Source: Planctomycetota bacterium
Lineage (GTDB): Bacteria > Planctomycetota > GCA-002687715 > DRQF01
Reading direction: 5' to 3'
DNA: 64,000 nucleotides
NCBI GenBank assembly: GCA_027001995.1
Contig: JALTLO010000202.1
Location: 1-64,000, forward strand
Part shown: piece after piece, positions 1 through 64,000 of the stretch
How positions within the stretch are numbered: the stretch's first letter is position 1
How the letters are laid out: the number at the start of each line of letters is the position of its first letter
The notes under the pieces: model-generated
Database searches by the model: none
Told to the model about the DNA's origin: nothing
The model's input: the letters and a program-made list of their open reading frames with translations, nothing else
Position numbers and translations under genes: made by a program

Positions 1-2
1 AC

Positions 3-959
3 GCTATTTGGAATGCCGCATGGAATGCTTGGATGGTTCCGGATCTTCCCAGGAGTGCCACCGAAACTGGACGAGGAATCGTCCAAATGTTGTTTCGAGA
101 TCAAAACAAGACGCACTTTTCCGATACCGCTGGAATCCCTGCCTTCATGCGTTTGACTCGGGTTATCTCTGGAGGCGGAACAGGGCCGTCTATCGAAAGT
201 CACCACATCTTTGACGGTTCCGAATTCTTTGCCAACAACTATCCTTTTAACGTGAAGCAGGGGGAAGTTTATGAGGTGACGCCTCCAACCCCAACCGCTG
301 GCCCAGGCACCCCTATTGATTTTGAGAACTTCGATATCATCATGCGGTTTTGTCGTCCTGGGGATTGGTTGACTCTGAAGATTCCTATGGGGATTCCACC
401 TTCTTCTAATCGTACCTTTGATCCGAAGAACAATGGTTCCTCAAACGATGTTCTCCGTTTCTTTCTTCATCAAAGGATGGACTGTTTAGATTACTCCGGC
501 CAATGTGATCCTAGCAAGAAGCAACAGGTCTTGGGCAACTTTCGCGATCCCACGGCCACCCCTCCCATCGAATATTGCAAACTCCCTCGCCAACTACCGA
601 TTGCCACCCTTTCGAACTCTCTTTCGCCTTTCAATGGCCACACAGTGCCGACATCTCCGTTGTTGACTGAACTTGGGATGCTGCCCGTTGTTACGGCACC
701 AGTAGCCTCCGGGGCCGTCAATTCGGCACCTTATGGTCTTGCCTGGCACTTCGCTCAGGGTACTGCTGTCAGCTCGGGCAATCCTGGCACTCAAAGTTAT
801 CTCTATCTTCGGATTGCTCTGATTAACTATGGGTCTGGTGGCCCCTATGACGGAATCTCTCTGCCCGCAGGGGCCTGGTTTATTCCCACCGGCTTTCTTC
901 CTGGTGTGGACGTGATGTTTGAAGGCGGCTCCGTTCTCGTGCGAGTTCAGGACATCTAA
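3..959 (+). CDS. 5'-partial hypothetical protein (C-terminal part of a large, probably secreted Pro/Gly-rich protein)
   Basis: Frame is open from the window edge (AIWNAAWNAWMVPD...) to TAA 957-959. TAATG overlap with the next ATG. Confidence 0.75.
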   Translation, partial: AIWNAAWNAWMVPDLPRSATETGRGIVQMLFRDQNKTHFSDTAGIPAFMRLTRVISGGGTGPSIESHHIFDGSEFFANNYPFNVKQGEVYEVTPPTPTAGPGTPIDFENFDIIMRFCRPGDWLTLKIPMGIPPSSNRTFDPKNNGSSNDVLRFFLHQRMDCLDYSGQCDPSKKQQVLGNFRDPTATPPIEYCKLPRQLPIATLSNSLSPFNGHTVPTSPLLTELGMLPVVTAPVASGAVNSAPYGLAWHFAQGTAVSSGNPGTQSYLYLRIALINYGSGGPYDGISLPAGAWFIPTGFLPGVDVMFEGGSVLVRVQDI

Positions 960-3235
960 TGCAAACGAAAAAATCACTTATCGAGATCACAGCTGTGTTT
1001 GAAAAGATTCAACAGAGACGGTGCTGGAATAGAGTCCGTTTCACCGTCACTTCCGAAAGTACCTATTCATTCTCTTTGTTGTTGGCTTTTCTCCTTACCT
1101 TCAGTTCGACGGCCTGGGCGCAGTTACCGCAGGTCTTGTACTTGCCGTTCGATGAAGGAGCGGGGGCGGCGACGGCGGACTTATCTGTGCCTGGGCAATC
1201 GAGTACTAACGCAACTTTGACGAATTCGAATAGTTGGAATCTTGTTGATCCTTACTTGGGGAACTCAGCATGGGAACCTTCAACTGCAATCGGCGGATTG
1301 AACGTTGTCAATGTGGGAACAACTTACTCGACGTTGGGATCGTTCACCTTTGAATTTGCGTTGAAGCCCGTTCCATTTCCAATGTTCAGTGCGTTGGACA
1401 TCCTAAATGAGAGTCTTAACCTTAGGGTGTCTCTCCATGAAAATACAGTTGGCGAGTTTCGTCTTAGGATAGGGAGCGTAGGGACGTTTGGCGTAACTGT
1501 GGTAAATGACTTCGGGCCTCCACTTCCTCTTCACAAGTGGACATATGTTTCCCTTGTCTATGATGCCACTCTCAATCTTCTTTTCCTGTACTTCGATGCA
1601 ACATCTGTTGATGTTGTATTTCCGATTGCTTTCGGTGGGCTACCGGGTCTTTCGCTCGCAAATGGTGGCGGCACGTGGCGAATCGGCAGTTCTCCCGGCG
1701 GATCATTCAACACCTGGAACGGTAGCATCGATGAATTTCGCGTTTGGAATGTGGCCCGAAGTCCCGCTTTGATTCGTATGACTTCTAAAGTTGAGTTGGC
1801 CAATGGTGTCATTGATGTGGGAGCGGGGGAGATCACTTCCCCACCTAGACGCTTGGGCCGCTGTCAATACTACTCATCGGCGGAAGTGCTTTCGGTGGTT
1901 GTTTGCAATCCGGGGTTGACGCCCATCGCAGCGGGCTCTGCTATTCCTATGACTGTGTCTGTCGACGGCTCTGTGGTGATGACGGAGTCTCTTGTATTAG
2001 CGAACAATCTGAATCCTGGTGAGAGTTTGCCTTTCACTTTTGCAAACACCATCGATCTCAAACAAGCTGGAGTTCACACAGTACGGGTGACGACGAATTT
2101 TCCTGGGGATACTCAGCCCGGCAATGATGTTTTAGAGCTCGATTTTCGTGGTGGTGGCCCAGGGGTTGTGGACGAATTTCCGTGGCTGGAAGATTTCGAC
2201 GATGAGGTCTACCCAACGTCGACTCCTGCCGTCACGACTGTGCCACCTTTTGGTTGGCACCAAAGACAAGGAGAACTGAACCCACTGGGATTTGAAGAAG
2301 AGTGGTTCTTCATTCGGTCGCCGCAATTCGGCGGCTACTCTGGCTTTCTGCCGGACACAGACCATACGTCTCGTTCCAATTCAGGGCGTTTTGCCAACTT
2401 AGATACAGGGGTTCCCCAACGAAGTATAGAAAGTCCCTGCATCGAACTTCATGGCCTCACCAATCCGACTTTGGCTTTTTATTACAATCGAGAGAGATGG
2501 GGTTCGCTACCATTGGCTTCTGCCCGTCTCCGCGTGAGGGTGCATTCCCTCACGACAGGTTTAACAACCAGAATCTTCTTGCAGACCTTAAACGACGGTC
2601 CCGATGTTTGGCGACTTTTTAGGGCCGATCTTTCGCCTTGGATTGATGAAGTCATTGTCCTCTACTTTGAAGGCGTTGGCGGTAGCAGCAACACCATGAG
2701 CGTTGATGATGTCACCATCATTGACGAGTCAACGACCCTCAATGGGCAAGCCCCTCAACCAGGTTTGGCCACCCTTGATCTCAATGGCGCCACCAATGCC
2801 AACGTGCAAGAGGTTGCTTCTGGCGAAAATGGTATCTACCAGACGGTGAACTTTTCTCCCACGGATCTCAACTACGAGTTTCAAGGGTTGCCTCTACAAC
2901 CAGTCATGCTTCTCTCTGGTGACCGCAATCTGAGGAACGCGACCTTTCCCGGTATCGGCCAGATGGATATGGGAGGTCCCATTGATCCAGTGACAGGCAT
3001 CCCCGGGGCCCTCACCATTTGGGGCAATGGTTTCACGCCAACCGCCGGGCATGACTATCTATTCTACACGGATGCTACAGGAGCGCTCTCCTTGCAGGCC
3101 ACCATGCCTTTCATCTCGACGTTCCCACTGCCATTTGTTCACCGCATCCCCTTCGCCACCTTCCAAGCCGTTATGGGCGTCCCCACAGCCCCCTACTTCG
3201 CCATCAGCAATGCTGTGGAGTTACTGCAGTGGTAG
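959..3235 (+). CDS. Secreted LamG-like jellyroll + CARDB/Ig-like + MAM-like domain protein
   Basis: Signal-like segment ending AWA-Q. LamG-type motifs YLPFDEG, WTYVSLVYD, GSIDEFRVWNVARS. Ig-like NPG...GDTQPGND. MAM-like DTDHT...SPCI...VDDVTI. True start may lie downstream of 959. Confidence 0.75.
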   Translation: MQTKKSLIEITAVFEKIQQRRCWNRVRFTVTSESTYSFSLLLAFLLTFSSTAWAQLPQVLYLPFDEGAGAATADLSVPGQSSTNATLTNSNSWNLVDPYLGNSAWEPSTAIGGLNVVNVGTTYSTLGSFTFEFALKPVPFPMFSALDILNESLNLRVSLHENTVGEFRLRIGSVGTFGVTVVNDFGPPLPLHKWTYVSLVYDATLNLLFLYFDATSVDVVFPIAFGGLPGLSLANGGGTWRIGSSPGGSFNTWNGSIDEFRVWNVARSPALIRMTSKVELANGVIDVGAGEITSPPRRLGRCQYYSSAEVLSVVVCNPGLTPIAAGSAIPMTVSVDGSVVMTESLVLANNLNPGESLPFTFANTIDLKQAGVHTVRVTTNFPGDTQPGNDVLELDFRGGGPGVVDEFPWLEDFDDEVYPTSTPAVTTVPPFGWHQRQGELNPLGFEEEWFFIRSPQFGGYSGFLPDTDHTSRSNSGRFANLDTGVPQRSIESPCIELHGLTNPTLAFYYNRERWGSLPLASARLRVRVHSLTTGLTTRIFLQTLNDGPDVWRLFRADLSPWIDEVIVLYFEGVGGSSNTMSVDDVTIIDESTTLNGQAPQPGLATLDLNGATNANVQEVASGENGIYQTVNFSPTDLNYEFQGLPLQPVMLLSGDRNLRNATFPGIGQMDMGGPIDPVTGIPGALTIWGNGFTPTAGHDYLFYTDATGALSLQATMPFISTFPLPFVHRIPFATFQAVMGVPTAPYFAISNAVELLQW

Positions 3236-3257
3236 GCCAAAATAAAGAGAGTTGAGT

Positions 3258-3392
3258 CTAAGGATCGAAGCGGTAGCCAACGCCGTGGACGGTGATGAGG
3301 TGGCGGGGTGATTCGGGGGAGCGTTCGAGTTTCTTGGGGAGCCCAAAAAAGTGCCTGTCGACAGTGCGGGTGGTGAATGAAGTATTTGCCCC
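3258..3392 (-). pseudogene. Remnant C-terminus of an OmpR/PhoB-family response regulator (winged-helix DNA-binding domain)
   Basis: Minus-strand translation [44 protein letters not shown] fits the Trans_reg_C consensus (RTVDxH...LRKKLE...P..I.TVxGxGYRF). Preceded by an in-frame TGA at 3393-3395, with no start codon or receiver domain. Confidence 0.8.
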
Positions 3393-3453
3393 TCACTCCT
3401 GGAAGCCAGCAAGGATGTCGTGCTCTCGAACTACATGCTGACTCACGACTATT

Positions 3454-4284
3454 ATGAACACTTGCGCTTGGCCACAGCCTGTTCCACGAAAGCCAATTTC
3501 TTGGACTTTGTTGTTTTCAATTATAGTCCTCTCAAGAAAAAACACTTCTTACCCTGCGGTGACCAAATGGTGCCTTGAGAGAATTCGCACAATCATCACG
3601 CCGAAAGACCTGGAGTCCTATCTGCAGTTTCTCGAAACAAGTAAGTCGCGGCGTGCTTGGGTTTCCCACAGAACCATTTGTTCGACCTTGAAGAAAACGG
3701 GATTGGGTAATGGCGATGGTTTCCTCGACCTTCACATGAGAGCTTTGGGCAACTCCCAATGTGATGCTGTTTTCTTGAGCCAAGACCAACGATTAAAGGA
3801 GAACAAGGAGTATCAAACTTTGTTGTTTGAGCAGTGGATGCAGCGCGGGTCGAAAAAGAACGCAGCCCTTGGTCTCATGGATCTCCGTTTTATCCCTCAG
3901 GAGCGTTTGATTGCAGTCCTCATGTCCACACTGGCCGCCAAGGATGTCGACAAGTGCTACGCCATCTTGGTTGAGATGTGCAACGCTGGAATCTCACTTG
4001 GGGATGGGGCATTTTTGCCGTTCTTTGCCCAAGTCATAAAGTATCGGGATTCCAAATCGGCCATAGAATCTCTGCAAGAATTAGCCGTGGAAGGTCTCAG
4101 GCAGCAATTCTCTATTGAATCTTTGAAAATCCTCGTGGAGGCTCAGCGGCTTTCAGACCCTGACAATGCCAAAGATGCCAAGGTCGCGATTGAGAAGATC
4201 CGCCTCTATTTGAGCGAGAAGGCGGCCCTTCAGGAGATGGAGATCAATCAGAAGCTCATTGAAGCTGGCCGCCGAACAAAATAG
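3454..4284 (+). CDS. Hypothetical alpha-helical protein, possibly 5'-truncated or frameshifted
   Basis: 276-aa ORF with no RBS at the ATG. An overlapping open frame at 3381-3578 could join it at the A6 run 3537-3542. Confidence 0.5.
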   Translation: MNTCAWPQPVPRKPISWTLLFSIIVLSRKNTSYPAVTKWCLERIRTIITPKDLESYLQFLETSKSRRAWVSHRTICSTLKKTGLGNGDGFLDLHMRALGNSQCDAVFLSQDQRLKENKEYQTLLFEQWMQRGSKKNAALGLMDLRFIPQERLIAVLMSTLAAKDVDKCYAILVEMCNAGISLGDGAFLPFFAQVIKYRDSKSAIESLQELAVEGLRQQFSIESLKILVEAQRLSDPDNAKDAKVAIEKIRLYLSEKAALQEMEINQKLIEAGRRTK

Positions 4285-4305
4285 CAGCTTCTCGGCCATC
4301 ACAAG

Positions 4306-4328
4306 GGAGGCGGAGCCCATCCGCCTCC
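4306..4328 (+). terminator. GC-rich hairpin downstream of the 3454-4284 ORF (no clear U tail)
   Basis: GGAGGCGGA-gccca-TCCGCCTCC, 9-bp perfect stem. Confidence 0.4.
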
Positions 4329-4529
4329 TGCAGGTCATCAGTTGTGGATGTGGATCAGTCTTGCTGTTCGCAAGTATGTTGAATGAGCCGTAAATTGGAC
4401 GGTTCTGTGAGGCGCCGGTTTCTCATTCGTTCGTTTCGACAAGTGTCGCTGAGGTTTATCTTCATTTGCTTTGATTGGATCTTTGCAGATAGAGTGGGGG
4501 GTGCCGAAGCTCGTGAATGAGGACAAACA

Positions 4530-4931
4530 TTGCAAGGCCTCGTATTTGACGAAAAACGAAAGCTGATCAGTTGGCAACCCAAGGAGGACTTTGGGCCAGC
4601 GTTGATTGCACGCTATTTCGAAGAAATCGCCCAAGTGAATTGGGGCAACGATGCGGATCGCTATTGTGATCTCAGTTTGCTCGGCGACCTGGATTTGGAC
4701 TACGAGAAAATGCGTCAAGTCGTGTCCATCCGGAAGTCCACGCTTATGAACGCGAGGCACCTCAAACTGGGGATTTATGCTCCTCAAGATTTCGCATTTG
4801 CCACCGCAAGGATGTACCAATCCGTGATGTCTGGAGAAGACATGGAAATCTTGGTGAGCCGCGAAATCTCTCAAGTGGGGGGATTCTTAGGTGTTTCCCT
4901 CGATGGTCTTTTCGAAGGCCCAAGAGCTTGA
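4530..4931 (+). CDS. Small hypothetical protein, STAS/SEC14 (SpoIIAA-like) fold suspected
   Basis: TTG start with GAGG RBS. Pattern D-L-S...K-LGIYAP..FAFATARMY..V.REIS is typical of this group. Confidence 0.6.
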   Translation: MQGLVFDEKRKLISWQPKEDFGPALIARYFEEIAQVNWGNDADRYCDLSLLGDLDLDYEKMRQVVSIRKSTLMNARHLKLGIYAPQDFAFATARMYQSVMSGEDMEILVSREISQVGGFLGVSLDGLFEGPRA

Positions 4932-5152
4932 GGGTTTCACTTCGTTGCTTGGCTAAGATCACCATTGGGCTTGGAGTCTTGTCTTTCTTGGGAATTTTCC
5001 TTTTACCTTCCATTCCATGAACTCGTATTCTTGTATCCCATCTTCACAGCGGGCCCATTTGGGGGCCACCTCAACCTTCGCTACGTTCTGGGTGCCAATC
5101 TGTGTAGGATACCCCTTGAACGACCCTTGGAATAGTCGAACCGAGAGATGAC

Positions 5153-5482
5153 ATGGGACCGAGAGACATAGAAATGGTTGGCAACCTGGTGAAGGTTTGC
5201 TTTGACAAGACGCAGCGCCAAGTTGTTGATTCCATCGTGGCAGACGAGGAGGTCCGCTACGAATTTGAAGTGAGGCATGACGAATTGGAGATGGAGGACG
5301 GCGTCCTCTTAACTGCCAATCGGCGAGCTTGTTTGGCTTTGGCGAAAATCTTTGGCCAATTGGCTCTTTGCGACCTTCAGGACGGCCACAGCGTGCGGCT
5401 TGGTTGGGACGAAGCTGATGCTGTCGGTATCCGCATAGTTCTGGACGAAACCGGCCGTATGGATGGCTGTGACGACACTTAA
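5153..5482 (+). CDS. Small acidic protein resembling Imm32-family immunity proteins
   Basis: GVLLTANRRACLALAKIFGQLA...GHSVRL resembles the Imm32 pattern V.I.AN..GL..LA..L..LA...G.H.HL (recalled, not searched). Confidence 0.5.
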   Translation: MGPRDIEMVGNLVKVCFDKTQRQVVDSIVADEEVRYEFEVRHDELEMEDGVLLTANRRACLALAKIFGQLALCDLQDGHSVRLGWDEADAVGIRIVLDETGRMDGCDDT

Positions 5483-5640
5483 CCCGACTCATTCATGAGA
5501 TCGTGGTTGTTGTCTGAGAGAATGCTCCGCAAAGAAAGCTCAGCACAACGGTTCTAAAGACTTCTTCTCAAAACACAACACAGCCAGGGACGGCGGCGAG
5601 ATCGTGTCATTATTCGGGTTAACCCTTGATGGGGAATGGA

Positions 5641-6687
5641 CTATTCCAAAGTCCGACTGGGCAATAGGCCCGCTTCGACGTTCTTCACGTCAGCTAAGAC
5701 CATTTTCTCGACGAGTTGCTCGAAATTCACTTCTGGGTTCCAGTTGAGCGATTTTCTTGCACGGCTTGGGTCGCCCAAAAGCTGCTCAACTTCCGCAGGC
5801 CGCCAGAATTTTGGGTTCACCCGAACGACCACCTCGCCGGTCTTTTGGTTGCGTCCAACTTCTTTCTCTGCCGATCCTTCCCATTCAATGGACATGTCTA
5901 AAGCCGAAGCTGCGGCATTGACGAAGTCCCGAACGGAATGAGTTCTTCCAGAAGCGATGACGAAGTCTTGGGGTGTTTCTTGCTGCATCATGAGATAGGC
6001 GGCATTCATGTAGTCCCCAGCGAATCCCCAGTCTCTTTCGGCATCAAGGTTGCCCAATTGCATTTCACCTTTGCCGTCGTGATGAATGCGTGCCAAAGAA
6101 GAAGTGATCTTGCGGGTGACGAACTCTAAGCCTCGGAGGGGCGATTCATGGTTGAAGAGAATTCCAGAGACCGTGTACATATCGTGGGATTCTCGATAAT
6201 TCACACTCATCCAGTGAGCATAGAGTTTGGCAACACCATAGGGGCTGCGGGGGTAGAAAGGCGTTGTTTCGGTTTGGGGGACCGCTTGGACTTTTCCAAA
6301 CATCTCAGAAGTTGAGGCCTGATACATCTTCATCTTCGGATCGACGCAGCGAATGGCCTCTAAGAGTCTTGCCACGCCGATGCCGTCGATGTCGCTCGTG
6401 TAGAGGGGTTGCTCAAATGAAATACCAACAAAACTCTGGGCGGCTAAGTTGTAAACTTCGTCCGGCTGAACCCGATCTAAGGTGCGGAGGATGTTGTTGT
6501 ATTCAGCCAATTCGAAGGGCTCGAATTGGATGTCGTCTAAGACGCCGATTTCCTTGAGCCGCCAAGTGGTGAGGGATGCGCTTCGTCGGTAAGCACCGTG
6601 AACCTGATATCCTTCGTCCGTTAGTCGACGAGCGAGATAGGCTCCATCTTGTCCAGTGATACCCGTTATTAGTGCGCGCTTGGCCAT
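5641..6687 (-). CDS. gmd: GDP-mannose 4,6-dehydratase
   Basis: ALITGITGQDGAYLA, YNLAAQSFV, YQASTSEMFG, PRSPYGVAKLY, ILFNHESPLRG, LGNLDAERDWG. Confidence 0.97.
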   Translation of the reverse strand: MAKRALITGITGQDGAYLARRLTDEGYQVHGAYRRSASLTTWRLKEIGVLDDIQFEPFELAEYNNILRTLDRVQPDEVYNLAAQSFVGISFEQPLYTSDIDGIGVARLLEAIRCVDPKMKMYQASTSEMFGKVQAVPQTETTPFYPRSPYGVAKLYAHWMSVNYRESHDMYTVSGILFNHESPLRGLEFVTRKITSSLARIHHDGKGEMQLGNLDAERDWGFAGDYMNAAYLMMQQETPQDFVIASGRTHSVRDFVNAAASALDMSIEWEGSAEKEVGRNQKTGEVVVRVNPKFWRPAEVEQLLGDPSRARKSLNWNPEVNFEQLVEKMVLADVKNVEAGLLPSRTLE

Positions 6688-6785
6688 GAGAATCCCCCTG
6701 CATTCATGTAGTGGGTGGATTCTATCACAGTTTCCCCCAAAGGATAAACGCGGATGGTGGACTCTTTCACCGATGGCGAGTGGGG

Positions 6786-8105
6786 TTAGTCTCTCTTGCT
6801 GTTCGGGTCTTTATCCGGACGCTGATCTGCACGGCTTTGGTCGGGGAACTTGTCCTCGAAGATGTAACCTTCTTCGTTGTAGTCCACCGACCCTTGTTCT
6901 GCCAGCAAAGAGCAGGAGGCGCAATAGGGCATGGGTTTCCCCTCGTGGAGTCCTTTGCGCAGAGCTTGGTACTCCTTACCATTCCAGATCTCGTTCCAGT
7001 CTTGTTGAAAGACATTGCCAACGACAGGGCGACTTTGGTGACAACAGGGAGCAACATCGCCAGATATGTTGACGAAGACTTGGCGCCAGGCAAATTGGCA
7101 CCAATAGCGCCCTTTTTCCTTGCTCCATGCCGGTGGAGGAGATTCTTGGGCCATGACCTCTTGAGGTCGATTGGGAACGTCAGAGACGATCGGACCAGAA
7201 ATATGATCCATCCGTGGCAACATGCCTGTCGCCCCGACTTCGCCGTCTAATCCTTGGCCGCGGTGGCTGATTTCCAAGACTGTGGCATCTTCAATGTCAA
7301 AGAGAGCTGGTGCTGTCAGTGGCACTCCCAATTCTTCGGCCTTTTCTTTAGCTTTGATGATCCATTTGTTGGCCAAAGCTTTGTGCTCGAATAGAGAAGA
7401 ACCCCGCAATTCTTTGGTGAACACTAATAGGTGGCCAGCGCTCACTTCATCCACATGAAGCTTGTGGGCCCATTCGATGATGGCAGGGAATTCTTCAATA
7501 TTCTCCCGCATCAAAGTCACCCCAAAGGTGAATTTGACCTTTTTTATCAGCCCTTGGACCTCCCGTAGATCCCGAAATTGCTCCAGGTTGCGAATCACCA
7601 CGTCGAATTTGGAGCCGGTACGACAATGCTCAAAGGTTTCTTTGGTGCCGCCATCGAAGCTCATGGTTAAGCGGTCCAGAAGGGGCATCATGCGCTCTAA
7701 GCGAGGGTTTTTGAGCAGCATGCCATTGGTGACGATTTCTAGTTTGACATCGAAGCGTTCAGCATACTCCAGCATGATGTCAAAGTGAGGAAAAGTCATG
7801 GGTTCGCCGATGACCGTGGGATTCACCACGCTCACATAAGGGAAAGCCGTTTCAGCCATGGCCCGAAACATGGTCTCATCCATGGCGAATTTGTGGACGC
7901 CTTGCTTACGGAACTCGTTGCGGCCGAATTCGCAATCACAAAAGAAGCAATGAAGATTGCAATCTCCGGTGAATTCAAAAGTGATTTTCATGGGCACGGC
8001 GTCGACCACCGGATTGGCGGCATTCTCCGCAGACAATGCTTTGGCCTCATTTCCTTGGGTGACCGCTGTGTATTCATTCGAATCGAAATTTTGTGGCATG
8101 GGCAA
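6786..8105 (-). CDS. Radical SAM protein with C-terminal SPASM/twitch domain
   Basis: CNLHCFFC (CX3CX2C), GEP, TNG. C-terminal C...GDVAPCC...GNV...EIWNG...CASC. Confidence 0.9.
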   Translation of the reverse strand: MPMPQNFDSNEYTAVTQGNEAKALSAENAANPVVDAVPMKITFEFTGDCNLHCFFCDCEFGRNEFRKQGVHKFAMDETMFRAMAETAFPYVSVVNPTVIGEPMTFPHFDIMLEYAERFDVKLEIVTNGMLLKNPRLERMMPLLDRLTMSFDGGTKETFEHCRTGSKFDVVIRNLEQFRDLREVQGLIKKVKFTFGVTLMRENIEEFPAIIEWAHKLHVDEVSAGHLLVFTKELRGSSLFEHKALANKWIIKAKEKAEELGVPLTAPALFDIEDATVLEISHRGQGLDGEVGATGMLPRMDHISGPIVSDVPNRPQEVMAQESPPPAWSKEKGRYWCQFAWRQVFVNISGDVAPCCHQSRPVVGNVFQQDWNEIWNGKEYQALRKGLHEGKPMPYCASCSLLAEQGSVDYNEEGYIFEDKFPDQSRADQRPDKDPNSKRD

Positions 8106-8522
8106 CTCGTTCTTGTGTTCTCAATTGGCAGCATAGCACAATTGACGTGGGATCATGACCATCTATAGCGAAGATGAACCGCCCTTCTCTTGATCAGGAG
8201 AGAGGGTAGGGCTGACCCAAAACCACGATATCTGGACTGAGGTGAAAAAACCCCTATCAATCGCCTCGGGTTGCAAGTTTCCTCAACTTGAACCAAATGT
8301 CAGGAACTCAACCAAATTTCCTTTCCATGCCTTACGAAAGTGGCCCCCCATGGTTAAAGTCATTGAGCCGCGTTGATGACCTCTCGTCTCAAGAGATGGG
8401 AGAGGCTCTGTTTGGGCCTCAATGCTGGCCTTGAATCGAACGTCGTAGTCAGAATCGGCCGATTGCATCGGTCGCAGTTCAAACTGTCCAAGAAATCGGG
8501 CAGATGAAGGGGAGCTTAACTT

Positions 8523-9200
8523 ATGTCGGATGGAATCGGCAAATTCCTACTCTCCTCCCTGGGGAAGAAGTTGATCATGGGACTGACTGGGCTCATGCTC
8601 GTAGGTTTCTTGGTCGCCCACCTCCTCGGCAACCTCAGCATCTATGGTGATGTGGATCACGGCACCAGCTTCATCGCTTATGCCAACAAGCTCCACGATC
8701 TCGGACCATTGCTGTGGGTTATGGAGATCGGTCTGGTGGCACTTTTTGGCGTCCACATCTGGATGGCTTTGAAGATCACAGCAGAGAATCGGAAGGCAAG
8801 GCCCCAAGGTTATGCCCACCCGAATACCTTCGGGAAGGCCACGCCTGCCTCCAGAAGCATGCCCTACACGGGCATCGCAATTCTCGGTTTCCTGATCATG
8901 CACCTGATTCACTTTCGCTTCATGAAAGGAATCGCCGCACCAGGATCAGTTGAGCTTCATCGCGAAGTCATTTCAGTCATGAGCGATCCTTTGTGGGGCA
9001 GTTTGTACGTCGTCTTGTCCATCTTGATTGGGGTGCATTTGGCTCACGGCTTTAAGAGCGCTTTTCAATCGATTGGCGTCAATCACCCTCGTCTCAACGG
9101 ACTGTTGGGCAAGATGGGTATCGCTTTGGCGATCATCTTGGCGCTCGGATTCGCATCATTCCCAATTGTGGCCATGTTTGCTTGGAGGACATCGGTGTAA
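8523..9200 (+). CDS. sdhC: Succinate dehydrogenase/fumarate reductase cytochrome b558 subunit
   Basis: [13 protein letters not shown], five hydrophobic helices with His ligands (HLLGN, HIW, HLIHF, HLAHG). GGGGAG RBS. First gene of sdhCAB. Confidence 0.93.
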
Positions 9201-11119
9201 TGAGCAACATACTCGATTCGAAAATCCCTGACGGTCCTTTGGCCGATAAATGGGATCTACATAAAGCCAAACTCAAGTTGATTGCGCCAAACAACCGGCG
9301 GAAATTCAACATCATTGTTGTGGGTTCTGGCTTGGCTGGGGCCTCCGCTGCGGCGTCCTTAGCCGAGATGAACTACAACGTCACTTGTCTTTGCGTGCAA
9401 GACTCCGCTCGACGAGCTCACAGTATTGCTGCCCAAGGTGGTATCAATGCAGCGAAGAACTACCCCAATGACAACGACAGCATTTTTCGCCTCTTTTACG
9501 ACACCATCAAAGGCGGTGACTTTCGTGGTCGAGAAGGCAATACCTATCGCTTAGCCCAGGTTTCAAACAACATTATTGATCAATGCGTTGCTCAAGGTGT
9601 GCCTTTCGCTCGGGAATATGGTGGTGTTCTTTCTAACCGAACCTTCGGTGGTGCCCAGGTATCCCGAACTTTCTATGCCCGGGGGCAAACAGGCCAGCAA
9701 TTGCTCCTGGGGGCTTACAGCGCTTTGATGCGCCAAGTCAACCGAGGCAAGGTTGACATGCGTCCTCGGCGCGAAATGATGGATTTGGTCAAAGTCGACG
9801 GCGTCGCCCGCGGGGTTGTGGTCAGGAATTTGGTCACTGGAGAGCTGGAGCGCTATGCCGCTGATGCGGTTCTTTTATGCACCGGTGGCTATGGCAACGT
9901 CTTTTACCTTTCCACCAATGCCAAGGGTTGCAACGTCACCGCCGCCTACCGCTGTCACAAGCAAGGGGCCTTCATGGCGAACCCTTGCTTCACACAGATC
10001 CATCCCACCTGTATTCCTGTCTCCGGGGATCATCAGTCGAAATTGACTCTCATGAGTGAGAGTCTCAGAAACGATGGTCGGGTATGGGTGCCGAAGAAGA
10101 AGGGCGACGATCGCCCACCTTCTCAGATTCCCGACAGCGAGCGCGATTATTACCTCGAACGGAAGTACCCGAGCTTCGGCAACATGGTTCCCCGGGACGT
10201 CGCTTCACGGAACGCAAAAGTGGCTTGCGACAATGGCCAAGGGGTGGGAGCCAGTGGTTTGGCTGTTTATCTTGATTTCCAAGAGGCTATCGAGCGTGAA
10301 GGCCGGGACGTGATTGAGGCTCGTTACGGCAACCTCTTCCACATGTACGAGAAAATCACGGCGGAAAACCCCTACGAAGTGCCCATGCGTATCTACCCAG
10401 CGGTTCACTACACCATGGGAGGCTTATGGGTGGATTATAACTTGGAAAGCACAATTCCAGGCTTGTTTGTCCTCGGCGAAGCCAACTTCTCTGATCATGG
10501 CGCTAACCGCTTAGGGGCCAGTGCCTTGATGCAAGGTTTGGCTGATGGTTATTTCGTTGCACCCTATACGGTGGCGGCTCACCTAGCCGAGCGGGCTTTG
10601 CCAGCTGTTTCCACCGAAGACGAAGCTTTTCAGGCGGCTGAAAAAGGGGTTCGTGATCGGATCTCGAAGCTTCTGAGCGTAGGAGGCAGCAAAAGTGTTG
10701 ACTACTTCCATCGCAAATTGGGCCTCACCATGTGGGATCACTGTGGCATGGCAAGGAATGAAGAAGGGCTGAAGAAAGCTCTGAAGATTATTCCCGAATT
10801 GCGTGAAGAGTTCTGGAAGGACGTGCGTGTTCTTGGCCAAGGGGGGCAGATGAACCAGGAGCTTGAAAAGGCTGGTCGGGTCGCTGATTTCCTCGAATTC
10901 GGCGAACTCATGTGCCGGGATGCTCTTAACCGCAAGGAAAGCGCCGGTGGACATTTCCGGGAGGAATACCAAACGGCGGAGGGCGAGGCGAAGCGGGATG
11001 ATGAAAACTATCGTTACGTGGCAGCTTGGGAATTTAAGGGTGATGGCAAAGAGCCAGCACTTCACAAAGAAGCCCTTGAGTTTGAGAACGTGGAACTAAC
11101 CCAGAGGAGCTACAAGTAA
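9200..11119 (+). CDS. sdhA: Succinate dehydrogenase/fumarate reductase flavoprotein subunit
   Basis: [21 protein letters not shown] (FAD-His), HYTMGG, HGANRLG. Start moved to the TAATG-coupled ATG at 9200. Confidence 0.97.
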
Positions 11120-11883
11120 TGAGTGACACAACTTTCTCCCTCAACTTGAAGATCTGGCGCCAGGAGTCAGCGGACAAACCGGGCAAAATGGTCGACTACA
11201 AGATTGATTGTGTGGACGAACATATGTCATTCTTGGAGATGCTTGATGTACTCAATCAGCAGCTCATCGAAAAAGGCGAAGTTCCCGTAGCATTCGATCA
11301 CGATTGTCGGGAAGGCATTTGCGGCACTTGTGGTTGCATGATCAATGGCCATGCTCACGGGAAAGATTCAGAGACAACTCTTTGCCAGCTCCATATGCGG
11401 AAGTTCCGCGATGGCGACACCCTTTATCTTGAGCCATGGCGGGCGAAAGCCTTTCCTATTGTTCAAGATCTCTGCGTCGACCGGAGTGCTTTTGACCGAA
11501 TTCAAGCGGCAGGTGCCTACTGCTCGGTCCACACGGGTAGCGCCATCGACGGGAATTCTCTTCTGGTCCCCAAAGCCAACGCAGAATCTGCCATGGATGC
11601 CGCCGCCTGCATTGGTTGCGGCGCCTGTGTGGCCGCCTGCAAGAACGCGTCTGCCATGCTTTTTGTAGGGGCCAAAGTCTCCCAATTCGCCTTGCTGCCC
11701 CAAGGCCAAATTGAACGCAAAGAGCGCGTCCTCAATATGGTTGAGCAAATGGATGCCGAAGGTTTCGGAAACTGCACCAATGAGTTTGAGTGTGAAGCCG
11801 CTTGCCCGAAGGGTATATCGGTGGATAACATCGCTCGGATGAACCGGGAGTACATCAAAGCAGCAGCCACCAAAGCCGATTGA
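11119..11883 (+). CDS. sdhB: Succinate dehydrogenase/fumarate reductase iron-sulfur subunit
   Basis: [37 protein letters not shown] coupling to sdhA. Confidence 0.97.
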
Positions 11884-11911
11884 GACCCGTTTTCTCACGG
11901 CTCCCAAATCG

Positions 11912-11944
11912 AAAAAGCCCAAGGCCCTCGCCTTGGGCTTTTTT
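11912..11944 (+). terminator. Rho-independent terminator of sdhCAB
   Basis: AAAAAGCCCAAGG-ccctcg-CCTTGGGCTTTTTT. Confidence 0.9.
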
Positions 11945-12163
11945 GTGTGGATTGCGTTAAGGGATATTTCATTTTACTGGCGCGTGATAGATTCATTATA
12001 TGTCTGAAGATATGTTTCTTTGGGAAGTGTTGAATAAAACTACAACTCTCAATGGGACTGTAGAGAAGGACGACATGAGAGCATGGGAGAGGGAAGCCTG
12101 CGCCCCTCAAAAGAAGAAGATTGAAGCACCGTTTTGGTGCTCGTGAATATTTGGAGATCCTCA

Positions 12164-12622
12164 ATGTCCATTTCCATGCCCCCCGCAACCAACGTCACAT
12201 GTTGGCTCGCTTGTCTCGCCCGTACCAAGCAAAGGCTCGATACGGTGCTGGATGTCATGGGGGAAGGCGAGGCTGATTGGGCCCCGGACGACGGCATTGC
12301 CACCGCCCGGGAACACCTATGGGCCATCGCCGAAAGTGAGCGGAGCCTCACTGCGATTTTGACACGGGGGACCATGACCAGCAGTGGCTATCAAGCTCAA
12401 CATGTGGACTTCGAGGAAATCAAGCGGACCCTCGAAATCTGCAATCGCAACCTGGTGGGATGGTTGGAAGACCTGGAATCCCTGGAAGACCGGGAAATTG
12501 ACCCACAGATGATAGATGCTCTATTGGCCCATCTTGACTTGAAAGCTCACCACACCGCCTTCATTGCCAGCTTGACCCAGTTGATTGATCCTAATCGCTT
12601 ATCGTCGTCATCCATCGTCTGA
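12164..12622 (+). CDS. DinB/YfiT-like four-helix protein
   Basis: DWAP....TAREHLWAIAESE and LLAHL..KAHH pattern. GGAG RBS before ATG 12164. Confidence 0.65.
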   Translation: MSISMPPATNVTCWLACLARTKQRLDTVLDVMGEGEADWAPDDGIATAREHLWAIAESERSLTAILTRGTMTSSGYQAQHVDFEEIKRTLEICNRNLVGWLEDLESLEDREIDPQMIDALLAHLDLKAHHTAFIASLTQLIDPNRLSSSSIV

Positions 12623-12647
12623 ATTGGTTGACAGCTATGACGTGAAA

Positions 12648-12695
12648 GGGCCTGCTCGGACTTCTGATGATATCAGAGTGTTTCTGGGCGGGCCC
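12648..12695 (+). terminator. Long hairpin after the DinB-like gene (terminator or part of a structured RNA)
   Basis: 12648-12660 pairs with 12683-12695 (13 bp incl. 3 G-U), plus inner stem 12662-12668/12672-12678. Confidence 0.5.
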
Positions 12696-12737
12696 GATAT
12701 TTTGAGGCAGACCTTCTTGGGGATATTTGATTTCGTC

Positions 12738-12865
12738 CTCTCTGCCCACTACAATCTCACCCGAGGCCGTGTTCGTATTAGCGTGAATGGTCGTGAGTCG
12801 TCGGAGTTGGCGTGTCCCTATTCCGTTAGTCGTTTTCTTGGTTTTGATGGGCAGAGAGTCAGGTC
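12738..12865 (+). promoter_or_regulatory. Candidate structured 5' leader sequestering the RBS of the DUF2203 gene
   Basis: CTCTCTGCCCA (12738-12748) is the exact reverse complement of TGGGCAGAGAG (12848-12858) and encloses two further hairpins. Confidence 0.5.
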
Positions 12866-13321
12866 ATGAAGGGCAAAATTTTCTCAAAGCAAGAAGCAAC
12901 GAATATGCTTCCCCTTGTGCGCCGCATCGTGACAGATGCTAAGGCTTGCACAACTTTGATTGCTCGTCATGAGCGAGATGTGACTGCGGCGAGAAAAGGT
13001 TTGGATTCGAACATCCAAGACCTCTCCAAGGGTGAATCGGACGCTGTTTTGGCCGAGATCGCCGAGCATGAGTCCAAGCTTGCCACCTTAGAAGAGAAAC
13101 GGGAAACCTGCTCCCAAGAGTTGGAAGACTTAGGTGTCTTCTTGGCTGACGCCGAGTCTGGTGTTGTGCGCTTCTACGGTGAAATGGCTTCTCGTATTGT
13201 CTATTACGTTTGGCAACTCGGCGAACCAGAAGTTGCCTTTTGGCATGAGATCCGTGGTAGCTTTGAAGATCGAAAAGCCATTGACGGTGACGAGATCATG
13301 GCCCAAAGCGCTGAGTGCTAG
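12866..13321 (+). CDS. DUF2203 family protein
   Basis: FS..EA..MLPLVRRIV N-terminus, coiled coil, LGV...D..SG.V.F, YYVWQLGEPEVAFWH...F..RK.I. Confidence 0.85.
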   Translation: MKGKIFSKQEATNMLPLVRRIVTDAKACTTLIARHERDVTAARKGLDSNIQDLSKGESDAVLAEIAEHESKLATLEEKRETCSQELEDLGVFLADAESGVVRFYGEMASRIVYYVWQLGEPEVAFWHEIRGSFEDRKAIDGDEIMAQSAEC

Positions 13322-13329
13322 TGTTCATG

Positions 13330-14664
13330 TTAAGGCAATGGAACATCGGCAAATTTGAATTCCAAGGTCTTTGACCCCACAGAGACAACTTGTGAGAAAC
13401 GCAAAGACTTGAATTCTCCTTTGGGCAATTCGACCCGAAGCATTTCATGGTCCCCTTGAATTTGCCTGGCGATTCTCTTGTGCGCTGTTTTCTCGGAGCC
13501 GTCTTCGGCGACGAAGGTCACCAACTGTTCGATGATCTCCATGGGCCGCACGGTCTTGGTGCGGGGCAAGATCCGGCTCACCCGTAGAACAGCCGTTCTT
13601 CTTTGGGCATTCTTTTCGATACGCTTAAATTGAACCTCTAAACTTCCAGATTGGGCCTTGCTACTGTCATTCTTGGCATCGAGGGCCACTTCAACAGTTT
13701 CAATACCTGTGGGCACGACGATGGGAATGGTGATGTTGAGGGTCTTGAGGCTACTGGCGTCTTTCTGGGGACGTTCGATACGCAAATTGAAGTTGAAAAG
13801 GCGGCGGTTGAGAGACGATTGGAAAGACTGAGCCACAGAGGTTTCAATTTTTACGCTTCGGCCTTTGTCGTCCTTGGCTTCGGTCACTTGAGGTTGAAAA
13901 ACCACTCCCAGGACGTCAGCGGTGGGCTCAATGTCAAGTTGCCCACGGATGTAGCAATTGAAAGTGGCATCGCTGCCAAATTGCAAATTTGTGTTGATTG
14001 TCATGGAGTTGAGAGCGACCCGAAATGGGCCTGAGTAGATCTCAACGGGAGCGGACTTGATGCCACTGTTGTAGAAGCGAAATTCCCCGGAATTGTAATC
14101 TTGGGCCCATCGCACTCCTAATTTGTTGCACAGTTCATGGAGGATCTTGAGAGCTTCGCGCTTGCCCTCCGGGAGGAAGATTTCATTCCTTTCATTGATG
14201 CCCACACGATCCGCAAAGCGAAATCCTGCATCTTGTGAAAGTAATTTGAGAATGTCCCCAACAGTGGTTTTCTCCTTGCCAATGGTGAGCATGCTTGGGG
14301 AGAGTTGGGGGATATATGCTTTTTTGTCGGAAGCGTTTTCTTCGAGCAAGGATTGTACTTGCATCCGTGCATTGATCGAGAGCTTATCTAAGCGAGATAT
14401 GAGGATGTCATGGATTTTCGGCCCCATGAGGCGCAATCGCTCGAAGGCGGCTTCTCTGGTGGCGAAAGCAGGTGCATCCAAAGACTTCAACAATGCAGCG
14501 ATTTTATCTCGAGTGGCTTTCTGAGTCACCTGGGAGCCAACTTGGGGTTCGTTTTCCCCCTGGCCATGGGCATTTATGGTCACTCCTAAAAGAAAGACCA
14601 ACAGTAAGGTTACCTCGGCTGATCTCTTTGACCACTTATTCGCGAATTGAATGGTGTTGCTCAC
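13330..14664 (-). CDS. Secreted hypothetical protein (N-terminal HEAT-like helix pair, beta-rich C-terminus)
   Basis: GTG start with AGGAG RBS. Signal peptide ending AHG-Q. LKSLDAPAFATREAAFERL. Confidence 0.75.
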   Translation of the reverse strand: MSNTIQFANKWSKRSAEVTLLLVFLLGVTINAHGQGENEPQVGSQVTQKATRDKIAALLKSLDAPAFATREAAFERLRLMGPKIHDILISRLDKLSINARMQVQSLLEENASDKKAYIPQLSPSMLTIGKEKTTVGDILKLLSQDAGFRFADRVGINERNEIFLPEGKREALKILHELCNKLGVRWAQDYNSGEFRFYNSGIKSAPVEIYSGPFRVALNSMTINTNLQFGSDATFNCYIRGQLDIEPTADVLGVVFQPQVTEAKDDKGRSVKIETSVAQSFQSSLNRRLFNFNLRIERPQKDASSLKTLNITIPIVVPTGIETVEVALDAKNDSSKAQSGSLEVQFKRIEKNAQRRTAVLRVSRILPRTKTVRPMEIIEQLVTFVAEDGSEKTAHKRIARQIQGDHEMLRVELPKGEFKSLRFSQVVSVGSKTLEFKFADVPLP

Positions 14665-14848
14665 GCAAATCTCCTATCTCTTGCTATTATGACCCATGAG
14701 TCTTCCTCTGTCAGCCAGGGGATTGCCCACATTTTTGCGATGGTTAAATTATCCATGCCTCAGAGGTCTTGAGAGACGACCTAAAAGGCGCAATGGCAGT
14801 CCCCGACAAGAGACGGGACATACTCTTGTTCGGCATAGAGGAACGTTC

Positions 14849-16570
14849 ATGCCCGAGTTTATTCTCGAAATCGGCAATTCAGTGAAGCGATGTTCTGCAG
14901 ATGGGCCCAAGATTGTTCTTGGCCGAGACGAAGATTGCGACGTTGTCTTAGAGAATGGGAGTATTTCGCGACAGCACGCTCAAATAGAGAAGGTGGGGGA
15001 TAAGTGGATCCTGCAGGACTTGGATTCAGGCAATGGCCTTTTTGTTGATGGGACGAAAGTACGTCGCGTTGTTTTAACCCGAGGAAGTCATTTTAGCTTG
15101 GGAAATGTGGCCCAGGTGACATTCTTGATGGATGATGCTGACGATGACGTTCTTGTGTCCGAGGATGCGGAGGTGGTTGCGAGCCCAGCTGAGGGCCCTG
15201 AGCCAAACCATGGGGAGAGCAGGCCCCAGGGGCCTGCCATGGACGGATACACTCTTATTGAGTTCTTGGGGGAGGGGCCTCGAAGTGTGGCGTTTTCCTA
15301 TCGCAAGGATGGGGGGGGAAAGGTTGTCTGCCTGCGATTCCAGAAGAATCCCGGAAATTCCGCTGAGCTAGCTCAAAGGATCGCAGATTGGAACGAAGTT
15401 GATGAGTCCGGGGTGGCCCGATTAGACCTTCTCAAGTCTTCAGAAGGTGATGATGTTATTCGAGAACGTTTGGCGGAGCCCGGAACTCTCGCAGATCTTA
15501 TGAAACGATCTGGACGGGTGAATCTCGATGAGGCATTGGCCATCGGGCGAAAAGTGGCGGAGGCTCTGGATGCCTTGCACCGAGCAGGGGTGCGTGTCGG
15601 GCGCCTCAGGTCAGAAAAGATTCGCTGGCAAGAGTCAGATGGGCAAGTCCGCATCTCAGGGCCCAATGTGAGCCTCATTGATGTCTTAGGCACCGATGAC
15701 GCCCAGGCTGAGAGCCTCTATTGTTTGGCCCCCGAGATCTTAAGTGCTGCTGAGCCTTCTGTTTCCAGCAGAAGAGGCGATATCTATGCTCTGGGTGCTA
15801 TCCTCTACCGATTGTTCACAGGTGTTTCCGTGGTGGAAGGAAAAACGGTGGAAGCCGTTGTGCGTTCTTCCAGTCGCGGTTTGTCCAAAACACCGGCCGA
15901 TCGCAGGAAAGGTCTTCCGGACGGGCTTTCTGACCTCATCATGACGTCCCTCAGCCAGGATCCAGCCCAACGGCCTCTCACGGTGTCCGACATCGCGGAG
16001 TCCCTGCAAGGCATGAGTGCCCAGGTTCAGGCCCGAGCCCCATCGCGCCCCATGCAAGCCTCTGAGAAGGAGGTGGGGCAACGGCAAGCGAAACAGCCTA
16101 AGTCCTTGCGTTTTCGGATAATTAGCTGGTCTGTCACGATCGTTCTTTTACTCCTGCTAAATGTCATCCCCTACTTGCTGTATCGAGACAAAATTGGCAC
16201 ATTCGGATCGTCGGATGGCGATTTTCTGCCGATTGGCTCTGATGAATCTGGATTTGATCCAGACGACTCGAGGAGCCCTTTGGAAAAGAAAGTCGACCAA
16301 GACGTTGAGAAAGATCGTTTTGATCGTGCTCTGAGCAACATTGAAAGTGCCTCAGGGGCCGGAACGATTGATAAAAACCAAGCGGTGCGCTTGGCCCAAA
16401 AGGTAAAAACGCGCCGTTCAACCCGGATCTATCAAGTGACGAAGAAGATTGAGCAATTGATCGAACGTCAAAAACTTGCCCGGGCCAATTCTCTTCTGCT
16501 GACATTGAAAGCCATTGTGGGCTCGTCGGACGACGGCTACAGGCGCTTGAAGAATCAAATCGACGGCTAA
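14849..16570 (+). CDS. FHA domain + degenerate Ser/Thr kinase (pseudokinase) + TM helix protein
   Basis: FHA motifs LGR, SRQHA, DLDSGNG. Kinase-fold remnants LGEG, LAPE, DIYALGAILY, DPAQRP. TM WSVTIVLLLLLNVIPYLLY. Start at ATG 14849 after AGAGGA. Confidence 0.85.
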   Translation: MPEFILEIGNSVKRCSADGPKIVLGRDEDCDVVLENGSISRQHAQIEKVGDKWILQDLDSGNGLFVDGTKVRRVVLTRGSHFSLGNVAQVTFLMDDADDDVLVSEDAEVVASPAEGPEPNHGESRPQGPAMDGYTLIEFLGEGPRSVAFSYRKDGGGKVVCLRFQKNPGNSAELAQRIADWNEVDESGVARLDLLKSSEGDDVIRERLAEPGTLADLMKRSGRVNLDEALAIGRKVAEALDALHRAGVRVGRLRSEKIRWQESDGQVRISGPNVSLIDVLGTDDAQAESLYCLAPEILSAAEPSVSSRRGDIYALGAILYRLFTGVSVVEGKTVEAVVRSSSRGLSKTPADRRKGLPDGLSDLIMTSLSQDPAQRPLTVSDIAESLQGMSAQVQARAPSRPMQASEKEVGQRQAKQPKSLRFRIISWSVTIVLLLLLNVIPYLLYRDKIGTFGSSDGDFLPIGSDESGFDPDDSRSPLEKKVDQDVEKDRFDRALSNIESASGAGTIDKNQAVRLAQKVKTRRSTRIYQVTKKIEQLIERQKLARANSLLLTLKAIVGSSDDGYRRLKNQIDG

Positions 16571-16814
16571 GAAAGTCGTCGAGCAACAAACGAAGAAAGT
16601 CACAGTGGCTTTCTACACAAGAAAAACAGTCCCTGGAGGGACTGGCACGCGTAACTGAACCTTCACGTTCAGATCAATCCTGCCATGAGGCAGGACACTT
16701 TGGGAAATGCAGTCTGGGATACTCCATGACTTTGGCCGAAGACCATCCCAAATACGCCCATGCCAGATTCTCCCTGTGACCTATCCGTCCCGAATGGGAC
16801 AGGGAGGAAGCCTC
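16560..16814 (+). promoter_or_regulatory. Multi-hairpin intergenic RNA / 5' leader with sequestered Shine-Dalgarno
   Basis: Seven consecutive stems. TTCTCCCTGT (16768-16777) pairs with ACAGGGAGGA (16799-16808), which contains GGAGG. Confidence 0.5.
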
Positions 16815-19547
16815 ATGAAAATCGGCTTTTCCTTCGAGAATTTGTATCCGGCAGCCGATCGTGCCGGACGTCATATCGAAACATTGGTTCGGCGTTTTGC
16901 CGAACGTGGGCACCAAGTCTTTGTTGTCACCACCCCCTCCGAAGATCCTGTAGAACCCGAGGGCGTTGAAATTCTGCGTCTCCGGGAAGCTCCCGGTGCC
17001 AAAGGCCATGGCCGCAGCGACACCTTGCTAGGTAAGGTCATCACCAAGTTCCTCAAGCAAAACGAAGTCGACGTTCATTTTGCTGAAGGCCTCACACCTC
17101 TTTCTGCGATTACCGTGAAAGCAGCCCAGCGGGCTGGCGCCAAGACGGTCATTCGTGTCTTAGCCGACGCATCTGGCATTATTCACTCCATCGGCGGTGA
17201 CAAGAGGCTCACGCCTTCTGCTTTGAAGAAGCGTATTTCGACGATTCTGCGCTACGCCGATGCGGCTGCAGCATCGTCACCGGGATGCGCAGACTTGCTG
17301 AAGGGTTCCTACGCTGGTGATGTTCGGGTAATTGAGAAATGCGTCGATCTCTCTATTTGCAATCCAGAGCGGGTGCAAGACTTGGACATCTCTACTTTGC
17401 GCGAAAAGTTCAGTGTGGGAGACGCTCAAGTCCTGATTTATTCGCGGGAGGAAATGCGCGGTGAAACCGTAGCGAGCACCATTCCTCTTGTGGGCAAGTT
17501 AGTGGAGAAAGACGCTGGTCTCATCCTCTTGATTGCCGGAAAGATCGAAGATGAGGCTGAGCAACTCAAAGAAGCGATTAGCGAAGCGGGGCTGGAGGCT
17601 CACTATCGCCTCTGCGGCCGTCTTTCCCAAAGAGATCTTTTTGCAGCCTATACCACCGCCGATGTCTACCTGACTCCCCACGATAGTCGGGCCTCGGAAA
17701 GTGAATTGCTGGAAGCCTTGGCCATGGGATGTCCCATTGCTTGCTATGGCGAAAAAGCTGAATCAGCCCATGCTCTGGTTGAGGAAAGCAACGCACTTGT
17801 CTTGGACTATGAAGACTTGGATGGTGCTGCAGAACAACTGAAGTCGCTCTTGGACGACAAGGAGCGCCTCCTCGCTCTGAAATCCAAAGCCTACGATGTG
17901 GCCTCCCGTAAAGATATTGAAGGGGCTATCGACGAGGTTGAAGATCTCTTCGCCAGTTTGACCGGATTGGCCGCATCCGCGGGTCCCACTGACGAAGTGG
18001 AAGGCCCGGCTGAGACGGATCGTCCGGATGAAGAAGTTGAGGTTGAAGCCATCGATTCGGCAGTAGATGTTGAACCTTCTGATCACTCCGCTCCCGTCGA
18101 TGGGGAGGATGAGGATGAGGGTGACGAGGACGATGAAGACCGAGAGAATCAAGGTCGGAAACGCCGTCGCCGTCGCCGCCGTCGTCGTTTGAGGCATGAT
18201 GAAGAGTCGGAAGAAGACGACGAAGAAAAAGAAGCCGAAGGGGAGCAGCCAGAGCAGGCTGCTCCTGCGAAAGAAACTAGGAAGACTAAGGAAGAGCTGC
18301 GCCAAGAAGAGGAAGAAATGCTCACGGCGGCCGCGGCTCGTCTCAGGGAGTTGGACTCGAAACTAACCCTGCGGGATCTCATGCCTTTCTTGCGCCCTCC
18401 CAAGCAAGTCTTGGTGATGTCGATGGCATCAGCCAACGGACAACATCGAGCTGGTGACGCTATCTTCGAAGCCTTCAAGTCAGTAGACCAAAACTTCAAG
18501 GTGAAACAGGTCAACATCGCTGATTTCCTGAACAAGGAATATGACGCTGCTGAAATTGATCGGATGGTTGATGCCGAGTACCGGACTAAACCGGCCATGG
18601 CGTTGGAGATGTCTGAAGGCGAAGAGAATGGGGCAGAATCAGATCAAGCCCCAGTTCAAACCCAAGACAGCGTTATCAGCGACAAAGTATTTATCCCTCG
18701 CTTCAAGAAGTTGCTGTTAGAGAAACGTCCTCATCAAATTGTCTTGACTCATTATCTGCCAATTCAGTTCATCGCTAAGCTCAAACGGGAGCATGACCTG
18801 AAGACGCGGATCGCAGTCGTAGTGACAGAATACGACTTGCATCCCTGGTGGATGGCTGAAGGGGTGGACCAGTACTTGGTTTCTTCTGAAAAAGTGCGAT
18901 TTAAGCTTCTTCGTGCTGGTGTTCCGTCATCGACGATTGATGTGAGCGGTATCCCCGTTCATCCACGGTTTGAAGGTGAAATTGATCGTGCCAAGGTTCG
19001 CAAAGACTTAGGTATTCGCTCCAATTCCCCCATTGTCTTGCTGCGCCCAGGGGGCTTGGGGAACACCGAAGAGATCATGGAAATCGTGAAACAGATCACC
19101 TCTGTTGGTTACGGTTTTAATCTTCTCATCCTGGCCGGCAAGAATGAGAGCTTGGTCAAAGCGGTCAAGGACATGAAAGCCCCTCGAGGGGTGTTCGTAA
19201 AGGCATTCGGATTCGTCAACAACATTGGCGATGTCATGGGTGTTTCCGATCTGATGATTACCCGAGCTGTGGGGCACACCGTAGCCGAAGCATTTGCTTC
19301 TGGTTTGCCTCTTCTTTTGCTTCGCCCAGAAACCAAGGCTGAAGAGCGCACCGTCGATTGGTTTGTTGAACGAGGTGTGGCTTTGAAAGCCCATGATGGC
19401 CTTGATTTAGAATGGCTTCTCACCGATGTTCTTCGCAACCAAGGGAGCGCTTTGAAAGAAATGCGCACCCGCGCTGCAACCGGTGGACGTCCTAAGGGTG
19501 GGGCCGCACAGATTTGCGTCGATCGGGTGAGCCGCCTGCTTCACTAA
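16815..19547 (+). CDS. Fusion of GT4-like glycosyltransferase, acidic/poly-Arg linker and MGDG synthase/UgtP-like (GT28) glycosyltransferase
   Basis: N-terminal MKIGF...RGHQVFVVT...ADVY...LLEALAMGCP. C-terminal PHQIVLTH, VVTEYDLHPWW, SGIPVHPRF, GFVNNI..VMGVSDLMIT, EAFASGLP. GGAGG RBS before ATG 16815. Confidence 0.85.
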   Translation: MKIGFSFENLYPAADRAGRHIETLVRRFAERGHQVFVVTTPSEDPVEPEGVEILRLREAPGAKGHGRSDTLLGKVITKFLKQNEVDVHFAEGLTPLSAITVKAAQRAGAKTVIRVLADASGIIHSIGGDKRLTPSALKKRISTILRYADAAAASSPGCADLLKGSYAGDVRVIEKCVDLSICNPERVQDLDISTLREKFSVGDAQVLIYSREEMRGETVASTIPLVGKLVEKDAGLILLIAGKIEDEAEQLKEAISEAGLEAHYRLCGRLSQRDLFAAYTTADVYLTPHDSRASESELLEALAMGCPIACYGEKAESAHALVEESNALVLDYEDLDGAAEQLKSLLDDKERLLALKSKAYDVASRKDIEGAIDEVEDLFASLTGLAASAGPTDEVEGPAETDRPDEEVEVEAIDSAVDVEPSDHSAPVDGEDEDEGDEDDEDRENQGRKRRRRRRRRRLRHDEESEEDDEEKEAEGEQPEQAAPAKETRKTKEELRQEEEEMLTAAAARLRELDSKLTLRDLMPFLRPPKQVLVMSMASANGQHRAGDAIFEAFKSVDQNFKVKQVNIADFLNKEYDAAEIDRMVDAEYRTKPAMALEMSEGEENGAESDQAPVQTQDSVISDKVFIPRFKKLLLEKRPHQIVLTHYLPIQFIAKLKREHDLKTRIAVVVTEYDLHPWWMAEGVDQYLVSSEKVRFKLLRAGVPSSTIDVSGIPVHPRFEGEIDRAKVRKDLGIRSNSPIVLLRPGGLGNTEEIMEIVKQITSVGYGFNLLILAGKNESLVKAVKDMKAPRGVFVKAFGFVNNIGDVMGVSDLMITRAVGHTVAEAFASGLPLLLLRPETKAEERTVDWFVERGVALKAHDGLDLEWLLTDVLRNQGSALKEMRTRAATGGRPKGGAAQICVDRVSRLLH

Positions 19548-19577
19548 TCCTCATCTGTTCCCTGACAATGACTCAAT

Positions 19578-19611
19578 AAAGCGGGCGCCAAGACAATCTT
19601 GGCGCCCGTTT
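19578..19611. terminator. Bidirectional terminator between the convergent GT-fusion gene and lysS
   Basis: AAAGCGGGCGCCAAGA-caa-TCTTGGCGCCCGTTT. Confidence 0.8.
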
Positions 19612-19639
19612 CCTGTGGCTTCTGTTTGCTGTGCGGTGT

Positions 19640-21109
19640 TTAGTCGTTTGGGCGCATGAGAGGAAACAAAACAACGTCTCGAAGATTCGATTGGTTGGTG
19701 ATGAGGGCGCAGAATCGATCAATACCCATGCCCCAACCGCTTATGGGCGGCATGCCGTGCTCCATGGCAAGTAGATAGTCTTCGTCCATATCCATAGCGT
19801 CGTCGTCTCCGCTGGCCTTGAGGGCCGCTTGGGATTCCAATCGAGCTCGCTGATCGAGAGGGTCGACTAATTCGGAATAGGCGTTGACGACTTCCCAGCC
19901 GCGAATGACCAGTTGGAATCGATCAGAAACACTTTCTTCGTCATCATTGCGTCTTGCCAAAGGTGACAAGTCGACGGGGTGCTTGGTGAGGAAGACCGGG
20001 CCTGTCATTTGAGGGCGACTGACTTTCTTGTAGAGCTGGTCGATGAGGTTGCCACGTCCCATTTTTTCTACGTCTTCTAAGGTGATCCCTTTGGAGCTGA
20101 TTTCAGCCCGCAAAGAATCGGCGTCCCGAAATGCCTCAATATCAATGTCACAGTCTTTGAGGATGAGCTCCCGGAAGGAAACCCGAGGCCATTCGCCGGA
20201 GAAATCAATTTTTTCCCCGCCTATTTCGACTTCCAAGGAACCAAAGAGTTCTGTGAGGACATGCTGGATCAACTTCTGGGTGAAGTTCATGTTGTCTTCG
20301 TAGTTCCAGTAAGCGCAGTAATACTCAAGCATGGTGAAGTCTTGAAGATGAGACGGGTCCATGCCTTCATTGCGGAAACAGCGGGCAAACTCAAAAACTC
20401 GATCGAAACCCCCAACAATGCAACGTTTGAGATAAGTCTCAGGGGCGATGCGCAGAAAAACTTCCATATCCAGGGCGTTGTGGTGGGAAGTGAAGGGCTT
20501 GGCTGCGGCGCCACTCGCTTTCGGAGCCAAAACGGGAGTTTCCACTTCCATGAATGCCTGGTCTTCCAAATAGCGGCGCATAATCCTGATGAGGTTGCTG
20601 CGGAGCTTGAAACGGTCCATGGACTCCGGGTTCATGATGACGTCTAGATACCGTTGGCGGTAGAGGACTTCTTGGTCCTGCACCCCCTGCCATTTTTCTG
20701 GTAGTGGGCGCAAGGTTTTGCCTAAGAAGGAAAAACCTTTGGCTCGAACCGTCTTTTCGCCAGTTTTTGTCGTATACATTTCGCCGGCGATACCGATGAA
20801 ATCTCCGATATCGACGAGTTTCTTCACGATTTTGTAGGTTTCTGGCCCAACATCGTCCTGGCGAATGGAAATCTGGCATCGCCCAGACACGTCTTGGAGG
20901 GTGATGAAGGAAAGTTTTCCCATGATTCTTGCGGTCATGATGCGACCGGCAACGGTGACGCCTTGGACATCGTCATCTAAGAGGCGAGCGTCCGCCAACA
21001 TATGGCTACGCTCAAAGCGCTCTGGGTAGGGATTTTGACCCGCTTCTCGTAAACGGTCTAATTTCGAAATCCTGACTTGACGATATTCGTTGTCTGTTTT
21101 GTCGGCCAT
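19640..21109 (-). CDS. lysS: Lysine--tRNA ligase (class II)
   Basis: OB-fold anticodon domain, YRQRYLD, EVETP, LRIAPE, FRNEG, NAYSEL, GMPP..GWGMGIDR, RDVVLFP. Start MADK after GGAG. Confidence 0.98.
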   Translation of the reverse strand: MADKTDNEYRQVRISKLDRLREAGQNPYPERFERSHMLADARLLDDDVQGVTVAGRIMTARIMGKLSFITLQDVSGRCQISIRQDDVGPETYKIVKKLVDIGDFIGIAGEMYTTKTGEKTVRAKGFSFLGKTLRPLPEKWQGVQDQEVLYRQRYLDVIMNPESMDRFKLRSNLIRIMRRYLEDQAFMEVETPVLAPKASGAAAKPFTSHHNALDMEVFLRIAPETYLKRCIVGGFDRVFEFARCFRNEGMDPSHLQDFTMLEYYCAYWNYEDNMNFTQKLIQHVLTELFGSLEVEIGGEKIDFSGEWPRVSFRELILKDCDIDIEAFRDADSLRAEISSKGITLEDVEKMGRGNLIDQLYKKVSRPQMTGPVFLTKHPVDLSPLARRNDDEESVSDRFQLVIRGWEVVNAYSELVDPLDQRARLESQAALKASGDDDAMDMDEDYLLAMEHGMPPISGWGMGIDRFCALITNQSNLRDVVLFPLMRPND

Positions 21110-21267
21110 CTCGGCTCTCCTCAATGATTTAGGGCCGAAGTATAGCAGCGTTGGTCATGGACTTCATGCCTACTATGGACTTGTTAGGTGGGCTGATGAT
21201 AATCTCTTGGTGTGCCTGGGGTATTTCGAGTTGAATACCTAACGATTAGAAATCGGAGACAAATACG

Positions 21268-22641
21268 GTGTCGAAACGAATCAATTGGATTTTGATCTTT
21301 GTGATTGCTTGCGCCATTCTTGGCAATTCAGGCTACGCACAAGAGGGACTCAAAGAAGCACAAAAACTCCTTGAGAAGAAACAATGGGCCAAGGCACAGG
21401 ATGCTTTTGACACTCTGTTAGAGGACCACGCGGACGTATTCGCTGTGCGTATGGGCATGGCCCAAGCTGCCTATTGGAACAATGACCCAGGCACCGGTGG
21501 TTTTAATGCCGTTCGCGCTCTCAACATGAAGCCAGATTCTGCCCTTGCAGCAGAATACGTCGGCCGCTGCTTCTTGGCCCAAGGCCACCAGAAGCGGGGG
21601 AATCAAAAAGATCCCACGGGGCTTTACGAGCAAGCTGCCGAAGCATTCGAGAAAGCTATTGCTGGCTCAAAGAACAAGGCACCTCTCTATCTTGAGAGTG
21701 GCCACTGCTACTACTGGCTGAATCAGCAAGACAAGGCCACGAAGATGTATGCTGCTGCTTTGGCGCACAAACTCAGTGCCAAATTTGAGGGGCAAGCGGT
21801 CAACGCTCTTTGGCGTTACTACTCCCAGAGCAAAAACTGGGATGGTATGGTGAAAGACTTGGATGGTTGGCTCAAAGCCAAACCCAACAATGACGTGGCT
21901 CTATGGTGGAAAGGGTATGTGCTTAACCTGCAACAGAACTACGCTGAAGCCATGAAAACATGGAAGAAGTTGGAGCAGGTCTCCCCGCGCTATCGTCCAG
22001 AGGCTATTTATTTTCAGGGCGTTGCTGCCAATGGCATGGGAAAATTGGATGAAGCCATCGCTTTGTTCTCGAAGGCTGGCTCCATGCGTTATGGATGGAC
22101 TGATCAAAAGCACCCTGGGCTTTCCTTGCACGCCATTGCCGGAAGTTTCTTTGGCCGAGGCGACTTGGCAAGAGCTTGCGAGATTGCCGAAAAATACGCT
22201 TTACCAGCCCTTCATGGAGAACGCCGCGTCAGCTTGCAGAGTGACTTGGGGCTCTTCTATCGGGACTATGGGACCAGCTTGGAGAGCCAAAAAAAGGACA
22301 AGGCTGCCAAAGAAGCTTATGCTAAGTCGAAAGCTTTCTATGCCGATGCTGTCAAGGGCATGGTGAAATACTCCAAATTCACCAGACCATGGCGAGCTCA
22401 AGTGCAAAATGATTACGCCTTGATGTACCACTACCATTTTGATGATCTCAATGAGGCTCTCAAAAACTACAAAATCGCTCTGAGCTACGACGAAACTAAC
22501 ACGGATGCCTGTTTGAACTTCGCTCGTATCATGAAACGTCGTGGGAAATTCCGTGAAGCATTGCGGGTGGCCGAGAAGGGAAAAGCTCGAGGAGACTTGA
22601 ATATCCTCATCGCTTCTTTGAAGAGAGAGCTGGAAAAGTAA
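21268..22641 (+). CDS. Secreted tetratricopeptide-repeat protein
   Basis: GTG start with GGAG RBS, signal peptide ending GYA-Q, repeated TPR-like helices. Confidence 0.85.
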   Translation: MSKRINWILIFVIACAILGNSGYAQEGLKEAQKLLEKKQWAKAQDAFDTLLEDHADVFAVRMGMAQAAYWNNDPGTGGFNAVRALNMKPDSALAAEYVGRCFLAQGHQKRGNQKDPTGLYEQAAEAFEKAIAGSKNKAPLYLESGHCYYWLNQQDKATKMYAAALAHKLSAKFEGQAVNALWRYYSQSKNWDGMVKDLDGWLKAKPNNDVALWWKGYVLNLQQNYAEAMKTWKKLEQVSPRYRPEAIYFQGVAANGMGKLDEAIALFSKAGSMRYGWTDQKHPGLSLHAIAGSFFGRGDLARACEIAEKYALPALHGERRVSLQSDLGLFYRDYGTSLESQKKDKAAKEAYAKSKAFYADAVKGMVKYSKFTRPWRAQVQNDYALMYHYHFDDLNEALKNYKIALSYDETNTDACLNFARIMKRRGKFREALRVAEKGKARGDLNILIASLKRELEK

Positions 22642-22678
22642 GAGCCTTCTCTTTCGTTTTCTTGTTTCTATAGAAAAC

Positions 22679-22709
22679 GGGCTCAAGCGAGGCTTGAGCC
22701 CTTTTTTTT
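22679..22709 (+). terminator. Rho-independent terminator
   Basis: GGGCTCAAGC-gag-GCTTGAGCCC followed by T8. Confidence 0.9.
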
Positions 22710-22743
22710 GCAGTCGGCGAGGTCAGGTGAGAGGGGCGTTTCC

Positions 22744-23658
22744 CTATTCCGCAGCGCTCTGGCTGGTTGTCTCTTCGCTCTCTTCGACTTCTTCCAAGTC
22801 TTCTTCTTCGTCGATCTCTTCTAACTCGTCGGCGATTTTTGGCAGGACTTCTCCCAAATACTCTGCGGCCAAGCTTCGATAGTCTTCGGCGCCATTGGAT
22901 TCGGGAGCGTATTCAAGGACCGTGCGGCCGAAGGAAGGAGACTCGGCCAATTTAACGTTTTGGCGAATGCGCGACTGGAATAGGAGGTCGGGGAAGTGAT
23001 CCTTGATGTCCTCTAATACTTCGATGGCCAATCGTGTTCGGGTGTCCATGCGACAAGCGACGATGCCGCCCACCTTCAAGCGGGAGTTGATACGTTTTCT
23101 GATGACCTCCACCACGTCCATGAGCTTACTCATGCCTTGGAGGGCAAAGAACTCAGTTTGCATGGGGACGATGATCTCATGGGCGGCGGCCAAGGCGTTC
23201 ACGCAGAGGAGCCCTAAGGAGGGCGGGCAATCGATGAGGACATAGTCGAAGGTTTGATCTTCGCCATTCTCAGCTTGCAGCTTGGCGAGCCGGTTGGCCC
23301 ATTCGTCAATCGCTTCCTTGAGGATTGTCTCACGGCCAACGGCGGCCACCATTTCGACTTCTGCCCCCGACAAATCGATGTTGCTGGGAGCGCAGAAGAG
23401 ACCTTCCATTCCGGTCTTTTGGATGACGTTAGCCAAAGGTTCATCTGCCACTAAGACGTCATACATCGACAATTCTAGATTGTAGATGTCGACTCCCAAA
23501 TGGGTCGAGCCGTTGCCCTGAGGATCGAGATCAACAATCAGGACACGTTTCCCGCGTTCGGCCATGGCCGCACCCAGGTTTACTGCCGTTGTTGTCTTTC
23601 CTACGCCACCCTTTTGGTTGGATATGGCGATTACCTTCATGTCTCTTATGTCATTCAC
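22744..23658 (-). CDS. parA: ParA/Soj family ATPase with acidic C-terminal tail
   Basis: [11 protein letters not shown] deviant Walker [24 protein letters not shown]. Confidence 0.92.
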
Positions 23659-23758
23659 GATGTGATTATCGGTCTCCGGGGAGACACCTTTGCTTGATCA
23701 TAGGTCTGCGCTCCCTATTATGGCCCGTTGCCGACATGGTATTGGAGCAGGGATCAAG

Positions 23759-24475
23759 ATGACTGAAACCCGGGACAAAAAGACGGCCCTTTTGATGCTT
23801 TCCGGTGGATTGGATTCCACCGTGGCCTCGTATCTGGCCGCCGAAGAATATGACGTGCTCTTGGCTATGAGTTTCGACTATGGCCAAAGAGCCCGAAGAC
23901 GTGAATTAGCCGCATCTTACGGCATTGCCTCAGGGATGGGGATTGAACATCGAACGGTGTTCCTACCCTTCTTTCGGGAGTTCACCAGTGGGCCGCTGAC
24001 GGATGTTGCTCAAACGCTGCCAACGCCAAAAACAGCTGATTTGGACCAACCAGACTTGGCCCAAGAAAGCGCGAATCACGTTTGGGTGCCGAATCGCAAT
24101 GGTATCTTTATCGCCATTGGTGCGGCATGGGCAGAAAAACTCAAGGCCGATGTCCTTGTCGTCGGTTTCAATGCGGAGGAAGCCCGGACTTTTCCGGACA
24201 ATTCCGCTGATTTTGTTTCGAAGCAGAATCAGGCTCTGCAGTATTCCACCGCCAATGGTGTTCAGGTGATAGCCCCAACTTTGGCGTGGACCAAAGAGCA
24301 GATTGTCTCGGCCGCCAAAGAACGGGATTTACCGCTGGAATTGGCTTGGTCTTGCTATGACGGAGGCGACCAAGTTTGTGGCGAATGCGAGAGCTGTAAA
24401 CGATTCGACCGAGCCATTGATGCAGCGGATGCTCGTGCCTGGTATCAAGACCGTCGAAAGAGACTGAAACGATGA
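23759..24475 (+). CDS. queC: 7-cyano-7-deazaguanine synthase
   Basis: LSGGLDS, FDYGQR, WVPNRNGIF, WSCY...CGECESC zinc site. Confidence 0.93.
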   Translation: MTETRDKKTALLMLSGGLDSTVASYLAAEEYDVLLAMSFDYGQRARRRELAASYGIASGMGIEHRTVFLPFFREFTSGPLTDVAQTLPTPKTADLDQPDLAQESANHVWVPNRNGIFIAIGAAWAEKLKADVLVVGFNAEEARTFPDNSADFVSKQNQALQYSTANGVQVIAPTLAWTKEQIVSAAKERDLPLELAWSCYDGGDQVCGECESCKRFDRAIDAADARAWYQDRRKRLKR

Positions 24476-25044
24476 AGATCCTCAAATCAACCACCCTCGC
24501 GACCCTCGTGCTTTCCATATTCTTCCTAGGGGGCTGTCAGTCCACAGAGATCCGCCATTCTGACGAAGACTATCGGACCGGCGATGAGCTCGAAGGCCTC
24601 AATGTCACGGAGATCGTAGTTGAGCCTGTGGATATGGGACCGGCTGTCATGGCTGAAAGCATTGAAGAAAGGCAACTTCCGGCCCGCAAAATGCGACGGA
24701 TGATCAGGCGGTATTTGATCGAGCGGAAAGACTACGCAGCCCCCCGCGAAAACTGGGTTGACGAGCGGTTGTCAGATCCTCGTTCCATGGACACGGATGC
24801 ACTTATGTCCGTATCGGTCTTGCAATGGGATACTTCGAGATTGGAACGCCGGGGCGTCATCTACGCCACCGCGACGTTTGAGTTGAAGTCTCCCGACAAG
24901 AGTACCTTGCTTTGGCGTTACACCTGCCGTGATTATCAACTGATTGTCGAAGCTCCCCATGGGGGCAAGGCTGTGAGCGGTAACAACATTGCCGCAGCTC
25001 GTCTCTTGGCGGAAACCGCCTTGTCCCGCTTGCCTCGAAAATAG
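24472..25044 (+). CDS. Hypothetical lipoprotein
   Basis: Lipobox LGGC after a hydrophobic stretch. ATGA overlap with the queC stop. Confidence 0.8.
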   Translation: MKILKSTTLATLVLSIFFLGGCQSTEIRHSDEDYRTGDELEGLNVTEIVVEPVDMGPAVMAESIEERQLPARKMRRMIRRYLIERKDYAAPRENWVDERLSDPRSMDTDALMSVSVLQWDTSRLERRGVIYATATFELKSPDKSTLLWRYTCRDYQLIVEAPHGGKAVSGNNIAAARLLAETALSRLPRK

Positions 25045-25049
25045 GACCG

Positions 25050-27725
25050 CTACTTCCCGTTCAATTGTGGCACAGTCAGACTCTTTGAGCCTGACTGTGT
25101 TTTTTCTTGCCCAGCAATGAAGGCTTTGATGAAGTAGTCTCCAGGGGAAAGGGAAGATGGCAGCACTAGGTTGATGCTGAACTTACCGTCTTTCACTATT
25201 GTCTTTCCGTGAGCGACGACCTTGTGGTTCGCTGCTTGGTAGTTTTTCTTGATCAACTCGTCTTGGCCTTCTTGACCAGGTTTGACTTGGGCCAAGGGGA
25301 AGATGATGCGGTCTCGTTTGGCCTCGATGGTCACCCAGACGTCTTCATCTGCCTTCATCTCCGTTGCCCCTTGGATGATGATTGTGTCTCCGGGGTTGGC
25401 TGTCTCCTGGGCGTTGAGAGTGATGCTCGGAATGGGCTTCCTTAGTCTCGTTGCAGGATCGCCGAAGAGGACATACATGTGTTGGTGGTCTTTCATCAAC
25501 CGGTCGATATCCAAGCCTTTGGTGAGGCTCCCCGCAATCTGCGACATGGGGTCTTTTCTCCAATCCGATACTATGAACTGCTGCGCTGACCTGAGAACCT
25601 CGCCAATAGTCCTTCCGTCTTCTTTGAACAGCCCGGCGAGGAGGGACTTGCTCAGCAGAGAGTTGGCGAAAGGGTGGGAGATCCTGGTGGAGCCGATGAG
25701 TGCTAGGGGACCATGGGTGCGCCGCATGAGCTCTTCACCGATGCTATCCCGGTCTGGGTTGTCAAAGTGTGCGGTGCTGCAGGCGACAATGGTCATCAGG
25801 GGTGAAGCAAAGCCCGCATCCACCTGTGGGACGTCCCGGATGTCTAAAATGGGGAAGCGCTTCTTGCCGATACGCAAGCGATCGAATCCTCGAGGATATC
25901 CATGTCCCATGTAGGTGTAGACCAAAGAACCCTCGTTGAGGCGTTCGATAACCTTCTTGTTGAATTCTGCTGGGGGGTAGAGGTATTTGGAATTGCGATT
26001 CGCATAGGTCATGGTCACGTCGTAGCTTGCCGGAATCACATGGGTGAGTATCTTCCGTGCGTAGTTCTCAAGCAGGGCATCCACGACTGGGCCGAAACGA
26101 CCTTCACTGGCAATGAAGTTCAGCCTCTTGTTCCAGGGGCCGGTAATAGGTTTTGTTTCGTAGTCGACGGTGCGTTTGACCATTTTGAGGACTTCATCTT
26201 CTCGGCGAGCGGGGAAGCGGCCGATTGACATGCTCTGGGAATCTTTCGGCAGGAAGGCGGCATCACTGCTGGTTTCCCCATTGTAGTACGTCATGGTTTC
26301 CATTGTTGGCAAAACGGGCTTTTCTGAGTGCCAATCCACATCTCGGTCAGCGTCGCCCACCAAGAGGATGTAGCGAGGCCTTGTTTTCCATGTGGCGGAG
26401 GCTGCGGTGAGGAAGTCGCGAATTGCCAGAGGCGAGAACACACCGTTGTTGAAGCTGTCGTAGATCTCTCGGTCTGTCACCACCATGGTTTTGAGACCCT
26501 GAGAGTGGCGAAGATCGACCAATGCTGATAGGTAGGGCTTGTGGCGTTCCAAGGTAATGCAAACCCAATCAGCTCCGGCTGTTTCACCTCTGAGATCGCG
26601 TTTTGTCCAAGCAGACAACTTGGCCGGTTTGAAATAACCGTCGAAACTGACGGCGATGATTTTCTTTATCTTCTGAGGGCTACAGTCGACCGTGGAGCCT
26701 TCAAGCCAAGCTCGACGATTGACGTCGTAGAATCGATTGCGTCTTGTCCCAACACCAACGAAATGAAGTCCAACTGAGGATGAGGCCTGAGGCACATGGA
26801 GTTGGTAGAGGATTTGGGGTTGTTTTGTTGTCGGACCGGTGAGAAGCGTTTTGTAGGTGAGGGAAACGGAATCGACCAAGAGGTCGTTTCTGCGAATTGG
26901 ATTGACTTGGTTTCCCTTGTCTTTCCAAGTGACTTGGCGAGAGACGTTGCGGATGGTCAATACGGTTGCACTCTTGACCAGCTCGGTAGGGACATCAAAT
27001 GAAACTTCTATCTGGTTGCCGCCGACCCAGGTTTTACGACCGACGAATTTTCCGGCAAGTTCGCAAACCATTTCCTGTTTGGCGCTCTGTGATGCAGGGC
27101 CTCTGAGTCGAACAACGAGCTTCGCCTGGACCTTGTCCACCGGCCGCGGGCGGGGAGAGGTGTGCAGCAAGAAACTGGCAAAGTTCTTGGTCGGTGAGCC
27201 TGGCTTGTTTACCGCCGGGGGGATGCGGGCCCAAAACCAATGTGTGCGGTCTTCTCGTTTCAGGTCTAAGAGGTCGGCGCGCACGGTTTTCATGGGGTCA
27301 TAGATGAGGTCCTTCTCAAACTCTTGCTCTAAGAAACATTCTTTCAAGGTCTCAGCCGTGGGCCGGGGGCGATAAACGCGAATGCGGTTGGTTCTGGGTT
27401 TGAATTCCAGGTGGTAGACGCCGTTCTTGGAGTAAGGGCTGGCACTAGCTTCGCCGTAGAAAATGAAACTGCTTGAGCGATCAAAGCGCCCGCCGTTGAG
27501 AGAGCGAAACGTCATGGGCGTCTCCAATCGCCCTTTCATCAGACGCATGCGCTCAGAATTGAGGGGGCGACCATTCACCAGATGGGCGATGTCATTCCAT
27601 GTGACTTCATAGAGACCGTCCCGATTTACCTCGATTCGGACACCTGGGCTGGTGGATTGAGCATGAATCGTCATGCCAAGAAAAAGAAAGCAGGCAAGTT
27701 TCAAAATCAATCGCGTGTGCGCCAT
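25050..27725 (-). CDS. Secreted peptidase C25 (gingipain/PorU-like) family protein
   Basis: Signal peptide, IEVNRDGLYEVT, IYDSFNNG..SP.AIRDFL, YILLVGD, IGRFP. Catalytic His (YMGHG) and Cys (ACST). YVLFGDP. Confidence 0.9.
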   Translation of the reverse strand: MAHTRLILKLACFLFLGMTIHAQSTSPGVRIEVNRDGLYEVTWNDIAHLVNGRPLNSERMRLMKGRLETPMTFRSLNGGRFDRSSSFIFYGEASASPYSKNGVYHLEFKPRTNRIRVYRPRPTAETLKECFLEQEFEKDLIYDPMKTVRADLLDLKREDRTHWFWARIPPAVNKPGSPTKNFASFLLHTSPRPRPVDKVQAKLVVRLRGPASQSAKQEMVCELAGKFVGRKTWVGGNQIEVSFDVPTELVKSATVLTIRNVSRQVTWKDKGNQVNPIRRNDLLVDSVSLTYKTLLTGPTTKQPQILYQLHVPQASSSVGLHFVGVGTRRNRFYDVNRRAWLEGSTVDCSPQKIKKIIAVSFDGYFKPAKLSAWTKRDLRGETAGADWVCITLERHKPYLSALVDLRHSQGLKTMVVTDREIYDSFNNGVFSPLAIRDFLTAASATWKTRPRYILLVGDADRDVDWHSEKPVLPTMETMTYYNGETSSDAAFLPKDSQSMSIGRFPARREDEVLKMVKRTVDYETKPITGPWNKRLNFIASEGRFGPVVDALLENYARKILTHVIPASYDVTMTYANRNSKYLYPPAEFNKKVIERLNEGSLVYTYMGHGYPRGFDRLRIGKKRFPILDIRDVPQVDAGFASPLMTIVACSTAHFDNPDRDSIGEELMRRTHGPLALIGSTRISHPFANSLLSKSLLAGLFKEDGRTIGEVLRSAQQFIVSDWRKDPMSQIAGSLTKGLDIDRLMKDHQHMYVLFGDPATRLRKPIPSITLNAQETANPGDTIIIQGATEMKADEDVWVTIEAKRDRIIFPLAQVKPGQEGQDELIKKNYQAANHKVVAHGKTIVKDGKFSINLVLPSSLSPGDYFIKAFIAGQEKTQSGSKSLTVPQLNGK

Positions 27726-27938
27726 GGTGTAGCCCTTCGTTGTATTAGGTGGTCAGTATTTATCCTGACCGTGGGCCTGAGTATAGCCTGATGGGCGAGG
27801 AGCCCATAGCCCGAAGTTCCCTCTGACTCTGTCTGATATGGGATTTGCTCCTGTCGCTTGGGTCGGCTACAACATGAGAACGAAGCCTCAATCTTGGGAT
27901 TGGGCTCTTTGCTACGAATCTTGGAGTTTTGCGCCGAA

Positions 27939-29576
27939 ATGCGGGTCTTATTCGTTTATCCCAGCATTGATTGCCCTGCGGGCATTAACCACGGTTTGGC
28001 AGCGATCAGTGGGGTCTTAAAGGCCGCCGGTCACGAAACGAAACTCCTCCACGTCTGTGAGAAACTCTGGCCAATTCCCACCTACGATGAGTTGAAGGAA
28101 CTGGTCGAAGACTATGACCCAGGGGTCATCGGTTTTTCCGCTATGAGTCAGCAATATGACTGGTGTGTTGAGATGGCGGGTCGCCTTGATGCTGATTTCG
28201 ATATCACGACGGTTGTTGGTGGCGTGCACTGTACCATGGTTCCGGAAAAGGTTACCGAAGATGGGGCCTTTGACTTTGTCTGCGTTGGCGAAGGTGAGCT
28301 CGCCATGCTCGATTTGGTCGAGAAATTAGTGGCAGAGGAAGACCCCACGTCCGTTGCCAATATGCGCATTCCGGCGAATCGTATTGATCGGGTGTTGGGG
28401 CGGGTCACCTGTGCCCTTGGGTCAGAGCCGTTGAGCTATGGTGGCAGTGGTCCGATTGTCAACAAGGTCGGGGCTTTTCCTGAGTTGACAGAGCTTCCTG
28501 GCAAAGACTATGACCTCTTCGACTTGGACCACATCATTCGCGAACGCAATGGTTGGATGGGCATGCTCACATCCCGTGGATGTCCCTATAAATGCACCTA
28601 TTGCTTTAATCAAGAGATCGTTGATCGCTATTTGGAAGATGGTGCGGCGAGCAAAGGAAAAGAGTACCTGCGCCACTACGATTTTCGTCGGATTCTTGAC
28701 GAAATCAAAGAGCTCAAACGTCGACATCCCCACATGACGACGCTTATTTTTGACGACGACCTATTTACTTTGAATCGTCAATACGTCAAAGAGTTTTGCC
28801 AAGCCTATATCGAAGCTGAGATCAATTTACCTTTTGTGGTGAATGCTCATGTGCAGAAATTCGACGAAGAGATGGCTGGGAACTTGGCCCGTGCTGGCTG
28901 TATGATTGTCAAGTATGGTTTGGAGAGTGGTAGTCCTGAAATTCGGCGTCAAGTTCTTTGGCGTTATATGACCAACGACAAAATTGAAGCCTCTTTTCAA
29001 GCGGCCCACAAGTTCAACCTTCATACCTCAGCCTTTGTCATGTTCGCATTGCCCCATGAAAGCTGGGAACAAATCAAAGAGACGATTCGACTTTGCGCTC
29101 GGGTTAAGATGGGGCGCTTCCGATGGGCGATCTTTTTTCCATTCCCAGGAACGGCTGGCCATCGCATCACCATGGAAGCCGATCTCATCGACCCAGAAAA
29201 AGCGAAAGGGATGGGCAACTACTTCGATGGTTCTTGTCTCAAGTTCGGAGCTGAACACGATCTTTTGATTGAGAAATTGGGTAAGTGTTTCCACTGGTGG
29301 GTGAATGCTGAGACGGATTGGCCAACGGCACCCCGTTATCGGGAGCTGGTAGAAGAACTGGAAGCCATGGATCGCGTTCAGTGGGATCAGTGTAAAGACA
29401 AAATCCAAGACCGCGATCGCCAGGTGTCTGAGCAATTCATGAAGCAAGGTCTCCCTCATTATAGTGTGCGCTACAGCCATGTTATGGCGGTGCATTCCGA
29501 TTTCGTTGAATGGGAGCGACGCAAAATGGCCAGTAATGCTAGCCCAGATAATCTCGAACAGTACAGTCTTGATTGA
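27939..29576 (+). CDS. Cobalamin (B12)-binding radical SAM protein
   Basis: N-terminal B12-binding domain (GLAAIS.VLK, VVGGVHCT, VCVGEGE), TSRGCPYKCTYC, FDDDLF, GLESGS, PFPGT. Confidence 0.92.
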   Translation: MRVLFVYPSIDCPAGINHGLAAISGVLKAAGHETKLLHVCEKLWPIPTYDELKELVEDYDPGVIGFSAMSQQYDWCVEMAGRLDADFDITTVVGGVHCTMVPEKVTEDGAFDFVCVGEGELAMLDLVEKLVAEEDPTSVANMRIPANRIDRVLGRVTCALGSEPLSYGGSGPIVNKVGAFPELTELPGKDYDLFDLDHIIRERNGWMGMLTSRGCPYKCTYCFNQEIVDRYLEDGAASKGKEYLRHYDFRRILDEIKELKRRHPHMTTLIFDDDLFTLNRQYVKEFCQAYIEAEINLPFVVNAHVQKFDEEMAGNLARAGCMIVKYGLESGSPEIRRQVLWRYMTNDKIEASFQAAHKFNLHTSAFVMFALPHESWEQIKETIRLCARVKMGRFRWAIFFPFPGTAGHRITMEADLIDPEKAKGMGNYFDGSCLKFGAEHDLLIEKLGKCFHWWVNAETDWPTAPRYRELVEELEAMDRVQWDQCKDKIQDRDRQVSEQFMKQGLPHYSVRYSHVMAVHSDFVEWERRKMASNASPDNLEQYSLD

Positions 29577-29639
29577 GTCTCTAAACGAGATTCATGGTGC
29601 ATAGGGGCAGGAGGGGGCTACTTCCCCCAAGGTTTTGCT

Positions 29640-29667
29640 TTGCGCATTTGGCCAATCGCTCTATGAT
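29640..29667 (+). promoter_or_regulatory. Putative sigma70 promoter of the metalloprotease gene
   Basis: TTGCGC-N16-TATGAT about 130 nt upstream of ATG 29796. Confidence 0.35.
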
Positions 29668-29795
29668 AATTTGAATCTTGGAATTCACCGTTTTGTTACT
29701 GCGGTGGGTTGGGCGTGCCAGCAGCTGTCACAGAGAGACTGTGCTTGCCCATTATTGTTGACCAAGAAGTCGATCCCCATTTTGAGGAGAGAAGG

Positions 29796-32504
29796 ATGCC
29801 TTCAAGTATCCCTGCCATTTTCCGTGTTGGCCTCGTGCTGTCGTTGATGATACTGGGTTCTTTCTTCCAGAACCGATTCTCCGAAGATATGGACGACCAG
29901 AACTATGGTGTGGTGAAGGAGATTATCTCTCGGGAGGGATTCGATCGGATGGCTCCTATGCACCAAAAAATGCTGGTGCATATCGTCAAGAGAAATGAGG
30001 GATCTGAGATGGCGCCCGTCGCCGCTTGTTGGGATACAGCCCCTACAGACCCGGAGACGATTGATGCATTCAATGCAGCGATTTCTCTGGGCCAGTCCAA
30101 TCTTCCCGAATATCAAACGGGCATTCGTTGGTCGAATACGGCCATCTCTGGCGGTGGCCTTGGGCAAGGAGATGTGACGACGTTGACTTATAGTTTTGTT
30201 CCCGACGGGACGTTTGTTCCCAATGGTGTGGGTGAACCCGGCGCCAACAGTAATCTCTTTGCTTGGCTCAATGGCATCTATGGTAGCCCAGCAGTTTGGC
30301 AACAGATTTTCGCCGAAGAGTTTGCCCGCTGGAGTGATGCCACTGGAATCACCTATGTCTATGAGCCTAATGATGACGGGGTAACCCTGTCCACTGCCAA
30401 CGGCGTTGTGGGGGTTCGCGGTGACATTCGCATCAGCGGCAAGTTTATTGATGGGGCAGGTGGTGGGGGCGGCTCCATCCTTGCCTACAACTCTTTTCCA
30501 AACGATGGTGACATGGTCCTTGATTCTGCGGACCCAAGTTACTCCTCTGCTGCCAATGATTCTCGGGCCTTACGCAATGTGGTGTCTCATGAGCATGGTC
30601 ATGGTTTGGGTTTTTCTCATGTCTGTCCTCAGGACGGTACCAAGCTTATGGAACCTTCTTTGGTAACCAGTTTTTTGGGCCCCCAGCATGACGAGATTTT
30701 GGGGGCTCAACGACAGTATGGCGATAACTCGGAGCCCAACGACACCGTGGGTAACGCGACGAATCTCGGGGCCTTGGGCGATGGTGTCACCACGGTGGCG
30801 AACGTCTCTACCGATGATAATAGTGACTTGGATGTCTATCGTTTCACGATCAATTCCCCCAAGACCGTGAATCTCACTTTGCGGCCGATTGGCTTGACCT
30901 ATCTCGAGGGGCCTCAAGGTGGGGGTGGCGCTTGCTCTGCGGGGACGAGTTTTAATTCTCTGACAATCAGTGACCTCACTTTGGAATTTCTTGATTCCGA
31001 TGGTTTCACTATCTTGGGGTTGTCGAACGGGAACCCGGCTGGACAAAACGAATCTTTGAATAGCATCAATTTGCCTTTGGCCGGTACTTACTATGTGCGG
31101 GTTTCGCCAGATGCCACCAATAACGTTCAACTCTATGAACTCGATGTTGACTTGGCTTCTTATGTTCCCCAGCCCATAGCAATCGAGTTTCCCGACGGGA
31201 TTCCTGCGGCTATAGATGCCCAGTATGTCAATCATTTGCGGGTCGACACCAGTAATTCCTCCGTTACCCCGGACCCGGCCAATTCCTATGTTTATGTTCG
31301 TGTTGATGGTGGGCCCTTTATTCAGTTGCCCATGATTGATCAAACGAATGGTATTTTCTGGGCCAACTTGCCTCCGGCCCTCAATTTCTCGAAGGTCGAC
31401 TTCTACATTGAGATGAACGCCATCGGTGGTGGGGGTAACAGTCTGAGCCCGGCGAATGCGCCCACATCTTTTCATACGGTTGATGTTCTCCAAAGAAACA
31501 CCGTGGTCGTATTCGAGGATGATTTCGAAACGGACAAAGGCTGGACTGTTGTGAGCGAAGCCTCGGTGACGGGGGGAGCTTGGGAAAGGGCCATGCCAAG
31601 TGGTGATGGAACTCGCGGTGATCCACTCGTCGACTTCGATGGTTCAGGGCGATGCTATGTCACAGAAAACGGGGCAGGCAACACGGACGTGGATGGTGGC
31701 AAGACTCGTTTGATTTCTCCCACCATGGATTTGTCTGGATATGCCACCGCAAGGATCAAGTACGCCTTTTGGTATAGCAATGATCATCCCAACGGATCTC
31801 CAGATGGAGACCCTTTTGATATCCATGTTCGGGAGTCAAATGGTTCGCCATGGGTATTGGTGGAGCGTGTCACGGCCAGCCCCAACTCTTGGTTGGAGAG
31901 GGAAGTGGTTGTCCCGTCCTTCATCAATTTGACTTCTACCTTCCAGATACGCTTCCGTGCCGAAGACAGGAATTCCCCCAGTGTGGTTGAGGCCGCAGTT
32001 GATGCGGTGGTCGTTCATGGCTGCCCCTTGGACAACCCCATTGGGCCTTGTGCTGATGGCAGTGTTGGCTTGGGGCTTGGTCCTGCGGTACCTACTTTGT
32101 TGGTGCAGAATTCAGATGGTGGGCCAGACAAAGAGATTTTCGTGGCAGTGAACACGCCTTACGTAGTTGCTGTCTCCAATCCTCCTCTTCAGTCCAATGC
32201 CCAGTACGCGATGTTTGCTCGGATTGGCAAGCCATCCCCCGGGGAAGCATTTCCCATCTCTCTTGAGGCTGGGGATATGTGCTTCACACCGGCATTGGCT
32301 GATCCTCTCAACCCCCTTCTATTCACTGTAGCATGGGCCGCACCGAACCCGCCTGCGGGTGTTCTTGATCCCACGGCCACCCCAGCGCCCTGGTTTTCTG
32401 CGAGTCAGGGGTTCCCATTTCCGATCACAGTCTCAGTGCAGTGTGCGATTTTCGAAGGGGTTGTGTTGAAGGTCTCAAATATGGTCTTCTTGACCATTTT
32501 CTAA
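29796..32504 (+). CDS. Secreted metzincin (matrixin/M10-like) metalloprotease with PPC and MAM-like domains
   Basis: HEHGHGLGFSH zinc motif, Met-turn KLMEP, EPND...D.DVY...GTYYVRV (PPC), FEDDFE..GW...LISP..DLS (MAM-like). GAGGAG RBS. Confidence 0.9.
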   Translation: MPSSIPAIFRVGLVLSLMILGSFFQNRFSEDMDDQNYGVVKEIISREGFDRMAPMHQKMLVHIVKRNEGSEMAPVAACWDTAPTDPETIDAFNAAISLGQSNLPEYQTGIRWSNTAISGGGLGQGDVTTLTYSFVPDGTFVPNGVGEPGANSNLFAWLNGIYGSPAVWQQIFAEEFARWSDATGITYVYEPNDDGVTLSTANGVVGVRGDIRISGKFIDGAGGGGGSILAYNSFPNDGDMVLDSADPSYSSAANDSRALRNVVSHEHGHGLGFSHVCPQDGTKLMEPSLVTSFLGPQHDEILGAQRQYGDNSEPNDTVGNATNLGALGDGVTTVANVSTDDNSDLDVYRFTINSPKTVNLTLRPIGLTYLEGPQGGGGACSAGTSFNSLTISDLTLEFLDSDGFTILGLSNGNPAGQNESLNSINLPLAGTYYVRVSPDATNNVQLYELDVDLASYVPQPIAIEFPDGIPAAIDAQYVNHLRVDTSNSSVTPDPANSYVYVRVDGGPFIQLPMIDQTNGIFWANLPPALNFSKVDFYIEMNAIGGGGNSLSPANAPTSFHTVDVLQRNTVVVFEDDFETDKGWTVVSEASVTGGAWERAMPSGDGTRGDPLVDFDGSGRCYVTENGAGNTDVDGGKTRLISPTMDLSGYATARIKYAFWYSNDHPNGSPDGDPFDIHVRESNGSPWVLVERVTASPNSWLEREVVVPSFINLTSTFQIRFRAEDRNSPSVVEAAVDAVVVHGCPLDNPIGPCADGSVGLGLGPAVPTLLVQNSDGGPDKEIFVAVNTPYVVAVSNPPLQSNAQYAMFARIGKPSPGEAFPISLEAGDMCFTPALADPLNPLLFTVAWAAPNPPAGVLDPTATPAPWFSASQGFPFPITVSVQCAIFEGVVLKVSNMVFLTIF

Positions 32505-32580
32505 GGTAAATGGCAGAATGAAGAAATGAGGCCCGTGGCCATTGGCTGGGGCCTTCTTTTCTTGGGGGAGAATCTCAGTT

Positions 32581-33132
32581 TTGAACACATCAGTCCAAGA
32601 ATTGAGCCGTTGGGCACCAGCTCGATCGTCGAAAATGGATTTTCCCTTGTATGCCTACATACCAGGGAGATTTCCCCATCCGAGGACAAATGTTGATGGC
32701 CACAGTCATGGCAAAGCCCATCCCAGTGAAGGGGCCTTTGATCATCAAAACTGGCAAAAGGATGGGCGTTGGCTCTATGCTGTTGATCTCTACAACGCCG
32801 GGTTCTTTTGGGAAAGCCATGAATACTGGGAGGCACTTTGGCATTCCGAAGACCATGTCGGACCTGTAGCACTGTTACTCAAAGCGTTGATCCAAACTGC
32901 TGCGGCCCATATCAAAGCGATTGATGGAAACCTCAAGGGCGTTGAGATTCTGGCGGCACGTTCTGACCAAATGTTTGCTGACCTGAAAAAGGAAGGTCAT
33001 GAACTCCTTTTGGGGCTTTCATTGGATGATTTTCGGCTGCGGCGTAACAATTGGTTTGCTCATGTCTTGCAAGAGGATTCTCTCAATGCAGCATTGTTTC
33101 CATTCGTTCATCTCAATCAGAATGGAGGTTGA
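32581..33132 (+). CDS. DUF309 domain protein
   Basis: FPLYAYIPG..PHP, DLYNAGFFWESHEYWEALW, LKALIQTAAA. Start uncertain (TTG 32581 or ATG 32635). Confidence 0.85.
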   Translation: MNTSVQELSRWAPARSSKMDFPLYAYIPGRFPHPRTNVDGHSHGKAHPSEGAFDHQNWQKDGRWLYAVDLYNAGFFWESHEYWEALWHSEDHVGPVALLLKALIQTAAAHIKAIDGNLKGVEILAARSDQMFADLKKEGHELLLGLSLDDFRLRRNNWFAHVLQEDSLNAALFPFVHLNQNGG

Positions 33133-33137
33133 CTTGG

Positions 33138-34172
33138 ATGCCCGAAGTACGATCGTTTGAGCAAGATTTGGATGGGCTCAATGTGCAGTGTTGGGAGATC
33201 AAAGATGAGTCATCTGGTCTTTTGGCCTTCCTTTCATTGGTGGAAAGATCGGAGCGTCCTGCCTTTGGCGGCATTCGGAGGCAGCGCTACCCAAATGCAG
33301 CTTCCGCATTCGTTGAATCTCAGATTCTAGCCATCCAAATGGCACAGAAGCTTGCCTTCGCAGATCTTGATCACGGTGGAGCAAAAATGGTCATCGTTGA
33401 TTCTGACGACTTTCGCCACAGGCAGGCCTATCCCATAGTCGGGGAGTTCATTCAGTCCTTGAATGGACGCTATTTTTGCGGCCCAGATGTGGGTACAGGT
33501 GAGGAAGAGTTGGCCTTACTGCGAACCGAGACGGTATTCGTCAATCATGTGAGTAACAATGCCGGAAGGGCAACGGCTGCCGGTGTGCTCGCTGGTATGA
33601 AAGCGGCGGTGAGGCATCTGGGTTGGGTCGAGGGACTGACGAATCGCCAGGTGTTGATTCAAGGACTGGGCTCCGTAGGAGGAGCTATAGCTCAAGAGCT
33701 TGCTGCTCTGGGGGCGCACATTCTACTCTTGGATTTAGATGAGAGGCGGGCTGAATCCTTGCTGCAAGAACTTTCTCAGCGTGGGAATAGGGGAGAGGTC
33801 ATCGCTCCTGACAAATTGCAGGATGTCGCCGCTGACGTTTTTTGTCCTTGTGCAGTGGGGGATGCTGTAGACGAAACTTGTGATCGCTTTGCTCTTGTTT
33901 GCGGCAGCGCCAACCTACAAATCATGTCGCCTGAAGTTGGGGCTCACCTATTTCGCCAGGGTTGTCTTTATGTCCCAGAGATTGCTGTGAATGCCGGGGC
34001 TGTGATTGAGGGGGTTATCCAGGTGAGGGCAAAGCGTGAGCCGCAGAATTCCAGCCAAAAACATATCACTGCCACTGAACAAAGAGTTCAAAACCTTCTA
34101 CGTCTTGCTCAGGAAAAAGGGCAATCACCTCACGCTTGGATCCAACAGTGGTGGCAGGATGTTCGCCCTTGA
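33138..34172 (+). CDS. Glu/Leu/Phe/Val dehydrogenase family protein (leucine dehydrogenase-like)
   Basis: PAFGGIR, LA..M..K, GGAK, GPDVGT, ATAAGV, IQGLGSVG, PCAVG, GSAN, NAGAVI. GGAGG RBS. Confidence 0.88.
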   Translation: MPEVRSFEQDLDGLNVQCWEIKDESSGLLAFLSLVERSERPAFGGIRRQRYPNAASAFVESQILAIQMAQKLAFADLDHGGAKMVIVDSDDFRHRQAYPIVGEFIQSLNGRYFCGPDVGTGEEELALLRTETVFVNHVSNNAGRATAAGVLAGMKAAVRHLGWVEGLTNRQVLIQGLGSVGGAIAQELAALGAHILLLDLDERRAESLLQELSQRGNRGEVIAPDKLQDVAADVFCPCAVGDAVDETCDRFALVCGSANLQIMSPEVGAHLFRQGCLYVPEIAVNAGAVIEGVIQVRAKREPQNSSQKHITATEQRVQNLLRLAQEKGQSPHAWIQQWWQDVRP

Positions 34173-34225
34173 GAAAACGGCAGTGGGCGACTTCAGTCTG
34201 GCGCCGAGGTCAAAGAAGCGAGGGG

Positions 34226-34714
34226 CTAACCGACCTTGACTGTGACCCCAATGACCTGCCCCTCACACACCAAGCGGTCGTCCACCCAGCATTGCATGTC
34301 GAAGACGGCTCGCCTACTTCTTGCAGCAACAGCTTTGACAACGACGATGATGCGGTCCCCGGGTTTGACCGAGCCGCGGAATTTGATTTTCTCCAAGCCA
34401 CCAAAGGCGAAGATCTTGTCATCAAACTTGCCAAGCTTCTGTTGGAAACAAAACGATGACGCTTGAGCAGCAGCCTCGACCATGAGCACACCGGGAAACA
34501 TGGGGTTTCCCGGGAAATGAGCGCGCACCCAGAACTCGTCGTCGGTGACATCCCGGACAGCGACGGCCCCCAAAGGTTCTTCGTCGTAGTGAGCAATGTA
34601 ACTCAATTGCTCGAAATCGAATCGATGAGGATTGATGGCTCGCAAGTCTTCGCGGCTACAGTGGACGTGTTCTAGGTCAATTGACGAAAAATCGATGAGT
34701 GGTGCTGCAGGCAT
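34226..34714 (-). CDS. fabZ: 3-hydroxyacyl-ACP dehydratase (FabZ/FabA hotdog family)
   Basis: NPHR, EFW..AHFPGNPMFPGVLMVEAAAQ, KFRGSVKPGD. Start MPAAP after GGGAG. Confidence 0.9.
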   Translation of the reverse strand: MPAAPLIDFSSIDLEHVHCSREDLRAINPHRFDFEQLSYIAHYDEEPLGAVAVRDVTDDEFWVRAHFPGNPMFPGVLMVEAAAQASSFCFQQKLGKFDDKIFAFGGLEKIKFRGSVKPGDRIIVVVKAVAARSRRAVFDMQCWVDDRLVCEGQVIGVTVKVG

Positions 34715-34856
34715 GACTCTTTCTCCCAGTTTGAAGGGCAGAGGATAAGAAGGAGAGCGCCTTTTGGCAAATTGGATTTCTACGGCAGGCTTGAGACGGC
34801 AAGTTGAGCCATCTGAGGCGCATTCACTGCTGCGACTCTCTATTATAGGTGCGTTT

Positions 34857-36719
34857 TCAATGTTGGAGGGGGGTTGCTTTCCCTTCTGCTTCCTGAATCC
34901 GATACCAAGCATTGGGAAGAGGAACAGTTATGGTCTCAAGAAGACCGCTGGGCCAGAGGCATTGGATGTCCTTGAGGGATTCGTTCTTGGCCAAGGTCAA
35001 ATGGGCAAAGAGGTCGCTTTGGCATTGGTAGCTGCCACCGCCGTTGATCTCGCGAAGGATCTTGCGTCCGGTGGAAGTGGTGAATGTTAATCTCGCACCA
35101 ATGCCCTGGCGATTTTTCTTGTTTTTGGCTCCTAGTTTGAAACCCCACCATTTTCCCTTGATCTCACAGTCATTGCGAAGGAGTTGGGGGTAATCATCAT
35201 TGTTCGTGATGATGACATCGATACGCCCGTCAAGATTGAAGTCGGCGCAAGCCAGGCTGCGGGACACCAACATACGCCCCAAGGCATGTCCAGCTTCGTC
35301 GGATCTTTCAACGAATCGCAGTGGACTTTTGGCTATGTAGAGTTGATTGGTTTGGGGATAGGAGGTGCCCACGTTGGATTTGATATTGGCTTGAGGATAG
35401 ACATGGCCCGAGGCTACGAAAATGTCAAGGAGACCATCGCAATTGAAATCGTGGATACCAATGCCCCAAGATAGATAAGGGAAGCTGGCAGTCCCCCCCA
35501 AGCCAACCTGGGAAGAACGATCATCAAAGTACATGTTGTCTTTTTGTCCGGCGTTGAGATAGAGGGTGTTGGTGTCGTGTGAAAAGTTTGTGACGAACAA
35601 ATCAGGCATCAAGTCGTCATTGAGGTCCGCTGCTGCCACACCCATGCCCGCCTGATCTTCCCCATCGACATTGCGAGCGGTTTGCCACTCTTGGCTCACC
35701 TCTTGGAACTGGCCATGGCCGTCGTTTTGAAACAACAGATTAGGCCTGGAATCGACAGCCACATAGACGTCCATGTCGCCATCATGATCTAAGTCTGAGG
35801 TGACCACGCCTAAGGAGTAAGCCCCATGTTTTACACCGCGGGAGTTCTTGGGGATGAAACCAAATTTTTCGGTGGCGTCCACATACTTGCCATCTTTCAT
35901 TTCGTAGAAAACGTCATAGGCTTCCGGGAGGCCTCGAGGCCCACAGCAGACTGTCAGTTTGCGCCATTCACAAGGGGCCCCGTTGTGAGGTGGATTTTTG
36001 ACATCGAAATTGACGTAGTTACAGACGTAGAGATCTAAGTCGCCGTCTTGGTCGGCATCAAAAAAGGCTGCACTTGTACTCCAACCGGCGAAGCCACCGC
36101 CAACCTCATCGGTGACATCGCGAAACTTCCCGCTCCCCTTTATATTCCTAAAGAGACGGTTCTTGCCAAATTGAGTGAGATAGATGTCAACATAACCATC
36201 TCCATCGTAGTCGGCAGCGTAGGTGCCGCAGGTCCATTCTGGGCAAGCTAACCCGCTATCCTTGGTGATGTCGGTGAAATGCCAATTGCCGTCATTGCGC
36301 CAAAGGGAATTCTCATAGACGTGGGTGTCCTTTGGGTTTCTCAGTTGTCCACCATTGGCGAAATAGAGATCCAAATCACCGTCATTGTCGAAATCGAAGA
36401 TGGCCACCCCTTGGCCCATGGTTTCCGGAATCCACATCTTGTCTTGGGTGCCTGCTTTGACACGAAATGTGATACCGCCATGATGGGCCATGTCGGAGAA
36501 GTGGATCGGGCCGATGGGATCGTCTTTCGGAGGTTCTGGGGCCATGGTTGTCACCACGGCCTCTTCGGTTGCGGGCTTTCCTGAGGGAGAAACAGTGTCA
36601 CTGCCACCACAGCCAAGGAGCAGCAACGTCAAGAGAGTCAGTGCCGAAAGATCAAGAGATGGTCGCAATGAGTGCACGGTTTTATTTATCCTGTTCGAGC
36701 TCACGTGGGATCTCGCCAT
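34857..36719 (-). CDS. CRTAC1-like FG-GAP repeat / ASPIC-UnbV lipoprotein
   Basis: Lipobox LLGC, repeated D(F/Y/L)DxDGxxD motifs, C-terminal N..GIGAR...GGSY..Q...WPSG. Confidence 0.9.
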   Translation of the reverse strand: MARSHVSSNRINKTVHSLRPSLDLSALTLLTLLLLGCGGSDTVSPSGKPATEEAVVTTMAPEPPKDDPIGPIHFSDMAHHGGITFRVKAGTQDKMWIPETMGQGVAIFDFDNDGDLDLYFANGGQLRNPKDTHVYENSLWRNDGNWHFTDITKDSGLACPEWTCGTYAADYDGDGYVDIYLTQFGKNRLFRNIKGSGKFRDVTDEVGGGFAGWSTSAAFFDADQDGDLDLYVCNYVNFDVKNPPHNGAPCEWRKLTVCCGPRGLPEAYDVFYEMKDGKYVDATEKFGFIPKNSRGVKHGAYSLGVVTSDLDHDGDMDVYVAVDSRPNLLFQNDGHGQFQEVSQEWQTARNVDGEDQAGMGVAAADLNDDLMPDLFVTNFSHDTNTLYLNAGQKDNMYFDDRSSQVGLGGTASFPYLSWGIGIHDFNCDGLLDIFVASGHVYPQANIKSNVGTSYPQTNQLYIAKSPLRFVERSDEAGHALGRMLVSRSLACADFNLDGRIDVIITNNDDYPQLLRNDCEIKGKWWGFKLGAKNKKNRQGIGARLTFTTSTGRKILREINGGGSYQCQSDLFAHLTLAKNESLKDIQCLWPSGLLETITVPLPNAWYRIQEAEGKATPLQH

Positions 36720-36748
36720 TATGGGGCTGAAGCGGTACAATCACCACC

Positions 36749-38275
36749 ATGAAACCAAGTATGACCTCTGTCTTTATAACATATGAAGCGGTTCCATTCG
36801 CCAAAGTTGGTGGTCTCGCTGATGTCGCAGGTGCGCTGCCCGATGCCTTGGGCAGGGTCGGATGCGAAACCACCGTGATTATGCCTCGCTTTGGTGACAT
36901 CGGAATCGAAGAGTTTGGCCTGAAGGAAGTGGAGATTCCCGGGGATTGGTATGTGGGAATCGACTATGAGCATCATCCCTTTCGAGTCTGGGAGTCCCGT
37001 CTGCCCGGGGATACAAGGGTTCTCTTGCTCGGCGATGATCATTTCTACAAGCGCCAGGGAATCTATAGTGACCAGAATGGAAAACCCTTTGCAGACGAGT
37101 TGGAACGCTGTGTTTTCTTCGCCAAAGGTGCAGTTGAATTGATCAAGTGCCTTGGGTTGGATCCAGATGTGATCCACATCAATGACTACCAAACGGCTCT
37201 CGTGGCTGCCTATGTGCGGGAGACCTATGCAGATGAAGAACGTTTGAAGTCTGCGGCTCTCGTTTATTCCATTCATAACTTGGCTTACCAAGGGGTTTAC
37301 GGGGCAGAGGCCCTTGGGACCATGGGTTTTGATCCGGAACGCTGCAAACCTTTTGATCCCTTTGAATGCCACTCCCATGTCAACCTCATGAAGCTGGGCA
37401 TTCATTTTTCTGATCAAGTCAACACCGTGAGTCCTACTTACGCTGAAGAGATTCTTACCCCCGCATGTGGGGCTGGTTTAGAAGGTGTTTTAGGTTTTGC
37501 TCAAGAGAAACTGCGGGGAATCTTGAATGGGATTGACGATCAAATCTGGAACCCGGCGACGGATCGTTTGATCCCTTACAATTACACCGCCAAGAAACTT
37601 TCCGGCAAGAGAGGTTGCAAAGGGGCATTGCTCAAGAAATTGGAGATCTCTCTCGATCGCTTAGACTCTCCTTTGATTGGCATGGTTGGCAGGCTGGTGG
37701 CGCAGAAAGGACTGGACATCATGGCCCCAGTTTTTGACGACATCGTCTCCATGGGAGCCACCATGGTCATTCTGGGTTCAGGGGCAGAAGAGTTTGAAGA
37801 ATTTCTGGCCAGAAAAGCCGCCGAAAACCCTGGCTGCGTTTCAGCTACCATCGGATTTGACAATGAACTTGCTCATCAGATTACCGCCGCCAGTGACTTT
37901 TTCTTGATGCCTTCTCGCTATGAGCCCTGTGGACTCAATCAACTTTATTCTCTGCGTTACGGGACCATCCCCTTGGTTCGAAAAACAGGAGGCTTAGCGG
38001 ACACGGTGGAAGAGTGGCGAGCCCAAGACGGAAAGGGGGTTGGCTTCTCCTTCTCCGGTTTTGAACCGTCAGACTTGGCCAGCACTGTTTTTCGTGGCAT
38101 TCAAGCTTGGAAAGACAAAAGGCAACGAAGTCTGCTGATTCAGAACGGCATGGCCTGTGATTTTTCATGGAAAAAGAGCGCATTGGGCTACAAGTCCATG
38201 TACGAAGATGCCATAGCCGCGCGACATAAATGGCTCGCGGGAGAAGCGGATGAGAGAGCGAAGTCGGAAACGTAG
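36749..38275 (+). CDS. glgA: Glycogen synthase
   Basis: PFAKVGGLADV, PDVIHINDYQT, SIHNLAYQG, TVSPTYA.EI, GILNGID, RLVAQKG, MPSRYEPCGLNQ, TGGLADTV. Confidence 0.97.
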   Translation: MKPSMTSVFITYEAVPFAKVGGLADVAGALPDALGRVGCETTVIMPRFGDIGIEEFGLKEVEIPGDWYVGIDYEHHPFRVWESRLPGDTRVLLLGDDHFYKRQGIYSDQNGKPFADELERCVFFAKGAVELIKCLGLDPDVIHINDYQTALVAAYVRETYADEERLKSAALVYSIHNLAYQGVYGAEALGTMGFDPERCKPFDPFECHSHVNLMKLGIHFSDQVNTVSPTYAEEILTPACGAGLEGVLGFAQEKLRGILNGIDDQIWNPATDRLIPYNYTAKKLSGKRGCKGALLKKLEISLDRLDSPLIGMVGRLVAQKGLDIMAPVFDDIVSMGATMVILGSGAEEFEEFLARKAAENPGCVSATIGFDNELAHQITAASDFFLMPSRYEPCGLNQLYSLRYGTIPLVRKTGGLADTVEEWRAQDGKGVGFSFSGFEPSDLASTVFRGIQAWKDKRQRSLLIQNGMACDFSWKKSALGYKSMYEDAIAARHKWLAGEADERAKSET

Positions 38276-38361
38276 AAAGAGTCAATGGGCCATGGCTGAG
38301 GTCTCTGGTGGTGGAGAGAAAGCAAGGGTGTTTGCCGGGTTGTTTTGTGTCATTCCGTTGG

Positions 38362-39366
38362 CTAGTCCAAAGTCTTCCAATTGACCATGGCCCGAACGGG
38401 AAGATCGAGACCTGAGAATTCTTGGCGCTTGAAGTCTTCGTGGGCGATGCCCGCAACCATGGCGGCGTTGTCGGTGCAGAGGGGGATGGAAGGGTAGTAG
38501 ATCTCGATTCCCATTTTCTCTCCTTCTTCCTCGAAGGCCTGTCTGATCTGCTTGTTGGCGGCGGCTCCCCCGCAGAGAAGGACCTTCTTGTGGCCCAGTT
38601 TCGCTGCGGCAGGCATGGTTTTTTTGACCAAGACCTCAGAGATAGCCAACAATAAAGAGGCGGCGACGTCGGCTTTCTTGAGTTCGGGGTTGTCGCGTAG
38701 GGCATAGAGCACAGCGGTCTTAAGCCCTGAGAAGGAGAAGCGCAACTCGGGCTTTCTGAGCATGGGGCGGGGCAATTTGAGGCCCTTGGGGTCGCCCGTG
38801 AGTGCTAGCTCCTGCAATGCTGGGCCCGCTGGCATGGGAAGCCCCAGAAATCGACCGCACTTGTCAATACACTCGCCCACAGCATCGTCCAAAGTTCCAC
38901 CCAGAACCACATACTCTCGATGTGCCTGGCAATCCATGACCATGGTGTTGGCCCCAGAAATGAGGAGGCTGGTAAAAGGATAGTGCAATGCCTTATGTTC
39001 CATAAGACCGGCATGAATGTGGGCCTCAAGGTGATTGACACCAATCAGTGGTTTCCCGAGTGCTTGAGATAGGGCCTTGGCGACGGTGACCCCTATGAGC
39101 AAGGATCCAACGAGCCCCGGTTTGTGAGAAACCGCCACATAGTCGATGTCTTCGAATCGCTTTCCCATGCTTCCCAGAGCTTCTCGGACCAAGGGAAAAA
39201 TCATTTCAACGTGGAGACGAGAAGCACGCTCCGGAATTACACCACCAAACTCGGCGTGTTCGGCAAACTGGCTGACCGTCAAGTTGGCATCGATCTGAAC
39301 ACCATCGGTCACTAAAGCCACGGCGGTGTCGTCGAAGGACGTGTCAATTCCTAACCCCAGGGTCAT
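38362..39366 (-). CDS. tsaD: tRNA t6A37 threonylcarbamoyltransferase TsaD
   Basis: GIDTSFDDT, GGVIPERASRLH, PGLVGSL, VNHLEAH, TLDDAVGE..DK, FSFSGLKT, CTDNAAM. Confidence 0.97.
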   Translation of the reverse strand: MTLGLGIDTSFDDTAVALVTDGVQIDANLTVSQFAEHAEFGGVIPERASRLHVEMIFPLVREALGSMGKRFEDIDYVAVSHKPGLVGSLLIGVTVAKALSQALGKPLIGVNHLEAHIHAGLMEHKALHYPFTSLLISGANTMVMDCQAHREYVVLGGTLDDAVGECIDKCGRFLGLPMPAGPALQELALTGDPKGLKLPRPMLRKPELRFSFSGLKTAVLYALRDNPELKKADVAASLLLAISEVLVKKTMPAAAKLGHKKVLLCGGAAANKQIRQAFEEEGEKMGIEIYYPSIPLCTDNAAMVAGIAHEDFKRQEFSGLDLPVRAMVNWKTLD

Positions 39367-40049
39367 CGAAGATCCTCCGGTTTTTTGGCTTTCCGCCCCA
39401 CGTTAAAAGCACGCAAGTAGAGGGGCTGCACTTCATTGAATTGAGGGATCTCATCAATTTCTGCCAGTCGGTATGCGTGTCGAGCCAGGCAAATAGCGGC
39501 TGAGTCGTGGTTCGTGATCATCGACGCGCCGGCAACAGGCGTCTTGAGGTTGGGGTCGACGAATATTCGTGGTGTGTCGGCGCACCATGTCGCCAGTTCA
39601 TCAGCGCCCTCAGCCACTTCTAATGAACCCTGAAGAACCGGCCTGCCACTCACATTCTGAAACCGACCCAAGAATGTACTTTCCTTAAAGCCCTGCACCA
39701 CCACTGAGAACGCGCCGGAGAGATCTGGTTTTGTCGCCAATGCTCGAACGGCCATAATGGTGACGGCATCAATGCCGATAACGGGTTGGTTGAGGGCCAT
39801 GGCAAATGTCTTCATCATGCTCAGGCCAATGCGAAGACCAGTGAACGACCCAGGCCCCGCGCAAGTAGCAAAAAGGTCGATATCCGCCAGGGCGAAGCCA
39901 TGGCTTGATAGAAGCTCTTCCAGAAGGCCAAATACGGCGTCGCTGGGTGGATGCTCGTGGGCTTCGTGATAGGTCGCCAAGACTTCTTGGTTGCAGAGAA
40001 CGGCCAAGCTTGTGGCGGGGGACGATGTGTCGACGCCTAAGATGAGCAT
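39363..40049 (-). CDS. tsaB: tRNA threonylcarbamoyl adenosine modification protein TsaB
   Basis: ILGVDTS, GPGSFTGLRIG, C-terminal PLYLR. Lies between tsaE and tsaD with overlaps. Confidence 0.93.
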   Translation of the reverse strand: MLILGVDTSSPATSLAVLCNQEVLATYHEAHEHPPSDAVFGLLEELLSSHGFALADIDLFATCAGPGSFTGLRIGLSMMKTFAMALNQPVIGIDAVTIMAVRALATKPDLSGAFSVVVQGFKESTFLGRFQNVSGRPVLQGSLEVAEGADELATWCADTPRIFVDPNLKTPVAGASMITNHDSAAICLARHAYRLAEIDEIPQFNEVQPLYLRAFNVGRKAKKPEDLR

Positions 40050-40525
40050 GAGCTTCTTACCTCAGTGAGGACCTTGTGGTATTGTTGGCCACCGGCGGTC
40101 AAAACAATCTTGCGATTCTCCGGGTTTTCTCCTGGGAAGAACTCAATGTGAAGATATTCCTCTGGCTTCAATAGATCCTTGGCGCCACGGGGCCACTCCA
40201 AAACGGTGACACCATTTTCCTGGAATAGGAATTCCTCAAAGTCCAAGCTGTAGATGGCGTCTGGTTTTTCCAAGCGATAGAGGTCAACGTGAAAAATGGG
40301 GCAACGAGCGTCGTCGTAGTGGTGGACGAGGGTGTAGGAGGGGGACAGAACTTGCTCCTCATCACGTCCATCCAAGCCCAAGTAGACCCCCTTGGTCAAA
40401 AGAGTTTTGCCTGAACCCAATTCGCCTTCCAAGAGAAGGACACTGGGCACGTCCAGATGTTTGCCGATACGCACACCCAACTCGTGGGTGTCACTTGGGG
40501 AATGAGATTGTAGTTCGATCCTCAT
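40037..40525 (-). CDS. tsaE: tRNA t6A37 ATPase TsaE
   Basis: LEGELGSGKT, SPSYTLV, HVDLYRL, LEWP. Start at MRIEL. Confidence 0.95.
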   Translation of the reverse strand: MRIELQSHSPSDTHELGVRIGKHLDVPSVLLLEGELGSGKTLLTKGVYLGLDGRDEEQVLSPSYTLVHHYDDARCPIFHVDLYRLEKPDAIYSLDFEEFLFQENGVTVLEWPRGAKDLLKPEEYLHIEFFPGENPENRKIVLTAGGQQYHKVLTEVRSSCSS

Positions 40526-40620
40526 GGGGAGGATTTTGTTGCCTTGGCGGGAGGGGCTCAAGGCTTTTTTCTCCCTCATTGTTCAAACATGTCGGCCCTG
40601 GAGGCAGAATTCACTTTTCT

Positions 40621-42162
40621 CTATCGTGCCGAGCCAATCTCGACAAATTTTCCACCGGTGATGCGGGCGATTTCTGCCATGAGTTGGCGGCCAACACCAT
40701 TCAGCTCATAGGCAATCGTGTGAATCACAACTTGTCCATTGGAGTGGTAGCGCTCGATTTGATCGGTGATCTCTTCGAGCGCGACTAAGTAGCCCGTTGA
40801 CGGGTCTCCATCTGAGAGAAAGAAAACAGTGTCAGCGATAGGCTTCAATTTGCCGGTAAAAGTCGAGACCTTGCCGTCTTTGAAGCCGTAAATGTAACGC
40901 AGGGCGCCGAAGGTGTTAGTCTCGCCTCTTCGCCAACCTTCCTTGGTGTATTCAGAACTGCCCGTCGGAGAAGAATAGGGTTCTAACTTCTCGATCCATT
41001 TTACCGCTTCAGCGATTGATCCTGGACCCCAACGGACAGGGCTTTTCTTGAACGCCTTGATGCGGGTTTCGAAGGCGACGATGTTAAAATAGGTCTTCTT
41101 GTCTAGGGTTTTGACGATGCGAATCAACTCCTCTTTAGCTAAGTCAATTCGTCGGGCGGTGCGCCACTTTTGTGAACGTCCTTTGCGGTTCTTCACTTTA
41201 TAGCGCATGACGTTAGCCATGCTTGCTGAGACATCGACAATGAAAGAGATGTGTTTCGATCTGGTTTTGATCTCATGAAAAGAAGGCGTGTCGTCTAAGC
41301 CGTACTTCTTCGCATCTGCGGAATTGTCAATGACTTCATCTGGGACCTTCCATCTCCTCTTGACCCTCTCCCACCAGTTGATCCAAGTCGTTGGGTTGTG
41401 GCTGAACTGGCGATTGGTGATTTTCATCAGGCAATCGCGACAGTCCGTTTGGAGGCGACCTTGAGCGCTTGAAAAGAAATCGAGGACGAAGGGAATTGAT
41501 TCTTTCGATCGCAGCTGACCAAGGGCTTGCAAGGCGCTGGTTTGAACTTCTCGTTTACTGTGTTGGAGAAGACCCCAGATTGGTTTGGCAAACTTGGGGT
41601 CTTCAGTGGCACCAGCCATATAGATGGCAGCACAGATGACACCCTGTTTCTTATGGGTGTAATATTGTTCGACGAAAGCCATGGCTTTTTTCGAGTGAGT
41701 CCGGGCCAGGGCGCGGAAAGCGGCAATGAGGACCAAGGGTTTCTTTTCGTCTTGGATCAATGCAACGATGGCATCTTCGTTCTTTTCATCCTCCATCCGC
41801 CCAATGGCTCGGACGCATCCTTCCCGAACATGGGGGTTCTTGCTGTTGAATCCGACGGTTGTGATGAGGGCAATAGCTTGCGGATCTTCCTTGGTGGCCA
41901 AGGCCCAAGTGGCGCGGGCTCGAACCCGGAGCGCCTTGTCGGTCAGCCCCTTCTCGATGATGAGGCGTGCGGACTCCACCCCGTCAATATGCTCGAGGAA
42001 TCCTACCTGAGCAGTTCTTTCCCCTACATCTTTTGACTTGATGTATTTGCTGAAATCTTTCAATTGCTCTTGTTGTTGAGCAGTTAAGGAAGACGATTCT
42101 TGAGCGCAAATTGAACTCAGGAGCAAGCAGGTAGAAAAAATCAGAGCTCGTAGGGCTGGCAT
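40621..42162 (-). CDS. Secreted HEAT-repeat + von Willebrand factor A domain protein
   Basis: Signal peptide, HEAT repeats (VRARATWAL, VREGCVRAIG), MIDAS DVSASM...GETNT...LSDG, IARITGG. Confidence 0.88.
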   Translation of the reverse strand: MPALRALIFSTCLLLSSICAQESSSLTAQQQEQLKDFSKYIKSKDVGERTAQVGFLEHIDGVESARLIIEKGLTDKALRVRARATWALATKEDPQAIALITTVGFNSKNPHVREGCVRAIGRMEDEKNEDAIVALIQDEKKPLVLIAAFRALARTHSKKAMAFVEQYYTHKKQGVICAAIYMAGATEDPKFAKPIWGLLQHSKREVQTSALQALGQLRSKESIPFVLDFFSSAQGRLQTDCRDCLMKITNRQFSHNPTTWINWWERVKRRWKVPDEVIDNSADAKKYGLDDTPSFHEIKTRSKHISFIVDVSASMANVMRYKVKNRKGRSQKWRTARRIDLAKEELIRIVKTLDKKTYFNIVAFETRIKAFKKSPVRWGPGSIAEAVKWIEKLEPYSSPTGSSEYTKEGWRRGETNTFGALRYIYGFKDGKVSTFTGKLKPIADTVFFLSDGDPSTGYLVALEEITDQIERYHSNGQVVIHTIAYELNGVGRQLMAEIARITGGKFVEIGSAR

Positions 42163-42256
42163 TCACATTCTCCAATAGGGAACAAGAGTATAGTGAATTC
42201 CTATGTCATGGCAGGCATGGCAACCACATTTTCCAGAACTTCGGAGGATTGTGCGT

Positions 42257-44335
42257 TCAAGTGCGGAGGACACAGCTTCCATACAAGCTGTCGATAGCAT
42301 TGAGCAGAGTTTCTGGGCGGACCGGTTTGCGCAGGCATTTCCTGATGTTCCAACGATCTCTTTCTTCTTGACTTACACTGATTCCCGTGGGCAACAAGAG
42401 GATGAGGTTGGGGAGGAGATCATGTTCTTGGCCAACAATGGACCTAAGAAATTCATCTAAATCCAAGTGCTTTCGGCTCAGGTCGATGATGACATCGAAA
42501 GATTGCTCTGTGCTTGTGACCTGAGTCTTGTCCAGTTGAGAAACAGTCTCGATGGTTGCACCCCAAGAGCTGAGCTGCTGAGAAAGCAAGGAGTTTATGG
42601 CTTCGGTGTCTGTCCATAAACTGATGTGCCGTGAGGCCAGCCGGCTTGCCAATTTCGGTGCTCGGATTCGCCGTTCTGTCTTGAAGCGGATGGAAGCCCA
42701 GAAAGTGCTTCCTCTTTCTAATTCACTGCTGACACCAACTTCGCCATCCATGAGTTCGATGAGACGCTTGGCAATCGTCAAGCCCAATCCTGTGCCGCCG
42801 AAATTTCTCGTGACGGAAGAATCCGATTGGGTAAAAGCGGTGAAGAGGCCTCGGAGCTTCTCTGCTGGGATTCCGATTCCCTCATCGTGGACGGACATCT
42901 TAATTAAGCACGATTCTTCGTCTTGCTCCAATGTTTCCAGCCGCAAGTCGATTTTTCCTTGTGAGGTAAATTTCACTGCATTGGAAATGAAGTTGCAAAG
43001 AATTTGCCGGACACGGCTTGGATCGCCCAATACCTGAAAGGGGAGATCTTGACTGGGATGAACCAAGAGATCGATGTTCTTTTCGTGGGCTTTGGCGGCT
43101 GAAAGTTCCACGGCGTCGAAAGCGATCTCGGTGAGGTCGAAGGGCACGGTTTCCAGGTCAACCTGACGGGCTTCAATCTTGGAGAAGTCAAGGATGTCGT
43201 TAATGACATTGAGGAGAGCATCGCCACTGATCTCGATAGTATTGACGTAATCTCTTTGTTCGTCGTCAAGGGAGGTCTCTCGAAGTAAATCGGCCATACC
43301 AAGGACACCGTTGAGGGGCGTTCTGATTTCATGGCTCATGTTAGCCAAGAACTCTCCCTTGGCTTGGTTTGCATCAACAGCTCGAGCTTGGGCAACAGTG
43401 AGGGATTCGTTCAACCTCTCTAAGTGCTCTGTTTTTTCTTCGACTCGAAGTCTTAGGGTTTCGTTCTGTTGTTGAATCGCTGCCTTTTGGCTCTTGAGTT
43501 TGAACCCCATGTCAGTCAGGGACCAAGCCAAGAGACCAATGATGTCATGGGCATCGTCTGTAGGGACCCAATCTGAGTCAATGTCGGCGGAGAGCTCGTC
43601 CATTGATTTCGACAGATTCTTGAGGCGTTTACTAACCAAGATCCTAAAACTCAGGATTAGTACCAGGGATGTGATGAGGAATGTGGCAAGAGCAGCGACA
43701 GCGAAGCCCAAGTTGGATTCTGCCTGCATGGCCCGAAGAGACTCGGTGGGAGCGGTCACCACTAGCATGCTGGTAACGTCGCCGATTTGCCAACCGAAAC
43801 CTTTGGTGTTGCCGTAGTGTGATAGCAAACTCTCTGGCGCATCCTTTGGATTGCCGTGGCACTGCAAACAGCTTTCTTCAACCACAATGGGTGTGGCGAC
43901 GAAGAACTGTTCTTGGCCGTCTCTTTCCCGAAGGCCACTCTTCGATTTGATCTCAGGGGAGGCGGCGAAGGCCGATAGCATGAGTAACTCGTCTTCGCTC
44001 GCTTGGTTCTTGGGGTTGAGGGGGTTTCTTGTGGGCTGGCGGTAAGTGTAACCCGGTCTTCGTTTGCTGAGGGCATCAAAGATGTGACCGGTGACAAATG
44101 TACTTGACTGACCTTCCATCACAAATTCGTCGGTGAGTTCTTTGAGCCGCGGTCGGAGGGTTGTCGTCACGTACGCCCGAGATGATTCGCCGAAACTTGA
44201 CAACAAGTTGGCTTCATCTTCGAGCTTTTGCAGCAGTTGTGCATCTTGCCGTTGGGAGATGACATAGAGGCTAATGCCAATGCCAGTTCCCAAAACGGTC
44301 AGAGCAATGAGCGCAAATTTGTATGTGAGCTTCAT
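42257..44335 (-). CDS. Hybrid sensor histidine kinase with periplasmic DUF3365 (c-type heme) domain, HAMP, HisKA, HATPase and one degenerate receiver domain
   Basis: Two TM helices, [10 protein letters not shown] and [41 protein letters not shown]-terminal KPV. Confidence 0.92.
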
Positions 44336-44453
44336 GTACCTATTTTCGGAGAGATGCACGGTCAATCTGAAAAGTAAGGTCTGGGGGTATTCACCTACGA
44401 ATGCGAAGGCACCGTTTATTTTTTGGGTTTTCAGTCATGTTTGCCCTCTGGGA

Positions 44454-45446
44454 CTAAGGTTGAATTTTCTCTAAGAGATCTTCTAACACCCGGTCCGTAG
44501 TCATGCCTTCAGCCTCCCCTTCGAAATTCAGAATGAGGCGATGACGGAGACTGGGAATTGCAGAACGGCGTATGTCATCGAAGGCGACATTCTGACGACC
44601 ATCCATGAGGGCTCGAACTTTTGCTGTCAGGATCATGGATTGGCCGCCTCGGGGGCTGGCACCGAAACGAACAAATTTGCGGACGTTGTCTGTGGCTTTG
44701 GGGCTTTCCGGGTGGGTAGCCATGATGAGAGATGCGACGAATTCATGGACAGCATCAGCCACCAAAATTTCTCGGGCTAAGGCGCGCATGTCCAAGATGC
44801 GTTTGCCGTTGAGGACGGGGGTTAGCGAGGCTTCTTCGTTGGTGGTTGTGCGGCTGAAAATCGCTACGAGTGTTTCTTGACTCGGAAAATCTACCGACAG
44901 TTTGAATAGGAAACGATCAAGCTGGGCTTCTGGCAGGGGGTAAGTGCCTTCCATTTCAATGGGGTTTTGGGTGGCCAAGACAAAGAAAGGTTGGGGCAAT
45001 TGATGTTGGACACCGCTGACGGTGCATGTGGCCTCTTGCATGGATTCCAATAGTGCACTTTGGGTCTTGGGGGTGGCTCGATTGATTTCATCTGCCAGAA
45101 CGATGCTGGCGAAGATGGGCCCTTTTTGAAACTTAAAATTGCGGGTGCCAGATTCGTCCTCAACAACAATGTTGGTCCCCGTGATGTCTGCGGGCATGAG
45201 GTCTGGGGTAAACTGGACTCGGGAGAAGGGGAGGTCAACGGCCTGGGCCAAAGTCTTGACCAAGAGGGTTTTTCCCAATCCGGGTACACCTTCCAAGAGG
45301 ATGTGACCGCCGGCAAAAACCCCCACAATGACATCTTCCACCAAGTTGTCTTGGCCCACGATCATTTTGCCGATTTCAGTTTTCAGAGCGGCAACGTCCT
45401 GGTGAAAGGATTCGATTTGGGCGGCGATCTCGTTTGTGTCTGTCAT
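44454..45446 (-). CDS. moxR: MoxR family AAA+ ATPase
   Basis: LEGVPGLGKT, RVQFTPDLMPADITG, LADEINRATPKTQSALLE, ATQNPIEMEGTYPLPEAQLDRF. Confidence 0.96.
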   Translation of the reverse strand: MTDTNEIAAQIESFHQDVAALKTEIGKMIVGQDNLVEDVIVGVFAGGHILLEGVPGLGKTLLVKTLAQAVDLPFSRVQFTPDLMPADITGTNIVVEDESGTRNFKFQKGPIFASIVLADEINRATPKTQSALLESMQEATCTVSGVQHQLPQPFFVLATQNPIEMEGTYPLPEAQLDRFLFKLSVDFPSQETLVAIFSRTTTNEEASLTPVLNGKRILDMRALAREILVADAVHEFVASLIMATHPESPKATDNVRKFVRFGASPRGGQSMILTAKVRALMDGRQNVAFDDIRRSAIPSLRHRLILNFEGEAEGMTTDRVLEDLLEKIQP

Positions 45447-45481
45447 GGGTTTTCCTTCTTGGACTCAGTCTAAGCCCTAAT

Positions 45482-46882
45482 CTAACCTCTTCCTGAGAAA
45501 TCCTCTACTGGTAGAAGTTGTTGGCGGACTGCTCCCGCCAAATACACTGAGCCAGTGACGACGAGTAGATCGATATGGGCCAGATCCTCGGTGACAATCT
45601 GTCGCCAATCATCGAGAGGAATGACGGGGGGGGCATCGTTCCAAGTCCGACCCAATCTCTCAGCCAGTTGATGGCGCGGCATGGCGCGAGGAGATTCGGG
45701 TTCAACAACGAAGACCAAGTCAAAGAGCCCTTTCAAAGGCGGGAAACAGTTTTCCACGTCTTTGTCCCTTAGAAGTCCAACGAGAAGGGCTCGCTTTTGG
45801 TTCGGGAATTCTTCTGTGAGACTGACAGCAAGAGCCTCCATGCTCCGGGGGGTGTGAGCCGAGTCGAGAAGCAGGGGGAAGGGAAATTGCCATGATCCAC
45901 TGTTGGCCGGAAAATGCTCCACTCTGGCAGGCAGCGTGATCTGGCCCAGGGCTAAGCGAGCGAGATCGGCATTGAAATTGAATACGCCTTGTGCTGCTGT
46001 GGTGATGCAAGCTGCTAAAGCCAAAGCAGCATTGCGGATTTGGTGAGTGCCCAAGAGCTTGAGACGAATGTCCGTCAGTTCATGGCCTTGGAAGGCAAAG
46101 TCAAAAATCTGAAAAAGGCCATCCTTCTTGATGTTTGTTATTTGGATCTCTTCCTCCAGCCAAGAAACTGGGGCAGCACGTTGTTTGGCGATCTTTTCTA
46201 TGGTTTCCCCTGCGGCAGAATTATGGCAATGCCCACAGACGACCGGGCGCCCCTCCTTGATGATGCCGGCTTTCTCTCCAGCGATTTGCGCTTCCGTATG
46301 GCCCAGGACGCGGGTGTGTTCTAAGTCGATCATGGTGATGATGCTCACCCGCGGGTTGACGATATTGGTGGCATCCAATCTGCCCCCCAATCCCGTCTCG
46401 ATGATGGCTAAGTCAATGCCGGCTTCGGCGAATGCTAGAAAAGCCATCAGGGTGATAGACTCGAAAAAGGAGGGGAGTTTCTCTGGCTTAGATCGCAGGA
46501 CGGTGACAAGAGGTTTGAGTTTGTCCACCAGTCGAGAAAATTCTCGGGGGGAAACGTCCCTACCTGAAATAGCAATGCGCTCAGTGGGGCTAATGAGGTG
46601 AGGGGAGAGGAAGCGGCCCGTCTTGACCCCATGCTGCAAAAGGATGGATTCTACAATGAGTGTTGTTGACCCTTTCCCCTTGGACCCGGCGATGTGGATG
46701 CTGGGGAAGGCGTCTTGAGGGTTATCCAAATGTGTCGCTAGGTCCCACATGCGCCCCAAGTCCAGGCTATCTCTTTTGAGTGAGTCAGCATTTTTCTGCT
46801 CATAGTCGGTGAATTCGCTTAGAAAGGCCAAAGCTCTCGCCAAATGATTATGATGTTGAGATGACTTGTCGTCGCTATTCAT
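45482..46882 (-). CDS. folC: Folylpolyglutamate synthase / dihydrofolate synthase
   Basis: IHIAGSKGKGST, SPHL..ERI, ETGLGGRLDATN, EH..VLG.T..IAGEKAGI, DSAHT, TGSVYLAG. Confidence 0.96.
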   Translation of the reverse strand: MNSDDKSSQHHNHLARALAFLSEFTDYEQKNADSLKRDSLDLGRMWDLATHLDNPQDAFPSIHIAGSKGKGSTTLIVESILLQHGVKTGRFLSPHLISPTERIAISGRDVSPREFSRLVDKLKPLVTVLRSKPEKLPSFFESITLMAFLAFAEAGIDLAIIETGLGGRLDATNIVNPRVSIITMIDLEHTRVLGHTEAQIAGEKAGIIKEGRPVVCGHCHNSAAGETIEKIAKQRAAPVSWLEEEIQITNIKKDGLFQIFDFAFQGHELTDIRLKLLGTHQIRNAALALAACITTAAQGVFNFNADLARLALGQITLPARVEHFPANSGSWQFPFPLLLDSAHTPRSMEALAVSLTEEFPNQKRALLVGLLRDKDVENCFPPLKGLFDLVFVVEPESPRAMPRHQLAERLGRTWNDAPPVIPLDDWRQIVTEDLAHIDLLVVTGSVYLAGAVRQQLLPVEDFSGRG

Positions 46883-47004
46883 TGATCCACTGTCCTTCGG
46901 GGATACAATCCTTAAGCCGATAGATGTGCCGATTTGAACCGTTCGGCGATTCGACCGTTTGAAAGGTAAGTTCGCAAGACTGACGACCCAAGAGAAGAGA
47001 TCTT

Positions 47005-48444
47005 ATGAGACCTATGTTTCAAAGCGGGATGACAACGACAAAAAATGGCCTGGGGCCATTCTTGTTCATGGGAATTATTCTGGCTGTCATGGTGGCTGGG
47101 CTGATATTTACCACCAATGTGGCGGAAGAGACGGATCAAGAGGTGGAGCGCCAAGAGAAGGGGAAGATCAGCTCTGAAATCACCTTCATTCGGACAGACT
47201 TTGATCCTAAAGTCGAAACCTGGGGCCCCATAAACGACACAACACTTCAGGGACAGCAGGATATTCCGGTTGAAGCATTCAAGAAAGCCGCAGATGTTGT
47301 GGCGTTGCGGCCATGGAATCGCATGTTTGCCGCAGGCAATGTGGTGGACAAGGAGGTCCAAGGGTTCGCGACTTTGGACGTGGAAAAGGCCTTTGCTGAC
47401 CCAGACTCCATCCGCGGTTTACCGGTGGAGGTCTTAGGGCGCTTGGAAACATTGGAGCCCTTTGATCTTTTTGACGCATACACCCACAAACTTCCTGACG
47501 GACGTTACAAAGTGCAGCAGGGGTCTTTGCGTTGCCGCAAAGGAAAACACAAAAGTGCTGCCTTTGTGCACTTCACCTTATTAGACGAAAGGGATGAAGA
47601 TGCCCCTATTTTGGTTCCTGGGGCCGAAGTGAAATTACAAGGGATATTCTTCAAGCTTCAGAGGTATGACACGGAGAAGGGTGTTGAAACCGGCATTTGG
47701 ATTTTGGCCAAACGCATCCACCAGAGCTATAAGTTGCCGCAGGGTGACGAAATAGACCTGCGAACACTCTATGGGGTCCATGATGCGGTGACCGCTGTTG
47801 ATGCTGAACGAGATCCTTTGGAAGAACGGGCCCTCTACCATCTCCTCGGGTGGACCTACGAAGGCCACAAGCCCAAACCAGAGAACGTGCTGAAGATGAA
47901 GGGGAAGGAGCTGCGGCGTCTTCTCAATGAGCCTGAGCGCTACCGGGGCAAGACTATTGAGTTTGCCGCCCGAATTATGCGGGTGGACCATCATGCTATG
48001 AAAACCTGGTTCCCGGAGCATGATGAAGAAGACAACCCGGTCAATGAATTCTGGATTACCTACATCACACCAGATGACAATATCCCCATGACTGTCTTGT
48101 GGTTAAAGGAGCCCCCCAAGAATCTCAAGAAACGTGATCAAGTCCGGATGAAAGCGACTTTTTACCGTGTTTGGGGCTTCAAGTCTCAGAAAGGCCGCGC
48201 TAAGTCACCATTTTTGGTGGGGTTAGGGGAGATGGAAGTCTTTTCGGTGGAGCAAGAGACTGGTTTGGATGATCCTCTCACCTTGGGCTTGATTGTCTTC
48301 TCTGTCCTGGTTCTGATCCTCGTTATCGTGGTGCTTCGGTTCGACCGCCGCCGCGCCGCAGTCTTTGCGGACACAATGAAGGCCAAGAAGCAAATGCACC
48401 GTAAGAGCCGTATATTGGGCTCCAAGGGCCATTCGAAAGAATAA
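47005..48444 (+). CDS. Hypothetical membrane protein with N- and C-terminal TM helices and two similar beta-rich (OB-fold-like) modules
   Basis: TM LFMGIILAVMVAGLIF and LGLIVFSVLVLILVIVVL. Repeats PDSIRGLPVEVLGRL / PERYRGKTIEFAARI. Confidence 0.75.
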   Translation: MRPMFQSGMTTTKNGLGPFLFMGIILAVMVAGLIFTTNVAEETDQEVERQEKGKISSEITFIRTDFDPKVETWGPINDTTLQGQQDIPVEAFKKAADVVALRPWNRMFAAGNVVDKEVQGFATLDVEKAFADPDSIRGLPVEVLGRLETLEPFDLFDAYTHKLPDGRYKVQQGSLRCRKGKHKSAAFVHFTLLDERDEDAPILVPGAEVKLQGIFFKLQRYDTEKGVETGIWILAKRIHQSYKLPQGDEIDLRTLYGVHDAVTAVDAERDPLEERALYHLLGWTYEGHKPKPENVLKMKGKELRRLLNEPERYRGKTIEFAARIMRVDHHAMKTWFPEHDEEDNPVNEFWITYITPDDNIPMTVLWLKEPPKNLKKRDQVRMKATFYRVWGFKSQKGRAKSPFLVGLGEMEVFSVEQETGLDDPLTLGLIVFSVLVLILVIVVLRFDRRRAAVFADTMKAKKQMHRKSRILGSKGHSKE

Positions 48445-48488
48445 TTGGAGTCGAATTGCCGGGATAAAAGGGGGATCCAAGGGGGAAA

Positions 48489-48518
48489 TTGCAAGAAATA
48501 TATCTTTTTCTATATAAT
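48489..48518 (+). promoter_or_regulatory. Putative sigma70 promoter / AT-rich UP element upstream of fliC
   Basis: TTGCAA-N18-TATAAT. Confidence 0.4.
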
Positions 48519-48523
48519 TCGTA

Positions 48524-48550
48524 TAAAGCGAACCCTTTCTCTCCCGATAA
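48524..48550 (+). promoter_or_regulatory. Sigma28 (FliA) promoter of flagellin
   Basis: TAAA-N15-CCCGATAA, one mismatch to the TAAA-N15-GCCGATAA consensus, 128 nt before the flagellin ATG. Confidence 0.8.
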
Positions 48551-48678
48551 GTGCGGTGGAGTTCAGCTTGTCAGCGAAAGGAAACTTTCAACGGCTGCTG
48601 TCAGGACGGTGAACCTTTCCCGAGGTGAGTCGGCCGCCCCAGCGGGGCTGTGGTTTTTTGAATTGAGAGAGGTATCTG

Positions 48679-49500
48679 ATGGGACTGAGAATCAATAGCA
48701 ACATCTTTTCGCTGAATGCGCAAAGGAACTTGAAGAACAGCACCAACAAGCTTGGGAAGTCCTTCCAAAGACTTTCAACTGGTCTCCGCATCAATAGTGC
48801 ATCTGACGATGCTGCGGGGCTGGCCATTTCGGAGCGCTTGCGCTCCCAAGTTCGTTCGCTGGAGCAAGCTGGACGAAATGCCAACGATGGTATTTCCTTG
48901 GTACAGACGGGTGAAGGAGCCCTTGATGAGACCAGTGCAAACCTCGTGCGTCTGCGCGAGCTGGCCGTTCAAGCATCGAACGGCACGCTGTCTACTACCG
49001 ACAAGACAACACTGAACGATGAGTTCACCGCCATTGTGAACGAGATCGACCGGACTGCGAACAGCACGTCGTTCAATAACGTGAACTTGTTGAGTTCGGC
49101 CAGTAACACAATCACCATTCAGGTGGGCTCTGGCACAACTTCTGGAACAGACACGATCGATATCACTTTTGGATCGTCAACAGCTTCCTCTTTGGGCTTG
49201 TCTACTTTGGACATTAGCTCCGCAGCTTCTACGGCGATCACCGCCATTGACACCGCTATCAATAGTGTGGCCAGTCTTCGTGGTGATTTGGGCGCGGCTC
49301 AAAACCGTCTGTCTTCCAGTATTAGAAACTTGGATGTTCAAGTCGAAAACTTGAGCGCTGCTGAGTCACGTATTCGTGACGTGGATGTAGCCCGGGAATC
49401 TGCCAACTTGACCAAGAATAGTATTTTGCAACAAGCTGGTTTGAGTGTCTTGTCGCAAGCCAACTTGGCCCCACAAAGCGCGCTTTCTTTGATTCAATAG
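48679..49500 (+). CDS. fliC: Flagellin (minimal, D0/D1 only)
   Basis: LRINSN...RLSTGLRINSASDDAAGLAISE, RELAVQASNGT, LGAAQNRL, ESRIRDVDVA, ILQQAGLSVLSQAN. Confidence 0.98.
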   Translation: MGLRINSNIFSLNAQRNLKNSTNKLGKSFQRLSTGLRINSASDDAAGLAISERLRSQVRSLEQAGRNANDGISLVQTGEGALDETSANLVRLRELAVQASNGTLSTTDKTTLNDEFTAIVNEIDRTANSTSFNNVNLLSSASNTITIQVGSGTTSGTDTIDITFGSSTASSLGLSTLDISSAASTAITAIDTAINSVASLRGDLGAAQNRLSSSIRNLDVQVENLSAAESRIRDVDVARESANLTKNSILQQAGLSVLSQANLAPQSALSLIQ

Positions 49501-49537
49501 GAAAACGCCAGCTTCGGTTGGGTTAAAACAAGTTCTT

Positions 49538-49569
49538 AAAACGCACTTCTTCGGAAGTGCGTTTTTTTT
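49538..49569 (+). terminator. Rho-independent terminator of fliC
   Basis: AAAACGCACTTC-TTCG-GAAGTGCGTTTTTTTT (cUUCGg tetraloop). Confidence 0.92.
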
Positions 49570-49651
49570 ATGGGGCTGGGACCGTCGAAACCGACGTCTT
49601 TGTCTGAAAATTCTCAGTCCACATGGGACATTGTTGACGTCCATACCTGCA

Positions 49652-50806
49652 ATGACGAATGAAAAGAAAACTCATCTGTGGCGTGAGACGATATTGGGTC
49701 TCAATGACACAGGGCGGGCGGGAAGCCGCGAGCTTGGTGAAATCGAAAAGGCGCTGGGGTCAGTTTTGGCCCTGCGACAACCGACCTCCTTTGTTCTTCG
49801 GCAGATCTCCACTCTGTCTGGGGGATTGGCACGGGCATTACGTAAAGAATCTTTAGAACCTCGAGGCCAAAGAGTCCTCCAAATGTTAGATCGCCATGGC
49901 CTTCATGCCTCAATTTTCGGTGACCAAGACTACCCCCAAGGCCTTTACGCCTTAGCGAATCCCCCCTTGGTCCTTTTCTACAAAGGAAAACTACCTGTTG
50001 AAGGTCAGCGGCGTGTGGCCATTGTCGGAGCCCGTGCTTGCTCTCGCTACGGTAAACGCATGGCCCGAACCCTGGGCCGTGATCTGGCCTTGCGTGGCAT
50101 CGAAGTAACCAGTGGTTTGGCCCGTGGAGTCGACCGAGAGGCTCACTTGGGGGCCCTGGAGGGTGGTGGAGTCACTCACGGTATACTGGGCTGTGGTCTA
50201 CCGCGCATCTATCCATCCGAGCATAGGGGATTGGTCGATCAGATGATGCAGAATGGCTCTGTTATCTGCGAGTTCTCTCCCAATACAGCACCACTTCCAG
50301 GGAACTTTCCGAGAAGAAACCGCATCATCGCCGCCTTGTGTGACGGATTGATTTTGGTGGAGGCCAAAGAGAAGAGCGGTGGGTTGATCACGGTTCGTTG
50401 GGCCGCTGACTTGGGGAGAAATGTGTTTGTGCTGCCAGGGCAGATAGACAACCCTCTCAGTGCTGGATGCTTGGGTCTGATGCGAGATGGAGTGGGAATG
50501 GTTCGCCATGTTGACGACCTGATGTCTGATATGCGTTGGCCCTCAGATGGATTGGAGTCTCATGCCCAGTTGCTGCCTCAGTCCGGCCTAGAAACCATGA
50601 AGATTCATTTGACCGCCAATGAAGAACGTCTCTTAGCCTGCTTAGACCATGAGGCCCTGTCCCTGGACGCTCTGCTTCCAGCTTTGGACCAAACACCGGG
50701 ACAAGTCTTGACGGGGCTTTTGTCGTTGGAGCTCAAAGGATTGGTTGAACAAGAAGCGGGAATGCGCTTTCGCAGGAAGGGGAGGGGCGAAATCGAGGGG
50801 CACTAA
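49652..50806 (+). CDS. dprA: DNA-processing protein DprA
   Basis: DYP..L...NPPLVLFYKG, VAIVGAR, VTSGLARGVD..AH, NFPRRNRII, LVEA..KSG.LIT, C-terminal winged helix LLSLELKG. Confidence 0.95.
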   Translation: MTNEKKTHLWRETILGLNDTGRAGSRELGEIEKALGSVLALRQPTSFVLRQISTLSGGLARALRKESLEPRGQRVLQMLDRHGLHASIFGDQDYPQGLYALANPPLVLFYKGKLPVEGQRRVAIVGARACSRYGKRMARTLGRDLALRGIEVTSGLARGVDREAHLGALEGGGVTHGILGCGLPRIYPSEHRGLVDQMMQNGSVICEFSPNTAPLPGNFPRRNRIIAALCDGLILVEAKEKSGGLITVRWAADLGRNVFVLPGQIDNPLSAGCLGLMRDGVGMVRHVDDLMSDMRWPSDGLESHAQLLPQSGLETMKIHLTANEERLLACLDHEALSLDALLPALDQTPGQVLTGLLSLELKGLVEQEAGMRFRRKGRGEIEGH

Positions 50807-50879
50807 AGGACAGGACTGTTCGCGACTTCGATTTCAGCGGATATTTTGCAAGAAAACGAGCTCTCGCCTGCCTTTTACA

Positions 50880-51074
50880 TCAGTGATCTAATGTGTATTC
50901 CATGACCCAAAAAATGATGGCGCAGATGCCAATGATAGAGATGCTCATGGTGGCGAACAAACGCAACCCCTGGCGCATGACGTCTTTTAGATCGTCGCGG
51001 CCGAGGCTGGAGGAGACCAGGCAAATGACCAAGCACAGGGGTAAGAAAAGGGCGATGTTTTCAAGCAAGCTCAT
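50880..51074 (-). CDS. Small two-TM membrane protein
   Basis: 64 aa, two hydrophobic stretches, GGAGG RBS, ATGA overlap with the upstream gene. Confidence 0.7.
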   Translation of the reverse strand: MSLLENIALFLPLCLVICLVSSSLGRDDLKDVMRQGLRLFATMSISIIGICAIIFWVMEYTLDH

Positions 51075-51526
51075 GCGACTTCCTCCTGAGTCGTGGCTGA
51101 ATTTTCTTCCGATTTCTTAGAGGCGATGTCATAGGCGTCGATAGCCACCAAGACATTCAAGAGAGCGCCAATCCCAGAGTAAAGGCAACCAACATGGTAG
51201 TAGGAACTGTCCCGAACAATCATGAGATTGGACGTGGCTGCGGTGGCGATGGCTGTCATCAAGCCGCCAAAGAGATGAGCGATTCCCCAGATGGGATGCC
51301 GAGTCAGAGGAGCGATATTACGAAAATCCGCCAGCACCATGCCGACGAGGAAGACCAAAATGACCATGCTGCCCAAGAAGATCCCACGGCGCTTTTGGCC
51401 CAAGTAAAAGTGGCCACCACCTGGGATAAGCCATGCCAAGACAACGGCGATTCGTTGTCGTTTCTCAGCTCGCAGGCAAAACCAGGCAAGGAGCGCCGCG
51501 CAGAGGATGAAGGCTTTTTCGAACAT
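51071..51526 (-). CDS. DUF6677-like membrane protein
   Basis: LAWLIPGGGHFYLG..RRG, G.LY..I.ALLNVLV.IDAY. Start at MFEK. Confidence 0.75.
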   Translation of the reverse strand: MFEKAFILCAALLAWFCLRAEKRQRIAVVLAWLIPGGGHFYLGQKRRGIFLGSMVILVFLVGMVLADFRNIAPLTRHPIWGIAHLFGGLMTAIATAATSNLMIVRDSSYYHVGCLYSGIGALLNVLVAIDAYDIASKKSEENSATTQEEVA

Positions 51527-51679
51527 AATTGCTACTCGCGAGCCAAATTGCTGTTTCGATGACTGTGGCACCCTATGGAAATGACGGCAAACCGACAAGA
51601 GAGGCAAAGATCACATCTTTTGTCCCTGTCGAGGTTTACCTATATTTTGCGAGAGCGAATTTTTCTTTTGGGGATTCTT

Positions 51680-52078
51680 TTGGCCAGTCACAAAACCGAA
51701 TTGCGGGTTCGATACGCTGATACGGATCAAGGTGGGGTGGTCTACAACTCCAATTATCTGATTTTCTTTGAGGTTGGAAGAACAGAAATGATGCGCCAAT
51801 TGGGCATCCCCTACGCTCAAGTCGAATCAGAGGGTACAATCCTCCCGGTGGTGGAGGCGCATGTTAACTACATCGCTCCAGCACGTTATGATGATCTCTT
51901 GGTCATCGAGTCTTGCTTTGCTGAAGTCCGGCGGGTGAGGCTAAAAATCGAAACAAAGATTTACCATCAAGAATCTGGTCAGCTCTTGGCGACCGGCTGG
52001 GTTTGGTTGGCTTCCATAGATGCCAACGGAAACCTCAAGCGGTTGCCAGGTGATCTCAGGAAAGCGATTGGCCATTGA
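51680..52078 (+). CDS. Acyl-CoA thioesterase (YbgC/FadM, 4HBT-like)
   Basis: RVRYADTDQGGVVYNSNYLIFFEVGR, PARYDD. TTG start assumed. Confidence 0.9.
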   Translation: MASHKTELRVRYADTDQGGVVYNSNYLIFFEVGRTEMMRQLGIPYAQVESEGTILPVVEAHVNYIAPARYDDLLVIESCFAEVRRVRLKIETKIYHQESGQLLATGWVWLASIDANGNLKRLPGDLRKAIGH

Positions 52079-52167
52079 GAAATTTGGAATTTGAGGGCAA
52101 TGGGATCGTCCACCCCCAAGGAGCGGCGTTGACCGCAAACATGTCCGGCGGGACCAAGGAGATATCA

Positions 52168-53064
52168 ATGAAAGCGTCTATTTGGACGATCGTTCTTGCA
52201 TTAGTTCTATTGGGTGGCTGCGCTTCAAAGGAGGCCATGGACACCCATGAAGAACCCAAAGACGGCATGCAAGCCCAAGTTATTTCCGAGACGGAAGAAG
52301 ATAGCCGGGTTCGGACTGAGCGCCGCCTCCAGCTTGAACGCTCCATGGAGCAATGGTGGGCCGCTTTTCAACGGCAAGAATATGGCAAAGCCGACGGTGT
52401 GGCGGCAGCCTTAGAGACATACGTCAACAAGAACTTTGATGGGGTCCTGAAAGACCTCAAGACTGCCAGTCCCCGGTTTCGTAAAGTAGCAGCAGCTACT
52501 CTTGGTTTTAGCGGCAAACAAGAAGCAGTACCTGCACTCTTGGATGCCCTAGGCGATCCCTTCTCCGATGTGCTTTTTGGTTCCCTCTTGTCCCTTTGGC
52601 GTTTGAGCTTACAGCCAGGAAAAATCGACATTCCTGCCAATGAGATCACTCCCTACCTCATTCACGGCGATCCAGGAATTCGGAGCAATGCGGCTATGGT
52701 CTTGGCCCACACCACCAAGAAGGGCGAAGGCGTCCTCTTCTTGCCATTGACGGCAGCCATGGAAGATAGCAGTCCTCAAGTTCGCGTTCATGCAGCAGCT
52801 GCTTTGGGTGCTTTGGGAGACCCGGATGCGGTTCCTTTCTTGAAGAAAGGGTTGGACGACAAATTGCCTCTGGTTCGTATTCGCTCGGCTTTGGCTTTGG
52901 GCAGAATCGAAAGTCGACGAGCCTTGCGCCCACTCATTGACCACATGGACGATCCAGACAAAGATGTGGCTAAGGCAATTCATAAGTCTTTGATGCGCAT
53001 CTCCGGTCAAAAAATCGACCGGATTCAGAAAGAGTGGATGAACTACTTACGCAACTCAGATTAG
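52168..53064 (+). CDS. HEAT-repeat lipoprotein
   Basis: AAGGAG RBS, lipobox LGGC, repeats VRVHAAAALG / VRIRSALALG. Confidence 0.88.
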   Translation: MKASIWTIVLALVLLGGCASKEAMDTHEEPKDGMQAQVISETEEDSRVRTERRLQLERSMEQWWAAFQRQEYGKADGVAAALETYVNKNFDGVLKDLKTASPRFRKVAAATLGFSGKQEAVPALLDALGDPFSDVLFGSLLSLWRLSLQPGKIDIPANEITPYLIHGDPGIRSNAAMVLAHTTKKGEGVLFLPLTAAMEDSSPQVRVHAAAALGALGDPDAVPFLKKGLDDKLPLVRIRSALALGRIESRRALRPLIDHMDDPDKDVAKAIHKSLMRISGQKIDRIQKEWMNYLRNSD

Positions 53065-53073
53065 CTCAAGTTC

Positions 53074-55284
53074 CTACATCATCGAAGTTGGATCGCGGTC
53101 AATGAGAACCTGAATTCTCTTGTCGCTCCGAATGTTCCGGTGGTTTTCTTGGAACAACGCTTCGAGTTGTTCTCCATTATCTGCCCGTAGCAATATGTGG
53201 TAACGATGCTGTTTGCGAATGAAGGCCAAGGGACAAGGACTCGGGCCCAAGAGCGCGATGTTGCTGGTGAAACAAAGTGGCCTCAAGGCGTCTGCGACCT
53301 TGTCTGCGCGCTCGATGACTTTCTTCTCATCCATTCCCTGAATCACCAGGCGGAGAAGGGCTCCAAATGGAGGGTAGCGAGCATCTCGCCGGTAAGGAAG
53401 TTCCTTTTCCGCGAAGCTGAGGAAATCGTGACTGGCGGCACATTTGTAAGCATAGTGTTCAGGAGTATAGGTCTGGATCAAGACCCGGCCGGGCTTGGAT
53501 CCTCGACCAGCTCGTCCGCTCACCTGAGTCATGAGTTGGAAGGTGCGTTCAGCGGCACGAAAGTCTGGGATCAAGAGGGACGTGTCCGCTGAGATGACAC
53601 CAATCAGGGTGATGCCTGGAAAGTCGAGACCTTTGGCGGCCATTTGTGTGCCAATGAGGATTTGGACAGCTCCTGATTTGAGGTCGCGAAACAACTCTTC
53701 ATGGGCATGACGTTTACGCATGGTCTCGCTATCCATCCGCGCAATTTGAACATGGGGAAAGAATGACCGAGCAGCATGCTCGATCATCTCAGTCCCAAAT
53801 CCTTTGAAGTAGATGTCGTGGTGCTTGCACTCAGGGCATTTCTTCGGTGGGTGGCCGATGTGCCCGCAGTGATGGCATTGAAGTCGATTCTGGGCCTTGT
53901 AGAAAGTAAGAGCGACATCGCATGAAGGGCATTTTAGGACAAAGCCACAGAGCTTGCATAAGACGTTGGTGTGAAATCCCCGGCGGTTGAGAAACAGAAG
54001 AACCTGTTCGCCACGGTCAAGGGTATGTCGGATCATACTCACCAAGAGGGGGGAGAATACCCCTCCAGGCCCGGTTGGGCGTTGGGATCTCATGTCAATA
54101 ACACTGACTTCTGGAAGGGGAATCTCTCGAACGCGTGATGGCATAGAAAGGAGAGCGAATTCCCCTCGCTGTGCGGCATCGTATGACTCTAAGCTGGGAG
54201 TGGCTGACCCGAGAATGACAACAGCTTCTTTAAGTTTGGCGCGCATGATGGCAACTTCCCGAGCGTGGTAGCGGGGAACATTCTGTTGTTTGAAAGTGTT
54301 CTCATGCTCTTCGTCGAGAATGATCAATCCCAAATCGACGACGGGAGCGAAAACAGCACTTCTTGGTCCAATGGCGATCTTCTTCTTTCCTTTCCGAAGT
54401 TCTTGCCATTGGTTGGCTCGCTCTGCATCGGTGAGATGGCTATGCAAGACGGCCACCGACCCAAATCGTGACTCGAAGCGTTCGAGAGTTTGAGGGGTAA
54501 GGGAAATCTCAGGGACGAGGACGATGGCACCCTTTCCTTGGGATAGCGATTTCTCAATTGCCGCCAGATAGACTTCTGTCTTGCCGCTGCCTGTTACGCC
54601 GTGGAGAAGAAACGTCTCTTGCCGTTGTTGGTCAAGGGCTTTGCAAATCTTTTCAACACAGGTTTCTTGCTCTGGCATGAGCCTGGGAGCCCCGGTTTTC
54701 TGGATGTCCAGTCGGGAGAAAACATCCTCTCTTTGGAGGCTTTGCTCCAATCGAACCAAGCCTTTCTTGACCAAGGTTTTGAGGGGAGAATCGCTGGTAT
54801 TGGTCACTCTCAGAAGAACTTGGCGGGGGATGCCTTGCTGGCTTTCGACGACACAAGCGAGGACGTCTCGTTGCCTTTGTTCTCTGGGTGTTTTGAGGCC
54901 GGTTGTCAGTGCTTCTTGGGCATTGGGTTCGATGGCATGGACCACAGTTGTGAGCTTGCCTCGAGCCCCTTTCTTGACACCTGCAGGGAGAAAGGCCGCC
55001 AAAACCTCCCCAGGGCCGCAGACGTAGCGCTTAGCCATCTCCATGGCCATGGTGATTTGATGTTGGTCTAGGAGCGCGATGGGATCGATGATGCGATCGA
55101 TAGGCTTCAAGCCCTCAACATCGTCGGTCTCATGAAAGCCGACAACGAAACCGATGAGCTTTCTTGGCCCAAAGGAAACTTGGACCCTTGCTCCGAGAGC
55201 AATATCGGCAAGCTCCATGGGGGCGACGTAGCTATAGGCTTGTCTGAGAGGGAGAGGCACACAGACCTCAAGAATGAGCCTCAT
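53074..55284 (-). CDS. priA: Primosomal protein N' (replication restart helicase)
   Basis: LHGVTGSGKTEVY, LVPEISLTPQ, DEEHE, GSATPS, LNRRG + four CxxC pairs, GTQMAAKGLDFP, QVSGRAGR. Confidence 0.98.
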   Translation of the reverse strand: MRLILEVCVPLPLRQAYSYVAPMELADIALGARVQVSFGPRKLIGFVVGFHETDDVEGLKPIDRIIDPIALLDQHQITMAMEMAKRYVCGPGEVLAAFLPAGVKKGARGKLTTVVHAIEPNAQEALTTGLKTPREQRQRDVLACVVESQQGIPRQVLLRVTNTSDSPLKTLVKKGLVRLEQSLQREDVFSRLDIQKTGAPRLMPEQETCVEKICKALDQQRQETFLLHGVTGSGKTEVYLAAIEKSLSQGKGAIVLVPEISLTPQTLERFESRFGSVAVLHSHLTDAERANQWQELRKGKKKIAIGPRSAVFAPVVDLGLIILDEEHENTFKQQNVPRYHAREVAIMRAKLKEAVVILGSATPSLESYDAAQRGEFALLSMPSRVREIPLPEVSVIDMRSQRPTGPGGVFSPLLVSMIRHTLDRGEQVLLFLNRRGFHTNVLCKLCGFVLKCPSCDVALTFYKAQNRLQCHHCGHIGHPPKKCPECKHHDIYFKGFGTEMIEHAARSFFPHVQIARMDSETMRKRHAHEELFRDLKSGAVQILIGTQMAAKGLDFPGITLIGVISADTSLLIPDFRAAERTFQLMTQVSGRAGRGSKPGRVLIQTYTPEHYAYKCAASHDFLSFAEKELPYRRDARYPPFGALLRLVIQGMDEKKVIERADKVADALRPLCFTSNIALLGPSPCPLAFIRKQHRYHILLRADNGEQLEALFQENHRNIRSDKRIQVLIDRDPTSMM

Positions 55285-55607
55285 GAGTCTTGGGTGATTC
55301 CGTTCTCTTGGGTGAGACGATTTTCTTCGTGGCAGGTGCAGGGTGTTGCCAAGCACTTGGGGCAGCCCTGGGCATACTTCTTGGCGGCCTGTTCCAGATC
55401 AACATGAGTTAAGCTGGCCAAAGTGGAGAGCCAGGCAAAAACATCTGCGAACTCTTCTTCTAAGTTAGCACGATCGTTCCCTTTGATGGCTCGGGCGAGT
55501 TCACCCACTTCTTCCACGAACCAGACGAACGTTCCGGACACGCCGCGGCTGGAGTCCTTGACGAGATAGATGTCTTCGATTCTTTTTTGAAAATCGGAAA
55601 CTTTCAT
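55281..55607 (-). CDS. MazG-like nucleotide pyrophosphohydrolase
   Basis: EEVGELA, EEFADVFAWL, C-terminal CPKC...C.C. ATGA overlaps on both sides. Confidence 0.9.
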   Translation of the reverse strand: MKVSDFQKRIEDIYLVKDSSRGVSGTFVWFVEEVGELARAIKGNDRANLEEEFADVFAWLSTLASLTHVDLEQAAKKYAQGCPKCLATPCTCHEENRLTQENGITQDS

Positions 55608-57166
55608 GCGGTACGCCTCAGGCTGATAATGGTGATGTCAAACTCGCCTGGCTCTTCTGACAAGTTTGCGTCGATTTTGGCAGCTAACTTGGATGCCACT
55701 GCAATCTCGTCTGATTTCGCCACCGCCATGGTCGCTTTGAAGAATCGGGTTTCTCCTAACTCCTCGCCACTTTTGAGTTTCAATTGAGTTAGACCTGCGG
55801 CAGAAAGTAGGAGGAGATCGTCCTTCTTCAAGATGAATTCTTCCTCCTCCAAGCTGCGGTCGAAAACCGGCCCTTTGTCCAAGCCCATGGCGATCCCTGC
55901 CGGATGGTGGTTCATGAGTTCGCTGCTTTCGGCCAGCCACCTCAGTGTTGGCATCTTGTGGCCAGCGCAAGCGATCTTGACCTCATGGGTCTGGTGATCG
56001 TAGACAGCATAGATGGCGGTCACATACATGCCTCTTCGCAGATCGGGGGAGAAAAGAGCGTTCATGCGCTTGAGAGTTGCAGCGGGACTTGAGTTCTCTG
56101 GAGCGACGGCCCGAAAAGTCGAGCGGGCCATGGCCAAGATGACCGCTGCGGGGACTCCCCGGCCACTGGCAGAAAGAAGGAGCAGGCCGGTCTTCTCACC
56201 GGGTAGATCAATGAAGTCAAAGAGGTCGCTCGAAAGATCTCCTCCGGCTTCGAATACTGCGTCGACTTGAGAATTCGGAATCTGGGGCAAGGTTGAAGGG
56301 CAGAGCTTCTCTTGGATTTCTTGGGTGATTTGCTCTTGGTGTTCCTTATCTGATAAATCCGCCTTTAGGTCTTGGGCCTCTTCCAAGCCTTGAGTCATCT
56401 CATCGATCGACTGAGCTAAGACGCCGATTTCGTCTCGCGAGTTGACCTGGCTTCGGTGGCTTAGGTTCCCTTTCGAGATGATTGCGATGTCATGGAGCAG
56501 GGTGTCTAAGGGCTTGGTCACACTCTTAGCAACAGCAAAGGAAACAAAAACTCCCACCAAGATTCCGATGATCGAAAAAAGGATGATGCTGGTGAGAAGA
56601 CTGTCCAACTCGGCTTCGAGACTTTCTTCCGAGATGAAGACCTCAACTGCTGCGATCGTCTGATTTCGATTCGTCGGCTTGACAATGGCGTGCCAGAACG
56701 AACGAACTGGAATCTCTTTGTCCCGCGAGTTCATCAGCGTACCGCGCCGAATGCGTACGGCACCGACATTCTCTAATTCTTCATTGACCCGCAGTTTGAG
56801 TTCGTTGCGCCCGGTGGCACTGATAACGAAGTCGTATTTATTCTCGCCGTTGAGTTCGTAAATGGCGACTTCTTCAACATCGTCTGTCAGCAAATCCTGC
56901 ATTCGTTTGACGTTGTCTTTGTTGTGCCAGTCGGGAGCCGCCAAGGCCTTGGCAGAGAAAAGGCCAGCTGTGTTAATCTGAGCCTCCAAGGCTTCTCTTG
57001 AAGAGCCATAGAGGGAATATCCCAGAGCCAAGAGGAGGAGAGCAATCACCACACTGATGGGAATGGCGAATTTCAGCCCGAGCCCCAGCCCACGTTTTTT
57101 CTTATGGCTGTCATCATGTGAAACTCCTGTCGTATTCTCTCGGGAGCGTGCTTTTCGCTTTGGCAT
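55604..57166 (-). CDS. Membrane HAMP + SpoIIE/PP2C-like domain protein with degenerate active site
   Basis: Two TMs, HAMP (KPL..L...DEIGVLA), QEIQ..L.P, SGRGVPAA, MYVTA.Y, ACAGH, DITII. Confidence 0.88.
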   Translation of the reverse strand: MPKRKARSRENTTGVSHDDSHKKKRGLGLGLKFAIPISVVIALLLLALGYSLYGSSREALEAQINTAGLFSAKALAAPDWHNKDNVKRMQDLLTDDVEEVAIYELNGENKYDFVISATGRNELKLRVNEELENVGAVRIRRGTLMNSRDKEIPVRSFWHAIVKPTNRNQTIAAVEVFISEESLEAELDSLLTSIILFSIIGILVGVFVSFAVAKSVTKPLDTLLHDIAIISKGNLSHRSQVNSRDEIGVLAQSIDEMTQGLEEAQDLKADLSDKEHQEQITQEIQEKLCPSTLPQIPNSQVDAVFEAGGDLSSDLFDFIDLPGEKTGLLLLSASGRGVPAAVILAMARSTFRAVAPENSSPAATLKRMNALFSPDLRRGMYVTAIYAVYDHQTHEVKIACAGHKMPTLRWLAESSELMNHHPAGIAMGLDKGPVFDRSLEEEEFILKKDDLLLLSAAGLTQLKLKSGEELGETRFFKATMAVAKSDEIAVASKLAAKIDANLSEEPGEFDITIISLRRTA

Positions 57167-57178
57167 TTTCTCTCGGCC

Positions 57179-57625
57179 CTAATTTAAGACGGACTCGATT
57201 GCCCAACTCAAGATGAGAGCTAGGATCCCTGCTAGAACATCATCATAGACCACGCCATAACCATTCGTCCACTTTTCCACTCTTCGAATTGGTCCAGGTT
57301 TCCACATGTCGAATAAACGGAAGAGGAGGAAGCCCAAAAGGAGTGTGTGGGGACCAGCGGCAAAAGGCCGCCAGATCGCGATCCACAGGCCAGCCGCTTC
57401 ATCGTAGACGAAGTCCTGAGGATCTTTTCCTCCGGTCTTGGTCATGAAACGGCGAGCCAGGGGCGGACCTGTAAGGGTGGCGAATACGGCGAGGAAACCG
57501 ATGGATGTTGAGTAGAACTCGATGGGAATGAGGTAGGCGATCAGAAGAGCCACCATGGAACCACATGTTCCGGGCATGATTGGAGAGTTTCCTGAGCCAA
57601 ACATGGTCCCAATGAATCGTACCAT
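57179..57625 (-). CDS. pgpA: Phosphatidylglycerophosphatase A
   Basis: FGSG..P.MPGT.GS, KDP..FVYDE..G, FLLFRLFD.WKP.PI, GVVYDDVLAG. Confidence 0.95.
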   Translation of the reverse strand: MVRFIGTMFGSGNSPIMPGTCGSMVALLIAYLIPIEFYSTSIGFLAVFATLTGPPLARRFMTKTGGKDPQDFVYDEAAGLWIAIWRPFAAGPHTLLLGFLLFRLFDMWKPGPIRRVEKWTNGYGVVYDDVLAGILALILSWAIESVLN

Positions 57626-57649
57626 CTGCCGTGTGCCTCTGAATAAGCG

Positions 57650-58258
57650 TCAAATATCGTTGGCACCAATATGTCGTGAAGCTTTCACGATATAGAGGCC
57701 GCCGGAGTAAATTGTCAGAAGGACGGTGATCCAGACCAGGGCATGGGAGGAGTAGTGGATCCATCCAGGAGTTTGGGGACTTGTGGCTACGACGCCGATC
57801 AAGAAACCGATCGCCAAGCTTTGAGCGACCATCTTAATTTTGCCGGCCATTTCGGCACCAAAATCGATCCCTTGGCTTTCCATATATCCGCGAATACCAT
57901 TCACTAAGAACTCGCGAAAGAGGACAACAGCCACCATCCACGGGTGTAAATAGCTCGTGGTCTCAGGGATCGAAGCCAAGAATACCAAGCTACTGCAAAT
58001 GACAACTTTGTCTACGAATGGATCGGCGATCCTGCCAAAAGCGGTTACGGTGTTGTCCCGCCTGGCGATGTAACCGTCCAAGGCATCACTGGCTGTAGCG
58101 GCAATGAAGAAAAACAGAGCGATCCATGCAGCCTCACTTCGCCAACTATCCACCCAAAAGTCTTCTTGTATCAGCAAGAGGAAGGCGAAGGATACCATAG
58201 CGAGAAGCAGCCGGAACATGGTGACCCGGTTCGCCAAATTGAATTTGGGAATCAGCAC
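57650..58258 (-). CDS. pgsA: CDP-diacylglycerol--glycerol-3-phosphate 3-phosphatidyltransferase
   Basis: NLAN.VT.FR, DALDGYIARR...T.FG..ADP..DK, REFLV.G.R, GKIKM..Q. Confidence 0.95.
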   Translation of the reverse strand: MLIPKFNLANRVTMFRLLLAMVSFAFLLLIQEDFWVDSWRSEAAWIALFFFIAATASDALDGYIARRDNTVTAFGRIADPFVDKVVICSSLVFLASIPETTSYLHPWMVAVVLFREFLVNGIRGYMESQGIDFGAEMAGKIKMVAQSLAIGFLIGVVATSPQTPGWIHYSSHALVWITVLLTIYSGGLYIVKASRHIGANDI

Positions 58259-59586
58259 GTTCCACAGCCCTCACTCAGTTGACCGTAAAGATCGTAAGCT
58301 TCCGCTTTCTCCACCTTTACCTGGACGATATCACCAGCCTTCACCGCAGGGCCTTTGACGAAGACTTTTCCGTCGATTTCTGGGGCGTCTGACTTGCTCC
58401 TCCCAATGGATGTCTCGGAGCCTTCTCCTGGATCTTCGATCAAGACATCAATGGTTCGACCGACGAATCTTTGGTTTCTCTTCTTTGAGATTTCTTGTTG
58501 CAATGACATCAAGCGGTCTAAGCGCTCTTGTTTGAGCTCTGGTGAAACTTGGTCCGGCAAGTCGATTGCCGGGCTCCCTTCTTCTGGGGAGTACATGAAG
58601 GCCCCAAGGCGGTCAAACTGATGACGTTCAGCGAAAGAGAGTAGATGTTCGAAATCGGCGTCGGTCTCTCCGGGGAAGCCAACGATCATGGTCGTCCGGA
58701 GGGTCATATCAGGGTTCCTTGATCGTAGCTTGTCGACCATGGATTCCACGTCCTTCTCCCGAGTCTTGCGCTTCATCAGCTCCAACATGTGATTGGAGCT
58801 ATGCTGGAGTGGCACATCAATGTAAGGGAGGACTTTTCTTCCATTTGAAAGTAAAGTGGCTAGTTCGTCACTCACTTCAGTGGGGTAGGCGTAGAGCAGG
58901 CGAACCCAAGAAATCTCGTCTACTTTTTCTAAATTCTCGAGAAGTTCTACGATCCTGAAACGGCCGTAAAGGTCGACCCCATACATGGTGGAATCTTGGG
59001 CCACGACATTGATTTCTTTGGCGCCCATCTGTCCCAAACGTCGGGCTTTCTCGACCAGCTCTTCTAATGGAAAACTCTTGAGGCGACCGCGGATCTGGGG
59101 GATGACGCAGAATGTGCAGGTGTGGTTGCAGCCTTCAGCGATCTTGAGATAAGAGAAGTGGGCCGGTGTCAGTCGGGCTTGAACATAGCGCCCAGGAGTC
59201 ACGAATCCGGGGGTAGTGACTTCGGCCTGAGGCAAGTATTCATTGACATAGTCGTTGATACGATTGTAGTCAGCGAAATCTATGAGGCGGTCGACCTCGG
59301 GCACCGCTGCAATGAGCTGCTCTTTGTAGTTGCCCACCATGCATCCGGTTACGAAGAGGGCCTTGAGGCCAGACTTCTTGAGGGCGGCAGCTTCCCGAAT
59401 GGTCTGAATAGACTCTTCCCGAGCAGAGCCCAAGAAACCGCAGGTATTCACCACGACCACATCCGCCTCGGCTGGGTCGATCACGATCTCAGCATTATTA
59501 GTAATCAGATCGGAAACAAGTCCTTCTGAATCGACCAGATTCTTGGGGCACCCCAAGCTGATCAATGAGATCCTGCGGTTTCTCAA
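58252..59586 (-). CDS. rimO: Ribosomal protein S12 methylthiotransferase RimO
   Basis: SLGCPKNLVDSE, VNTCGF, YLKIAEGCNHTCTFC.IP, W.RL.Y.YP, DAPEIDG, TRAM domain. Confidence 0.97.
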   Translation of the reverse strand: MRNRRISLISLGCPKNLVDSEGLVSDLITNNAEIVIDPAEADVVVVNTCGFLGSAREESIQTIREAAALKKSGLKALFVTGCMVGNYKEQLIAAVPEVDRLIDFADYNRINDYVNEYLPQAEVTTPGFVTPGRYVQARLTPAHFSYLKIAEGCNHTCTFCVIPQIRGRLKSFPLEELVEKARRLGQMGAKEINVVAQDSTMYGVDLYGRFRIVELLENLEKVDEISWVRLLYAYPTEVSDELATLLSNGRKVLPYIDVPLQHSSNHMLELMKRKTREKDVESMVDKLRSRNPDMTLRTTMIVGFPGETDADFEHLLSFAERHQFDRLGAFMYSPEEGSPAIDLPDQVSPELKQERLDRLMSLQQEISKKRNQRFVGRTIDVLIEDPGEGSETSIGRSKSDAPEIDGKVFVKGPAVKAGDIVQVKVEKAEAYDLYGQLSEGCGTC

Positions 59587-59592
59587 CTTTGG

Positions 59593-62037
59593 CTATATCC
59601 TGCCGGCTTGCCAATCGTCATGATCGACAAGAATCTCGTGACTTCCGCTGCCTGAATAGGGTCCTACTAAACCCTCGGATTCCATGCGTTCAATAATGGC
59701 AGCGGCCTGGGCAAAGTCTACGCGCAGATTTCGTTGTAGAAAAGAGATCCGGCAAGTGTCTTGCTCAAGGCAAAGGGATACCGCCTCCTGATAGAAGGTT
59801 TCCGCTAAGGCGTCAAAAGGGGATTCTGGGGCACCAGCTTGAACCGGGGCGGGCATTTCTTCCGTCAGGGGAGCTTCGAAAGGAGCCGATTCTCCTACCG
59901 CATCAGGAGTTAGGGAACTTTCAGATTCTGAGCCAGACTCTTGGTCGCCTTCAGAAGGGCTATTGGCTATTTCTCCAATCTCCGATTTTTCCAGGGCCTT
60001 TTTCGTTTCTTCGGCTTCGATTATTCCCAGTAAATTCTCATCTTCTGGGAGGAATTCTTCGTCGAAGGGGTCGCTCTCTTCGACCTGGGCAAAAGCGTCG
60101 TCAATGGAACCTCCAGAGAATTGCTCTTCATCTTCAATGAATTCTCCAGCTTCATCCTCCCTTTTGGAAACCTGCGATTCGGCCTCCACCTTCTCAACCT
60201 CCATCACCGAGTCCTGTTTGACTTCTTCCAAGGCTGCGGGGCGAGGTGGTGCGGAGTCTTCCCCCCATGGGGCCCAATCATCATCAAGCTCCCTGACTTC
60301 CCCTTTGGTGGGGGCTGGGATGCTTGGGGTTTCGGCCGTGATCGAAGCCGGTGCCGCATAGCGAGCCAAGTCTAGGGCTGAGCTTTCTTCTTCTTCGGCG
60401 GCGGGGTCAAGAACGTCGATCTGGTCTATGGCGCCCCATTCCATGTCGTCATTTTCGTGACTAAAGAGCAGTTGTTGGAATTCGACTTCTTCTGGTTCGT
60501 CCACGAGTTCACCTTCAATGTTGTCCATTTCGTCGTCATGGAATGCTCTTGGGGGAGCGGTTTCGTAGTCAATCTCTTCTAAGTCTGATGCTTCATCATA
60601 GGCGTCGGCTTCGATGACTTTGTTTTCATAGTCTTGAACTTCGTAGACCGGATTCTCTTCTTCTTCGAAGAGTTCATCTAAGTCGGAATCCAAGAGTGCT
60701 TGGGTGTCGGGGCCAAAGCTCTCAATGTTAGAATTCGAGGCCGCGAGTTCTTCCTCTTCTTCCAGTTCTTCGAGCTCTTCGAATTCTTGCCCCAACGAGG
60801 AATCTTCTTCCTCAAGTTCGACGATGGAAGCCTCCAAATCAGTTTCATCTTCTCCATCATCATCTTCGAATTCTAACTCTTCCGTGTCTTCTTCTAAGAA
60901 GTCTTCTTCTTCGAATTCTGCAACGGCTTCCTCTTCTTCCTGTTCTGCGTTTTCATCCACAGGTTCAAGCACTTCGCCAAAGAGATCAAAGTCATTTTCT
61001 GCAGAAATCGGCTGTGACCAATCTAACTGAGGAATACCGTCATCTTCTTCTCGTTCTTCGTCTACAGCTTCCTCGTGCTGGGGCCTGCTTGTTTCGGGTT
61101 CGTCAAAAGTCAGCTCTTGATTCGTGGAATCATGGGGTTCTGCCAACTCCTGGGCTTCTCTGTCGGGGAGTTGAGTGGGGACTATGCTTTCGACCGAGTC
61201 TTTTGAAGTTGTCGCACCCACACCATCGTCCTCTCTTGGGGAGGGAGCTTCTGCGTCGATGGAAACGTCCGTGATTGCATTCTCAGTCTCCAAAGGGTCC
61301 AGGTCATCGAGAATGGTCCCATCGCTTCCCAAGGAAGAGATCGGTGTGCTGAGTTCTAAACGGCCGTCTTCTGAGTCAAGAGAAATGGGGTTGCCCAAGT
61401 CAAAAGCGGGTCTCTCCAGGGTGGTTGTTCGTCGCGATGAAGATTTGAGCTCCTGGACGTGAGTGTTTTCAGATTCCTCTGACTCTCCGCCGATGCCTAA
61501 TGCGAAAGCTGGTGCGGCGGGCTGATTGCTCAGGAGTCTGCGTACTTCCTCGAAGAAGAACCAATCTCTGGCCATGTAGGCACCAAACACCACAAGAGTC
61601 GCAGCCACAAAGTAGGCCAGTGTCTGAGGGAGTGCAAACTGGAATGCGTCACGAAGCATTTCTCCAAACTGTCCACCCCAAATAGAACCGTTTCCTTCGA
61701 TCAGAGCCACCAGGCTTGACAGGGCTAAGATTAGCAGGGGGAGCCCCACCGCCCTTCGAGGAAGATCGTTAAGAGTGTGCTTCATCCACAAAACCAATGC
61801 CATGCCACTCAGACATGCAGTGGCTAAGTAGGCTCCTAAGAGACCAAATGCCCGGGCTGGAATCAGGGCTAAATTGAGCACTGTGCTTTCGTGGGGCAAT
61901 GTCATGGCAGCGCCACCTTCCCGCAAATGGGTGGCGATCAGGAAGATCATATATGTGATGCACAGGCCAAAACCTGCCAAGGTAGTCCATTCCGATGCAG
62001 CTGCTGACTTCTTGTCGTTGTCTTCAGGGCTCGTCAT
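59593..62037 (-). CDS. FtsK-like protein lacking the ATPase motor: 4TM-like anchor + long acidic linker + FtsK gamma-like domain
   Basis: GAGGAG RBS. N-terminal TMs with FGLLGAYLA and GGQFG. No Walker A/B. C-terminal FYQEAV...ISFLQRNLRVDFAQAAAIIERMESEGLVGP aligns with the gamma domain of the adjacent FtsK. Confidence 0.85.
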   Translation of the reverse strand: MTSPEDNDKKSAAASEWTTLAGFGLCITYMIFLIATHLREGGAAMTLPHESTVLNLALIPARAFGLLGAYLATACLSGMALVLWMKHTLNDLPRRAVGLPLLILALSSLVALIEGNGSIWGGQFGEMLRDAFQFALPQTLAYFVAATLVVFGAYMARDWFFFEEVRRLLSNQPAAPAFALGIGGESEESENTHVQELKSSSRRTTTLERPAFDLGNPISLDSEDGRLELSTPISSLGSDGTILDDLDPLETENAITDVSIDAEAPSPREDDGVGATTSKDSVESIVPTQLPDREAQELAEPHDSTNQELTFDEPETSRPQHEEAVDEEREEDDGIPQLDWSQPISAENDFDLFGEVLEPVDENAEQEEEEAVAEFEEEDFLEEDTEELEFEDDDGEDETDLEASIVELEEEDSSLGQEFEELEELEEEEELAASNSNIESFGPDTQALLDSDLDELFEEEENPVYEVQDYENKVIEADAYDEASDLEEIDYETAPPRAFHDDEMDNIEGELVDEPEEVEFQQLLFSHENDDMEWGAIDQIDVLDPAAEEEESSALDLARYAAPASITAETPSIPAPTKGEVRELDDDWAPWGEDSAPPRPAALEEVKQDSVMEVEKVEAESQVSKREDEAGEFIEDEEQFSGGSIDDAFAQVEESDPFDEEFLPEDENLLGIIEAEETKKALEKSEIGEIANSPSEGDQESGSESESSLTPDAVGESAPFEAPLTEEMPAPVQAGAPESPFDALAETFYQEAVSLCLEQDTCRISFLQRNLRVDFAQAAAIIERMESEGLVGPYSGSGSHEILVDHDDWQAGRI

Positions 62038-62069
62038 GATTTAGTCTCCTCAAAACGCCTACTTCGTTA

Positions 62070-64000
62070 CTAGGCCGTCTGTTGCTTTTCCCAATCTTCC
62101 AGCGTCAACATCACTTCACGAGCTTTACTGCCTTTGAAGTTGCCAACGATGCCATCTTCAGCCATGAAATCCACTAAGCGCGCGGCTCTGGTATAGCCAA
62201 CACCTAATTTTCGCTGAAGCATGGAGACCGAACCTCTTTGGCTGGCCAAAACGGCTCGAACCGCATCATTGTAAAGGGCATCGCGATCTTGAAAACCTTC
62301 TTCCGACTTCTCTGACGAGGTCGGGACTTGGGTGAGTTCGCGACTGTATTCTGGTTGCGCCACGTCTTTGATGTAGCGCACAATGGATTTGATTTCTTCG
62401 TCACTGACCAAGGCAGCTTGACAGCGGATTGGACCACCACCAGAACGAGGAGACATGAACAACATGTCACCACGGCCCAGGAGACGTTCGGCTCCCATGG
62501 CATCAAGAATTGTCCGAGAGTCAATCTTACTGGCTGTTCTGAATGACAAACGGGAGGGCATGTTGGACTTAATGAGGCCAGTGATAACATCGACACTTGA
62601 CCGTTGAGTCGCCAAAATGACATGCACACCAACAGCCCGAGACTTCTGGGCCAAACGACAAATACTCTGCTCAACTTCCTTGGCAGAGGTCATCATCAGG
62701 TCAGCCAGCTCATCGACAATCAAAACAACATAGGGCAGATGCTTCTGCATCGTTTCTATTTCTTCGATGGTATAGTGTTCGGCCAATCGTTCTTCGACCT
62801 CTTCTTGGCCAAGGCTATTGAAGCCCTTGATGTCACGGACACCGACGGCGGAAAGAAGTTCGTAACGATGTTCCATTTCATTGACGGCCCACTCCAAGAT
62901 TTTCGGTGCCTTACGCATGTCTGTGACAACAGGTGTGAGCAGATGGGGTACGTCGCGGAAAGCTTGTAATTCGACCATCTTAGGGTCGATTAGGATGAGA
63001 CGAACTTCTTCGGGATACTTTGTCAGAAGCAGACTAGCAATAATGGTGTTGATACAGACCGATTTGCCCGCCCCGGTTTGGCCAGCGATCAGCAAATGGG
63101 GCATGGAGGTGAGATCTTCGATCAAAGCATTGCCAGAGGCATCCATGCCTAAGAGCAGAGGGATATTGAAGTGCTTTTTTTGCAGTACTTCGCTGCAGGC
63201 AAGTGTCTTCAGGAAGACCGTTTCGCGGATGTCGTTCGGTACCTCAATACCCACCGCAGCCTTCCCTGGAATGGGTGCGACGATGCGAATTGTCTTGGCT
63301 TTAAGAGCCAAAGAAATGTCATCGGGGAGGGAGGTGATTCGCTTGACCTTGGTGCCGGCTGCCAATTCAAGTTCGTAAACGGTGATGGTCGGACCACGGG
63401 ATATTTCGACCACTTGGGCGGTGATCCCAAAGGTCTCCAAAGTCTCTTCCAATTTTCGTGCTTTTCGCCGGATTTCCCCATCTCTCTCCTCCACATCCCG
63501 AACAATCGGGTCTTCAAGGAGGCTCAAAGGAGGCAAGACATAAGTTTCCTTACCTTGGAGATGTTTTTCTCGAGATAGCTTGAGGATTTCAACGCCCTCA
63601 GACGCTGTGCTCACACCTCCCCTTCGGATGATGGGATCGCTTCGTGGAGCGGGGGCGACTTCCTCATCGTCTTCCAGCCACGCGTCTTCTGGTTCTGGAG
63701 CTTCGCTGGCGTCTTCCAAAAGTAGAGATGAATCATCTTCTTCATCTAAGTCCGCGTCGAACATGAAGTCGTCTGTGGGCTCCATGATGCCTGTTTCGTC
63801 TTCTATCTCGTATTCCACCTCTTCCTCTTCTGCTTCTTCTGCGGCATCACTGAGAGCTTCCTCTTCGTCGTCCTCAGCCGCGATGTCGTCTTCTTCCTCC
63901 AGTTCCTCCAAGACGACGGCTTTCTTCTTGGCCGCTTTTTTCTTGGCAGTTTTCTTCTTGGACTTTTTCTTCTTGGATTTGGGGGTCTTGATCTCCACCC
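62070..64000 (-). CDS. ftsK: DNA translocase FtsK (5'-partial: linker, alpha/beta motor and gamma domain)
   Basis: RIVAPIPGK..VGIEVPN, MPHLLIAGQTGAGKS, IDPKMVEL, VDELADLM, LATQR, DSRTILD..GAE.LLG.GDML, SMLQRKLGVGYTRAARL. Frame is open to the window edge. Confidence 0.98.
   Translation of the reverse strand, partial: VEIKTPKSKKKKSKKKTAKKKAAKKKAVVLEELEEEDDIAAEDDEEEALSDAAEEAEEEEVEYEIEDETGIMEPTDDFMFDADLDEEDDSSLLLEDASEAPEPEDAWLEDDEEVAPAPRSDPIIRRGGVSTASEGVEILKLSREKHLQGKETYVLPPLSLLEDPIVRDVEERDGEIRRKARKLEETLETFGITAQVVEISRGPTITVYELELAAGTKVKRITSLPDDISLALKAKTIRIVAPIPGKAAVGIEVPNDIRETVFLKTLACSEVLQKKHFNIPLLLGMDASGNALIEDLTSMPHLLIAGQTGAGKSVCINTIIASLLLTKYPEEVRLILIDPKMVELQAFRDVPHLLTPVVTDMRKAPKILEWAVNEMEHRYELLSAVGVRDIKGFNSLGQEEVEERLAEHYTIEEIETMQKHLPYVVLIVDELADLMMTSAKEVEQSICRLAQKSRAVGVHVILATQRSSVDVITGLIKSNMPSRLSFRTASKIDSRTILDAMGAERLLGRGDMLFMSPRSGGGPIRCQAALVSDEEIKSIVRYIKDVAQPEYSRELTQVPTSSEKSEEGFQDRDALYNDAVRAVLASQRGSVSMLQRKLGVGYTRAARLVDFMAEDGIVGNFKGSKAREVMLTLEDWEKQQTA

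Follow-up and report, generated by a model that had tools for sequence, protein, structure and literature searches.

The ftsK-X locus

The window analyzed here is the whole 64,000-nucleotide stretch of a Planctomycetota contig. Toward one end, on the minus strand, it carries the true ftsK gene followed by a motor-less paralog, hereafter X, and by a conserved group of genes:

62070..64000, minus strand: true ftsK (alpha, motor, and gamma; Pfam), N-terminus beyond the window
62046..62051, minus strand: ribosome-binding site of X, GAGGAG, 8 nt upstream of the ATG and shared by G001 and G002
59593..62037, minus strand: gene X, motor-less FtsK paralog, 814 aa, ATG start (open reading frame, Pfam, and AlphaFold)
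61543..61989, minus strand: FtsK_4TM-type membrane domain of X, residues about 17–165, four transmembrane (TM) helices, conserved GGxxG
59803..61542, minus strand: acidic and disordered linker of X, residues 166–745
60463..60477, minus strand: QQLLF of X, residues 521–525, a QxxLF clamp-binding-type motif
60265..60279, minus strand: DWAPW of X, residues 587–591, a W-x-x-W motif conserved in its own class
59626..59799, minus strand: FtsK-gamma winged helix of X (Pfam, PDB profile, and fold matches)
59698..59721, minus strand: eroded recognition segment VDFAQAAA of X, residues 773–780, equivalents of G1294, R1297, and R1300 lost
58252..59586, minus strand: rimO-type radical SAM gene (UPF0004, Radical_SAM, and TRAM; Pfam), the usual downstream neighbor of X
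57650..58258, minus strand: pgsA-type CDP-alcohol phosphatidyltransferase (Pfam)
57179..57625, minus strand: pgpA (Pfam)
55604..57166, minus strand: HAMP and SpoIIE-type phosphatase gene, conserved in the cluster (Pfam and neighborhood comparison)

The window encodes just the last 642 residues of FtsK; the gene extends to C202:64634. The 32-bp gap and the separate ribosome-binding site described in the initial annotation are both there: the ftsK stop ends at 62070, X starts at 62037, and GAGGAG is the same in G001 and G002. A promoter and terminator scan of the locus gave no promoter signal above chance. The locus is not misjoined, as a contig from run X1, possibly the source sample, spans 58300–62483 with 0 differences, and contigs from run X2, belonging to another study and about 95% alike, bridge both the rimO-X and the X-ftsK junctions. 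Among about 78 copies examined, three are broken (an in-frame TAA ahead of gamma in G001, frameshifts in G207 and G198) and a further one has an assembly gap.

Domain Architecture of X

X has four hydrophobic windows (residues 20–38, 65–83, 96–114, and 134–152). Pfam FtsK_4TM matched this copy below the Pfam cut-off (E-value 0.066), whereas it was found at E ≤ 5 in the N-termini of 11 of 19 X orthologs (best 5.7e-14) and above the cut-off in three (L051, L078, and L083). An N-terminal profile built from FtsKs of the same phylum gave this copy 42.8 bits, which together with the four windows upholds the FtsK-like TM helices proposed initially. The linker that follows is 580 aa long and as acidic as had been stated (D+E 32.4%, K+R 4.3%), with an AlphaFold pLDDT below 50 almost throughout. 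The C-terminus is an FtsK gamma domain: Pfam FtsK_gamma covers residues 747–804 (E-value 2.9e-16; 59.4 bits against a cut-off of 30.6), PDB FtsK gamma entries are matched by profile, and FtsK gamma structures were the sole Foldseek matches at E ≤ 0.001.

No Pfam match to FtsK_SpoIIIE or FtsK_alpha was found in X. An HMM of 69 neighboring FtsK motors had no match in the six frames of 59591–62070 and nothing above 0 bits among 77 X proteins. Walker-A-like strings in L104, L083, and L031 are scattered, isolated, and not conserved, and a cryptic ATPase in the linker was discarded. The domain content first read from the letters alone was thus recovered, gamma being present, the motor absent, and FtsK_4TM sub-threshold here and above the cut-off in orthologs. 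Neither of the RodZ domains HTH_25 and RodZ_C matched X at E ≤ 1 in Pfam.

Distribution and Origin

The architecture is not confined to this assembly: we recovered 77 X copies, spread over 18 families, from a branch of Planctomycetota that lacks FtsZ. Two gamma matches were present in 74 of 77 sampled genomes of these families and in 11 of 224 other genomes. No ftsZ was found above the cut-off in the 56 genomes searched, in agreement with the earlier statement that Planctomycetes lack FtsZ yet keep FtsK. The gene directly upstream of X is ftsK in 66 of 77 cases; X is separated from it in five genomes, in four of which it still lies beside rimO-pgsA. Profile scans of genome contigs for X mostly returned ordinary FtsKs. 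In databases, homologs of X are found in metagenome-assembled genomes labeled Planctomycetota, Planctomycetes, or Planctomycetia, as "hypothetical protein" or under FtsK-like names.

In phylogenetic analyses, X forms one side of a single branch against all FtsKs (SH-aLRT 96; FastTree 0.957), and its family groupings largely echo the FtsK subtree. These trees indicate that X split from FtsK once, by tandem duplication in the ancestor of the branch, with long-branch attraction as a possible alternative. A recent or repeated duplication was rejected, since X forms one tree group and is equally far from the FtsK of its own genome (32.4% identity) and from those of other genomes (32.7%). Because dN is far below dS, both in gamma (0.15 vs. 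1.1–1.5) and in the TM part (0.23–0.26 vs. saturated dS), X is under purifying selection. The view of X as a duplicated, motor-less FtsK is thereby strengthened. The 4TM and gamma domains are present in every full-length copy, the linker motifs being patchy, and the 4TM domain has diverged far from that of FtsK (clade profile scores from 94 to below 0 bits).

An Eroded Gamma Recognition Helix

FtsK gamma reads KOPS and activates XerD. The recognition helix and wing read VDFAQAAA (773–780) and SGSH (797–800) in X versus VGYTRAAR and SKAR in the true FtsK, as first noted. The G-Y-x-R segment is intact in 70 of 71 FtsKs versus 5 of 77 X proteins (D-F-A-Q here). The equivalents of G1294, R1297, and R1300 are found in 100% of the 71 FtsKs; in X of its own class, that of G1294 is kept in 1 of 20, R1297 in 10%, and R1300 in 15%. 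These alignments show that X has an eroded G-Y-x-R-A-x-R helix, a segment that hardly varies among FtsKs. The loss of basic residues put forward in the initial annotation therefore applies to the recognition helix and fails for the wing as a family trait: the equivalent of wing R1320 is retained in 17 of 20 (85%) own-class X proteins and in 74% of the 57 others, and wing charge loss is local to a few genera.

Linker Motifs and a Predicted Clamp Contact

QxxLF ranked first of 128,000 unbiased three-residue linker patterns. It is found in 27 of 77 X linkers, from 8 families, for 0.79 expected, and in 1 of 69 FtsK linkers. Its density is 31 in 32,337 linker residues, compared with 3 in 38,545 positions of the other acidic windows of this genome. 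Present in 14 of 20 own-class X proteins and in two separate host clades (support 98 and 99), it recurs in 45 members of an additional set of 120 homologs of the family f8 type (shuffle mean 1.3), and Qxx[LIM]F in 72 of the 120 (shuffle mean 2.0). Glutamine occupies position −3 at 18 of 48 LF sites, against a background of 2.2% Q. The distance from QxxLF to gamma ranges from 8 to over 500 residues. PMC12309361 describes QxxLF as the general beta-clamp-binding consensus. Because the f8 set shows an excess of AxxLF as well (41/120 vs. 7.2), the motif core could be "LF," for a partner other than the clamp.

Ten families, in a division into 8 and 10 that was drawn after the data were seen, have QxxLF in only 1 of 35 X proteins (none in f24, f49, f67, f81, f33, and f34), so that clamp binding is not a universal reason for keeping X. 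Raw counts relating helix erosion to QxxLF (26/42 vs. 1/35) are striking and invited a co-evolution of erosion with motif gain, to which independent pairs lent no support (sign test p = 1, 4 pairs). The QQLLF of X lies in a region of pLDDT below 50 and is not the canonical QL[SD]LF; Qx[SD]LF occurs in 1 of 21 order-level X linkers. Clamp-type motifs are present in DnaE and MutS of 5/5 X genomes, and the DnaE motifs of the clade are likewise non-canonical. A second motif, W-x-x-W, is found in 18 of 20 own-class X proteins; the AlphaFold model gives no sign of its packing onto gamma (pLDDT below 50). Family-specific linker motifs also exist, such as LEASGIFD in f27. The two conserved motifs, QxxLF and DW-x-x-W, which the initial annotation had missed, are the main functional clue.

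We modeled the DnaN of this genome with the QQLLF peptide. The score was 0.63 (best control 0.02), a mark that 116 of 157 solved complexes attain, as do 2 of 215 mismatches; as this is a textbook pair with an alignment anchored on the motif, the score says that the pair resembles solved clamp-peptide complexes and does not demonstrate binding. Contacts agreed at 77% or more, the partner pLDDT was 51–52, and the peptide is seated on DnaN residues 172–177, 243, 248, 322, 346–348, and 360–369. This DnaN has K at what we take to be the position of E. coli H175. On motif statistics and modeling, the QxxLF of X probably binds the DnaN peptide pocket in the lineage of this genome.

Possible Functions of X

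The reading that we favor, tentatively and at somewhat less than an even chance, is that X serves as an adaptor in the membrane, connecting clamp-loaded DNA with the FtsK site. The ftsK gene would have been duplicated in tandem once, in the common ancestor of a large branch of FtsZ-less Planctomycetota, and one copy would then have lost the alpha-beta motor, the remainder being kept as a membrane-anchored adaptor with, as computed, a 4TM anchor, a long acidic disordered arm, and a C-terminal gamma fold. By homology, the 4TM domain would place X at the FtsK membrane site or co-assemble it there. In this lineage, motif statistics and the model suggest that the arm holds QxxLF for the pocket of the beta sliding clamp. 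Gamma would no longer read KOPS-type sequences and may make weak, non-specific DNA contacts or protein contacts. X could then tether or hand clamp-loaded DNA, either at the replisome or freshly replicated, to the FtsK membrane site, and replication would be coupled to segregation and to division without FtsZ. Among the three roles initially offered (membrane tether, XerD modulator, and FtsK regulator), the tether is the best supported.

X might instead work chiefly on FtsK, as its regulator or structural partner, with the 4TM domain entering the FtsK membrane oligomer as a spacer, brake, or divisome-recruiting subunit and the linker motifs being lineage extras. The constancy of 4TM and gamma beside patchy motifs and the adjacency to ftsK would fit, as would the hexamerization of FtsK N-terminal domains at mid-cell (PMC5052618) and the report that, of the dcw genes of P. 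limnophila, ftsK alone is essential (PMC12283558 and PMC10632474). However, the strong divergence of the 4TM domain, the X genes that left ftsK while mostly staying with rimO-pgsA, and the unexplained retention of gamma make this reading rather unlikely. Somewhat less likely still is a disordered membrane hub, by analogy with HubP/FimV or PopZ, in which xxxLF and W-x-x-W would recruit non-clamp partners: the several short motifs of an acidic arm with little conservation (W-x-x-W, AxxLF, and LEASGIFD) would suit it, but the strong selection of Q at −3, as in clamp motifs, and the fit of the peptide into the modeled clamp pocket do not. A motor-independent activator or inhibitor of XerD at the membrane is improbable, and the XerD modulator remains weakly supported. 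In its favor, the equivalents of Q1288 (95% of own-class X, 82% of others) and R/K1289 (85% and 98%) are kept, 5/5 X genomes have XerC- and XerD-type genes, and in E. coli R1289 is the key contact with XerD and recombination can be activated by a gamma peptide of 9 residues (PMC5052618). Conversely, within the XerD contact set (Q1288, R1289, R1292, G1294, and N1296) the equivalents of G1294 and N1296 are lost, four clade proteins of the XerD type have Q, R, S, or V in place of E184, the partner residue in E. coli XerD, and Q1288 and R1289, which also touch DNA in FtsK, may persist for fold or DNA contact.

The "RodZ position" first ascribed to X holds as gene order and probably not as succession. 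X sits between ftsK and rimO-pgsA, and RodZ (HTH_25 and RodZ_C) lies after ftsK in four PVC loci. X genomes have MreB (5/5), no RodZ_C (0/5), and weak partial HTH_25 matches (2/5), as would suit a replacement of RodZ by X, with the winged helix of X linking MreB to the membrane. But in five X-less Planctomycetota outgroups ftsK is followed by rimO without an intervening gene; RodZ loss thus needs no X, and because of this adjacency the slot was probably already empty before X, whose position tandem duplication explains. As X also has no RodZ homology, the opposite topology, and no periplasmic domain, we consider such a replacement very doubtful. Finally, it is hardly credible that X represents a duplicate in decay or an artefact of assembly: the three broken copies and fast divergence speak for it, against 18 families, a single origin, dN far below dS, a conserved ribosome-binding site, and junctions bridged by two studies, and the artefact was ruled out by these families and junction-spanning contigs.

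Comparison with Known Systems and Significance

The direct paralogs of X, the FtsK/SpoIIIE translocases, share its 4TM anchor, disordered linker, and gamma winged helix in identical order, but X lacks the alpha-beta ATPase motor, its G-Y-x-R-A-x-R is eroded, and its linker, which carries QxxLF and W-x-x-W, is two to three times as long (median 439 aa vs. mean about 170). Two FtsK-family genes per genome are likewise found with B. subtilis SftA and the S. aureus FtsK/SpoIIIE pair, which retain the motor (SftA losing the TM part), whereas X retains both ends and loses the motor (PMC5357621). PMC6374313 describes E. coli CrfC as using a clamp-binding motif for positioning DNA, with sister forks held together, and not for synthesis or repair. 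The likeness is one of motif and not of homology, CrfC being a dynamin-like GTPase that lacks a typical membrane-binding motif and X an integral membrane protein without an enzyme domain. RodZ (HTH_25, a single TM, and RodZ_C) shares with X its slot in some PVC genomes and a membrane protein layout with a cytoplasmic helix-turn-helix, but is non-homologous, with reversed domain order and a periplasmic RodZ_C that X lacks. Gamma without a motor occurs elsewhere, in stand-alone or tandem FtsK_gamma proteins (Atlas clusters of 75–186 aa; 129 multi-gamma proteins); of the 129, no more than 2 carry at least three TM segments, none listed matches the X N-terminal profile, and the 4TM-linker-gamma layout is missing. 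We found no description of X in the main texts of the mostly open-access literature searched, though gene tables in planctomycete genome papers could list X; "ftsK" is absent from the portion of the Saltatorellota preprint 10.1101/817700 available.

In the literature searched we found nothing comparable to a membrane-integral clamp client that couples replication with the FtsK site. The restriction of the clamp link to part of the X family caps this claim, and the QxxLF prediction is testable with one peptide and one purified protein, with no need of a culture. It is conceivable, though on balance unlikely, that X founds a class of FtsK-derived integral-membrane sliding-clamp tethers through which the position of replication would mark or license the division site in the FtsZ-less branch; the ancestral FtsK would then have been divided into a copy with the motor and one without it, the arm of the latter catching the clamp of the replisome. 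Fixed in 18 families, X is a concrete candidate for a missing component of division or segregation in Planctomycetota, which divide without FtsZ.

A motor-less FtsK paralog downstream of ftsK

The gene that follows ftsK encodes X, a paralog of FtsK translocases composed of a 4TM domain, an acidic linker and an FtsK-gamma domain.

59593-62037, minus strand: gene X, 814 aa, starting 32 bp past the ftsK stop, with GAGGAG 8 nt upstream
60265-60279, minus strand: DWAPW (X residues 587-591), copy of a D-W-[AG]-x-W-[DE] motif present in 18/20 X proteins of the source genome's class (own class) and in no other family

The minus-strand gene order is coaB-like, dut, ftsK, X, rimO, pgsA, pgpA, HAMP-SpoIIE, mazG and priA, the first two genes, which we take to be coaB-like and dut from sequence features, sitting outside the window edge. 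The initial annotation proposed that X lacks a motor, and this was borne out: Pfam yields FtsK_gamma alone (residues 747-804, E = 2.9e-16), with neither motor nor alpha domain, and a motor HMM from 69 neighbouring FtsKs, searched for a cryptic ATPase, has no match in the gene's six reading frames, nor in any of 77 X proteins. X thus lacks the defining motor and is therefore, although a paralog, no FtsK translocase. The X junctions are bridged by contigs from two studies, which argues against a misjoin. Four TM windows lie within residues 20-152, D and E make up 32.4% of residues 166-745, and AlphaFold predicts a membrane domain made of helices (pLDDT mostly 60-80) and, with confidence, a winged helix (80-90), the linker between them being unfolded (<50); for the winged helix, FtsK gamma structures are the sole fold matches at E ≤ 0.001, in agreement with the gamma fold first assigned to the C-terminus. 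In the linker of the true FtsK (window 63900-64000, minus strand) a lysine-rich stretch, KKKKSKKKTAKKKAAKKK, comes first and an acidic block next; X does not show this arrangement of charges. A HAMP and SpoIIE-type phosphatase gene (window 55604-57166, minus strand), possibly a regulator of the ftsK-X module, accompanies ftsK-X-rimO-pgsA-pgpA in most X-bearing families.

Distribution and origin of X

At least two gamma matches were found in 19 of 22 same-order genomes, the other three having one X alone, one FtsK alone (contig end) and none. Across the phylum (301 genomes sampled), two matches occur in 74/77 genomes of 18 families and at least two in 11/224 remaining genomes, where the three inspected (loci L053, L205 and L206) are short ORFs unlike X. 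At L053:4036-4458 (genome G035), from a family that has no X, small stand-alone degenerate-gamma ORFs lie immediately 3' of ftsK. A second search of 70 two-match genomes gave loci confirming X from 55, which with 22 from the first round make 77 X proteins, a set different from the 77 genomes of 18 families; loci L203, L205 and L206, a fragment of FtsK on L045, and the G001 copy, in which an in-frame stop precedes gamma, were excluded before counting. In 66/77 cases ftsK is immediately upstream of X (6/77 at contig ends, 5/77 apart from ftsK). At L197-L199 (family f72) and L207 (G146), X lies away from ftsK yet still upstream of rimO-pgsA-pgpA. The homologs are labelled Planctomycetota, mostly as 'hypothetical protein'. 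Broken copies carry an in-frame TAA before gamma (G001, L031:5945-5947) or frameshifts (G207, L091; G198, L196), and one further copy is interrupted by a gap; the stop and frameshifts may reflect either errors of assembly or true decay. G030 and G032 gave no FtsK gamma match; one consists of a single contig of 9.3 Mb (86% complete), and the other is 66% complete. As anticipated for Planctomycetes, no ftsZ was found above cut-off in the 56 X-bearing genomes searched.

In 4TM plus gamma trees, one branch parts X from all FtsKs (FastTree 0.957, 146 rows; IQ-TREE SH-aLRT 96, 73 rows), and several family groupings within X mirror those of FtsK. In the FtsK motor tree X-bearing hosts form a group (support 89) that also takes in one X-less genome. 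X gammas are 32.4% identical to their own FtsK gamma versus 32.7% to others, and both the TM and the gamma parts show a dN much lower than dS. These sequence comparisons fit a single old tandem duplication of ftsK followed by loss of the motor, with long-branch attraction as a formal alternative for the split between X and FtsK. At L066 (G040, 85% complete), FtsK falls among those of X-bearing hosts but rimO directly follows ftsK, possibly a secondary loss of X.

Divergence of the gamma domain

Residue numbers follow E. coli, with the 2j5p alignment and PMC5052618 as anchors. The proposed erosion of the recognition helix is not confined to the window copy: G1294, R1297 and R1300, invariant in 71 FtsKs, are kept in 1/20, 10% and 15% of own-class X proteins (n = 20), and G-Y-x-R is intact in just 5/77. 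Q1288, R/K1289 and wing R1320 are largely retained, so that the loss of basic residues noted in the wing holds for the window copy but is local. We infer from these residues that X gamma no longer reads sequence. At position 1282 (X gamma, window 59626-59799), 85% of own-class X proteins have a cysteine instead of the FtsK G/A. The motor-less copies retaining G-Y-x-R, at L051 (G024, f6), L078 (G162, f70), L074 and L089 (f27) and L085 (f81), may still read DNA sequence and are possibly nearer the ancestral state. Motor-less gamma proteins also exist outside the X family: among the best 150 of 23,370 gamma matches, 129 (within P0191-P0339) have 2-4 tandem FtsK-gamma domains, mostly without Walker A.

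A clamp-type motif in the linker

In an unbiased count, QxxLF ranked top of 128,000 patterns (27/77 X linkers, 8 families, 0.79 expected; QQLLF, residues 521-525, in the window copy), followed by DW-x-x-W (14/77, 0.2 expected, own class only), which we take to be loosely like eukaryotic WxxW-acidic coat-adaptor motifs. QxxLF occurs in 1/69 FtsK linkers, and its frequency per 10,000 residues is 9.6 in X linkers versus 1.2 in source-genome ORFs and 0.8 in acidic windows. It clusters in two host clades (f1-f4; f8, f41, f72 and f85), grouped post hoc, with 26/42 versus 1/35 in ten other families; the L196 linker, as counted, contains off-frame residues. Independent pairs gave no support for a link between helix erosion and the motif. 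In 120 further f8-type homologs, a single family type with at least one overlap with the first set, 45 carry QxxLF and 72 carry Qxx[LIM]F (shuffle means 1.3 and 2.0), AxxLF being likewise enriched (41 versus 7.2). Fifteen full-length own-class-type representatives, some of them shared with the set of 77, have QxxLF in 7/15 and W[AG]xW in 12/15.

The general consensus for binding the beta clamp (DnaN) is QxxLF, according to PMC12309361, where such motifs are reported to bind with a KD of 0.1-80 uM, and Qxx[LM]F is found in DnaE and MutS of 5/5 genomes checked. Modelled in the pocket of the source genome's own DnaN (contig C163, L209), the window peptide scored 0.63 versus 0.02 for the best of three controls (contact agreement ≥77%, partner pLDDT 51-52), a mark reached by 116/157 solved complexes and 2/215 mismatches; because the pair is a textbook one and the alignment used for folding was anchored on the motif, the pass indicates likeness to clamp complexes, not binding. 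If the motif is real, X is somewhat like E. coli CrfC, which positions DNA via a clamp motif but is not an integral membrane protein (PMC6374313).

Possible role of X

Several functions may be envisaged. That X is a partner or regulator of FtsK seems unlikely, and a hub recruiting other proteins slightly more so. Modulation of XerD is quite improbable: one E. coli gamma surface binds both KOPS and XerD, with R1289-E184 as the key XerD contact (PMC5052618), and retention of Q1288 and R/K1289 would suit it, but at position E184 Q, R, S or V occurs in the four clade XerD-type proteins compared, whose XerC/XerD assignment is our own reading, so the residues decide neither way. Substitution for RodZ is more doubtful still. 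RodZ comes after ftsK in four PVC loci, as the initial annotation supposed, but ftsK joins rimO directly in five X-less Planctomycetota, so gene position alone does not point to replacement; among five X genomes checked, MreB was found in 5/5 (split across two contigs in the source genome) and RodZ_C in 0/5. That X is junk is hardly credible.

No description of X appeared in the full-text literature searched, which covered main texts, largely from outside subscription journals; X is real and ancient, and apparently undescribed. Its most likely role, which we propose tentatively, is that of a membrane-anchored adaptor. The FtsK-type 4TM domain would direct X to the FtsK site, the long acidic arm would extend into the nucleoid and, in the lineage of the source genome, its clamp motif would probably capture clamp-loaded DNA, with a gamma domain that presumably no longer reads sequence.
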